From: a virus
Taxonomy: Duplodnaviria > Heunggongvirae > Uroviricota > Caudoviricetes
Virus record (IMG/VR): IMGVR_UViG_2724679140_000006
DNA: 5,392 nucleotides
Reading direction: 5' to 3' (one strand)
Part shown: in pieces, positions 1 through 5,392 of the stretch
Layout: each line of letters starts with the position of its first letter
Position numbering within the stretch: position 1 is the stretch's first letter
Made by a program: the position numbers and the translations under genes
Notes under the pieces: model-generated
Told to the model about the DNA's origin: nothing
The model's input: the letters and a program-made list of their open reading frames with translations, nothing else
The model's database searches: none

Positions 1-70
1 TTATCAGTTACAGGAAAACATGACCAGAGTATTCCGAAAAAGAGAATAATCAATAAAATATTGAAAATAC

Positions 71-193
71 ATGGTGCCGGGTGCCTCCCGGTGAATTCTG
101 CAATGACCAGACAGAATCCGCAACTTGCCTATACGATAACGCGACCAAACATCTGTCATTATGCCCCTCCGCTCATGAGGATTCACCATGCAG
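71..193. repeat. Copy A of a structured direct repeat: 25-nt 5' box, divergent hairpin-containing core, 15-nt 3' box
   Basis: The 5' box ATGGTGCCGGGTGCCTCCCGGTGAA (71-95) is identical to 985-1009, and the 3' box GGATTCACCATGCAG (179-193) is identical to 1073-1087. The 5' box contains a GGTGCC direct repeat and a CCGGG/CCCGG hairpin, and the CATGGTG/CACCATG ends are inverted complements. The core is different in sequence from copy B but forms its own hairpin (ATTCTG 95-100 with CAGAAT 112-117). Weaker shared boxes continue to about 257. Strand of any RNA product is unknown. Confidence 0.8.
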
Positions 194-389
194 TACTCTT
201 TTAACAAACTCCCTGCAAGCAGGACAACATTCTGCGTTCTGAGTTGTGTGGAATTTAACACTTCACACCTGTGTGCATTTTCTGCAGGCTGATACCAGCT
301 CCACAATACATCGCAGGCAACAGAAGCCAAATACCCCACCACAGAAAAAACATGCAATTATGATTATTGTTTACTGCAAAGATGTAGAA

Positions 390-818
390 TCACGGTTTAA
401 AATCCAGCACTCCATTGTGAAATACTTTATATACTTCCGGAGACGGCGGCGCTGGTATATCAGCATTCTTTATCGCATTCATCGCTTCACGACATAAATC
501 GAGGTCTCCACTTTCTCTTTTAACCTCCAGTAGAAGGCCATTCGGGGCCATATGCATTCTCAGTGTACACTCTTTTCCTGAATACTTACTCGCATCCCCG
601 AACTGTTTTTCGATGGCGCTCTTGATTTGATGGGCATACAGACGGATATCCTCACTAACATCAGAAGTACGTTCAGATGAACTCACATACTGTGTCTCTG
701 TTGATTTATCGGAGTAATATGATGTACGGTCATAATAATTTGTCGATACAGCATCAGTGCATCCGATAATAATCCCACTAATAATCAACGTAAGAATTGA
801 TGCGCTACGAAAACCCAT
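390..818 (-). CDS. Prophage lipoprotein with a TolA C-terminal (domain III)-like domain, 142 aa
   Basis: ATG at 818 with a GAGG RBS about 5 nt upstream; TGA stop at 390. N-terminus MGFRSASILTLIISGIIIGC has a basic n-region, a hydrophobic h-region and an IIGC lipobox. A Ser/Thr/Tyr-rich linker follows. The C-terminal ~85 aa (YAHQIKSAIEKQFGDASKYSGKECTLRMHMAPNGLLLEVKRESGDLDLCREAMNAIKNADIPAPPSPEVYKVFHNGVLDFKP) matches E. coli TolA domain III as I recall it (motifs QIKSAIE, CTLR, APxGxLL, GDxxLC, IPxPPS, VYxVF, terminal LDFKP). Similarity is from memory, not computed. Confidence 0.75.
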   Translation of the reverse strand: MGFRSASILTLIISGIIIGCTDAVSTNYYDRTSYYSDKSTETQYVSSSERTSDVSEDIRLYAHQIKSAIEKQFGDASKYSGKECTLRMHMAPNGLLLEVKRESGDLDLCREAMNAIKNADIPAPPSPEVYKVFHNGVLDFKP

Positions 819-847
819 TTTTCCTCACATATGTCATATAGTAAAGG

Positions 848-877
848 ATTATATATACCGTTGTTTTGGACGCTCAA
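848..877 (-). promoter_or_regulatory. Putative sigma70 promoter for the lipoprotein gene (TTGAGC, 18-nt spacer, TATAAT)
   Basis: Minus-strand -35 TTGAGC (plus 872-877) and -10 TATAAT (plus 848-853) with an 18-nt spacer. Predicted start near 841, giving a ~20-nt leader to the ATG at 818. Sequence inspection only. Confidence 0.45.
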
Positions 878-935
878 ACAGCGAATCAGATCAAATAAAA
901 CGCACATTTGTTAACATTTACACAAAGTCTGCGTG

Positions 936-956
936 GGATATTCTGAAAGAATATCC
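936..956. promoter_or_regulatory. Perfect 8-bp inverted repeat GGATATTC-TGAAA-GAATATCC, possible operator
   Basis: Exact dyad symmetry seen directly, about 60 bp upstream of the -35 of the lipoprotein promoter. No U-run on either strand, so it is not an intrinsic terminator. Confidence 0.3.
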
Positions 957-984
957 ATAATGTGGAGAGAATCTATTGAAGTGC

Positions 985-1087
985 ATGGTGCCGGGTGCCT
1001 CCCGGTGAACAAAACGTTCGTGATACCTGTCGGCGACAGAAAAGGTTAATGGTATCACCCCACCGCACAGGGGGATTCACCATGCAG
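985..1087. repeat. Copy B of the structured direct repeat (same 5' and 3' boxes as copy A, different core)
   Basis: 5' box at 985-1009 and 3' box at 1073-1087 are identical to copy A. The core forms an 8-bp stem (GTGATACC 1020-1027 with GGTATCAC 1051-1058) enclosing a small hairpin around 1027-1039. Upstream ATTGAA and downstream boxes CAAACTCaCTGC (1100-1111) and GAGTTTGTGGcATTTA (1144-1159) are also shared with copy A. Confidence 0.8.
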
Positions 1088-1406
1088 GAGTTTTCTTAGC
1101 AAACTCACTGCGCGCCCGGCAACTCCCAACCACATAAAATGCGGAGTTTGTGGCATTTATGCATATAACTCGCAGGAATTATCTTAAAAAACTGATGTCG
1201 ATCCGGATTAAAAAGAAGCAGGTCATCATCAGATGACTGGAAAAAAGGAAAACAAAAAATACTCATCATACAGTTTTGATTGCAGGGATGAGCCTGCTAT
1301 GCACAATATGCAGAATATAAGCAAGATAAAAATATGCAGGCATATTATTTCGGATTTTGTTATTAACACAACCTTTTTAATAATCATTTGGCATACAATA
1401 AACCAG

Positions 1407-1435
1407 CCCAAAAAGAACCGCCTAAACAGGCGGTT
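1407..1435 (-). terminator. Intrinsic terminator, minus strand
   Basis: On the minus strand the hairpin AACCGCC-TGTTTA-GGCGGTT is followed by CTTTTTGGG. On the plus strand the same hairpin has no T-run after it. Confidence 0.55.
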
Positions 1436-1786
1436 GGTCAATACAAAGGATGCTTCGTCTTTATTATAGTAATCTGAGGCGTCGGGTGTCTTGTATCAGA
1501 CAACATATTGTCCCGCTAAACAGCGAATTACAAACCACCCTGCAATGATCTCTCATCTCATTTTATATGAGTTGACGACATCAGGATAACGCATCATCAG
1601 CCCCTGCCAGGAAATACAAAATCTCCACCGATAATGCACCATTCTGCTGCCGTAAAAAATCAGCACTGAGGCTACACCCGGCCTCAAATCATAGCCAGAG
1701 AACAGAATGCTTTTTCAAAACAACCTGCTCCCACGTAATAAAAAAATGCGCCAGTGCCGCAATACAATAAGGCTTGTTTCAAATGC

Positions 1787-1861
<75 letters not shown>

Positions 1862-1864
1862 ATA

Positions 1865-1940
<76 letters not shown>

Positions 1941-1942
1941 AC

Positions 1943-2019
1943 TGGACCGCCACCGAGGACTCGAACCTCGTACGCTCAACTTAGAAGGTTGATGCTCTTT
2001 CCAGGTGAGCTAGTGACGA
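1943..2019 (-). tRNA. tRNA-Arg (anticodon UCU)
   Basis: Reverse complement is TCGTCACTAGCTCACCTGGAAAGAGCATCAACCTTCTAAGTTGAGCGTACGAGGTTCGAGTCCTCGGTGGCGGTCCA. Anticodon loop CTTCTAA as in argU-type tRNAs, T-loop TTCGAGT, encoded CCA. Acceptor stem has two G-U wobbles including U1-G72. Confidence 0.75.
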
Positions 2020-2020
2020 C

Positions 2021-2096
2021 AGGTGGCCCTTGCTGGATTTGAACCAGCGACCTGGCGATTATGAGTCGCTCGCTCTCACCACTGAGCTAAAGGGCC
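2021..2096 (-). tRNA. tRNA with CAU anticodon, ileX/ileZ-like (probably tRNA-Ile2; tRNA-Met not excluded)
   Basis: Reverse complement is GGCCCTTTAGCTCAGTGGTGAGAGCGAGCGACTCATAATCGCCAGGTCGCTGGTTCAAATCCAGCAAGGGCCACC. Strong resemblance to E. coli ileX as recalled. Anticodon loop CTCATAA. Only CC of the 3' CCA is encoded; the next base is T. Confidence 0.75.
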
Positions 2097-2105
2097 GAGC
2101 GCAGG

Positions 2106-2134
2106 ATAATAACGTTACGAAATCAATGTTGCAA
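2106..2134 (-). promoter_or_regulatory. Putative sigma70 promoter of the tRNA array (TTGCAA, 17-nt spacer, TATTAT, GC-rich discriminator)
   Basis: Minus-strand -35 TTGCAA (plus 2129-2134), 17-nt spacer, -10 TATTAT (plus 2106-2111), then CCTGCGC immediately before the mature 5' end of the first tRNA at 2096. Confidence 0.5.
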
Positions 2135-2214
2135 GCGTTCAAAAATTCACTGGTAAAAAATTACCCTTACCTTCTCCACCAGCGCATTCACCGTGTTTAT
2201 CCGAGATAAGTGGC

Positions 2215-2240
2215 GCAAAAAACCCGCTCAATGGCGGGTT
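2215..2240 (-). terminator. Intrinsic terminator downstream of the ORF6N-like gene
   Basis: Minus-strand hairpin AACCCGCC-ATTGA-GCGGGTT followed by TTTTTTG. Confidence 0.6.
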
Positions 2241-2335
2241 CTGGTAAAGTTCATGCGCTTGGTTCGCCTCGCGATACAGCTTTGCGAAGCGTACCGGAAT
2301 TGAAGCAGTTTATGTGCAAAAATGCAAGAACTTTT

Positions 2336-2893
2336 TTAAAGCTGCATCAGCCTTTCCAGCAGTTTATCTCTGCGAACAACAAACCAACCATTGGCTCTCG
2401 CCAGTTCCAGCCATGACTCAAGGGAAATAACAATATCATCATCCCGTAACTGAATTGTGGAAACAGTGACACCGCCTCTCTGATAACAGAGAACTCGCGT
2501 GTCGTAACTTTTCTGGCATGAAACTGGCGTTGACGGATCCTTTTGACTGAAATAGCAGTCTTCCAGTTTTTCGAACACATCCCACGCCTGATCGGTTTCG
2601 AGTATTTTGGCGTGGCGGGCTGCTCCGCGTTCTGTCCAGAGTATGAGCGAGCGGGCTTTGGGAGAGATGGGATTTTGTGAGTTACTTAAAGTAACCCGCA
2701 AATTTTTCAACTCATCACCAACAACCTTGAAAAAGTGTTTACCCTCAACAAAACGCTCGGAATTACGGGTGTAATTTACTTTGATGTTGTTGATCTCGGT
2801 ACAGTAAAGCTGTGCCAGTAACTCGGTAGTGATAACGGGAATTTGGTTGTGTGTAATTGGGGAAAGAGTTTCGACAGAAATCTGAGTGGCCAT
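2336..2893 (-). CDS. ORF6N / phage antirepressor-like domain protein, 185 aa
   Basis: Start MATQISV at 2893 with GGAG 8 nt upstream; the listed upstream Met has no RBS. N-terminal ~110 aa (NQIPVITTELLAQLY...FVEGKHFFKV.GDEL...LILWTERGAARHAKIL) resembles the ORF6N/KilA-N-type DNA-binding domain of phage antirepressors as recalled. C-terminal ~70 aa is unassigned. Confidence 0.6.
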   Translation of the reverse strand: MATQISVETLSPITHNQIPVITTELLAQLYCTEINNIKVNYTRNSERFVEGKHFFKVVGDELKNLRVTLSNSQNPISPKARSLILWTERGAARHAKILETDQAWDVFEKLEDCYFSQKDPSTPVSCQKSYDTRVLCYQRGGVTVSTIQLRDDDIVISLESWLELARANGWFVVRRDKLLERLMQL

Positions 2894-3057
2894 AACGATA
2901 ACTCCGTACATTTGGACATTATCGCCACCGTCAGGTGCTAATCATCGTGGTGGCGAACTGTGCGGGGTTAGCACTACCGAGTACGGAAACCGGCGAGCCT
3001 TTCGGCTCCCCCACACAGCCCGCCATAAATCGCGAATGTGACTGTGCAAACGATATG

Positions 3058-3079
3058 AAAAAAAGACGCGGGCGCGTCT
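3058..3079 (-). terminator. Intrinsic terminator about 60 nt downstream of the pR'-like promoter (tR'-like)
   Basis: Minus-strand hairpin AGACGC-GCCC-GCGTCT followed by seven T residues. Confidence 0.6.
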
Positions 3080-3141
3080 CATATCGCTCCGTAAACATCC
3101 GGGGTGCTAATCCCGACGCCAGATTTTGCTGGCGCGTGAGG

Positions 3142-3171
3142 AATATAGCCCCGGATAACAGATTGAGTCAA
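3142..3171 (-). promoter_or_regulatory. pR'-like late promoter overlapping the Q stop codon (TTGACT, 18-nt spacer, TATATT)
   Basis: Minus-strand -35 TTGACT (plus 3166-3171, overlapping the TGA stop of the upstream ORF) and -10 TATATT (plus 3142-3147). Promoter immediately 3' of Q followed by a terminator is the classic lambdoid pR'/tR' layout. Confidence 0.5.
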
Positions 3172-3722
3172 CAGATGGTTTTTAGATCCCCGGAAGAGAA
3201 TGCATCACGCATCGGTAGATAGAGCATATATTCAGCAAGATTTAGCCATACATCTACCCGACTGCAGCACGTCCGGAAACACCACTCAGGGTGTGAATCA
3301 TTCAGCAATTCAGCCATTTTTCGCTTAGTCATCCCCCGCCCTTCATATCGTTGCCGGAGGATACAAATCAATCCTGGATGCTCTGCCAGCACCTCACTTA
3401 TGACTCGATCAATACATAACGCCTCTGCATCAGTACAATGCGCCAGCCAGCTCTTTTGCTTGCCGTTGATCATCTCTCGCAAAAACGCTTCCAGCTCAGC
3501 TTTCTCTATTCCCGCTTTTTTCATTCTGCGCAAGGCTTCATTAATGGCTGTTTTCGTCAGTTTTATGGATGTCAACAACTGATTGAACATATTCCCTGAC
3601 CTGCCACCGCCAATATACGACCAGCGCCCCCACATACGTAGTTTTCCCTGAATCCAGACACTTTCCAGCGTGGTGAGGCGAAGGTGTTCTCCGCTTTTTC
3701 CTGTATTCGTTGGGTAAATCAT
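3168..3722 (-). CDS. Putative late-gene antiterminator Q-like protein, 184 aa
   Basis: ATG at 3722 overlaps the TGA of the upstream gene (ATGA, translational coupling). Position is that of Q in lambdoid nin-Q modules and it sits directly before the pR'/tR'-like elements. It has a W-G-x-W motif (RMWGRWS) and Cys clusters. Family assignment is by context and weak recalled similarity. Confidence 0.55.
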   Translation of the reverse strand: MIYPTNTGKSGEHLRLTTLESVWIQGKLRMWGRWSYIGGGRSGNMFNQLLTSIKLTKTAINEALRRMKKAGIEKAELEAFLREMINGKQKSWLAHCTDAEALCIDRVISEVLAEHPGLICILRQRYEGRGMTKRKMAELLNDSHPEWCFRTCCSRVDVWLNLAEYMLYLPMRDAFSSGDLKTIC

Positions 3723-4009
3723 AAATGACCTTTCTTTCTCCAGATTTCTTGTGTGCGAAAAACCCCTTCAGCATGCATCAGGCGCAATTCTTCTTTGGTG
3801 TAATCGCTGGTTTTTACCCGCCCGTCGATTAGATCGTGGCATGAGCTACAGGCTATCGCCGCCTGCATATCGTGTGGTTTTGTCGCTGTTCCGCACGTCC
3901 CCGCCAGCCTGTAATGCGCCAGCACAGAGGTTTCGGGATTGTGATTGCAGTAGCCAGGGATTCTGATCTGGCACATCTGGCCTTTAGCCGCTTTACGTAA
4001 ATTCACCAT
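3719..4009 (-). CDS. ybcO: YbcO-like (DUF1364) phage protein, putative nuclease, 96 aa
   Basis: Sequence MVNLRKAAKGQMCQIRIPGYCNHNPETSVLAH...IACSSCH closely resembles the DLP12 prophage YbcO as recalled, with the conserved Cys pattern. Start ATG overlaps the TAA of the upstream gene (TAATG). Confidence 0.8.
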   Translation of the reverse strand: MVNLRKAAKGQMCQIRIPGYCNHNPETSVLAHYRLAGTCGTATKPHDMQAAIACSSCHDLIDGRVKTSDYTKEELRLMHAEGVFRTQEIWRKKGHL

Positions 4010-4608
4010 TACGCAAACTCCAGTAGTTGTGCGGCCACATTTTCAACTTCCTCCTGAGAGGAGAATTTACGGAACAGAATCCAGTTCCACAGCACATTCA
4101 GTACAGATTTATAAACCTGCTGAAACTCGACTTCGTCCATATTCGCAAAAGCGATGGATTTTGCCCGACGCCCACGGCTACCGTCCGGATAAATATGCTC
4201 GGTGTAAAATCCGGCCTGAATGGTTACCCACTCGCGGAAAGCCTCAAACGACTTTAGCAACGCCGTATCCCGGGTTCTACGAGTCGCAACGGTGTTAAGG
4301 TATTGCTCTGCGGCATCACTCAGGGCTGGCGTGTGTTCCCGACCAACTGATTCGCACAGGTAATCAACGAAACCGGACACCAGTTTTCGTTCGCGAGGCG
4401 TGATAGCCCCACCGACCGGAGTCCAGTAATCGAATCCCAGTTGCAGGAGTTTGAAAAAACGCTTGTGGAATGCGTAGTTACGCACACGCTTAAAGTCTGC
4501 GTGTATCCACTCGCCTATTTTTATTTGATGCAAAAAATCGCAACTCTCCGGCGTCGCCGGGAGAAGTAATCCGGAAGAGGTTTGTTTGACCAGTTGTATA
4601 TGCGCCAT
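4009..4608 (-). CDS. Phage nin-region protein, DUF1367-like, 199 aa
   Basis: The ORF track starts at a TTG at 4620. The first ATG (MAHIQLVKQ, 4608) has GGAG 6 nt upstream and is the more likely start. Stop overlaps the ybcO-like start. DUF1367 assignment is from recalled prophage synteny, not a computed match. Confidence 0.65.
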   Translation of the reverse strand: MAHIQLVKQTSSGLLLPATPESCDFLHQIKIGEWIHADFKRVRNYAFHKRFFKLLQLGFDYWTPVGGAITPRERKLVSGFVDYLCESVGREHTPALSDAAEQYLNTVATRRTRDTALLKSFEAFREWVTIQAGFYTEHIYPDGSRGRRAKSIAFANMDEVEFQQVYKSVLNVLWNWILFRKFSSQEEVENVAAQLLEFA

Positions 4609-4667
4609 TGCTGTCTCCAATGGCGCTGTAGGTTGCCAGTTGTTCAGGCTGGCTTATGAATTATAAC

Positions 4668-4844
4668 TCATTCGCGAACCACCTTGAAACCGAGCCTTTC
4701 AAGGTATTCAATGAATGCCTCGATAGATAAAATTACATGATCATCAGGGATTAACGTTGTGTAGACAACTTTCCCATTCTCAACGCGCACAGCATAGAGG
4801 CCATTTTCACTAAAAATTTTACGCAGTTCTTCGATGTTCATCAT
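4668..4844 (-). CDS. Small hypothetical protein, 58 aa
   Basis: ATGATG start at 4844/4841 with GGAAGGA 5 nt upstream; TGA stop at 4668. Below the 60-aa cutoff of the ORF track. Product MMNIEELRKIFSENGLYAVRVENGKVVYTTLIPDDHVILSIEAFIEYLERLGFKVVRE is acidic and soluble-looking, with no family recognised. A possible TTGAAG-18-TAGAAT promoter lies at 4923-4952. Confidence 0.5.
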   Translation of the reverse strand: MMNIEELRKIFSENGLYAVRVENGKVVYTTLIPDDHVILSIEAFIEYLERLGFKVVRE

Positions 4845-4960
4845 CAGAGTCCTTCCGGATAATTCGCACTCCCCTTCAGGGGACCATCCCTCTTATCCCT
4901 GCGCGCTACTTAAGTATTTTTGATTCTATTCCGGCACCGTCCAAAACTTCAAATGCGTTG

Positions 4961-4992
4961 AAAATAAAAACAAAAACCCGCCGAAGCGGGTT
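4961..4992 (-). terminator. Intrinsic terminator of the hok transcript
   Basis: Minus-strand hairpin AACCCGC-TTCG-GCGGGTT followed by TTTTTGTTTTTATTTT. A second hairpin (GGCGAGGG-ATTAC-CCCTCGCC, 5032-5052) in the 3' UTR is consistent with the fold-back element of hok mRNAs. Confidence 0.6.
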
Positions 4993-5059
4993 AAGTGCGG
5001 GTGCGTTGAGGATGCCTGACACATCAGAGGTGGCGAGGGATTACCCCTCGCCTGGTCTC

Positions 5060-5215
5060 TTACTCCTCAGGTTCGTAAACTGTGAAGACAGCGACCTCCG
5101 TCTGGCCGGTTCGGATTCGTACCTCGCAGAGGTCTTTCCTCGTTACCAGTGCCGTCACTATGACGGTTAAACAGATGACGATCAGGGCGATTAACATCGC
5201 CTTTTGCTGCTTCAT
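5060..5215 (-). CDS. hok: Hok/Gef family type I toxin, 51 aa, HokD/RelF-like
   Basis: MKQQKAMLIALIVICLTVIVTALVTRKDLCEVRIRTGQTEVAVFTVYEPEE is near-identical to HokD/RelF as recalled. ATG at 5215 with AGGAG about 9 nt upstream; TAA stop at 5060. The ORF track shows an in-frame 19-codon upstream extension from an ATG at 5272, which may be a mok-like frame. Confidence 0.85.
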   Translation of the reverse strand: MKQQKAMLIALIVICLTVIVTALVTRKDLCEVRIRTGQTEVAVFTVYEPEE

Positions 5216-5280
5216 AGCCTGCTTCTCCTTGCCTTTCGGCACGTAAGAGGCTAACCTACATTTGTGAGACATAGATTGGG

Positions 5281-5338
5281 CCTCAGATTAATGTTAAGCG
5301 TCTTGCAGGACGCGTAATGTTAACTGGGGCTTTTCTCT
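5281..5338 (+). ncRNA. Possible Sok-like antisense RNA 3' end, or a leader structure of hok mRNA
   Basis: Plus-strand compound hairpin: outer CCTCAG/CTGGGG, imperfect arms containing TAATGTTAA twice (5288-5296 and 5315-5323), inner GCGTC-TTGCAG-GACGC (5298-5313), followed by CTTTTCTCT. It is antisense to the region upstream of hok. No convincing promoter found; boundaries and strand are uncertain. Confidence 0.25.
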
Positions 5339-5392
5339 ATCTGCCTTTTGGTGATCATGCCTGAGGCAGATAGCCTCAAGCACCCATTATGA

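Follow-up and report, generated by a model that had tools for sequence, protein, structure and literature searches.

The window analysed here, a 5,392-nt stretch of an Escherichia coli prophage (IMG/VR record IMGVR_UViG_2724679140_000006), contains two direct repeats, copies A and B, in the same orientation and 914 nt apart, with the gene for a lipoprotein between them. The lipoprotein gene is annotated tolA in RefSeq and has its own sigma-70-like promoter. All features lie on the minus strand, which is the sense strand of the prophage late genes:

21–220, minus strand: STnc100 copy A, full Rfam match, with the structured core at 66–193 (RF02076 and our own model R1).
69–76, minus strand: 3′ strand of the closing helix P1 of copy A (RNA CACCAUGU; fold and covariation).
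77–91, minus strand: hairpin H4 of copy A (RNA CCGGG-AGGCA-CCCGG), identical in both copies.
184–191, minus strand: 5′ strand of P1 of copy A (RNA GCAUGGUG), which pairs with 69–76 in the fold and covaries.
198–227, minus strand: weak promoter-like site before copy A (TTGTCC, 18 nt, TAAAAG), placed by positional homology to the PasD1 promoter.
390–818, minus strand: lipoprotein with a TolA C-terminal domain, 142 aa, the cargo between the copies (Pfam PF06519 TolA, 82 bits).
848–877, minus strand: sigma-70-like promoter of the lipoprotein gene (TTGAGC, 18 nt, TATAAT; 10 of 12 matches).
929–1115, minus strand: STnc100 copy B, full Rfam match, with the structured core at 980–1087 (RF02076, R1 and MFE).
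983–990, minus strand: 3′ strand of P1 of copy B (RNA CACCAUGC; fold and covariation).
991–1005, minus strand: hairpin H4 of copy B; a mosaic breakpoint coincides with the inner edge of the conserved box (~1009).
1056–1072, minus strand: hairpin H1 of copy B (RNA CCCCC-UGUGCGG-UGGGG), with pairing kept in family variants.
1078–1085, minus strand: 5′ strand of P1 of copy B (RNA GCAUGGUG), which pairs with 983–990 (fold and covariation).
1093–1122, minus strand: weak promoter-like site before copy B (TTGCCG, 18 nt, TAAGAA), placed by positional homology to the PasD1 promoter.

The repeats share a long box of 26 nt (CATGGTGCCGGGTGCCTCCCGGTGAA; 70–95 and 984–1009) and a short box of 15 nt (GGATTCACCATGCAG; 179–193 and 1073–1087), which carry at their outer ends the reverse-complementary 7-mers CATGGTG and CACCATG. 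The window contains exactly two occurrences of a 20-nt stretch of the long box, compared with none in 200 dinucleotide-preserving shuffles. The cores are unrelated in sequence and length (elements of ~123 nt for copy A and ~103 nt for copy B), and the sequence common to the two copies is confined to the boxes and H1. The first-pass annotation had described direct repeats with conserved ends and divergent cores, inverted-complement box ends and cores that each fold on their own; all of this is borne out, with the true start shifted by one base, and both copies adopt a multi-hairpin fold closed by an end helix. The minus-strand fold of copy B (–45.2 kcal/mol, MFE) has a z-score of –3.46, and that of copy A (–42.9 kcal/mol) one of –1.27, by energy alone no better than shuffles. 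The absence of a conserved reading frame was also correctly noted: minus-strand ORFs of both copies begin with MVNP, then shift frame and diverge.

Both repeats are paralogous units of a known small-RNA family, STnc100 (RF02076, named 'Gammaproteobacterial sRNA STnc100' in Rfam). Copy A scores 105.3 bits against the Rfam model (E 5e-23, model positions 1–206) and copy B 86.4 bits (E 4e-18, full model length), both on the minus strand and above the curated gathering score of 47 bits. Neither copy has an Rfam match on the plus strand, and a scan with E up to 10 found no other RNA family at their coordinates. R1 gives 84.6 bits to copy A at 66–193 and 82.0 bits to copy B at 980–1087. The anatomy agrees with the scores: a core closed by the GCAUGGUG/CACCAUGC helix and the hairpins CCCCC..GGGG (H1) and CCGGGAGGCACCCGG (H4) are present in both copies, and the source has the enterobacterial lambdoid prophage setting of the family. 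The 3′ terminator hairpin and U run of the model are absent from copies A and B, where the model alignment is gapped or mismatched. Over window positions 70–266 copy A is 86% identical to the STnc100 copy of an O157:H7 prophage, which itself scores 175 bits. Among the readings offered by the first-pass annotation, a family of structured RNAs is correct. Membership as such is no new finding: any run of Infernal/Rfam assigns both copies to STnc100.

The family comprises a ~110-nt core with a closing helix and three hairpins, whose helices are kept by compensatory changes across more than 200 related elements. Among 132 distinct members, paired cells make up 86.8% of the total compared with 76.7% in shuffles, and 21 of 26 pairs have changes on both sides. 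The covariation score of 0.289 (0.130 in shuffles) was reached by none of 500 shuffles, and slid partners give 0.05–0.09. In P1 the sixth pair is G-C, A-U or G-U and the seventh U-A or C-G; the O157 homologue of copy A has CAUGAUG/CAUCAUG, a double change. H4 is the most conserved part (99% paired in the 132 members), and the K-12 Qin copy carries a compensatory CCUGG/CCAGG there. Because elements were collected with the exact 20-nt box and the alignment was fitted to our own model, conservation of H4 and inner P1 is partly by construction. H1, the second helix, is 94.5% paired with changes on both sides in three of four pairs, and its variants CUUUC/GAAAG and CCAC/AUGG retain pairing; H3 has 96 distinct complementary arm pairs. 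The H1 loop is conserved as U-N-N-G-C-G-G, and the middle of the core is hypervariable. G-U pairs are numerous on the minus strand, supporting a minus-strand RNA; together with the compensatory changes they argue that selection acts on RNA, not on a DNA site.

A pseudoknot in the family core is probable. In the majority of members, the loop of H3 pairs with the stretch following H1, with a mean of 6.28 bp compared with 4.94 ± 0.10 bp for shuffled loops (reached by none of 300 permutations) and 4.25 bp for a neighbouring segment. Copy A is predicted to form this pseudoknot, and copy B is modelled with a nested helix in its place. The Rfam consensus structure line, as printed by the scan, lacks the pseudoknot.

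Within the phage late region, the locus forms a tandem array in the order B, lipoprotein, A, C. Its third unit lies ~125 nt past the left edge of the window in the source prophage (L001 11758–11965), scores 102.6 bits against RF02076 and, unlike the window copies, carries a linker and a terminator. The proposal that the repeats bracket a lipoprotein cassette holds within the window, with the qualification that the prophage has this third unit, and in E. coli M18, which has four adjacent units, B-type and A-type units adjoin with no lipoprotein gene between them. Leclercia also has four adjacent units. Elsewhere the cargo between paired copies is heterogeneous and often missing, and there is no general cassette rule. 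Copy A occupies a slot after late-region cargo (the TolA-like lipoprotein) and before nanS-p/DUF1737. The same slot is taken in Stx2 phages by EcOnc27/sRNA103 and the STnc100 copy downstream of stx2B, with stx2AB as the cargo.

Relatives of the window copies are transcribed in EHEC EDL933 and Salmonella LT2. EDL933 has 11 transcribed STnc100 copies, one of which was verified on a Northern blot (PMC5331693); the STnc100 copy downstream of stx2B overlaps with EcOnc27, which is bound by Hfq (PMC12711010); and ChIP-exo located RpoD and RpoN at STnc100 promoter regions of Salmonella LT2 (PMC10794520). Among 208 unique elements, a promoter match of at least 9/12 lies directly upstream of 56 (7 in the control), and a terminator-like site follows P1 in 101, at a median distance of 29 nt. 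Copies A and B have no terminator-like hairpin with a T run downstream. The linker and terminator module of complete relatives is absent from both, and homology to those relatives stops where P1 ends. A linker, a terminator and a convergent AgvB-like sRNA are all present in the O157 relative of copy A (a copy other than the stx2-linked one) but missing from copy A itself. The promoter-like site before copy B matches the consensus weakly and ends 7 nt short of the first P1 base; the region upstream of copy A is homologous to that of the O157 copy. Without a terminator and with weak hexamers, the window copies may be decaying or purely co-transcribed.

Related Hfq-dependent prophage sRNAs are PasD1/PasD2 of EPEC E2348/69 (EcOnc13 of EHEC), which share with the window copies the 5′ start (GCAUGGUGAAUCC), H1, a pseudoknot-type core and placement just upstream of nanS-p or a holin gene. 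The PasD1 promoter is TTGACT-18-TAAAAA, and RNA-seq coverage puts the estimated start of the 173-nt RNA at the G of GCAUGG, which is the initial base of P1. PasD1/PasD2 are truncated in H4 and P1 (AGCGGGAGGCGCCAUGC) and score 37.7 and 41.4 bits, below the Rfam cut-off; they have a linker seed (CCUUGUGAG) and a terminator, both of which the window copies lack. The seed of PasD1 lies outside the core, and both it and the RIL-seq chimeras fall in the linker and 3′ part (PMC8550237). A 2026 preprint proposes common ancestry of PasD and STnc100 (10.64898/2026.05.13.724894). Since ORFs separate Q and PasD in E2348/69, the PasD promoter is probably not the Q-adjacent promoter.

We conclude, with a probability of about 0.82, that the repeats are two STnc100 units on the minus strand, part of a tandem sRNA array with a moron between units and joints formed by recombination. 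This reading builds on observed family membership, conserved structure, position and orientation, and homology breakpoints; expression of copies A and B, targets and a role for the structured core are proposed. In complete members, a sigma-70 promoter sets the transcript start at the first base of P1, the core is followed by a ~30-nt single-stranded linker, which holds the seed in PasD, and an intrinsic terminator ends an Hfq-associated sRNA of ~170–200 nt. As the window copies lack a terminator, we infer that each is transcribed as a segment of a longer RNA: copy B would form a 5′ leader that continues into the lipoprotein gene, and copy A would be co-transcribed with the third unit, which has the linker and terminator. 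On induction, all units would also lie in the Q-antiterminated late transcript.

This last step touches on the alternative that survives best, in which the core is mainly a cis-acting element of the Q-dependent late transcript (processing, stabilising, insulating or assisting antitermination) and free sRNAs are secondary. Such a role fits a placement between Q and the lysis cassette that strictly follows the direction of the late genes: a Q antiterminator gene lies upstream on the same strand for 91 elements, on the opposite strand for 6 and downstream for none, while 82 elements have lysis genes downstream in their own direction and none has them on the opposite strand. About half of the elements, including both window copies, lack their own terminator, and one subfamily, with no obvious promoter, sits in lambda-like late leaders. 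K-12 Qin has core-only copies between dicF and dicB, and lambda keeps a shortened remnant downstream of tR′ (L125 ~1050–1110) that is recognisable by eye; this remnant, however, does not match the Rfam STnc100 model. In L080 the core forms the 5′ part of a promoter-core-terminator unit just upstream of the holin gene, an arrangement like that of lambda PR′-6S-tR′. Yet many members form complete, independent genes equipped with a promoter and a terminator, some arrays have no gene downstream, and PasD is an abundant Hfq-dependent trans-acting sRNA (PMC8550237). Nor is any protein partner or Q type specifically linked to the family, which occurs with six Q types. We consider a mainly cis-acting role unlikely, if worth keeping in mind.

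Some members, such as L080, resemble the PR′-tR′ transcripts lambda 6S and StxS, which are constitutive promoter-to-terminator units just upstream of late genes, giving a stable short RNA in lysogens and being read through on Q antitermination (PMC7547250). Homology to lambda 6S was rejected: there is no sequence or model match, and the PR′-S region has no match to the Rfam STnc100 model. Most STnc100 units lie at least 800 nt downstream of Q. An equation of the strong promoters of the family with PR′ is likewise not established, with elements at least 831 nt past the Q end; L080 is compatible with it.

A less probable alternative holds that the repeats are primarily DNA recombination sites, cassette boundaries or mosaic joints through which the lipoprotein moron is excised or swapped. 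Breakpoints do fall at box edges. The homology of copy A to the O157 copy stops at window position 70, the outer edge of the P1 3′ strand; of the E. coli genomes that match, about one in four aligns only over 389–1009 and then continues into a different core (e.g. L122); and copy B and M18 diverge shortly past the box. Of 76 core types, 25 are found next to at least two kinds of downstream flank and 25 next to at least two kinds of upstream flank, and the adjoining B-type and A-type units of M18, without cargo, could be read the same way. Against this stand the compensatory changes and G-U pairs, which mean selection at the RNA level, and the lack of an attC core motif or a linked recombinase. 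Nor is there a box at window 389, where the lipoprotein segment has its other end. A B-core/A-downstream hybrid, the product predicted for deletion between the direct repeats, is absent from 5,426 E. coli genomes. An apparent hybrid with upstream B and core A was traced to the M18 array, in which B and A units are neighbours. Spacer homology was considered as a lipoprotein insertion site and is not claimed, similarity being weak beyond ~10 nt past the box. Ordinary homologous recombination yields breakpoints at conserved islands, and the breakpoints here look like its by-product at a conserved RNA-gene sequence. The suggestion of mosaic joints thus stands as to breakpoints at the box edges (1009 and 70) and cores with many flanks, but not as to a dedicated site. 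Lambdoid boundary sequences are similar as short conserved sequences that join unrelated prophage segments; they differ in that the conserved sequence here is explained by a functional RNA, with joints probably a by-product.

The comparison with integron attC sites rested on imperfect inverted ends, a variable self-pairing centre and an adjoining cassette-like gene. It fails: the ends read CATGGTG and CACCATG, with no R″-L″...L′-R′ organisation and no GTTRRRY/RYYYAAC core site at the boundaries, none of the 41 annotated features in 25 kb around the locus is an IntI integrase or attI/Pc, the elements are oriented transcription units and selection acts on RNA.

The weakest alternatives can be dealt with briefly. 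A MITE (ERIC/Correia-like) or insertion-sequence fragment, suggested by short length, terminal inverted repeats of 7–9 bp and a high copy number within genomes (11 in EDL933), is highly improbable. Flanking direct-repeat lengths in 182 elements equal those of random flank pairing, so that target-site duplications do not exceed chance; copies occur only at syntenic, co-oriented positions in prophages; the 'inverted repeat' covaries as an RNA helix; and neither a transposase nor anything in Rfam or elsewhere besides STnc100 gives a match. Just as implausible is a recent tandem duplication or the remnant of a small protein-coding gene: the copies share orientation, lie 914 nt apart and both have MVNP ORFs, but only the boxes and H1 are common, each copy has its own closer relatives in other prophages, and frame shifts and family indels exclude a conserved frame. 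The first-pass annotation had named both outcomes as ones that would overturn its reading, and neither was found. A tRNA-like element (CACCA in the 3′ strand, T-arm-like H4) was rejected, with ARAGORN finding only four true tRNAs, an H4 loop of 5 nt and a paired CACCA; a small ORF using an SD-like GGGAGG in H4 and the AUG of P1 is not conserved, most members reading CACCACA.

A further and rather doubtful suggestion concerns the core itself. The nearly invariant, pseudoknotted ~110-nt core might do more than passively stabilise the 5′ end of base-pairing sRNAs, and be a specific binding domain for a protein or ligand (a decoy, a scaffold or aptamer-like), deployed as free RNA in lysogens and within the late transcript, with ends that would double as recombination joints for swapping late-region morons such as stx, nanS-p and the TolA-like lipoprotein.

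STnc100 occurs across the Enterobacteriaceae, with seven or more copies in Trabulsiella and Superficieibacter, and ranks among the prophage RNAs that recur most often in pathogenic E. coli; one of the 11 copies in EDL933 lies beside stx2. Our comparison adds anatomy beyond the Rfam line, namely a covarying pseudoknot, a terminator spacing of ~29 nt in half of the elements and arrays, along with core-only copies beside dicF in K-12 and a lambda remnant. The breakpoints found at the conserved boxes point to these RNA genes as sites of late-region cargo exchange between prophages, which bears on the movement of toxin and other moron genes between phages.

Two direct repeats in the window share a long box of 26 identical nt (70-95 and 984-1009) and a short box of 15 identical nt (179-193 and 1073-1087), and the outermost 7 nt of each repeat are reverse complements of one another. 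Comparable box matches arose in 0 of 200 shuffles. Core sequence and core length differ between the copies; in each, the fold places several hairpins inside the end helix, and the copies have no common reading frame. The first-pass annotation had described these features and had listed a family of structured RNAs among its explanations, which the Rfam scan bears out: both copies match the full length of RF02076 (STnc100), exclusively on the minus strand, with scores of 105.3 (copy A) and 86.4 bits (copy B) against a gathering score of 47 bits. Their assignment as RNA modules of the STnc100 family, encoded on the strand of the late genes, is near-certain; the repeats were correctly observed and belong to an already known family. 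Readings of the repeats as attC sites, MITEs, a duplication or coding sequence all fail.

The window is part of an E. coli lambdoid prophage, with 100% identity to NZ_CP054665 (mouse isolate). The minus strand carries all window genes, in the following order of transcription:

5060-5385, minus strand: hokD toxin gene and the region of its sok antisense RNA (Rfam sok, 121 bits)
minus strand: NinB-like DUF1367 gene
minus strand: YbcO/DUF1364
minus strand: Q-like antiterminator (DUF1133)
2946-3148, minus strand: isrK (74 bits) and C4 antisense RNA (75 bits), with C4 a1/b1 target sites (50 bits)
minus strand: ORF6N antirepressor
1787-2096, minus strand: four phage tRNAs (CAU, Arg-UCU, Thr-UGU, Gly-UCC)
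929-1115, minus strand: STnc100 copy B
390-818, minus strand: gene of a lipoprotein with a TolA C-terminal domain (cargo), with its own promoter
21-220, minus strand: STnc100 copy A

Past the left window edge lie a truncated nanS-p (DUF1737), DUF826, holin, lysozyme, spanin and terminase. This gene order places the repeats in the late region, with Q on one side and the lysis cassette on the other. The isrK/C4 group, located from the Q-like gene to the antirepressor, is a P1/P7-type c4-ant immunity module; the source prophage (L001) holds a second isrK and C4 pair at 24630-24831. The CAU tRNA is Met according to ARAGORN and Ile in the RefSeq annotation, and the tRNA cluster is followed by ~650 nt with two terminator-like sites (1435-1416 and 1687-1666) and without a convincing ORF.

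A 20-nt segment of the long box served to gather relatives; it occurs in 120 stretches of a viral-contig collection and in 94 of a one-genome-per-species collection, almost all Enterobacteriaceae; the two combined give 163 distinct elements. Covariation is seen in the outer pairs of P1, the closing helix (CAUGGUG/CACCAUG, UGUGGUG/CACCACA and CAUGAUG/CAUCAUG, for example). A covariance model built from 22 diverse members yields 138 matches in 100 sources. In its alignment, which was fitted to the model with hairpin H4 and inner P1 fixed by the search pattern, 86.8% of cells are paired vs 76.7% after shuffling, both sides vary in 21 of 26 pairs, and the covariation score is 0.289, compared with 0.130 in shuffles (reached by 0 of 500) and 0.05-0.09 with slid partners. 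Independent parsing of hairpin H3 found 96 different complementary arm pairs. Because G-U pairs are frequent and Rfam matches fall on a single strand, we assign the minus strand as the RNA strand.

The H3 loop is complementary to the segment directly after hairpin H1 over a mean of 6.28 bp, vs 4.94 ± 0.10 bp when loops are shuffled (none of 300 permutations comes up to 6.28) and 4.25 bp with the next segment along. We read this complementarity as a putative pseudoknot, which is absent from the RF02076 structure line printed by the Rfam scan. Copy A has the pairing (AAUGAC-AGA with UCU-G-GUCAUU); copy B has in its place a nested helix, GUGAUACC paired to GGUAUCAC, and then a small hairpin. H4 of both copies (77-91 and 991-1005, minus strand) contains a Shine-Dalgarno-like GGGAGG, which in CAUGGUG-type copies lies 11 nt ahead of an AUG in the P1 3' strand. 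Most family members have CACCACA at this strand, so no ORF is conserved there; the arrangement may be related to ribosome footprints reported on some EDL933 copies.

An origin as mosaic-joint boundaries, also proposed initially, is partly right. Across E. coli, homology to window 1-1250 falls into classes that stop either at the inner edge of the long box in copy B (1009) or at the outer edge of P1 in copy A (70). Direct reading showed that a related prophage (L122) has the window sequence from the box downstream, with a different core and upstream region; that in an O157 relative of copy A the match runs from the upstream side to the end of P1, with divergence beyond it; and that the B unit of E. 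coli M18 diverges ~10 nt past the box. Over the family as a whole, at least two kinds of downstream flank accompany 25 of 76 core types, and at least two kinds of upstream flank accompany the same fraction (25/76). The predicted deletion hybrid of copies A and B is absent from 5,426 E. coli genomes, and the other end of the cargo segment (389) lies away from any box. We therefore regard the joints as a side effect of homologous recombination in conserved RNA-gene sequence.

Inside the window the repeats do bracket the lipoprotein cassette, but the locus is an array that extends beyond the edge. In the source prophage, a third STnc100 unit (L001 11758-11965, minus strand, 102.6 bits) lies directly downstream of copy A, ~35-240 nt past the left window edge, and has a linker and an intrinsic terminator, CAGCCCCUCUCCGGAGGGGCUUUUUU; the window thus cuts a three-unit array. 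E. coli M18 (NZ_CP010219; L222 1549-2576) carries four tandem adjacent units, placed from phage tRNAs to a DUF6645/nanS-p gene, of which unit 1 is B-type and unit 2 A-type, ~125 nt apart without a lipoprotein gene between them. The third unit, and the adjacency of the B-type and A-type units in M18, argue that the array existed first and that the lipoprotein moron lies between two of its units. Both window copies surround the gene in only 10 of 5,426 E. coli genomes, and a copy-B-type or other STnc100 unit precedes it in ~800. The cargo aligns closely in ~800 E. coli genomes, and a second TolA-C-like gene adjoins its homologue in related prophages (L122, L124); the lipoprotein may be a decoy for Tol-dependent colicins or phages.

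Across 245 surveyed elements, 91 have a recognisable Q gene (six types) upstream and co-oriented, 6 have it on the opposite strand and 0 downstream; for lysis genes the counts are 82 downstream and co-oriented, 0 on the opposite strand and 7 upstream, with a median distance of 636 nt to the first lysis gene. The L080 unit, with a promoter (TTGACG-18-TAAATT), core, ~155 nt and a strong terminator ahead of a holin gene, resembles lambda PR'-6S-tR' in arrangement; its promoter is a candidate PR'. The lambda late leader itself holds a shortened element remnant downstream of tR' (L125 ~1050-1110; lambda 44849-44909), GUUGUGCUGAAU...CCGGAAGCAGAACCGGAUCACCA; the flanking sequence is almost the same as in one subfamily, and the Rfam STnc100 model does not match the remnant. 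Not all copies follow the late-region rule: the source prophage has a core-only copy in its early region, adjacent to a DicF-like RNA (L001 24430-24562), and a core-only STnc100-like element with compensatory CCUGG/CCAGG in H4 lies between dicF and dicB in the K-12 MG1655 Qin prophage (L224 13454-13584; NC_000913.3 ~1649453-1649583; no annotation in the record). In O157:H7 TW14359 (L123), an AgvB-like anti-sRNA (4881-4940, plus strand, 56.6 bits) is convergent with, and abuts the 3' end of, a copy-A-related STnc100 copy (4942-5150, minus strand); nothing in the window matches AgvB.

According to a 2026 preprint, STnc100 has a common ancestor with the EPEC sRNAs PasD1/PasD2 (10.64898/2026.05.13.724894). 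We located PasD1 in E2348/69 from published coordinates and read its sequence directly. Its estimated 5' end, the G of GCAUGGUGAAUCC, is the first base of the closing helix, downstream of a promoter (TTGACT-18-TAAAAA); approximately the first 100 nt are structured, the predicted seed, CCUUGUGAG, is located in the linker, and the 173-nt RNA ends in a strong terminator. On the Rfam STnc100 model PasD scores 37.7 and 41.4 bits, under threshold. In a set of 208 unique elements with flanks, a terminator-like hairpin with its T run is present in 101; the stem begins at a median distance of 29 nt downstream of P1 (interquartile range 26-41). A promoter match of at least 9/12 that ends a few bases ahead of P1 is present in 56, vs 7 in the control. 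These counts indicate that about half of the members are stand-alone, PasD-like sRNA genes of ~170-200 nt; in some genomes, e.g. Leclercia, complete units form tandem arrays with a period of ~250 nt. Copies A and B, in contrast to PasD, are not stand-alone: no terminator was found downstream of either, and their promoter-like hexamers are weak (TTGTCC-18-TAAAAG and TTGCCG-18-TAAGAA, respectively). Transcription of copy B would continue into the lipoprotein leader, and copy A would be co-transcribed with the third unit, which would supply the terminator.

In published work STnc100 figures as an sRNA that prophages carry in multiple copies, and expression of the family is documented. EDL933 has eleven STnc100 copies, nearly all transcribed, one with a Northern signal (PMC5331693). 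A copy ~75 nt downstream of stx2B was found in outer-membrane vesicles (PMC12370729) and overlaps the Hfq-bound EcOnc27/sRNA103 (PMC12711010). STnc100 promoter regions of Salmonella LT2 serve as examples of RpoD and RpoN binding in ChIP-exo data (PMC10794520). Homology to PasD, EcOnc27 and the EDL933 copies makes it likely that lysogens produce stable, Hfq-associated RNAs from the STnc100 family and that the family also forms part of the Q-dependent late transcript.

Follow-up and report, generated by a model that had tools for sequence, protein, structure and literature searches.

Filamentous-phage g3p that is expressed in the host occupies TolA, resulting in colicin tolerance and superinfection immunity. 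Cor (of phages φ80, N15 and mEp167) and Llp (of T5) are small phage outer-membrane lipoproteins which stop phage or colicin entry by one host route, and among prophage cargo, lc and nmpC encode porins, products that act on the envelope. Domain III of TolA (TolA III), when present in the periplasm, is said to make cells colicin-tolerant, a finding from 1993 that is attributed to Levengood-Freyermuth. According to PMC6195910, export of TolA III to the periplasm leads to leakage of periplasmic proteins (Wan & Baneyx 1998), the artificial periplasmic domain being dominant-negative on outer-membrane integrity. TolB, filamentous-phage g3p-N1 and colicin N (ColN) bind the β3 strand of TolA by β-strand addition, and the TolA substitutions D418P and K420P abolish ColN and g3p binding as well as TolB function; with a Kd of ~40 µM, the TolA-TolB interaction is much weaker than that with ColN, at ~1 µM (PMC4339652). 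The TolA III/g3p-N1 interface is described in PMC7391070, and Tyr-352 of TolA, in the numbering of the cited papers, has been implicated in TolB binding.

Here, we describe a prophage gene that encodes a stand-alone relative of this domain, which colicins and filamentous phages exploit for cell entry. It is contained in a window (the whole stretch of DNA analysed) of 5,392 nucleotides from KingRac, a Rac-like lambdoid prophage of E. coli. The coding sequence (818..390, minus strand; stop codon 392..390) starts with ATG, specifies a putative lipoprotein-tethered TolA domain III protein of 142 amino acids, and is preceded by the Shine-Dalgarno core GAGG (826..823, minus strand) four bases 5' of the ATG. 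All 58 complete copies in IMG/VR are exactly 142 amino acids long, and they fall into two subfamilies with 23% nucleotide difference.

The N-terminus, which reads MGFRSASILTLIISGIIIGC in the ORF translation, is predicted to be a lipoprotein signal peptide (residues 1–20; 759..818, minus strand) with the lipobox IIGC at its end. It is laid out as MGFR, SASILTLIISGIII and I-I-G-C20, comprising an n-region with a single positive charge (R4) and a hydrophobic core of 14 residues, and fits the lipobox pattern [LVI][ASTVI][GAS]C. Across 37 aligned, divergent homologues (25–66% identity), Cys20 never varies, and a signal of this type, including the lipobox, occurs in 47 of 83 short representatives; the mature protein is predicted to begin with Cys20 in lipidated form. 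By the +2 rule of E. coli, Thr rather than Asp at +2 implies Lol-dependent sorting to the outer membrane; hence, with Thr21 at +2, outer-membrane sorting is predicted for the phage protein. The lipoprotein signal had already been read from IIGC and the Thr at +2 in the preliminary description, and this reading stands.

The signal is followed by a disordered tether rich in Ser, Thr, Tyr and Asp (residues 21–54; 657..758, minus strand), as judged from its composition (8 Ser, 6 Thr, 5 Tyr and 4 Asp among 34 residues) and from pLDDT values below 50 for residues 19–50 in the AlphaFold model, in agreement with the low-complexity Ser/Thr/Tyr tether that had been proposed. Its sequence is variable, and its length of 34 residues is constant in both E. 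coli subfamilies.

Residues 55–142 (393..656, minus strand) constitute a TolA domain III, as evidenced by a gapless TolA alignment, AlphaFold and Foldseek. They align without gaps with residues 334–421 of E. coli TolA (E ~1e-27, phmmer against the PDB); 52 of the 88 residues (59%) are identical and the terminal LDFKP is retained, bearing out the match to the TolA C-terminus noted initially. The profile and structure searches that had been suggested as a check gave the same answer. The Pfam TolA profile PF06519 matches residues 49–140 over profile positions 4–96 of 96 (E = 2.9e-23; 82.3 bits, cut-off 25), and the AlphaFold model superimposes on TolA III in PDB 2X9A_B with a TM(target) of 0.96 and an rmsd of 0.7 Å, all of the top nine Foldseek matches being TolA III. 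This final model, built from a 28-sequence alignment and with a pLDDT of 91–97 in the domain, replaced an earlier one from nine sequences, which had a mean pLDDT of 52.7 and superimposed poorly. It displays an α/β fold with a three-stranded sheet packed against helices, composed of a helix (54–72), a short helix (76–79), two strands (84–90 and 96–104), two further helices (106–118 and 127–133) and a last strand (135–140). Cys84 and Cys109, which correspond to TolA Cys363 and Cys388 and are invariant in the 37 homologues down to 25% identity, are predicted to form a disulfide-bonded pair.

With regard to the ligand-binding surfaces, L138-D139-F140-K141 of the β3 strand equal TolA 417–420 and are identical in both E. 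coli subfamilies, the family consensus for the C-terminal end being LDF(K/R) in the alignment of 37 homologues. Among the ColA-contact residues listed in PMC3365938, L375, L376, K379 and K396 are retained, D377E, I378V and L392M are conservative changes, and K368 (to His or Tyr) and P380 (to Arg) are the two non-conserved ones; most of the β2 face contacted by colicin A is retained. At TolA Y353 in the numbering of the alignment, i.e., Tyr-352 of the cited papers, the phage proteins carry Gly or Lys. The net charge of the domain is −1.3 versus +1.7 for TolA III, with surface changes at positions 353, 368, 380, 397 and 399.

The phage protein is not a full-length TolA. It lacks the domain I inner-membrane anchor, its N-terminus being the 20-residue lipoprotein signal that is predicted to be cleaved, and in place of the Ala/Lys/Glu-rich helical domain II it has the disordered linker of 34 residues. 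Full-length TolA profiles match across their last ~100 positions only; the score for the NF007065 equivalog (108 bits) is below the cut-off of 213, and TIGR02794 is passed (75.5 vs 59.45) solely through the C-terminal 100 positions. As a name for this gene, “tolA” is an over-annotation in RefSeq. The genome in which this cargo gene resides in the prophage has an intact tolQRA-tolB-pal locus, with cpoB, elsewhere, and the nucleotide identity between the gene and that strain's chromosomal tolA is 58%, with synonymous sites being saturated (dS > 2.5). Furthermore, blastn with the gene returns 898 of the 5,426 complete E. coli genomes (~16%, about one in six) instead of all of them, so that chromosomal tolA goes undetected. 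The old divergence from host tolA that had been surmised at the outset is, therefore, supported. In a neighbour-joining (NJ) analysis of the domain, the sequence outside the family with the shortest distance is E. coli TolA III; the tree poorly resolves capture from tolA versus an older short-lipoprotein lineage.

The gene is situated between a Q-like antiterminator and the lysis genes, i.e., in the cargo slot to which the preliminary description had assigned it. The same slot is used in phage mEp460_ev081, and in other prophages, subfamily 2 occupies exactly the stx2 position, flanked by tRNA genes upstream and by STnc100/AsxR sRNAs and nanS-p downstream. A copy of the STnc100 sRNA (929..1115, minus strand; Rfam RF02076, 86.4 bits, gathering score 47) marks the upstream border of the cargo unit and immediately precedes the gene in related loci, too. 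A downstream STnc100 copy (21..220, minus strand; RF02076, 105.3 bits) stands where relatives mostly have a second TolA_C gene (“par2”); an ORF at 4..357 (117 amino acids, TTG start), which overlaps this copy and is without a Pfam match, was taken as spurious. Where both genes are present, as is common, the second one is followed by a terminator-like hairpin. The stop codon of the gene is the mosaic junction: positions 1–1500 of the window are matched as a whole in ten genomes only, and the others break exactly at this codon. In an EDL933 prophage with the same DUF1133/tRNA/holin frame, TerB and DUF3927 genes are present instead. The gene has a GC content of 42.0% and a GC3 of 35.7%, compared to 45–50% and 47–55%, respectively, in its neighbours (ORF6N, DUF1133, YbcO and DUF1367). 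Low GC, fixed position, and presence or absence among related prophages support its moron-like nature, as originally claimed.

As for the own promoter of the preliminary description, a σ70-like candidate, TTGAGC-18-TATAAT (877..848, minus strand), agrees with the consensus at 10 of 12 positions; however, the scan yielded eight such sites in 2.2 kb versus 5.3 ± 2.3 in shuffled sequences, which is not significant, and scans of three independent upstream regions were never above shuffled expectation. The candidate is identical across all subfamily-1 loci, hence, its conservation is uninformative. Overall, signal, tether, fold, slot and divergence of the initial interpretation hold, while the promoter does not go beyond the consensus match and the suggested functions are putative.

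The substitution pattern indicates that the gene is under purifying selection, with a dN/dS of 0.27–0.37 between the two subfamilies and seven synonymous versus one non-synonymous change in the domain of close variants. Some lineages carry frameshifted forms of 157 amino acids and truncated forms.

An identical gene is annotated as “tolA” (WP_061892351.1) in NZ_CP054665.1, and the only PHROG matched, 5772, is a family without assigned function. Most relatives have a second, divergent TolA_C copy immediately downstream, the members of the tandem pair being 28% identical, and the gene is frequently found in defective Rac-like prophages. Exported stand-alone TolA_C proteins form a wide class across prophages, plasmids and chromosomes. 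They are carried by 1,307 plasmid records, including pKpQIL, pO157 and small ColRNAI plasmids, with pKpQIL and other MPF_F conjugative plasmids among the carriers. On ColRNAI plasmids, the gene for the TolA_C lipoprotein shows translational coupling with one for an exported TonB C-terminal domain. Copies are also found in conserved non-mobile neighbourhoods on some chromosomes of Enterobacter and Citrobacter. This class, missed in the preliminary description like the second downstream copy, is already annotated, yet uncharacterised; a literature search for characterised phage or plasmid TolA-like proteins found no relevant paper, and the KingRac papers (PMC6731689) mention neither the gene nor colicins. 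Two candidates were set aside. EDL933_2012, a ciprofloxacin-induced (32-fold) “TolA”-type gene according to PMC11125564, is a genuine tail-fibre gene at its locus, and the Salmonella sequence P0199, considered as a short homologue, is the end of a real tolA beside tolB-pal, cut by the contig edge.

As a tentative explanation, held with slightly less than even confidence, we propose that the protein is an outer-membrane-anchored decoy for ligands that add a β-strand to TolA, conferring tolerance to Tol-dependent colicins and filamentous phages. We infer from the sequence that the protein would be lipidated, reside at the outer membrane, bind such ligands and bring about a phenotype. The exported lipoprotein would probably be anchored in the inner leaflet of the outer membrane, where the flexible tether of ~34 residues would hold a folded, disulfide-bonded TolA III copy just beneath this membrane. 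Having neither a transmembrane helix nor a domain II, the copy would not be coupled to TolQ-TolR or the proton motive force, and, hence, could bind only, but not pull. It would capture colicin translocation domains and g3p at entry, away from energised TolA, and thereby render the lysogen tolerant to group A colicins and TolA-dependent phages. Given that the β3 edge is kept and the β2 face mostly so, capture of both Tol-dependent colicins and g3p would be expected, and since TolA binds TolB much more weakly than ColN, moderate amounts of the decoy could protect without fully disabling Tol-Pal.

Several lines of evidence speak for such a decoy. A precedent is given by the dominant-negative action of TolA III exported to the periplasm, and the domain retains the fold, the β3 strand and most ColA-contact residues. 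The purifying selection and the cargo signature of low GC and presence/absence were both observed, as was the same architecture on elements without a lysis step, namely plasmids. The conserved β3 strand, the spread on plasmids and the pairing with an exported TonB C-terminal domain would fit as well. MPF_F conjugative plasmids, the pili of which attract filamentous phages, carry homologues, and the TonB C-terminal domain of the ColRNAI partner serves both group B colicins and TonB-dependent phages as a hub. Conversely, a gene in the Q-controlled late region may be expressed mainly in lytic growth, when protection is of little use; the changes at K368, P380 and Tyr-352 (Y353) make the ligand range uncertain; PADLOC models gave no match at E <= 0.1; and frameshifted or truncated variants occur in some lineages. 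For the KingRac lysogen, no tolerance phenotype was noted, none having been assayed (PMC6731689).

The late position is, in turn, what would be expected if the tethered TolA III served the phage by sabotaging Tol-Pal and, thereby, accelerated the final step of lysis, increased vesicle release, or both, which we consider unlikely. Transcribed with the late operon just before holin, endolysin and spanin, the protein would titrate the N-terminus of TolB; TolB would then no longer be pulled away from Pal, Pal would be kept from the cell wall, and the outer membrane would loosen. The gene does lie directly 5' of the lysis cassette and 3' of the Q-like antiterminator, with subfamily 2 at the site of stx2, itself a late-transcribed cargo. 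Moreover, β3 is the TolB site, blocking of which produces the complete tol phenotype (PMC4339652), TolA III in the periplasm makes cells leaky (PMC6195910), and tol mutants hypervesiculate (PMC7391070; PMC11032300). However, proteins of this architecture are common on plasmids and in the chromosomes of Enterobacter and Citrobacter, where there is no lysis programme; the pairing with exported TonB_C on plasmids is hard to square with an outer-membrane tethering function; lysis proceeds in many related lambdoid prophages that lack the gene; and, at ~40 µM, the low TolA-TolB affinity (PMC4339652) would require high expression.

A resemblance to a decoy would be misleading if the domain bound another ligand, be it a protein of the phage or of the outer membrane or an enzyme of the cell wall, or had an envelope-supporting role. 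To this, we assign a rather small likelihood. The identity to TolA III of only 59%, the inverted net charge and the altered surface residues would be compatible with it, the stable chromosomal copies in Enterobacter and Citrobacter suggest a role compatible with housekeeping, and the two dissimilar tandem copies in most E. coli prophages suggest different specificities. Yet, the best-conserved surface element is the very edge strand of all known TolA III interactions, and no candidate partner gene was consistently linked in the loci examined.

It is improbable that the gene is a functionless passenger, i.e., decaying cargo hitch-hiking in a recombination-prone lambdoid region. The 157-amino-acid and truncated forms and the frequency in defective Rac-like prophages point in this direction, and the flanking STnc100 repeats could mobilise the gene passively; these are countered by a dN/dS far below 1, an unchanged ORF length in all complete copies in spite of the nucleotide difference between subfamilies, the invariance of the lipobox Cys and both domain cysteines down to 25% identity, and an architecture that either arose or was kept in phages, plasmids and chromosomes alike. 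Finally, practically no credence is left for a recent fragment of host tolA, rearranged or misassembled, as which the RefSeq name and, in some genomes, a RefSeq pseudogene flag (“missing N-terminus”) would have it, and which is refuted by the blastn count, the intact tol-pal locus at another site and the nucleotide divergence, and opposed by the gene's own signal peptide and tether and by its occurrence in one sequenced phage genome and 61 IMG/VR contigs.

If the decoy explanation is true, ~16% of complete E. coli genomes would have a lysogenic-conversion factor in a gene that RefSeq labels as “tolA” and sometimes as a pseudogene. This factor could account for part of the broad group A colicin tolerance of natural isolates, which Feldgarden and Riley reportedly described in 1998. 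The decoy would also represent a new exclusion principle, in which a periplasmic co-receptor is copied and not a surface receptor blocked, and would supply natural, diverged TolA III variants for separating Tol-Pal interactions. The relatives on pKpQIL, pO157 and ColRNAI plasmids, the last with TonB_C, would tie decoys to the ecology of epidemic clones and connect to the uptake of TonB-dependent agents. In a broader version, which we consider less likely than not, export of isolated TolA C-terminal domains, usually as outer-membrane lipoproteins and on some plasmids together with that of TonB, would be widespread among the phages and plasmids of Enterobacterales and provide decoys against bacteriocins and pilus-dependent filamentous phages; if true, it would amount to a common, unrecognised form of immunity built on import hijack, found in about one in six E. 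coli genomes and on epidemic plasmids such as pKpQIL and pO157. The lysis reading, if true, would provide a new accessory lysis or vesiculation factor acting via Tol-Pal. KingRac lysogens and their isogenic K-12 parent exist (PMC6731689).

Compared with known systems, the closest is E. coli TolA III itself (PDB 1TOL, 2X9A, 3QDP/3QDR and 1S62), with which the phage domain has the fold, the disulfide cysteines and the LDFKP β3 strand in common, while differing in surface charge and several ligand-contact residues. Unlike TolA, the phage protein is stand-alone, has a lipoprotein signal and is encoded outside the tol-pal operon, implying no energisation by TolQR. The artificial periplasmic TolA III (Levengood-Freyermuth 1993; Wan & Baneyx 1998) is likewise an isolated domain sent to the periplasm, but is a soluble, overexpressed host domain, whereas the phage version is natural, diverged and predicted to be lipid-anchored. 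Cor and Llp, the comparison with which is based in part on bioRxiv 10.64898/2026.03.26.714494, bind and plug the receptor FhuA, whereas the TolA III lipoprotein would imitate a periplasmic co-receptor. In the interaction of TolA III with g3p-N1, g3p represents the ligand side and the phage lipoprotein the receptor side. The cargo genes stx1/stx2, lc (PA-2) and nmpC (DLP12) use the same Q-to-lysis slot, but encode different proteins with a different proposed action. The same three-part architecture is found on other replicons, in the plasmid relatives from pKpQIL (WP_001567367.1), pO157 (WP_001453090.1) and ColRNAI (WP_001237044.1) and in the Enterobacter and Citrobacter relatives P0236 and P0252, the names given to such proteins being “TolA C-terminal domain-containing” or “tolA family”. 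These plasmid and chromosomal relatives are 25–51% identical to the phage protein (38–39% for the listed plasmid matches) and are composed of a lipoprotein or Sec signal, a variable linker, and a TolA_C domain that has the two cysteines and terminates in LDF(K/R).

The gene at window 818..390 (−) encodes a predicted lipoprotein belonging to the TolA_C domain family, and the architecture given in the preliminary description was recovered throughout. The ORF is real, comprising 142 codons from an ATG start with a GAGG ribosome-binding core 4 bases upstream. Its N-terminus, MGFRSASILTLIISGIIIGC, is a lipoprotein signal of the textbook type, with Thr at +2 and with Cys20 among the only six positions that never vary across 37 aligned homologues (25–66% identical to the window protein). 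A Ser/Thr/Tyr-rich tether follows (residues 21–54; 8 Ser, 6 Thr, 5 Tyr and 4 Asp of 34), which is predicted to be disordered in the structure model. The C-terminal part, residues 55–142, aligns without gaps to residues 334–421 of E. coli TolA (52/88 identical), sharing both cysteines and the terminal LDFKP with E. coli TolA domain III (TolA III). It scores 82 bits against Pfam TolA (cut-off 25), and a domain model built from 28 diverse homologues, superseding a poor first model from nine close sequences only, shows the TolA III fold at a pLDDT of 91–97. This model superposes on TolA III of the IF1 g3p complex (2X9A_B; TM 0.96, 0.7 Å), and TolA III structures fill the first nine places among its PDB matches. 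Identity of the product with TolA itself was rejected, none of three defining TolA features being found.

Every recognisable gene of the window lies on the minus strand, as do the RNA genes and modules of the window, so that the phage reading order runs from high to low coordinates. It begins with a hok/sok type I toxin–antitoxin locus (5385..5060; Hok/Gef-family ORF, 5060–5272; sok RNA, 5210–5385, 121 bits), a DUF1367 gene (4620..4009), a YbcO/DUF1364 nuclease gene (4009..3719) and the gene of a DUF1133 protein with a weak Q-antiterminator match (3722..3168). Immediately downstream of this Q-like gene resides a P1/P7-style immunity module (3148..2336), composed of the c4 target a1b1 (3096–3148), isrK (3059–3135), the C4 antisense RNA (2946–3030) and, after these RNAs, an ORF6N-domain antirepressor-type gene (2336–2911); the module resembles the isrK-anrP arrangement in Gifsy-1. 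Four phage tRNA genes (2096..1787) carry the anticodons CAT, TCT (Arg), TGT (Thr) and TCC (Gly), the CAT tRNA being tRNA-Met according to ARAGORN and tRNA-Ile (lysidine type) according to RefSeq. They are followed by a strong terminator-like hairpin (1435..1416) and by the TolA III gene, with STnc100 sRNA copies (RF02076) upstream (1115..929) and downstream (220..21) of it. A 117-aa TTG-start ORF (4–357, −), overlapping the downstream STnc100 copy and without Pfam match, is probably no gene.

Two E. coli chromosomes, IGC_EcoliInv_1.1 and IGC_RcoliRes_1.1, contain the window at 100% identity. In the former, it sits inside a complete Rac-like prophage that occupies the Rac locus, with ydaS/T/U/V upstream and DUF1737, DUF826, holin, lysozyme, Rz, terminase and head genes downstream. 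The IGC strains stem from work in the mouse gut (PMC6731689), during which an invading K-12 strain acquired the KingRac and Nef prophages from a resident strain; given this origin and the perfect match, the window very probably belongs to the Rac-like prophage KingRac.

The gene is found between the antiterminator region and the holin both in this source prophage and in phage mEp460_ev081. In subfamily 2 of the two E. coli subfamilies—the window gene belongs to subfamily 1—the order is Q, methyltransferase, tRNA-Ile, tRNA-Arg, gene, STnc100 copies and a nanS-p type esterase, in some loci with AsxR (“anti-stx2” sRNA) preceding the esterase; the gene occupies the site of stx2AB in the Stx2-phage gene order. 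In an EDL933 prophage with the same frame, that position is instead taken by TerB and DUF3927 genes. The earlier assignment to a cargo slot between Q and lysis therefore holds. STnc100, a known prophage sRNA family (bioRxiv 10.64898/2026.05.13.724894), flanks the gene in every locus examined, directly upstream in subfamily 1 and downstream, in up to five tandem copies, in subfamily 2 (noted at the window and the related loci L002, L003, L004, L008, L026, L035, L036, L044, L049, L055 and L063). These copies may act as borders at which cargo is exchanged by recombination, or they may supply read-through transcription. Most window-matching E. coli genomes match only from position 389 upward (98.8% identity), and below the stop codon, the window and the common form are unrelated (27/100 bases match), which places a mosaic recombination junction exactly at the 3′ end of the gene (389/390).

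The proposal that the gene has its own promoter fared less clearly. A candidate, TTGAGC-18-TATAAT (877..848), agrees with the consensus at 10/12 positions; however, consensus-type matches in the region are not more numerous than expected from shuffled sequence, and conservation is uninformative, because all subfamily-1 loci share one and the same upstream sequence. Alternatively, the gene could be transcribed by read-through from STnc100 or as part of the Q-dependent late transcript.

A second, divergent lipoprotein–TolA_C gene, par2, lies 175 bp downstream of the first in 35 of the 38 subfamily-1 viral contigs (IMG/VR), and a terminator-like hairpin after par2 makes this two-gene form a promoter–genes–terminator unit, if the candidate promoter is accepted. 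The par2 products, 124–131 aa in size, have a VAGC lipobox and two extra linker cysteines, and are 28% identical to the window protein; the window prophage is without par2. Examples are contained in the related loci L004 (4455–4829, −), L002 (6580–6975, +), L008 (6601–6975) and L076 (5815–6246), the last representing pO157 of E. coli O157:H7, where a par2-type gene is located between psiB-psiA-hok and toxB.

HMMER, run exhaustively against 1.84 billion representatives, gave 325 matches at E ≤ 1e-3. Among the best 146 non-self representatives, 83 are short (≤170 aa), with a lipoprotein signal in 47 of these and an ordinary Sec signal in several others; named sources include Escherichia, Shigella, Citrobacter, Klebsiella, Enterobacter, Raoultella, Serratia and Scandinavium. 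The class reaches beyond mobile elements, since Enterobacter and Citrobacter carry the gene on their chromosomes, in non-phage surroundings that are conserved (loci L067–L070). At these loci, short lipoprotein TolA_C genes lie between peroxidase, RidA, TetR-type and arsenic-resistance genes. Plasmid matches (tblastn) amount to 1,307 of 72,556 PLSDB records, and carriers include pKpQIL-type and other large MPF_F conjugative Klebsiella plasmids, e.g., an MPF_F plasmid (L075, 5890–6249) and a pKpQIL-type plasmid (L079, 5824–6258). One of these two exported TolA_C genes has a Sec signal and one a lipobox; neighbours are psiA in one MPF_F Klebsiella plasmid and a thioredoxin-fold gene in the pKpQIL-type plasmid. 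In mobilizable K. pneumoniae ColRNAI plasmids (10–12 kb), the stop of the TolA_C lipoprotein gene overlaps (ATGA) the start of a gene for a Sec-signal plus TonB_C (PF03544) protein, as in NZ_CP081823.1 (L074, 684–1417). This TonB_C gene is present in 480 PLSDB records, 372 of them at ≥95% identity, and with its TolA_C partner it makes a pair in which the tip domain of each envelope energy transducer is exported.

Databases already include the sequence family, hence this is no new gene. In PHROGs, the phage family is number 5772, “unknown function”; PADLOC returned no match for the gene product. The RefSeq name “tolA” is an over-annotation, since the product passes the TIGR02794 equivalog model solely through the C-terminal 100 positions of the model, and at least one genome (NZ_AP021891.1) has an intact copy marked by RefSeq as a pseudogene “missing N-terminus”; annotation issues concern L004 5001–5429 and window 390–818. 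A literature search found no paper on any class member, and the architecture, prevalence and likely role of the class appear undescribed.

TolA III is a hub to which the TolB N-terminus, Ff g3p-N1 and colicin N bind by β-strand addition at β3, and a single proline change at D418 or K420 abolishes all three interactions, giving a full tol phenotype (PMC4339652; PMC7391070). Colicin A adds its strand on the opposite side, at residues 375–380, aided by K368, K379 and K396 (PMC3365938). In the phage protein, L417, D418, F419 and K420 of β3 are identical to TolA, and on the colicin A side L375, L376, K379 and K396 are kept, with conservative D377E, I378V and L392M; differences are K368 to H or Y, P380 to R, and Gly or Lys for the TolB-binding-implicated tyrosine (Y352 in the cited papers, Y353 in alignment numbering). 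Lacking domains I and II, the protein is unable to be energised. Thr at +2 predicts an outer-membrane anchor, which, with the ~34-residue tether, would hold the domain at the site where g3p and the translocation domains of colicins make their first appearance, so that the anchored copy might capture Tol-dependent invaders.

Such a decoy is our favoured, albeit tentative, reading. Two observations place it ahead of a role as a lysis aid, which we consider unlikely: proteins of this architecture are common on replicons that lack a lysis step, namely plasmids and chromosomes, and they also occur in a pair with an exported TonB domain. Slightly less likely still is binding of the domain to a ligand other than the known TolA partners. 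That the gene is a passenger without function seems quite improbable: the subfamilies (MGFRSAS…IIGC start, as in the window, and MYCR…T(T/A)GC start; ~67% identical) show a dN/dS of 0.27–0.37, close variants differ by 7 synonymous versus 1 non-synonymous change in the domain, and among 61 IMG/VR viral contigs, 58/58 copies not running off the contig are intact at exactly 142 aa. Some IMG/VR copies are recombinants of both subfamilies, and frameshifted 157-aa and truncated forms indicate decay in some lineages. A fragment of host tolA is refuted with near certainty, as the same genome has tolA-tolB-pal-cpoB intact at another site, nucleotide identity of the domain-coding part to that tolA is 58% (dS > 2.5, dN 0.43)—a divergence already held against a recent host fragment—and sensitive blastn of the gene matches 898 of 5,426 complete E. 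coli genomes, not all, thus missing chromosomal tolA. GC content of the ORF is 42% (GC3 36%) versus 45–50% (GC3 47–55%) in the phage neighbours and 49% in tolA domain III.

The interpretation in the preliminary description is partly supported: its structural part and the genomic context are borne out, and the decoy function is a proposal. By analogy, the phage protein would work like artificial periplasmic TolA III constructs, which reportedly give colicin tolerance, a result ascribed to Levengood-Freyermuth in 1993. Laboratory constructs exporting TolA III to the periplasm also yield leaky cells (Wan & Baneyx, as used in PMC6195910). The outcome would resemble that of the exclusion lipoproteins Cor and Llp; however, while these plug a surface receptor, the phage protein would imitate the periplasmic co-receptor.

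Follow-up and report, generated by a model that had tools for sequence, protein, structure and literature searches.

The DNA analysed here, referred to as the window, is a stretch of 5,392 bases with 100% identity to a lambdoid prophage carried by IGC_EcoliInv_1.1, an E. coli strain from mouse (NZ_CP054665.1). All of its genes lie on the minus strand, and in the NZ_CP054665.1 annotation the holin and lysis genes follow past its left edge, in agreement with a first-pass annotation that had taken the minus strand as the direction of late transcription. Read in this direction the order is a DUF1133 gene with some likeness to antiterminator Q, tRNA genes, a first repeat (copy B), a TolA-like moron, a second repeat (copy A), a third (copy C) and then the holin and lysis genes (Table 1). 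The isrK, C4 and ORF6N set directly behind the DUF1133 gene corresponds to the isrK/anrP/antQ-type module of Gifsy-1 in Salmonella. The tRNA at 2022-2096 (minus strand, anticodon CAT) is called Met by ARAGORN and Ile (lysidine-modified) by RefSeq. The TolA-like ORF is a typical moron in that it has its own promoter-like site (TTGAGC-18-TATAAT, 877-848, minus strand), and its product could interfere with Tol-dependent phage or colicin entry; in strain ECCWS199 a second gene with a TolA C-terminal domain lies behind it.

Table 1. Annotated features of the window, with the strand on which each is read
Feature	Positions	Strand	Description
hok/sok	5385-5060	minus	type I toxin-antitoxin; hok Pfam HOK_GEF 6e-22; sok RNA 121 bits
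DUF1367, YbcO nuclease, DUF1133 protein	4620-3168	minus	DUF1133 weakly similar to antiterminator Q
isrK, C4 antisense RNA, ORF6N antirepressor	3148-2336	minus	isrK 74 bits; C4 75 bits; c4-a1b1 target site
four tRNA genes	2096-1787	minus	Met/Ile-Arg(TCT)-Thr(TGT)-Gly(TCC)
box 2, copy B	1144..1159	minus	TAAATGCCACAAACTC; ~60-75 nt 5' of predicted proximal start
distal -10-like ATAAAT, copy B	1155..1160	minus	preceded by TGC; poorer than copy A; putative
proximal promoter-like site, copy B	1093..1121	minus	TTGCCG (1121-1116)-17-CTAAGA (1098-1093); predicted start G 1084; weak match
box 1, copy B	1100..1111	minus	GCAGTGAGTTTG; inside the 17-nt spacer of the proximal promoter-like site
STnc100 copy B	929..1115	minus	core from GCAUGG 1084 to closing stem CACCAUGC 990-983
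TolA-like lipoprotein ORF, 142 aa	818-390	minus	TolA C-terminal domain, Pfam 2.9e-23; between copies B and A
distal -10-like TTAAAT, copy A	253..258	minus	TGTTAAATT; reads as an extended -10 (TGn + TAAATT)
box 2, copy A	241..257	minus	TAAATTCCACACAACTC; two substitutions relative to family consensus TAAATNCCTCACAATTC
proximal promoter-like site, copy A	198..226	minus	TTGTCC (226-221)-17-TTAAAA (203-198); predicted start G 190
box 1, copy A	205..216	minus	GCAGGGAGTTTG; inside promoter-like spacer 204-220
STnc100 copy A	21..220	minus	core from GCAUGG 190 to closing stem CACCAUGU 76-69

Between the tRNA cluster and copy B we observed a promoter-like AAGACA-18-TATAAT with a perfect -10 (1492-1463, minus strand), followed about 20 nt on by a strong terminator (1435-1416 and a T-run). 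The ~50-nt transcription unit that would result (1492-1408) has no Rfam match. In E. coli ECCWS199 (locus L267) the distance from the DUF1133 Q-like gene down to this block is ~360 nt, and by analogy with StxS in Stx phages the unit may be a late promoter with a short terminated leader. Lambda 6S RNA, and StxS from PR', are constitutive short transcripts of the late region that are read through once Q is active. A similar role as Q-dependent late leader was considered for STnc100, copy B of which follows the Q-like gene in a simpler relative, and was set aside because the separate promoter and terminator unit at 1492-1408, the better late-leader candidate, intervenes. The copies differ from 6S and StxS in that here they are not directly behind the Q-like gene, and there is no sequence similarity.

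The two repeats are copies of an already catalogued prophage small-RNA family and not a new sponge RNA. Comparison with Rfam by cmscan matched both to STnc100 (RF02076) over the full model (positions 1-206), copy A with 105.3 bits (E 5.2e-23) and copy B with 86.4 bits (E 3.7e-18), the gathering score being 47 bits. In both copies the cmscan alignments and the minimum-energy folds have a closing stem, GCAUGGUG/CACCAUGC, which encloses a CCCCC...GGGG and a CCGGGAGGCACCCGG hairpin, and both lie where STnc100 elements are expected, in the late/moron region of a lambdoid prophage and in late-gene orientation. The terminator part of the model aligns poorly in copies A and B, a terminator scan found no rho-independent terminator on the minus strand at 1-100 or 880-980, and the hairpin of copy B at 958-936 has no T-run, so that it is not a canonical terminator. 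Membership in STnc100 was retained despite the missing terminator because the score and the core agree with the family; stand-alone sRNA status is nevertheless doubtful, and copies A and B may make no discrete sRNAs. The first-pass annotation had read short shared boxes trailing the repeats as a possible multicopy prophage sRNA element. Such an element stands, as STnc100 on the minus strand, and the separate trailing module does not.

Copy C (L001 8758-8965, minus strand, 102.6 bits) lies ~55 nt beyond window position 1. It has a proper rho-independent terminator, followed by a convergent terminator (L001 8727-8751, plus strand), and its closing stem carries a compensatory change, GGCG/CGCC (AUGGCG/CGCCAU). 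A small ORF at the ATG of GCATGGTG was considered and treated as non-coding, as its frame and length vary among copies. The ATG-GTG-AAT-CC frame opens at the conserved GCATGGTGAATCC (window 973-1083 and 4-190, both minus strand), and it is probably non-coding because its length differs widely, with 36 aa in copy B against 25 (Sp4) and 11 (Sp5) codons counted by eye, and it is preceded by no Shine-Dalgarno sequence. High ribosome coverage has been reported at one STnc100 copy of strain EDL933 (PMC5331693).

STnc100 began as a purely computational candidate from the Salmonella Fels-1 prophage, with no reads and unprobed (Sittka 2008 supplement), and the boundaries of the Rfam family trace to computational prediction. 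RNA-seq reads map to all eleven copies in enterohaemorrhagic E. coli (EHEC) EDL933, and a northern blot confirmed one of them (PMC5331693). In O157 Sakai, EcOnc27 (= sRNA103, downstream of stx2B) and EcOnc04, EcOnc05 and EcOnc06 are Hfq-crosslinked members (PMC4104026 supplement). A link between STnc100 and PasD of enteropathogenic E. coli (EPEC), with a common origin, has been proposed (bioRxiv 10.64898/2026.05.13.724894). The evidence for an expressed, Hfq-associated RNA comes from EHEC and EPEC relatives. The identification is of minor importance for the window, since annotation with Rfam or Bakta would suffice to name both repeats STnc100; the useful remainder is a conserved block of ~75 nt 5' of the core, for which a promoter, a second start or a leader is possible.

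Two short boxes within this block are shared by copies A and B, as had been claimed, with small corrections of their coordinates (Table 1). Box 1, CAAACTCNCTGC (CAAACTC-N-CTGC), matches nowhere else in the window on either strand; 0.01 matches were expected by chance, and none of 200 shuffled sequences had two. The end of box 2, GTGGNATTTA (GTGG-N-ATTTA), matches only at 248-257 and 1150-1159 in the window, compared with 0.10 expected by chance, and two matches arose in 1 of 200 shuffles. In the orientation of the window the whole of box 2 reads GAGTTGTGTGGAATTTA in copy A and GAGTTTGTGGCATTTA in copy B; on the minus strand the two forms are 15/17 identical with a 1-nt indel. Boxes 1 and 2 are 29 nt apart in copy A; in copy B, where 8 extra bases separate box 2 from the remaining block, they are 37 nt apart. 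Outside the boxes the copies are ~73% identical overall, and because of this and the unequal spacing of the boxes we regard them as conserved islands and not as traces of a recent duplication. The boxes had been described as trailing the repeat, which is the wrong way round: on the minus strand they stand 5' of the structured core, in or just upstream of the putative promoter region. Box 1 corresponds to positions 5-16 of the Rfam STnc100 model and box 2 lies ~30-45 nt 5' of its first position.

The 84 bases around the boxes of copy B (1088-1171) contain five instances of the pentamer GAGTT/AACTC, alternating in orientation, and over the whole window its count is 20 against ~10 expected. On minus-strand RNA the alternating set permits several mutually exclusive hairpins.

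To collect homologues we scanned IMG/VR for the invariant 3' hairpin of STnc100 and sorted the 70-odd distinct elements by their 5' flank, which gave three flank types. Type ii, the flank of most elements including both window copies, is a block of ~75 nt 5' of the core, present in >30 distinct homologues and made up of TTAAAT, CTCACAATTCAG, TTGAC/GTTGTCTG, GAGTTTGTTAAAAG and GCATGG, laid out as (TG)TTAAAT-N3-(C)TCACAATTCAG-N4-TTGAC-N-GTTGTCTG-~12 nt-GAGTTTGTTAAAAG-7 nt-GCATGGTGAATCC; ~30-45 nt of it fall outside the Rfam model. At least 35 distinct homologues from IMG/VR prophages have it 5' of GCATGG. Their alignment is near gap-free, and TCACAATTC, TTTGTTAAAA and the TTG of GTTGTCTG hardly vary in it. 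The second flank type, that of PasD and many others, is TTGAYT-N17-TTAAAA, and the third is TTGACC-N18-TAACTT at an equal distance from GCATGG. Box 1 of copy B is the counterpart of the family block GGGGAGTTTG, immediately 5' of TTAAAA. The boxes are thus family features, a conserved 5' module of STnc100 genes, and they are not confined to the pair in the window: the copy B form recurs unchanged in 28 further IMG/VR prophage contigs, in every case ahead of an STnc100 core. A scan of genome contigs added few informative loci, its matches being mostly by chance and in unrelated phyla, and a look at the DLP12 prophage of K-12 for a mapped relative (IpeX) turned up no useful annotation.

The window copies resemble the STnc100/EcOnc family in score, closing stem and hairpins, in late orientation, in moron and tRNA neighbours, in the presence of several copies per genome, and in the 5' block with its boxes, which most members share. 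They differ in having neither the terminator of the model nor a convergent partner of the AgvB/AsxR type directly behind them, and in the wording of box 2, which reads CCACA(C)AACUC in place of CUCACAAUUC. PasD1 and PasD2 (EcOnc13, EPEC E2348/69) have a related core that RF02076 scores at 38-41 bits, below threshold. Their -10-like TTAAAA stands at an equal distance from GCAUGG; their flank, TTGACT-N17-TTAAAA, directly follows a DUF3927 gene and has no box 2, and they possess a 3' seed UGUGAG and a terminator, both of which the window copies lack. Neither UGUGAG 5' of a terminator nor a TTGAYT-N17-TTAAAA flank was found in the window copies, the flank of which is type ii.

We think it probable, with some reserve, that the boxes are part of a promoter/leader 5' module of STnc100-family genes. 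A sigma-70 score profile over 71 distinct members with four kinds of 5' flank has a single clear peak (4.8, with a background of ~3.0), at which the -10 hexamer ends 6-7 nt ahead of the G of GCATGG, and the near-invariant TTG of GTTGTCTG and TTTGTTAAAA are as expected for a -35 and a -10. The same G is the 5' end of PasD2 (NC_011601 741157) as estimated by RNA-seq (Pearl Mizrahi 2021 table S6). Box 1 occupies the -10-proximal half of the 17-nt spacer of this promoter-like signal. Copy C, with a 5' flank of TTAAAT-CACATTTT and without the AACTC/GAGTTTG boxes, has TTGTCT-17-TATCTT at the equivalent position, with another -10 wording. A generic promoter scan called neither proximal site, in copy A or in copy B, and the -10-like elements TTAAAA and CTAAGA are without the usual T at -7. 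Judged from sequence, box 1 would lie within the spacer of a family-wide proximal sigma-70-type promoter, from which RNA is predicted to start at the G of GCAUGGUGAAUCC (190 and 1084). Box 2, ~55-75 nt 5' of this predicted start, would belong to a second family-conserved block in which TAAAT is followed by a CA-rich stretch, and the profile has a small secondary peak, also family-wide, at the TTAAAT of box 2. Its most likely role would be either that of a distal start, giving an RNA ~55-60 nt longer at the 5' end, or that of an upstream control site; in copy A the distal site would start RNA at ~248-245, within the CA-rich tract. Both boxes would then act in cis on expression of the sRNA, and possibly on its 5' end, and would not be a trans-acting sponge site.

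To ask whether the boxes are transcribed, we took the length from GCATGG to the terminator end as the predicted size of Sakai elements and compared it with the northern sizes of Tree et al. For elements with the PasD-like flank the predicted and observed sizes are 173 and ~187 nt (EcOnc13), 159 and ~177 nt (EcOnc06) and 192 and ~222 nt (EcOnc04), an excess of 8-16% (n=3). For elements with the type ii flank they are 154 and ~222 nt (EcOnc05) and 170 and ~235/247 nt (EcOnc27), an excess of 38-45% (n=2), so a longer transcript may take in the boxes. A start ~7 nt past TTAAAT (TGTAAT in Sp5) would give 208-213 nt for EcOnc05 and 224-229 nt for EcOnc27, a good fit. Extension at the 3' end to the hairpin of the adjacent convergent sRNA would give ~195 and ~203 nt, also within the observed error, and because both extensions fit, the northern sizes are ambiguous as to the 5' end. 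We consider the chances for and against a 5'-extended form in type ii elements to be about equal. The probe listed for EcOnc13 in the Tree 2014 supplement does not match Sp3; its match is to the block upstream of another element.

In a different reading a longer STnc100 isoform would start just past TAAAT with the boxes as its 5' end, and this CA-rich end would offer a GU-rich Hfq-dependent sRNA a seed or sponge site. The northern sizes of EcOnc05 and EcOnc27 are consistent with such a start near the CTCACAATTC box, and the extended -10 of copy A coincides with the minor promoter-score peak; 3' extension explains the sizes equally well, and the distal start has no conserved -35. The pairing that this reading needs was examined as duplex energy against the R1 seed of GcvB (gcvB sequence), compared with shuffles. 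The box of copy A, CACACAAC, can pair with R1 at -14.3 kcal/mol, but 19% of shuffles were as good. For box 2 of copy B the energy was -10.2 kcal/mol (52% of shuffles as good) and for the family consensus -7.9 kcal/mol (62%); the pairing is absent from both. The 5' region of AgvB reached -16.9 kcal/mol (2.4%). Family members do not keep the CA-rich tract letter for letter; their consensus, as above, is CUCACAAUUC. The first-pass annotation had read the CA-rich tract as a target of GU-rich seeds; with GcvB R1, pairing is at the level of shuffled sequence, and we find this isoform reading fairly unlikely.

Nor did the locus turn out to encode a known prophage sponge RNA, as had also been suggested. 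AgvB and AsxR of EHEC share this genomic setting, with the late promoter on one side and the lysis genes on the other, and AgvB acts through a CA-rich CACAACA that mimics GcvB targets. Both are RNAs of 51-60 nt, convergent to STnc100 and with a conserved 42-nt 3' domain, features that the window lacks. In Sakai, AgvB and AsxR lie convergent to and directly behind STnc100 copies; a layout of this dyad kind, in the form of a convergent terminator, is seen next to copy C, and not behind copies A or B. The AgvB and AsxR covariance models (RF02702, RF02703) gave no match at E<=1 in the window and scored 88.1 and 96.5 bits on the Sakai Sp5 and Sp17 loci used as positive controls. The conserved 3' domain (...TTGCCCGAACCCAYTCGGGC and a U-run) had no match in the window with up to 3 mismatches, and the GcvB target-mimic motif CACAACA was not found there. 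A GcvB sponge was rejected on the duplex energies relative to shuffles, on the missing CACAACA, and on the missing AgvB/AsxR models and 3' domain. A CRP-type site at TCACA was also considered and dropped, as the spacing of the half-sites is wrong and the window copies read CCACA.

The PasD seed UUGUGAG (E2348/69, L122 ~1290-1300), the RIL-seq target motif of which is CUCACA, is exactly complementary to CUCACAA, the most conserved type ii 5' box (Sakai Sp5, L144 893-952). The match counts for the longer isoform in the family, but it does not apply to the window because both copies there read CCACA. An extended form of this idea, in which other sRNAs dock on the type ii block, transcribed as the 5' end of the long isoform, and different copies titrate different regulators, seems to us highly improbable. 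If it were true, the complementarity of CUCACAA and the PasD seed would amount to sRNA-to-sRNA cross-talk between prophages, and the variant box of copy A would sample the GcvB R1 seed instead.

The boxes could also act as the arms of an RNA hairpin, with AACUC of box 2 pairing with GAGUU of box 1 in a long isoform or in late read-through and serving as a 5' stabiliser or processing site. In copy B, CAAACTC is the exact reverse complement of GAGTTTG, and in copy A AACTC is that of GAGTT; in 29 homologues AAUUC/GAGUU and CAGRC/GUCUG are paired in 83% of cells, compared with 27-54% when the register is slid. All three states, U-A, U-G and C-G, are retained, and the covariation score was reached by 1 of 500 shuffles; the tested structure, however, was derived from the same sequences, and the changes in the outer helix are one-sided. 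The version in Sp5 (the stx2 phage) folds as a long hairpin with z -2.9, and copy B has z -2.2, but RNAalifold gives no consensus structure, copy A has z +0.64, and 16 diverse leaders range from -2.5 to +1.6, with only one below -2 and with differing structures. In addition, the minimum-energy fold of copy B pairs box 2 with another GAGUU (1125-1121), and the register varies between subtypes. RNA pairing between the boxes is possible in these models, with weak support, and the hairpin as an account of what the boxes do is in our judgement improbable.

As DNA, the boxes might be sites for a regulator of the sRNA promoter, an alternative that the first-pass annotation had named and that may hold for box 2. 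Candidates include a host factor, the DUF1133 protein with its likeness to Q, and the repressor of the prophage. The positions of the boxes, about -50 to -75 for box 2 and the spacer for box 1, are typical of operators and activator sites, inverted repeats surround TTAAAT in several homologues, and ChIP-exo signal for RpoD and RpoN has been reported at Salmonella STnc100 promoters (PMC10794520). The alternating GAGTT/AACTC series around copy B and its excess over the window would also fit. Against this, the distance from box 2 to the -35 is 13 nt in one copy and 21 nt in the other, and a difference of 8 nt would break helical phasing; the commonest family state, AATTC...GAGTT, is no DNA palindrome; and no candidate protein or known operator consensus matches. 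We regard such sites as putative and this reading as distinctly unlikely.

Least persuasive, and very unlikely in our view, is that the islands are boundary sequences kept by homologous recombination that shuffles morons among lambdoid prophages and have no regulatory role of their own: STnc100 copies do flank the TolA-like moron here and lie between stx2B and an esterase gene in Stx phages, an identical unit of copy B and moron occurs in different backbones, and the 5' flanks, of at least three types, form a mosaic, but boxes of 12-17 nt are too short for efficient homologous recombination, the far longer conserved core would serve better, and the strong column-specific conservation (TTG, TTAAAA) fits a promoter.

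The promoter/leader reading has a bearing on Stx2 phages. The strongest reported predictors of haemolytic uraemic syndrome (HUS) in these phages are polymorphisms at +90 and +103 after stx2B (PMC12711010). These HUS-linked variants fall in the same zone of the Sp5 copy, beside box 1 and around the -10-like TTAAAA/TTTGTTAAAAAAATTTCG, and whether this zone is promoter or RNA would decide how they are to be read. The EcOnc27 and AsxR coordinates of Tree et al. 2014 use NC_002695.1, and are ~137 nt lower than those of NC_002695.2. Placed by the AsxR match and the northern probe (NC_002695.2 1267500-1269500, L144), the Hfq cluster of EcOnc27 covers the last 80 nt of STnc100 at its 3' end, which are +201 to +280 counted from stx2B. 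The cluster excludes the +90/+103 stretch, which corresponds to the putative promoter/leader zone, and EcOnc27 may have been drawn too close to stx2B in PMC12711010.

Follow-up and report, generated by a model that had tools for sequence, protein, structure and literature searches.

A probable mobile isrK-C4-anr cassette between a DUF1133-family Q gene and its candidate late promoter in an Escherichia coli lambdoid prophage

Introduction

In the immI region of phages P1 and P7, C4 RNA and its target are made on one transcript, from which RNase P frees C4. The a′ and b′ sequences of C4 are complementary to a1 and b1 located upstream and to a2 and b2 at the ribosome-binding site of the target. 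Citron and Schuster reportedly described in 1990 (cited in PMC7313666) the c4 antisense RNA and its operon of icd and ant, and the heteroimmunity of P1 and P7 is said to arise from alternative a/b sequences.

The isrK-orf45-anrP-isrJ region of prophage Gifsy-1 in Salmonella is another closely related system (Hershko-Shalev et al., 2016; PMC4825925). Its promoter PisrK yields the short IsrK RNA and a ∼910-nt read-through transcript that extends to the isrJ terminator. The longer of the two is translationally silent, and IsrK supplied in trans increases anrP translation about 140-fold. Processing of the orf45 region gives an RNA of ∼80 nt, STnc1160. AnrP increases the level of antQ-operon transcripts and induces the prophage, and it is not toxic when expressed alone (PMC4825925). 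In Stx phages, the late promoter pR′, its short RNA StxS and the terminator tR′ were described at the sequence adjoining Q (PMC7547250), and tRNA genes begin the unit downstream of tR′.

Here we analysed a stretch of 5,392 nt of prophage DNA (the window; all coordinates are window positions). An original prediction, made from the letters alone, had regarded an ORF at 2336–2893 as the first late gene after a lambda-like pR′/tR′, with Q-dependent expression. We report that this ORF is probably the antirepressor gene of a mobile, RNA-gated cassette, and that the late promoter probably lies downstream of it.

Results

The window and its host prophage

The window is 100% identical to part of a lambdoid prophage of E. 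coli IGC_EcoliInv_1.1 (chromosome NZ_CP054665.1). All of its genes are on the minus strand, in the order hok/sok, a 58-aa ORF, DUF1367, YbcO, DUF1133, the antirepressor ORF, tRNAs and a gene for a TolA-like lipoprotein, the last having one STnc100 element on either side (two in total). The early region of this prophage is Rac-like (ydaS/ydaT), and its holin, lysozyme and terminase genes are found 4–8 kb past the tRNAs. At an annotated locus (L001), tolA-like, DUF1737, DUF826, holin, lysozyme and terminase genes lie beyond the tRNAs. The coding features and tRNAs discussed below are as follows.

4668–4844, minus strand: 58-aa ORF, a stand-alone copy of the C-terminal domain of the antirepressor (by homology)
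3168–3722, minus strand: Q-like antiterminator gene of the DUF1133 family, 184 aa, directly upstream of the cassette
2336–2893, minus strand: AnrP-type antirepressor gene, 185 aa, an intact ORF with ATG at 2893 and TAA at 2338–2336
1787–2096, minus strand: four tRNA genes (ARAGORN and Rfam), the start of the transcription unit downstream of tR′

The DUF1133 protein matched Pfam DUF1133 (4.6e-105) and PHROG 753, "anti-termination protein Q-like" (2.9e-79). Its score against Phage_antitermQ was 25.1 bits, below the cutoff of 26 (E 1.8e-5), and a weak match to the N-terminus of Q21 was detected in PDB (E 0.02, 27 residues). The position of the gene would fit a putative Q antiterminator.

The ORF at 2336–2893 encodes an AnrP-type antirepressor homologue

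The ORF itself is real. PGAP calls identical coordinates on NZ_CP054665.1 ("ORF6N domain-containing protein"), and >4,500 database proteins match it at E<=1e-5, with some clusters present on up to 1000 contigs; given thousands of matches, it is not a chance ORF. The predicted architecture, an ORF6N-type N-terminal domain followed by an uncharacterised C-terminal region of ∼70 aa, also held: the Pfam profile search placed ORF6N (PF10543) at aa 12–97 (nt 2860–2603, E 1.8e-20) with 73.4 bits against a curated cutoff of 27.8, spanning profile positions 3–86 of 86, whereas the final ∼70 aa match no Pfam family. A GGAG Shine-Dalgarno sequence is located 8 nt upstream of ATG 2893, with none such before ATG 2911, and M(A/T)TQ is conserved as the N-terminal start in homologues. 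A longer ORF starting at ATG 2911 was rejected on these two grounds.

In BLASTP, Gifsy-1 AnrP and the 185-aa protein are 55% identical over 185/187 aa (E 9e-66). PHROG 2379, "anti-repressor", covers aa 1–185 (6e-90). The Ant protein of Stx phages is 79% identical over aa 1–117 and then continues into a P22_AR_C C-terminus, a domain that the Pfam search did not find in the 185-aa protein. The ORF6N domain and a helix ending LEDCYF are almost invariant across relatives. The gene is an ordinary, very common antirepressor homologue in prophages of E. coli, Shigella and Salmonella. The end-to-end identity to AnrP lends homology support to one of the originally suggested roles, that of an antirepressor reinforcing induction. 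It also places the protein in a characterised family (ORF6N and AnrP), an outcome that the original prediction had listed as counting against it.

We examined the C-terminal half, which consists of the following parts.

aa ∼118–128 of the 185-aa protein, minus strand: linker
nt 2518–2339, minus strand: C-terminal domain of ∼60 aa, outside the Pfam copy searched

This small domain comes in several subtypes and has conserved residues D131, L135, G141, D152 and G169-W170. In a search of 1.84 billion representatives about eight clusters look genuine; two further matches, to repetitive surface proteins, were regarded as spurious. By this sequence search the domain family is narrow. It occurs fused to ORF6N, fused to Phage_pRha (once) or as a stand-alone protein. 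The C-terminal halves of Gifsy-1 AnrP and the 185-aa protein are weakly similar and belong to different subtypes. An AlphaFold2 model of the domain, built with the family of the 58-aa ORF, gave a beta-hairpin and two helices at pLDDT 62.5 and pTM 0.41, values too weak for use as a fold-search query. The full-length AlphaFold2 model with 23 homologues (79–100% identical) had a mean pLDDT of 36 and was unusable. Three homologue searches for deeper alignments returned close relatives and nothing more distant, and a PDB sequence search with the 185-aa protein gave no match.

The candidate resident repressor of the prophage is 153 aa long, with HTH_3 present and Peptidase_S24 absent. The Gifsy-1 repressor likewise has HTH_3 without Peptidase_S24, and a short C-terminal motif is common to both. 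A short, HTH-only resident repressor without a recognisable autocleavage domain fits antirepressor-dependent induction. We also looked for the repressor partner in relatives, where the 10-kb flanks mostly end before the repressor gene. The C-terminal type of the window was seen with more than one replication/immunity module, both with and without YdaT/YdaU.

The repressor bears on a second possible mode of action, in which the protein would bind DNA itself, as a transcription factor that uses its ORF6N/KilA-N-like domain to activate early promoters directly or to compete there, and would not bind a repressor. Family annotation groups ORF6N with the predicted DNA-binding modules KilA-N, Bro-N and Rha, the ORF6N domain is the conserved half of the protein, and the readouts in Gifsy-1 were early transcripts and induction, repressor binding not being among them (PMC4825925). 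However, the full-length PHROG families and many proteins combining ORF6N with a variable C-terminus are annotated as antirepressors (by annotation only), and the same N-terminal domain is joined to different C-termini, including P22_AR_C, which is named after the P22 antirepressor. A resident repressor without a recognisable autocleavage domain would moreover require some antagonist. We consider a transcription factor of this kind unlikely, and homology supports the antirepressor role of the 185-aa protein.

PisrK, IsrK and a C4-type RNA precede the antirepressor gene

The region between the DUF1133 gene and the antirepressor ORF contains the following features, identified by Rfam, promoter and terminator scans, by the ORF list and by sequence complementarity.

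3142–3171, minus strand: PisrK, a sigma-70-type promoter (−35 TTGACT 3171–3166, −10 TATATT 3147–3142, 18-nt spacer)
3059–3135, minus strand: IsrK small RNA, 77 nt (Rfam isrK 74.4 bits, gathering 50, full model 1–77), consisting of hairpin 1, hairpin 2 with b1 in its loop, a1 and an intrinsic terminator (3080–3063 plus U7)
3096–3148, minus strand: c4-a1b1 motif overlapping IsrK (Rfam 49.8 bits, gathering 46.7)
3110–3104, minus strand: b1 site, UUAGCAC, in the loop of IsrK hairpin 2
3093–3087, minus strand: a1 site, UACGGAG, in IsrK, 5′ of the terminator
2946–3030, minus strand: C4-type antisense RNA (Rfam C4 74.8 bits, gathering 45)
2931–3026, minus strand: small ORF within C4, 31 codons (ATG 3026, TGA 2933–2931)
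2987–2981, minus strand: C4 loop a′, UCCGUAC
2974–2968, minus strand: C4 loop b′, GUGCUAA
2941–2935, minus strand: b2 target site in the mRNA, UUAGCAC, the exact complement of b′
2909–2902, minus strand: a2 target site, GUACGGAG, complementary to a′ over 2909–2903 and extended to 2902 by a G-U pair

The c4-a1b1 motif, IsrK and the C4-type RNA, overlooked in the original prediction, all exceed their Rfam gathering scores. These three elements also precede anrP in Gifsy-1 and ant in the nin region of Stx phages, in an identical order. PisrK received a promoter scan score of 10/12; its −35 overlaps the stop codon of the DUF1133 Q gene, and the probable transcript start at ∼3135 coincides with the start of the Rfam IsrK match. 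Inspection of PisrK by eye revealed no LexA box. The promoter and terminator that had been taken for late pR′ and tR′ thus both exist, as PisrK and the IsrK terminator.

The C4-type RNA lies between the IsrK terminator and the antirepressor ORF and is the counterpart of STnc1160/"orf45" in Salmonella. Its a′ and b′ loops are exactly complementary to a1 (3093–3088) and b1 (3110–3104) in IsrK. The Shine-Dalgarno GGAG (2905–2902) of ATG 2893 falls within a2, and direct occlusion of this element by a′ would be the simplest reading at the window locus. The 31-codon small ORF is the positional counterpart of Gifsy-1 orf45. In Gifsy-1 the orf45 stop overlaps the anrP start (AUGA) and couples the two, whereas this overlap is absent from the window, where the small ORF stops 37 nt before ATG 2893.

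The specificity sequences covary

The comparison used 45 distinct leaders, which came from prophages in IMG/VR, from Gifsy-1 and from one Stx phage. The C4 RNA has a fold z-score of −5.3, and RNAalifold found 14 pairs with compensatory changes over the 45 leaders; the IsrK hairpins also show compensatory changes. The leaders fall into five a-types and five b-types. Within each type the three copies of a sequence covary, and among the leaders a-types and b-types are found in varied combinations, i.e., they reassort. The frame of the small ORF extends to the anr AUG in 6/45 leaders, and the "orf45" frame is not conserved; with so few leaders reaching the anr start, the start/stop coupling of Gifsy-1 cannot be general.

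Among the 42 distinct sequences used for the b-sites, the b1-b′ and b′-b2 helices were both 100% paired, and the pairs in which both partners had changed numbered 5 and 4, respectively; for either helix, 0/500 shuffles reached the observed score. When the partner was slid by 1–3 columns as a control, b-helix pairing fell to 14–59%. The a-sites are out of register in the alignment, and a matrix of cognate vs. non-cognate pairing was used for them in place of formal pair counts. In this type-by-type matrix the longest pairing runs were the cognate combinations, and all five a-types paired best with their cognate a2. At the level of sequence, the covariation proves the RNA pairing; we infer the regulatory sign of each interaction.

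The same pairing can be recognised in Gifsy-1. The published helix b-I corresponds to the b1-b′ pairing of the window. The informative Gifsy-1 mutations affect G28/G31 of isrK and C159/C162 of orf45 (PMC4825925), and by counting along the Gifsy-1 sequence we place these positions in b1 and b′. Mutations in b1 raise translation in cis (PMC4825925), which is not what one would expect from a simple decoy model.

The cassette is found in several contexts

The leader and the antirepressor gene were found together in the following genomic contexts.

Behind the DUF1133 Q protein
28 nt downstream of a 131-aa Q
Behind AntQ of Gifsy-1, a protein unrelated to DUF1133
In the nin region of Stx phages, behind a DNA methyltransferase, with Q ∼2.9 kb further downstream
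Behind NinB
21 nt downstream of an integrase

The TTGAC and (C/T)TATA(T/G)T elements of PisrK were kept in every context with a 17–18-nt spacer, and the sequence 5′ of the −35 varied with the context. A survey of the slot in relatives covered 80 IMG/VR loci encoding a DUF1133 Q; the cassette was present in 31 and absent in 49. In the 49 cassette-less loci, homology to the Q gene of the window ends at about nt 445–524 of 555, and the last ∼30 nt of the DUF1133 gene in the window (about 3199–3168) differ from those relatives. From these comparisons we concluded that window 3199–2342 (minus strand) is probably a mobile isrK-C4-anr cassette lying between Q and the late promoter. The cassette is the lambdoid counterpart of P1 immI (c4/ant) and the E. 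coli homologue of Gifsy-1 isrK-orf45-anrP.

A candidate late promoter unit lies downstream of the ORF

The cassette-less loci indicate what normally follows this Q gene. In 48/49 of them Q is followed within ∼25 nt by a homologue of window 2341–2215 (the 49th reaches the contig end), and in phage vB_EcoS-666R9 this homologue adjoins Q, with one ORF between the segment and the holin gene. In cassette loci the homologue of 2341–2215 starts at the anr stop codon. The segment contains the following elements.

2217–2327, minus strand: probable late promoter unit of the DUF1133 Q (comparative genomics)
2327–2322, minus strand: −35, TTGCAT; TG-extended −10, TGCTTCAAT, at 2307–2299
From about 2292, minus strand: leader, with a hairpin at 2291–2265
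About 2242–2219, minus strand: stem of the terminator, most likely tR′, with a U-run to 2217

Across the aligned 2341–2215 segments the −35 is conserved as TTGCAT, TTGATT or TTGCAA and the −10 as TG-extended TGCTTCAAT. Conservation of the leader extends over its first ∼45 nt, the spacer is variable, and at least 5 different terminator hairpins occupy one position. A conserved promoter and leader with interchangeable terminators argue that the unit is under selection. The 78-nt leader has a fold z-score of −2.6. The −10 (TTCAAT) is weak and scored below the promoter-scan threshold. We considered that the unit might be an isrJ homologue and rejected this, Rfam finding no isrJ in the window.

Other Q types point in the same direction. 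Enterobacter phage CobraSix encodes a 59%-identical homologue of Gifsy-1 AntQ and has isrJ (62.6 bits) 16 nt later, with the cassette absent. Where the cassette follows the 131-aa Q, a stretch of ∼100 nt beyond anr shows ∼83% identity to the region next to Q in several hundred Stx-type phages, the site at which pR′ and StxS have been described (PMC7547250). The lambda 6S RNA/StxS region and the 2327–2217 unit are built alike: a promoter next to the Q region, conservation of the initially transcribed sequence and, ∼75 nt further on, a terminator beyond which tRNAs and late genes lie. The sequence of the unit is unrelated to that of lambda or StxS, and its role as a Q target would follow from linkage. 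The assignment of the late promoter to 2327–2217 is probable on this comparative evidence, and the terminator at 2242–2219 is most likely the true tR′. Unlike lambda and Stx pR′, the late unit of the window is separated from Q by an 830-bp cassette.

These data bear directly on the view that the promoter and terminator upstream of the ORF are a Q-dependent pR′/tR′ and that the ORF is the first late gene, requiring Q for expression. The arrangement does resemble lambda pR′/tR′, in that the promoter begins where the Q gene stops and a terminator comes ∼55 nt further on, and a remark in PMC7547250 has Gifsy-1 IsrK transcribed from an antitermination-regulated promoter. That remark rests on the same assumption as the original prediction, and the comparative sequence data argue against it. 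PisrK and IsrK accompany the antirepressor gene behind Q genes of three unrelated types and also where Q is not adjacent; Q proteins recognise their own promoters, so one promoter present in all of these settings cannot be cognate to every Q. Cassette-less relatives with the same Q keep 2341–2215 and not PisrK. In Gifsy-1, AnrP acts upstream of antQ expression, and no action of AntQ on PisrK was reported (PMC4825925). Q-dependent expression of the ORF from PisrK is thus very unlikely. The unit linked to Q, 2327–2217, is downstream of the ORF, and the comparative data place the late promoter there. A late promoter located elsewhere was the second outcome that the original prediction had listed as counting against it. 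The terminator after the ORF, which had been taken as the gene's own, exists as part of the unit that follows Q in cassette-less relatives.

Discussion

We consider it likely that the window carries a mobile isrK-C4-anr cassette whose antirepressor is gated by RNA, and that Q acts on the unit downstream of the ORF. Transcription from PisrK would mostly yield the 77-nt IsrK with a1 and b1, ending at the IsrK terminator. Read-through transcripts would contain the C4-type RNA, b2, a2 over the Shine-Dalgarno sequence and the 185-aa ORF, and would end at the next terminator. Following the P1 paradigm, and consistent with the covariation, binding of C4 a′/b′ to a2/b2 would leave the ORF untranslated, and excess IsrK would titrate a′/b′ via a1/b1 and turn translation on. 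By analogy with AnrP, the 185-aa protein would then inactivate the short HTH-only repressor, derepressing the early operons and Q, and Q would act on the late promoter unit at 2327–2217 rather than on PisrK. The RNA pairings and the gene order are well supported, and we infer the regulatory sign and the protein target. We propose that the gene is an RNA-gated induction trigger or amplifier that ends the early-right region, rather than a late gene.

The original prediction had also raised an anti-defence or host-takeover function. Such a factor, or a toxic (Kil-like) one, would be unrelated to the lysis-lysogeny switch. Some toxic phage proteins carry KilA-N-type domains, and the C-terminal domain of the 185-aa protein is uncharacterised. 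Against this, the close homologue AnrP induces the prophage and is non-toxic alone (PMC4825925), and an immI-like RNA-gated cassette is a design known from antirepressor control. No evidence for such a link was found in the profile, homology, RNA and comparative searches made, and we regard this function as highly improbable. An RNA-gated antirepressor is the reading that we follow below.

The order of parts matches Gifsy-1 isrK-orf45-anrP-isrJ (Hershko-Shalev et al., 2016; PMC4825925): a Q-like gene, PisrK, IsrK with its terminator, a C4-type RNA and an ORF6N antirepressor of ∼185 aa. In both, the antirepressor is followed by a small promoter-leader-terminator unit and then by tRNA gene(s). 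The adjacent Q-like proteins are unrelated, however, the a and b specificity sequences differ, and the downstream unit, which is isrJ in Gifsy-1, is a different one in the window. In the Stx-phage "Ant" cassette (Stx2a_F723, PA28, P27) the PisrK-IsrK-C4 leader has ∼77% nucleotide identity to the window, whereas its a-type (GAAAAAGG) and b-type (UUGGCGU) both differ.

With P1/P7 immI, the window shares the C4 fold, the logic of the a′/b′ loops, an antirepressor cargo and the existence of alternative a/b types. The immI target is an operon, icd-ant1/ant2, whereas that of the window is a single ORF6N protein; no icd-like ORF was found in the window (ORF list and Pfam). Unlike immI, the window has a terminator between a1/b1 and C4, which releases a1/b1 as the separate IsrK. 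P1 and P7 are plasmid prophages, whereas the window element is a lambdoid prophage.

If this reading is correct, the IsrK system of Salmonella and the C4 system of P1 would be one device, with a2 on the ribosome-binding site of the antirepressor and with specificity loops that come in several covarying and reassorting types. In three Q contexts the cassette precedes the Q-dependent late promoter, and models should therefore not treat the antirepressor gene as late-expressed, nor count IsrK among the pR′ transcripts. A more tentative idea, which we put forward as a speculation, is that isrK-C4-anr cassettes are orthogonal, RNA "barcoded" induction switches that insulate the antirepressor gates of co-resident prophages from one another. 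If so, where barcodes match, the IsrK or C4 of one prophage may open or close the gate of another, which would allow RNA-mediated cross-talk or coordinated induction in polylysogens. As a corollary, IsrK would be no by-product of pR′: the cassette would have lodged repeatedly in the gap from Q to pR′, leaving IsrJ and its analogues as the real pR′ leader RNAs. The unification of IsrK with C4, the specificity types and the relocated late promoter are useful for work on prophage induction and phage small RNAs.

Probable mosaic structure of the antirepressor gene

Comparison of the window with loci L005-L035, from prophages carrying a DUF1133-family Q, gave 97-99% identity for the 3′ 204 nt of the antirepressor gene (window 2336-2539) vs. 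69-96% for the 5′ 354 nt (window 2540-2893). This difference indicates a recombination breakpoint within the gene, separating its two domains. The C4 of these prophages was 75-98% identical to the window C4 and was undetected by blastn in four of the compared loci.

The window also carries a separate homologue of the antirepressor C-terminal domain together with the last ORF6N helix:

4668-4844, (-), 58-aa ORF, phrog_340

Pfam PF27490 is precomputed on database homologues of this ORF. The ORF was found in only ∼9 of 77 related loci, and PGAP did not call it as an intact gene.

Some prophages contain two isrK-C4-anr cassettes. The pair in prophage locus L026 (313-914 and 3575-4382) has its b-type in common and different a-types. 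Loci L109 and L137 lie on one 57.7-kb contig, whose two cassettes differ in both a-type and b-type.

Leader RNAs

Within the antirepressor leader, GGUGGCGA has two alternative pairing partners, one being the 3′ side of the C4 basal stem and the other the UCGUUAU that adjoins the start codon:

2922-2929, GGUGGCGA
2949-2956, C4 basal stem, 3′ strand
2894-2900, UCGUUAU

One position covaries across all partners of this pairing. The two possible partners and the covarying position suggest alternative leader structures, which would expose b2 or a2 in loops.

The Salmonella sRNA IsrJ (33406-33480 in the Gifsy-1 locus) begins 16 nt past the stop of the AntQ-type Q in the cassette-less Enterobacter phage CobraSix (locus L242, 1537-1610). 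From this position, IsrJ appears to serve as the short leader RNA from the late promoter of that Q.

Other elements of the window

21-220 and 929-1115, (-), two copies of STnc100 sRNA (Rfam, 105 and 86 bits)
390-818, (-), lipoprotein gene with TolA C-terminal domain
2022-2096, (-), first tRNA gene of the cluster (ARAGORN, Met (CAT); PGAP, Ile)
5060-5385, (-), hok/sok type I toxin-antitoxin module (Pfam Hok, 6.4e-22; Rfam sok, 121 bits)

The lipoprotein gene is flanked by an STnc100 copy on either side, and all three should lie within the late operon. The PGAP call for the tRNA is a lysidine-type reading (cf. ileZ of Stx phages). The hok/sok module is intact and positioned upstream of nin-like genes.

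Repressor candidates and possible routes of repressor inactivation

In this prophage (L001, 20971-21432) and in Gifsy-1 (L003, 41076-41486), the candidate repressors are HTH-only and have a C-terminal motif in common, E..LL.LF..LP..EK (pairwise E 4e-4), which is a possible antirepressor contact. Outside the window and adjoining hokD, L001 encodes a 373-aa protein with HTH_3 and Peptidase_M78 (ImmA/IrrE-like) domains (15196-16317), which could be a second repressor-inactivating route in the same prophage.

Follow-up and report, generated by a model that had tools for sequence, protein, structure and literature searches.

An IsrK-family small RNA and C4-type anti-repressor cassette probably separates a Q-like antiterminator gene from its late unit in an E. 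coli prophage

A promoter that overlaps the end of a phage antiterminator gene and feeds a short, terminator-ended transcript invites comparison with the late promoter of lambda, and the locus analyzed here raises the question of whether that comparison holds. The window, a stretch of 5,392 nucleotides from an E. coli prophage (IMG/VR record IMGVR_UViG_2724679140_000006), contains such a promoter on its minus strand, and the original prediction had described positions 3171-3058 as a pR' and tR' module that specifies a constitutive late-leader RNA analogous to lambda 6S. In this work we examine that assignment through homology, covariation and comparison with related loci. Our results lead us to hold, with considerable confidence, that the segment constitutes instead the promoter and gene of an IsrK-family RNA, and that it opens a mobile anti-repressor cassette of the P1 immI/c4 type (approximately 3171-2338) inserted between the Q-like gene and the late unit of that gene at 2329-2217. 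The features of the locus are collected in Table 1.

Table 1. Features of the locus, in window coordinates
Feature	Positions	Strand	Basis
Q-like antiterminator gene (DUF1133, 184 aa)	3168..3722	-	Pfam, PHROG, profile match to Q21
IsrK promoter	3142..3171	-	-35 TTGACT 3171-3166, 18-nt spacer, -10 TATATT 3147-3142; consensus scan 10/12
IsrK-family small RNA, 77 nt	3059..3135	-	Rfam RF01394, full length
C4-type antisense RNA (equivalent to STnc1160 / 'orf45' RNA of Gifsy-1)	2946..3030	-	Rfam RF01695
C4 target sites in anti-repressor 5'UTR	2902..2941	-	sequence reading, covariation, RNAduplex
ORF6N-domain anti-repressor gene, AnrP homologue, 185 aa	2336..2893	-	Pfam, PHROG, AnrP identity
DUF1133-linked promoter-leader-terminator unit (AB-unit), better pR'/tR' candidate	2217..2329	-	identity to cassette-free loci, alignment
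Four tRNA genes, head of late region, 3' of AB-unit	1787..2096	-	ARAGORN, Rfam, PGAP

Much of the sequence description behind the original prediction is borne out. The gene upstream of the promoter is Q-like: its product matches Pfam DUF1133 (E = 4.6e-105, with a weak match to Phage_antitermQ) and PHROG 753, annotated 'anti-termination protein Q-like', and the DUF1133 family profile matches the Q21 structures 6P18/6JNX (E = 2.4e-5). The TTGACT-18-TATATT promoter is present and its -35 hexamer includes the TGA stop codon of the Q-like gene (3170-3168); transcription is predicted to start near 3135, as had been proposed, and the terminator lies where it had been placed, comprising a G+C-rich stem of 7 bp (3079-3063) and a U7 run (3064-3058) with a hairpin energy of -9.7 kcal/mol. 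The short RNA, expected to measure about 75 nt, has a predicted length of 77 nt, and on sequence evidence it forms a unit framed by its own sigma-70 promoter and Rho-independent terminator. All genes 3' of the promoter, up to and including the tRNA, lysis and terminase genes, are encoded on the same strand.

A promoter that abuts a Q-like gene, with late genes 3' on the same strand, occupies the classical position of pR', and its RNA resembles lambda 6S in being short and ending at a terminator. These observations favor the reading in which TTGACT-18-TATATT is the late promoter, the 77-nt RNA is a constitutive leader reaching to tR', and the Q-like protein loads there, with the 5' hairpin as part of its site, and reads through terminators into the late genes. 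We regard this reading as unlikely on the comparative evidence set out below.

The window contains 10 promoter-like sites, four of them scoring 10/12, against 9.0 +/- 2.7 in shuffled sequences, and the 80-nt RNA folds with an energy that does not stand out (z = -1.6). There are 10 terminator-like sites, with 5.1 +/- 2.6 expected, and eight of them lie on the minus strand. Since the promoter-site count and the 80-nt fold prove nothing alone, we relied on homology and covariation. At the sequence level it is these that raise the 3171-3058 unit above chance, through its matches to isrK and c4-a1b1, a promoter kept in more than 100 loci and a three-way covariation in pairing. From the counts of the cassette survey, 13 IMG/VR matches to the 15-mer promoter pattern that represent chance occurrences in unrelated DNA were excluded.

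All 77 positions of the Rfam isrK model are covered by the match, which scores 74.4 bits (gathering score 50; E = 2e-16), and position 1 of the model coincides with the predicted start at 3135, the TTGACT-18-TATATT element ending 6 nt before. The c4-a1b1 model (RF03163) matches at 3148-3096 with 49.8 bits, just above its gathering score of 46.7 (E = 7e-12), and the match is found again in loci L002, L003, L004 and L214. Judged by these matches, 3135-3059 is an E. coli member of the IsrK family of prophage small RNAs. Its first hairpin, GCGCCAG-CAAAAU-CUGGCGU (3135-3116), carries the loop CAAAAU; the second (3115-3100) carries the b1 loop UUAGCAC (3110-3104), and the a1 site UACGGAG follows at 3093-3087. 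The 5' hairpin that had been proposed as part of a Q-utilisation site is thus real, but it is not Q-specific, because it belongs to the c4-a1b1 motif and persists at sites with no Q gene nearby. The same loop was also considered as the a1 site for C4 and rejected, as it offers only a weak 5-bp match and the covarying a1 is the linker UACGGAG. Read as DNA, the loop CAAAAT at +8 to +13 is -10-like, having A as its second and T as its sixth base, and this resemblance counts in favor of the late-promoter reading, but the loop is conserved as that of hairpin 1 in all cassettes; no -10-like element is present at +1 to +7 of the transcript. As far as the sequence goes, the loop might cause a sigma-dependent pause and permit some Q loading at the IsrK promoter.

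Beyond the terminator lies an anti-repressor control module instead of late genes, contrary to the pR'/tR' assignment. The C4 model is matched over its full length with 74.8 bits, its gathering score being 45, and isrK, c4-a1b1 and C4, all above their gathering scores, stand in canonical order with the anti-repressor gene next. The C4 RNA contains the a' loop UCCGUAC (2987-2981) and b' GUGCUAA (2974-2968), while the anti-repressor 5'UTR contains b2 UUAGCAC (2941-2935) and a2 GUACGGAG (2909-2902), the latter overlapping the Shine-Dalgarno sequence GGAG (2905-2902). The anti-repressor product, for which PGAP places the start at 2893, matches Pfam ORF6N (E = 1.8e-20) and the anti-repressor family PHROG 2379 (E = 6e-90), and is 55% identical to AnrP of Gifsy-1 over its full length. 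The 256-nt read-through RNA folds with z = -5.3. A small ORF of 31 codons (3026-2931) precedes the gene and ends 37 nt before its AUG, to which it is not coupled; across cassettes the length of this ORF ranges from 8 to 240 codons, and AUGA coupling occurs in the Gifsy-1 type only.

The three RNA segments share a single pairing code. In the window b1 and b2 are the same sequence and b' is the exact reverse complement of both, while a1 and a2 are matched to a'. The predicted duplex of IsrK with C4 pairs 7/7 positions of b1/b' and 6-7 nt of a1/a' (RNAduplex, -22.5 kcal/mol), and that of the 5'UTR with C4 reaches -27.9 kcal/mol. Twelve b1 alleles are found among 64 unique cassettes; for every allele C4 contains the exact reverse complement, and for most of them the 5'UTR holds a second copy. 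Over these 64 cassettes, cognate duplexes are approximately 7 kcal/mol more stable than non-cognate ones, both for IsrK with C4 (-26.7 vs -20.1 kcal/mol; Mann-Whitney p = 1e-37) and for the 5'UTR with C4 (-26.8 vs -19.5 kcal/mol; p = 1e-30). The published compensatory pairs of Gifsy-1, G28/C162 and G31/C159, fall exactly on b1 (nt 26-32) and b' (nt 158-164). Relative to L004, its nearest relative, the window differs in its b allele at all three sites in a coordinated manner, which implies selection on pairing. Taken as sequence evidence, the coordination of IsrK loop, C4 loop and anti-repressor 5'UTR over 12 specificity alleles shows IsrK to be a mimic of the C4 target.

The intactness of these elements bears on whether the cassette still functions. 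Several pseudogenes are present in the prophage, and among related cassettes some are chimeras or interrupted by IS elements (L004, L041, L159, L212), as would suit a non-functional relic in a cryptic prophage whose RNA, if made, is inert. In the window, however, the promoter, both hairpins, the terminator, C4, the Shine-Dalgarno sequence and the full-length anti-repressor ORF are all intact, both sets of sites (b1/b'/b2 and a1/a'/a2) are perfectly matched, and the coordinated difference from L004 at three sites points to maintained pairing, making decay extremely improbable.

The pairing scheme is shown by the covariation described above together with the published Gifsy-1 compensatory mutants, and homology to Gifsy-1 suggests how an active cassette would work. 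Transcription from the IsrK promoter would mostly end at 3079-3058 to yield the 77-nt RNA, as has been shown for Gifsy-1, and a fraction would read through into a long RNA comprising the C4 antisense RNA and the anti-repressor mRNA. In that RNA, b' and a' of C4 would pair with b2 and a2 in the anti-repressor leader and block translation, since a2 covers the Shine-Dalgarno sequence. IsrK, through b1 and a1, carries copies of both target sites, and could occupy C4 in cis or compete for it in trans as a free RNA; an excess of IsrK would free the ribosome site and allow the anti-repressor to be made. The anti-repressor would in turn inactivate the prophage repressor and switch on the early operon, including the Q-like gene, whose product would act at the downstream unit. 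We infer promoter strength, the fraction of terminator read-through and C4 processing at the E. coli locus from sequence; promoter activity has been shown only for the Gifsy-1 homologue (PMC4825925), and processing of STnc1160 has been reported for Salmonella only.

The distribution of the cassette across genomes separates this IsrK assignment from the late-promoter reading. With the same promoter and leader, the cassette is found downstream of Q genes from four Pfam families that are unrelated to one another (PF06576, PF06323, PF06530 and PF03589), as well as downstream of NinE, Lar/DUF551 and further non-Q genes. Irrespective of the upstream gene, the same promoter recurs in E. coli, Salmonella, the Stx phage PA28 and Gifsy-1. 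In PA28 the cassette resides in the nin region, 2.5 kb upstream of the Q gene of that phage. Each family of Q proteins is known to require DNA sites of its own. The 18-nt spacer of the IsrK promoter carries the invariant ATCCGGGGC, the 9 variable nt of the spacer have no association with Q type in the cassette loci compared, and no element covarying with Q family was found in cassette promoters. Inspection of the IsrK promoter by eye revealed no LexA box (CTGT...CTGT, CAG half-site absent). A self-contained set of IsrK/a1b1, C4 and anti-repressor that recurs behind four Q families and behind non-Q genes leaves the pR'/tR' assignment of 3171-3058 unsupported.

A better candidate is provided by genomes that lack the cassette. 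In about 20 cassette-free genomes from at least 12 genera, the DUF1133 gene is directly followed by a different conserved unit, with a TTGCAA-like -35, 17 nt, TGnTTNAAT, 5 nt and TAnGCT, after which come a short leader and a strong terminator. This motif occurs once per locus in the approximately 20 DUF1133 loci, and TTG, TG, TT-AAT and T-A-GCT are invariant in the alignment. The window retains the unit directly 3' of the anti-repressor gene, some 840 bases past the IsrK promoter and terminator, and here it is 84%, 80% and 79% identical to the sequence right after the DUF1133 stop codon in L007, L010 and L013, respectively. It comprises a -35 TTGCAT (2329-2324), a 17-nt spacer with TG at 2307-2306, a -10 TTCAAT (2304-2299), a -10-like TACGCT (2293-2288), a predicted start near 2292, a leader hairpin and a terminator with a 9-bp stem (2242-2223) and a U6 run (2222-2217; -13.1 kcal/mol). 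The predicted RNA measures about 76 nt and folds with -25.8 kcal/mol; no Rfam family matches the unit. The tRNA genes and then the lysis genes follow. This terminator is the one near 2215 in a series of further minus-strand hairpins that had been read as terminators requiring antitermination, a reading that is only partly borne out; within that series the hairpin at 1435-1416 is likewise strong (-14.3 kcal/mol) and that at 1687-1666 moderate, but those near 1744 (-5.1 kcal/mol) and 1221 (-7.8 kcal/mol) are weak.

The sequence that follows the cassette, in contrast to the cassette promoter, tracks the Q family. The DUF1133-linked unit follows the cassette in 34 of 37 DUF1133 loci and an IsrJ unit does so in 27 of 28 loci with a Q82-like AntQ; in the 28 non-Q contexts each is absent (0/28). 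The AntQ-then-IsrJ pattern extends to Salmonella and to reference Gifsy-1, where IsrJ is confirmed by Rfam; in Salmonella locus L033 the Rfam isrJ model gave no match even at E <= 10. Membership of the unit at 2329-2217 in the IsrJ family was considered and rejected, the model giving no match even at E <= 10, and it is a positional counterpart only. Assignment of the Gifsy-1 AntQ to DUF1133 was ruled out, as the S4 Table primer sequence and Pfam identify it as Q82-like PF06323; Gifsy-1 therefore constitutes an independent second test case. Rac-SA53 (L031) has another sequence after its DUF1133 gene, unalignable with the DUF1133-linked unit, and L151 carries another short promoter-terminator unit after its anti-repressor gene. 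The lambda-Q-type and QuuD-type cassette loci (L115, L184) end too short to show the sequence after the anti-repressor gene.

Genetic data from Gifsy-1 point in the same direction, as a PisrK deletion mutant still yields phage when AnrP is supplied (S5B Fig, PMC4825925). The roughly 8-fold increase of the long transcript when Gifsy-1 IsrK was provided in trans could reflect AntQ action and would then suit a late promoter (PMC4825925). Weighing these observations, the sequence evidence indicates that the Q-like antiterminator most likely acts at 2329-2217. Of the earlier description, the promoter abutting a Q-like gene, the short terminated RNA and the same-strand genes stand, while its assignment as a Q-modified late promoter and tR' does not.

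In all four Q families with the cassette, the Q stop codon sits within the -35 hexamer of the IsrK promoter, a constancy that also speaks for the late-promoter reading. Random insertion does not account for this precision. One explanation is that both units respond to Q, the cassette promoter having been co-opted as a second, upstream Q-loading site such that induction would boost both the anti-repressor mRNA and read-on into the late genes in a positive feedback. The constant junction and the -10-like CAAAAT of the leader are compatible with this, as are the reports that AntQ acts broadly on host terminators, not just at one specific site, and that read-through transcripts from PisrK extend to IsrJ in Gifsy-1 (PMC4825925). 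Against it, the promoter lacks any Q-family-specific sequence, copies of the cassette in the nin region use this promoter with no Q site nearby, and recombination at the TTGA(C) shared by the -35 hexamers can account for the constant junction as well; we thus consider dual responsiveness quite improbable. On balance, and more tentatively than for the IsrK assignment itself, we lean towards a broader interpretation in which the counterparts of 6S are not IsrK but the uncurated RNA of about 76 nt at 2292-2217 in the window and IsrJ in Gifsy-1. The cassette would then be a mobile module that, across four unrelated Q families, has landed repeatedly at the exact junction of Q gene and late promoter, the stop codon falling in its -35 each time. 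Its RNA specificity types, orthogonal and at least 12 in number, would serve as private induction switches for co-resident prophages. Its placement would wire read-through of the early operon into anti-repressor production, forming a commitment loop.

The locus thus adds two regulatory RNAs (IsrK-like and C4-like) and a probable late-leader RNA, all unlisted in the RefSeq record, to an E. coli prophage, and it presents an intact predicted switch: by mimicking an mRNA target, a small RNA sequesters the antisense repressor and in this way releases the anti-repressor. Switches of the IsrK type are one SOS-independent route to prophage induction, and the 12 coordinated alleles provide a natural set of orthogonal RNA-RNA pairs. 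The comparison also corrects a printed reading of IsrK as the product of an antitermination-regulated late promoter (PMC7547250). It favors IsrJ and its DUF1133-linked counterpart in the role of 6S, and offers a testable origin for IsrJ. IsrJ is a virulence-associated sRNA reported to affect Salmonella invasion.

Comparison with known systems places the locus among anti-repressor switches. With lambda pR'-6S-tR', and its Stx phage equivalent StxS (PMC7547250), the IsrK unit shares a short terminated RNA, a promoter just 3' of a Q gene and a similar geometry of -10, 6 nt and start. Lambda 6S, however, is about 190 nt long, against 77 nt for the IsrK-type RNA, and the IsrK promoter has no Q-family-specific element. 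Lambda 6S carries AACGAT at +1 to +6, which functions as a -10-like element. The corresponding arrangement in the window, a -10 followed after 5 nt by the invariant -10-like TAnGCT, is found at 2304-2288 and not at 3147-3135. An overlap of the lambda Q stop codon with the pR' -35 was considered and ruled out, the stop lying 44 nt upstream. Phage P4 (seqA - CI RNA - seqC) likewise places decoy and target sites on either side of an antisense RNA, which is processed in P4 and predicted to be so in the window, and Hershko-Shalev et al. name IsrK a structural homologue of seqA (PMC4825925); P4 CI, however, terminates transcription of replication genes, whereas the target in the window is the anti-repressor ribosome site.

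The immI locus of P1/P7 (a1 b1 - c4 - a2 b2 - icd - ant; RF01695, RF03163) resembles the cassette in its single promoter, its upstream decoy target sites, an antisense RNA that in the window too would be excised from the common transcript, and target sites at a ribosome site upstream of the anti-repressor. As in P1/P7 heteroimmunity, specificity resides in a few loop bases that change together. The window differs in that its a1/b1 segment has its own intrinsic terminator and can also yield a free 77-nt RNA, in that a2 overlaps the Shine-Dalgarno sequence of the anti-repressor itself and not that of an icd-like gene, and in that the element belongs to a lambdoid prophage with an ORF6N anti-repressor; the small upstream ORF coupled to ant in P1 has no coupled equivalent in the window.

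The closest relative is the IsrK locus of Gifsy-1 (Padalon-Brauch 2008, PMC2330248; Hershko-Shalev 2016, PMC4825925), in which anrP is transcribed from the IsrK promoter, AnrP translation rises about 140-fold when IsrK is supplied in trans, and AnrP raises antQ mRNA (PMC4825925). Both loci share the order of Q-like gene, promoter with the stop codon in its -35, 77-nt IsrK, C4-type RNA and ORF6N anti-repressor, an IsrK made of two 5' hairpins and a Rho-independent terminator, the IsrK-to-C4 pairing register of the published compensatory mutants, and a second short promoter-terminator unit followed by tRNA and lysis genes. They differ in Q gene (DUF1133/PF06576 in the window, Q82-like PF06323 in Gifsy-1), specificity allele (UUAGCAC against UUGGCGU), a-site (UACGGAG against UCACCG), post-cassette unit (an uncurated DUF1133-linked leader, not IsrJ) and host, which here is E. 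coli. In Gifsy-1 a 45-codon ORF is coupled translationally to anrP through an AUGA overlap (PMC4825925); this step cannot work alike in the window, where the uncoupled 31-codon ORF stops 37 nt before the anti-repressor AUG. The logic of P1 immI and of the published Gifsy-1 IsrK locus is that of a known kind of system, and the present locus is a new member of it.

The segment at 3171-3058, which the original prediction had read as the pR′ promoter and tR′ terminator of the Q-like gene, contains a full-length match to isrK at 3135-3059 (Rfam RF01394; 74.4 bits, gathering score 50, E = 2e-16), overlapped at 3148-3096 by a match to c4-a1b1 (RF03163; 49.8 against a gathering score of 46.7). The predicted features are present, with TTGACT-18-TATATT lying over the Q-like stop codon (3171-3142), a predicted start near 3135, a terminator at 3079-3058 that would delimit a short RNA, and a 5′ hairpin whose stem extends to GCGCCAG/CUGGCGU. 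Neither the promoter match (10 promoter-like sites in the window, against 9.0 +/- 2.7 in shuffles) nor the folding energy of the RNA (z = -1.6) is statistically out of the ordinary. RefSeq annotates zero non-coding RNAs between the DUF1133 and ORF6N genes of this prophage, an interval where matches to three Rfam families exceed the gathering score.

Coordinates of features in the window and in two comparison loci
Feature	Coordinates	Strand	Details
hok/sok	5060-5385	minus	Hok/Gef ORF 5272-5060; Rfam sok, 121 bits; intact type I toxin-antitoxin locus
DUF1133 (Q-like) gene	3722-3168	minus	184 aa
-35 TTGACT	3171-3166	minus	includes TGA stop of DUF1133 gene
-10 TATATT	3147-3142	minus	18-nt spacer after TTGACT
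Hairpin 1	start 3135	minus	GCGCCAG-CAAAAU-CUGGCGU
b1 UUAGCAC	3110-3104	minus	loop of second IsrK hairpin
a1 UACGGAG	3093-3087	minus	single-stranded IsrK linker
Terminator	3079-3063; 3064-3058	minus	7-bp G+C-rich stem; seven U
C4 antisense RNA	3030-2946	minus	RF01695, full length, 74.8 (gathering score 45)
a′ UCCGUAC	2987-2981	minus	C4 loop
b′ GUGCUAA	2974-2968	minus	C4 RNA; exact complement of b1
b2 UUAGCAC	2941-2935	minus	anti-repressor leader; second copy of b1
a2 GUACGGAG	2909-2902	minus	anti-repressor leader; contains Shine-Dalgarno GGAG
ORF6N anti-repressor gene	2893-2336	minus	PHROG 2379; AnrP identity
DUF1133-linked unit	2329-2217	minus	between anti-repressor stop and tRNAs
tRNA	2022-2096	minus	tRNA-Met (CAT) by ARAGORN; tRNA-Ile in RefSeq
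L008 cassettes (Salmonella)	1290-1476; 4588-4768		one in nin region, other after DUF1133 gene
IsrJ (L214, Gifsy-1 NC_010392)	2202-2308		Rfam isrJ, 100 bits; just 3′ of promoter

The window has a 100% match in E. coli strain IGC_EcoliInv_1.1 (NZ_CP054665.1), in a lambdoid, Rac-like prophage with the minus-strand order hok/sok, DUF1367, YbcO/DUF1364, DUF1133, ORF6N, four tRNAs and a TolA-C-like ORF, followed past the window edge by holin, lysozyme, Rz and terminase. The tRNA with the CAT anticodon probably reads as Ile after lysidine modification, as in the tRNA clusters of Stx phages. Two Rfam STnc100 matches about 900 nt apart (929-1115 and 21-220, minus strand; 86 and 105 bits) flank the TolA-C-terminal-like ORF (390-818); the same element lies directly 3′ of stxB in Stx phage PA28 (L002, 782-987; 208 bits) and may mark a cargo-gene slot. 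A record named 'Actinobacillus phage vB_Apl-pPE4' (PP818812.1) has 93.6% identity over 1451 nt with the window prophage, and the gene order is the same in both; the host label of the record looks doubtful.

The a1/b1 sites of IsrK match a2/b2 in the anti-repressor leader and complement C4, so that IsrK copies the target of C4. For the ORF6N protein, the PHROG 2379 match has E = 6e-90, and identity to Gifsy-1 AnrP is 55% over the whole length. The GGAG within a2 lies 8 nt ahead of the anti-repressor AUG at 2893, and direct occlusion of this ribosome site by C4 would be the likelier control point in the window. The counterpart of Gifsy-1 orf45 (3026-2931, minus strand, 31 codons) lies almost wholly within the C4 RNA and ends 37 nt ahead of the anti-repressor start; the 45-codon ORF with an AUGA overlap to anrP is found only in the Gifsy-1 type. 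Across cassettes the small ORF ranges from 8 to 240 codons, so that the RNA, not the peptide, is the conserved entity; judged by sequence, the published orf45-anrP coupling step is not transferable to the window.

Pairing specificity varies in a coordinated manner. Both a 92% identical E. coli/Shigella locus and PA28 carry UUGGCGU/ACGCCAA/UUGGCGU at b1/b′/b2, one Salmonella enterica prophage (L008, CP191473) holds two IsrK-C4 cassettes with different alleles (UUUGCAC and UUGGUCU), and a further Salmonella locus has UUGGAAC. Among 64 unique cassettes there are 12 b1 alleles, each (12/12) with its exact reverse complement in C4. Predicted duplexes are about 7 kcal/mol stronger for cognate than for different-allele partners, both for IsrK with C4 (-26.7 vs -20.1 kcal/mol; Mann-Whitney p = 1e-37) and for leader with C4 (-26.8 vs -19.5 kcal/mol; p = 1e-30), p values computed on related and hence non-independent sequences. 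In Gifsy-1 numbering, the published compensatory mutants G28/C162 and G31/C159 coincide precisely with b1 and b′. Three IMG/VR contigs (L041, L159 and L212) have chimeric cassettes in which the leader b2 is mismatched to b1/b′ (in L041, UUGGCGU, ACGCCAA and UUGGAAC for b1, b′ and b2); these look like recombinants expected to escape or alter C4 control.

The identification of the upstream gene as Q-like is credible, given its DUF1133 domain, a weak Phage_antitermQ match, a PHROG 'Q-like' match and the match of a 16-sequence DUF1133 profile to Q21 structures 6P18/6JNX (E = 2.4e-5). The IsrK promoter is the same behind Q genes of four families (PF06576, PF06323, PF06530 and PF03589) and likewise unchanged behind NinE, Lar/DUF551 and further genes; in PA28 the cassette sits in the nin region, 2.5 kb upstream of Q. 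The segment 3171-3058 lacks two defining properties of a Q/pR′/tR′ module: it is not specific to a Q family, and the late genes do not come directly after it. When AnrP is supplied, Gifsy-1 with PisrK deleted still makes plaque-forming phage (Hershko-Shalev et al., S5B Fig, PMC4825925), and PisrK is therefore not the essential late promoter there. Among all cassettes surveyed, the conserved DUF1133-linked (AB-type) unit lies downstream in 34 of the 37 loci with DUF1133 upstream and the IsrJ unit in 27 of the 28 with an AntQ-type gene upstream; neither follows any of 28 cassettes in non-Q contexts. On four lines of evidence, the cognate promoter of the window Q-like gene most likely lies elsewhere than the IsrK promoter, and we conclude that the cassette (~3171-2338) is an insertion between this gene and its putative late promoter-leader-terminator. 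A published discussion (PMC7547250) has IsrK transcribed from a promoter under antitermination control, a view that our comparative sequence evidence argues against.

The late-leader model fits the second unit, at 2329-2217, better. Out of 25 DUF1133 loci, which span at least a dozen genera, only those of E. coli/Shigella and Salmonella have isrK behind the gene, and the remainder carry directly at the stop codon a short conserved unit: a TTGCAA-type -35, a 17-nt spacer, an extended -10 TGnTT(C/G/A)AAT, five bases, an invariant -10-like TAnGCT at the predicted start, a leader of 50-100 nt and a strong terminator. This geometry resembles lambda pR′, where AACGAT, a pause element, lies six bases after TAAATT. 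The window copy lies immediately behind the anti-repressor stop and has 79-84% identity to what follows the DUF1133 stop where the cassette is absent; its predicted RNA of ~76 nt matched no family in an Rfam scan. The hairpin originally placed at about 2215, among terminator-like hairpins downstream of 3058, is the terminator of this unit. In a Pantoea osteomyelitidis locus (L016, 4555-5160), hok/sok (Rfam sok, 129 bits) separates the DUF1133 stop from the unit, so that this junction has received another type of insertion as well.

Gifsy-1 has, in order, a Q82-like AntQ (PF06323), the cassette, TTGCAA-17-TATATT, IsrJ, tRNA, isrI, gogA and holin; the promoter abuts the AnrP stop, and IsrJ stands at the head of the tRNA and lysis region. 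Where Salmonella prophages lack the cassette (L036, L037 and L045), the IsrJ unit overlaps the 3′ end of the Q82-like AntQ-type gene. IsrJ therefore appears to be the late-leader RNA, of the 6S type, in Gifsy-1 and its sister phages.

The stop codon of Q falls within the cassette-promoter -35 TTGAC in each of the four Q families, a constant junction that recombination at the TTGA(C) common to -35 hexamers would explain; a functional reason is also possible. Promoter spacers usually drift; that of the cassette, ATCCGGGGC, is invariant in >100 cassettes and may be an operator. Its first 8 bases (3155-3148) and nt 33-40 of IsrK, CCCCGGAU (3103-3096), are exact reverse complements. The hairpin-1 loop contains a -10-like CAAAAT (+8 to +13) through which a sigma-dependent pause may occur at the IsrK promoter.

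In Gifsy-1, a Rho-independent terminator closes the 77-nt IsrK, an isrK-orf45-anrP mRNA arises by partial read-through, the processed stable RNA STnc1160 covers orf45, and IsrK supplied in trans opens up the mRNA for translation of the anti-repressor, which raises transcription of the antQ operon (PMC2330248; PMC4825925). The window shares this architecture, and in the reference Gifsy-1 genome the Rfam matches and their order are the same. Modest and possibly new are the recognition that, for several Q families, the Q/pR′ junction is where the cassette is inserted, the positional equivalence of IsrJ and the DUF1133-linked RNA to lambda 6S, and the at least a dozen orthogonal cassette alleles. 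The window scheme is also that of phage P1/P7 immI (a1 b1 - c4 - a2 b2 - ant), from which it would differ in that the a1/b1 segment, with its own terminator, is released as a free RNA. With the defining features of IsrK and c4/a1b1, apart from the coupled small ORF, the window locus is an E. coli representative of this known system, with a distinct specificity allele.

Follow-up and report, generated by a model that had tools for sequence, protein, structure and literature searches.

A lambdoid prophage very probably carries a complete hok/mok/sok type I toxin–antitoxin cassette of the hokD/hokW subfamily

The hokW–sokW locus of phage Sp5 is an experimentally shown type I toxin–antitoxin system (PMC8621323, Takada et al.). 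Its toxin, HokW, is found at the inner membrane and is neutralized by sokW in a manner that depends partly on RNase III and Hfq; mutation of the sokW −10 element unleashed toxicity (PMC8621323). Helping lysis and phage release after induction is the sole experimental role of hokW (PMC8621323), the closest relative of the locus described here. The mRNAs of hok loci have four hallmarks: closure of the molecule by pairing of tac with fbi, masking of the mok Shine–Dalgarno (SD) sequence by ucb, tac/ucb and SD/dcb pairing after 3′ processing, and a metastable 5′ hairpin in the nascent transcript (PMC9841398). HokD is toxic when overexpressed, and the chromosomal hokA, hokB and hokC loci have been reported to be without post-segregational killing or a response to rifampicin (bioRxiv 10.1101/2025.08.07.668861).

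Here we analysed a stretch of viral DNA of 5,392 nucleotides (the window) and conclude that positions 4961–5392 very probably hold a complete and self-contained hok/mok/sok cassette of the hokD/hokW subfamily, situated in the nin-like region of a lambdoid prophage. A sequence-only reading had already recognized a hok type I toxin locus in this region, and Pfam and Rfam matches, the RNA architecture and existing hokD and mokW/hokW/sokW annotations all support that identification. Features are on the minus strand, and coordinates refer to the window, unless stated otherwise.

The toxin gene hok (hokD type; 5060–5215, with the ATG at 5215 and the stop codon at 5062–5060) encodes 51 amino acids. 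Its product matches the whole of the Pfam HOK_GEF profile (PF01848, positions 1–42 of 42; 2.6e-22, 78.6 bits against a cut-off of 22), is identical to K-12 HokD at 50 of 51 residues (98%) and corresponds to the RefSeq protein WP_000813256.1, ‘toxin HokD’. An SD sequence, AGGAG (5225–5229), lies 9 nt before the ATG and is the point at which homology to K-12 hokD begins. The HokD/RelF-like toxin and ribosome-binding site that had been proposed are thus borne out. A PADLOC search with Hok returned no match; the library offers no Hok match, hence this is no argument against the identification. Two plus-strand open reading frames that overlap hok (4958–5170 and 5082–5246) were rejected as genes: both run antisense to a stretch of conserved coding sequence and structured RNA, and neither is annotated in any of the matched records.

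Near the C terminus of Hok, a UACG surrounds a tyrosine codon (5074–5077) and has the sequence of a motif for A-to-I editing by TadA. In K-12, editing of UACG in the hokC, hokD and hokE mRNAs recodes tyrosine to cysteine, at a level of 6% for hokD (PMC12214031). Editing at 5077–5074 is a possible extra layer of control of the window locus.

The module is already known, widespread and annotated. The locus is 100% identical in Escherichia coli IGC_EcoliInv_1.1 (NZ_CP054665.1), in which RefSeq annotates the hokD coding sequence alone and leaves out mok and Sok. This full-length prophage hokD (WP_000813256.1; thousands of genomes) recurs with 97–98% DNA identity in many other genomes and in the same context as in the window, with hok followed by rem-like, DUF1367, DUF1364 and DUF1133 genes; nothing substantive differs. 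The hok leader is present at ≥80% coverage in 4,267 of 5,426 complete E. coli genomes, at a median of two places per genome. The region is also carried by 102 phage records, among them the Stx2 phages 933W and Sp5 (VT2-Sakai), in which it is annotated mokW/hokW/sokW and shows 93.5% nucleotide identity to the window over the leader, the open reading frame and fbi.

Between the window and the 933W/Sp5 locus, the Sok promoter, tac, ucb, dcb and fbi are identical and MokW is 90% identical. By contrast, the Sok 5′ tail and mok codons 2–4 differ in 933W, and cross-neutralization between the window locus and hokW is therefore uncertain. The C terminus of Hok differs as well (TVYEPEE against VDYESEK). 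In 933W, the cassette occupies another place in the phage genome, has a different promoter sequence and is without the terminator hairpin of the window.

A further relative is hokD (relF) in the cryptic prophage Qin of K-12. The toxin, 3′ untranslated region (UTR), fbi, terminator and rem-type downstream neighbour are conserved in Qin, but homology does not extend upstream of the hok SD; K-12 has no leader, mok start, Sok or promoter, the first three of which are present in the window, and relE stands in their place. This replacement of the leader by relE is the reason that K-12 hokD is considered to have been inactivated by rearrangement (PMC12214031, PMC7232551). No relBE adjoins the window locus, either among the open reading frames of the window or in the annotated source genome, as the sequence-only reading had observed in setting the locus apart from the Qin arrangement. 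That reading had also named disruption by an insertion sequence as a sign of a relic; we found no insertion sequence from position 5998 of the extended source sequence (L003) to the terminator, and the locus is colinear with the 933W, mEp460 and O157 copies. Both insertion-sequence disruption and a relBE-type truncation are rejected by these alignments. Judged by its sequence, the locus is the intact form and not the truncated relF relic of K-12.

The 5′ leader had been thought to run off the edge of the window. Instead, it is complete: the Rfam family RF01794 (‘sok’) matches 5385–5210 untruncated over model positions 1–157 of 157 (121.2 bits against a gathering score of 59; E = 3.7e-28). In the alignment, the model runs from GGGUGCUUGA to the hok AUG; it describes the hok-mRNA strand, and the name of the family is therefore misleading with regard to strand. 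Homology to other E. coli and phage copies begins precisely at 5385, where model position 1 also falls, and an R1-like hok locus starts with GGCGCUUGAGG at the equivalent position. Together with the fold, the Rfam start and homology place a predicted full-length hok mRNA of about 410 nt at 4972–5385, running from GGGUGCUUGAGG to the terminator; its minimum free energy (MFE) is −167.7 kcal/mol (z = −7.1). As the leader lies whole within the window, most of the question of intactness can be answered, and the answer is that the locus is intact.

Upstream of hok, the sequence-only reading had pointed to an unnamed in-frame extension of 19 codons from an ATG at 5272. This extension is present as a 70-codon frame (19 codons plus hok; 5060–5272) that starts 57 nt upstream of the hok ATG, and it is mok, the frame through which Sok acts. 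We make this assignment because the homologous 70-codon frame in 933W, 90% identical at the protein level, is annotated mokW and because K-12 mokC and hokC have the same geometry, with a common stop codon and starts 57 nt apart. The mok SD, GAGG (5281–5284), lies 8 nt before the mok ATG; GAGG is likewise the mok SD of R1 (PMC9841398).

On the plus strand, a long interrupted hairpin at 5278–5332 is followed by CUUUUCUCU up to 5338, in agreement with the compound hairpin and U-rich tract that had been noted at 5281–5338. It folds with −30.7 kcal/mol (z = −5.35), and none of 200 shuffled sequences was equally stable; it appears compound because this subfamily has a 16-nt loop insertion relative to the Rfam consensus. 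Alignment with the sokW misc_RNA of 933W places a predicted Sok RNA of about 71 nt at 5264–5334 (plus strand), comprising a single-stranded 5′ tail, GUGAGACAUAGAUU, the long hairpin and a U-rich end. Its predicted start lies 8 nt inside mok, as does that of K-12 sokC in mokC. Upstream, identity to sokW marks a promoter at 5229–5257 (plus strand), with TTGCCT as the −35 element (5229–5234), a 17-nt spacer and TAACCT as the −10 element (5252–5257); hexamers and spacer are identical in the window, 933W and mEp460. The −10 element is the very sokW hexamer that was mutated experimentally, with primer YO-421 replacing TAGGTTAG on the hok strand (PMC8621323). A simple terminator scan of the window did not flag the Sok 3′ end, which was called from the fold and the sokW annotation. 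The promoter, the 933W annotation and the fold thus favour the reading of this strand as a putative Sok antisense RNA.

Plain MFE folding of the window sequence reproduced all four hallmarks of hok mRNA. The translational activator element tac (GGGUGCUUGAGG, 5374–5385) forms the 5′ end of the mRNA and changes partner in the predicted folds, from nucleotides 19–29 in the nascent RNA to fbi in the complete molecule and to ucb after truncation. In the nascent transcript, tac is sequestered in a metastable hairpin formed by mRNA nucleotides 3–29 (5357–5383); the fold of nucleotides 1–30 has an energy of −19.6 kcal/mol, and the hairpin also forms in the R1 control and in hokB. The anti-SD box ucb (AAGCCCCAG, 5324–5332), which is defined by the folds and the Rfam consensus structure, is paired to the mok SD region as long as the RNA is complete and to tac once the 3′ end is truncated. 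In the full-length fold, the mok GAGG pairs with a GCCCCAG box, and in the Rfam consensus structure model positions 1–7 pair with ucb.

The fold-back inhibitory element fbi (CCUCAACGCACCC, 4999–5011) was placed by the folds and by duplex energy. Pairing of mRNA nucleotides 1–12 with 5011–4999 is present in both the MFE and the centroid structure, with a duplex energy of −21.5 kcal/mol; this energy is only modestly unusual, being reached by 29 of 2,000 dinucleotide shuffles of the 3′ UTR (p about 0.015), and we therefore examined covariation. Relative to K-12 hokB, two pairs are altered on both sides with the duplex retained (U–A to C–G and G–C to A–U), and R1 retains the tac/fbi pairing with yet another sequence. 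We discarded K-12 hokC as an additional test of fbi, as its duplex was unconvincing and IS186 adjoins the locus.

When the RNA is cut just before fbi (nucleotides 1–372 or 1–374), the predicted fold switches to tac/ucb pairing, to pairing of the mok SD region GAGGC with the dcb element GCCUC (5247–5251; the concept follows PMC9841398) and to a hairpin with the mok AUG in its stem. A cut at nucleotide 368 (nucleotides 1–368) retains the metastable hairpin and not tac/ucb, so the predicted outcome depends on where the RNA ends. The hairpin with the mok AUG (5253–5277) is the predicted Sok target of the truncated mRNA, and its loop, CUCACAA (5268–5262), can base-pair with the predicted 5′ end of Sok. 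The loop includes a YUNR-type CUCA, a putative U-turn as in R1. An R1-like hok locus that was folded by the identical method gave the same three states (nascent, full-length and truncated).

The fold-back hairpin that had been described in the 3′ UTR merges two elements. A local hairpin does exist (GGCGAGGG-GUAAU-CCCUCGCC, 5032–5052, from the folds), and 933W carries GCGGGGGA/UCUCCCGC at this site, with both sides changed; by comparison with R1, it would be the 3′-terminal protective stem-loop of the processed mRNA (PMC9841398). The true fbi (5011–4999), however, forms no hairpin and instead pairs with the 5′ end of the mRNA. The strong terminator that had been noted downstream of hok stands. 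A terminator scan located it at 4961–4992 (AACCCGC-UUCG-GCGGGUU with a T-rich tail), with a stem-loop at 4992–4975 of 7 bp (5 GC) and a UUCG loop, followed by the T-rich tail to 4961. In the alignment, it is kept in K-12 Qin and mEp460 and absent from 933W.

Two further described loci share several of these features. The K-12 hokC/mokC/sokC locus (gef) resembles the window in its 19-codon mok in frame with hok, in a Sok that begins 8 nt inside mok and in a near-identical leader start, GGGTGCTTGAGGCT, but lies at a different chromosomal site, and IS186 adjoins the K-12 copy. The hok/sok locus of R1 (parB) has the same elements as the window, the same three predicted conformers and the same −10-N6-G register, and matches the same family models. 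It is carried by a plasmid rather than a prophage, and its Sok hairpin is without the 16-nt insertion of the window. In the sequence of the R1-like locus, the ATG equivalent to the mok start and the hok ATG lie in different frames, whereas mok of the window is in frame. The identity between the Hok proteins is about 44% (the figure stated for HokW in PMC8621323).

From the R1 and hokW paradigms and the structures predicted from the window, we infer transcription starts, RNA half-lives, toxicity and a biological trigger along the following lines. The hok mRNA, roughly 410 nt in length, would start at G5385, and during synthesis its 5′ end would be held in the metastable hairpin. In the finished mRNA, tac would pair with fbi and ucb would mask the mok ribosome-binding site, so that the full-length RNA should persist while escaping both translation and binding by Sok. 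Slow 3′ trimming would strip fbi, upon which tac would move to ucb and the mok start region would refold as the target hairpin. The short-lived Sok (plus strand, 5264–5334), expressed from a promoter inside mok, would pair across the mok start, and RNase III would cut the duplex. Once the supply of Sok ends, mok would be translated and, with it, hok, the translation of which would be coupled to that of mok; the resulting 51-amino-acid membrane peptide would depolarize the inner membrane and lead to cell death or lysis. Possible triggers are loss of the prophage, an infecting phage that blocks host transcription, and prophage induction.

Which of these triggers matters bears on the role of the cassette. 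It may aid lysis and phage release on prophage induction rather than serve maintenance or abortive infection, and we regard this as a plausible, if tentative, reading that falls somewhat short of an even chance. In Sp5, mitomycin C made sokW RNA vanish in a RecA-dependent manner, HokW was seen about 1 h before endolysin, and deletion of hokW–sokW halved phage release (PMC8621323); the window locus is likewise prophage-borne and has the 93.5% identity to hokW–sokW given above. However, the effect in Sp5 was two-fold, the source prophage contains several pseudogenes and may not be inducible, and its cassette does not occupy the same phage-genome site as that of 933W. Moreover, the same switch would respond equally to loss of the prophage or to a shut-off of transcription by a superinfecting phage.

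The sequence-only reading had proposed a role in prophage maintenance or abortive infection; by post-segregational killing or abortive infection, the cassette would stabilize the prophage or exclude other phages. We consider this rather doubtful, and less probable than an aid to lysis. In R1, hok/sok serves to maintain the plasmid and has also been linked to phage defence (PMC8621323), prophages show a roughly four-fold enrichment of hok genes (bioRxiv 10.1101/2025.08.07.668861) and, in this prophage, a RosmerTA defence pair lies immediately next to the cassette. Yet the survey that reported the enrichment in prophages saw none in the vicinity of defence systems, and the chromosomal hok loci tested were without post-segregational killing (bioRxiv 10.1101/2025.08.07.668861).

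The abutting pair also determines what lies upstream of the hok transcription start. A promoter scan inside the window found none for hok, and the promoter does lie beyond the edge, as had been expected, save for the last T (base 5392) of a −10-like TAAAAT. This T and a 6-nt spacer, CATAAT, occupy 5386–5392, and the rest of the putative hok promoter is off the window (L003 5973–6001). In the source genome, the sequence upstream of hok +1 reads TTTATA-17-TAAAAT-N6-G, a 9-of-12 match to the consensus; the scan of the extended locus found 1 such site, at just the anticipated position, against 1.1 expected from shuffled sequence, which by count is no better than chance, and the hok promoter is therefore assigned by position only. 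Most hok loci have GTTTGC...TAGAAT-tgctgc-GGG in common upstream, and the source sequence is unrelated there: it is the 3′ end of a gene for a 373-amino-acid HTH/Peptidase_M78 protein (RmrA). In PADLOC, this protein and its 216-amino-acid upstream neighbour score as RmrA and RmrT, a RosmerTA pair (5.7e-107 and 1.4e-18).

It could be argued from this junction that the canonical hok promoter was lost when RosmerTA joined at hok +1, leaving a hitch-hiking, silent relic with no correctly initiated mRNA; upstream homology to other loci ends exactly at +1, the replacement promoter is the 9-of-12 match just described, and the K-12 chromosomal hok loci are widely held to be inactive (PMC12214031, PMC7232551, bioRxiv 10.1101/2025.08.07.668861). 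We consider such decay improbable, as every downstream element is intact (hok, mok, both SD sequences, tac, ucb, dcb, fbi, the Sok promoter and the terminator), TAAAAT is in the same N6-G register as the −10 elements of five other hok loci (among them 933W, TAGAAT; R1, TATGAT; hokC, TATAAT; and hokB, TAGGAT), the rmrA–hok junction with both hexamers is conserved in 30 of 5,426 complete E. coli genomes, including O157:H7, and rmrA transcripts must enter hok anyway. On balance, we judge the cassette to be intact in its sequence, with a hok promoter that is putatively functional.

A terminator scan of the extended source sequence found none between rmrA and hok, and a read-through RNA into hok is therefore also expected. 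In a model of this 5′-extended RNA, the mok SD stays masked and tac/fbi is absent from the MFE fold. With rmrT–rmrA fused at the start of hok, hok mRNA could be supplied in part or even entirely by read-through from the defence operon, although we give this little credence. If it were true, 5′-extended transcripts without the predicted tac/fbi closure would be made, and a type I toxin would be coupled to the expression of a defence system.

Directly before the hok transcription start lies a mosaic junction, a slot for different accessory cassettes that here contains the RosmerTA pair, and it could be used to ask whether replacement of the promoter changes the control of hok. The value of the finding lies mainly in correct annotation: judged from its sequence, the prophage carries the complete mok/hok/sok form and not the truncated relF relic known from K-12.

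The homology shared by hok cassettes ends exactly at the mRNA +1 (window 5385/5386), as seen when the window copy is compared with the other hok loci (L001, L002 and L006–L009). What lies upstream of the cassette varies by genome: the source genome has a RosmerTA pair there, AREA_497 a Ser/Thr kinase and PP2C, RM11911 DUF551, and E24377A hypothetical genes. The slot upstream of the hok +1 appears to be a mosaic junction that receives accessory cargo. In the source-genome locus extended beyond the window (L003, from NZ_CP054665.1), the gene pair that scores against RosmerTA defence models occupies positions 4240–5998, ending 3 nt past window base 5392, and adjoins the hok leader on its upstream side. 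Its RmrT-scoring member was recovered at 1.4e-18 and its RmrA-scoring member, which carries HTH_3 and Peptidase_M78 domains, at 5.7e-107; the stop codon of rmrA falls within the −10-like TAAAAT of the putative hok promoter, supplying its first three bases.

Downstream of hok lies a rem-like open reading frame of 58 amino acids (window 4668–4844, minus strand), accompanied by a promoter-like TTGAAG-18-TAGAAT (window 4952–4923, minus strand). Its first 27 residues share 81% identity with K-12 Rem and the sequence diverges afterwards; RefSeq labels it a partial pseudogene. This reading frame is another mosaic junction.

Within the cassette, Rfam RF01794 matches window 5210–5385 on the minus strand, with a model that runs from tac, the element at the mRNA 5′ end, to the hok AUG. 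The family is named ‘sok antitoxin’ and is modelled on the hok-mRNA strand, so the strand of the match gives the orientation of hok, not that of Sok. Relative to the Rfam consensus, the Sok/target hairpin contains, within window 5290–5315 (minus strand), a 16-nt insertion, cgcguccugcaagacg, that forms an extra GC-rich stem and accounts for the length of sokW of phage 933W (71 nt) compared with K-12 sokC (59 nt). In window 5074–5080 (minus strand), the hok Tyr codon TAC lies within UACG, the TadA editing motif (PMC12214031). The window Hok differs from K-12 HokD at one residue only, where the GCT codon for Ala is replaced by GTT for Val; this codon lies directly 5′ of the TAC, and the change might affect TadA editing of hok. 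The E. coli cassette is also present, at 98.3% identity, in PP818812.1, labelled ‘Actinobacillus phage vB_Apl-pPE4’, an odd host label for such a sequence.

Elsewhere on the minus strand, the sRNA family STnc100 occurs twice (window 21–220, 105 bits; window 929–1115, 86 bits), with a small gene annotated TolA-like between the two copies, and four tRNA genes are clustered at window 1787–2096: Gly-TCC, Thr-TGT, Arg-TCT and, last, one with a CAT anticodon, assigned to Met by ARAGORN and to Ile by RefSeq. Matches to C4 antisense RNA (74.8 bits), isrK (74.4 bits) and the c4 a1/b1 target (49.8 bits) occur together at window 2946–3148, also on the minus strand, with an ORF6N-domain gene just downstream on the same strand. 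This arrangement resembles the P1-type c4/ant immunity module, here within a lambdoid prophage.
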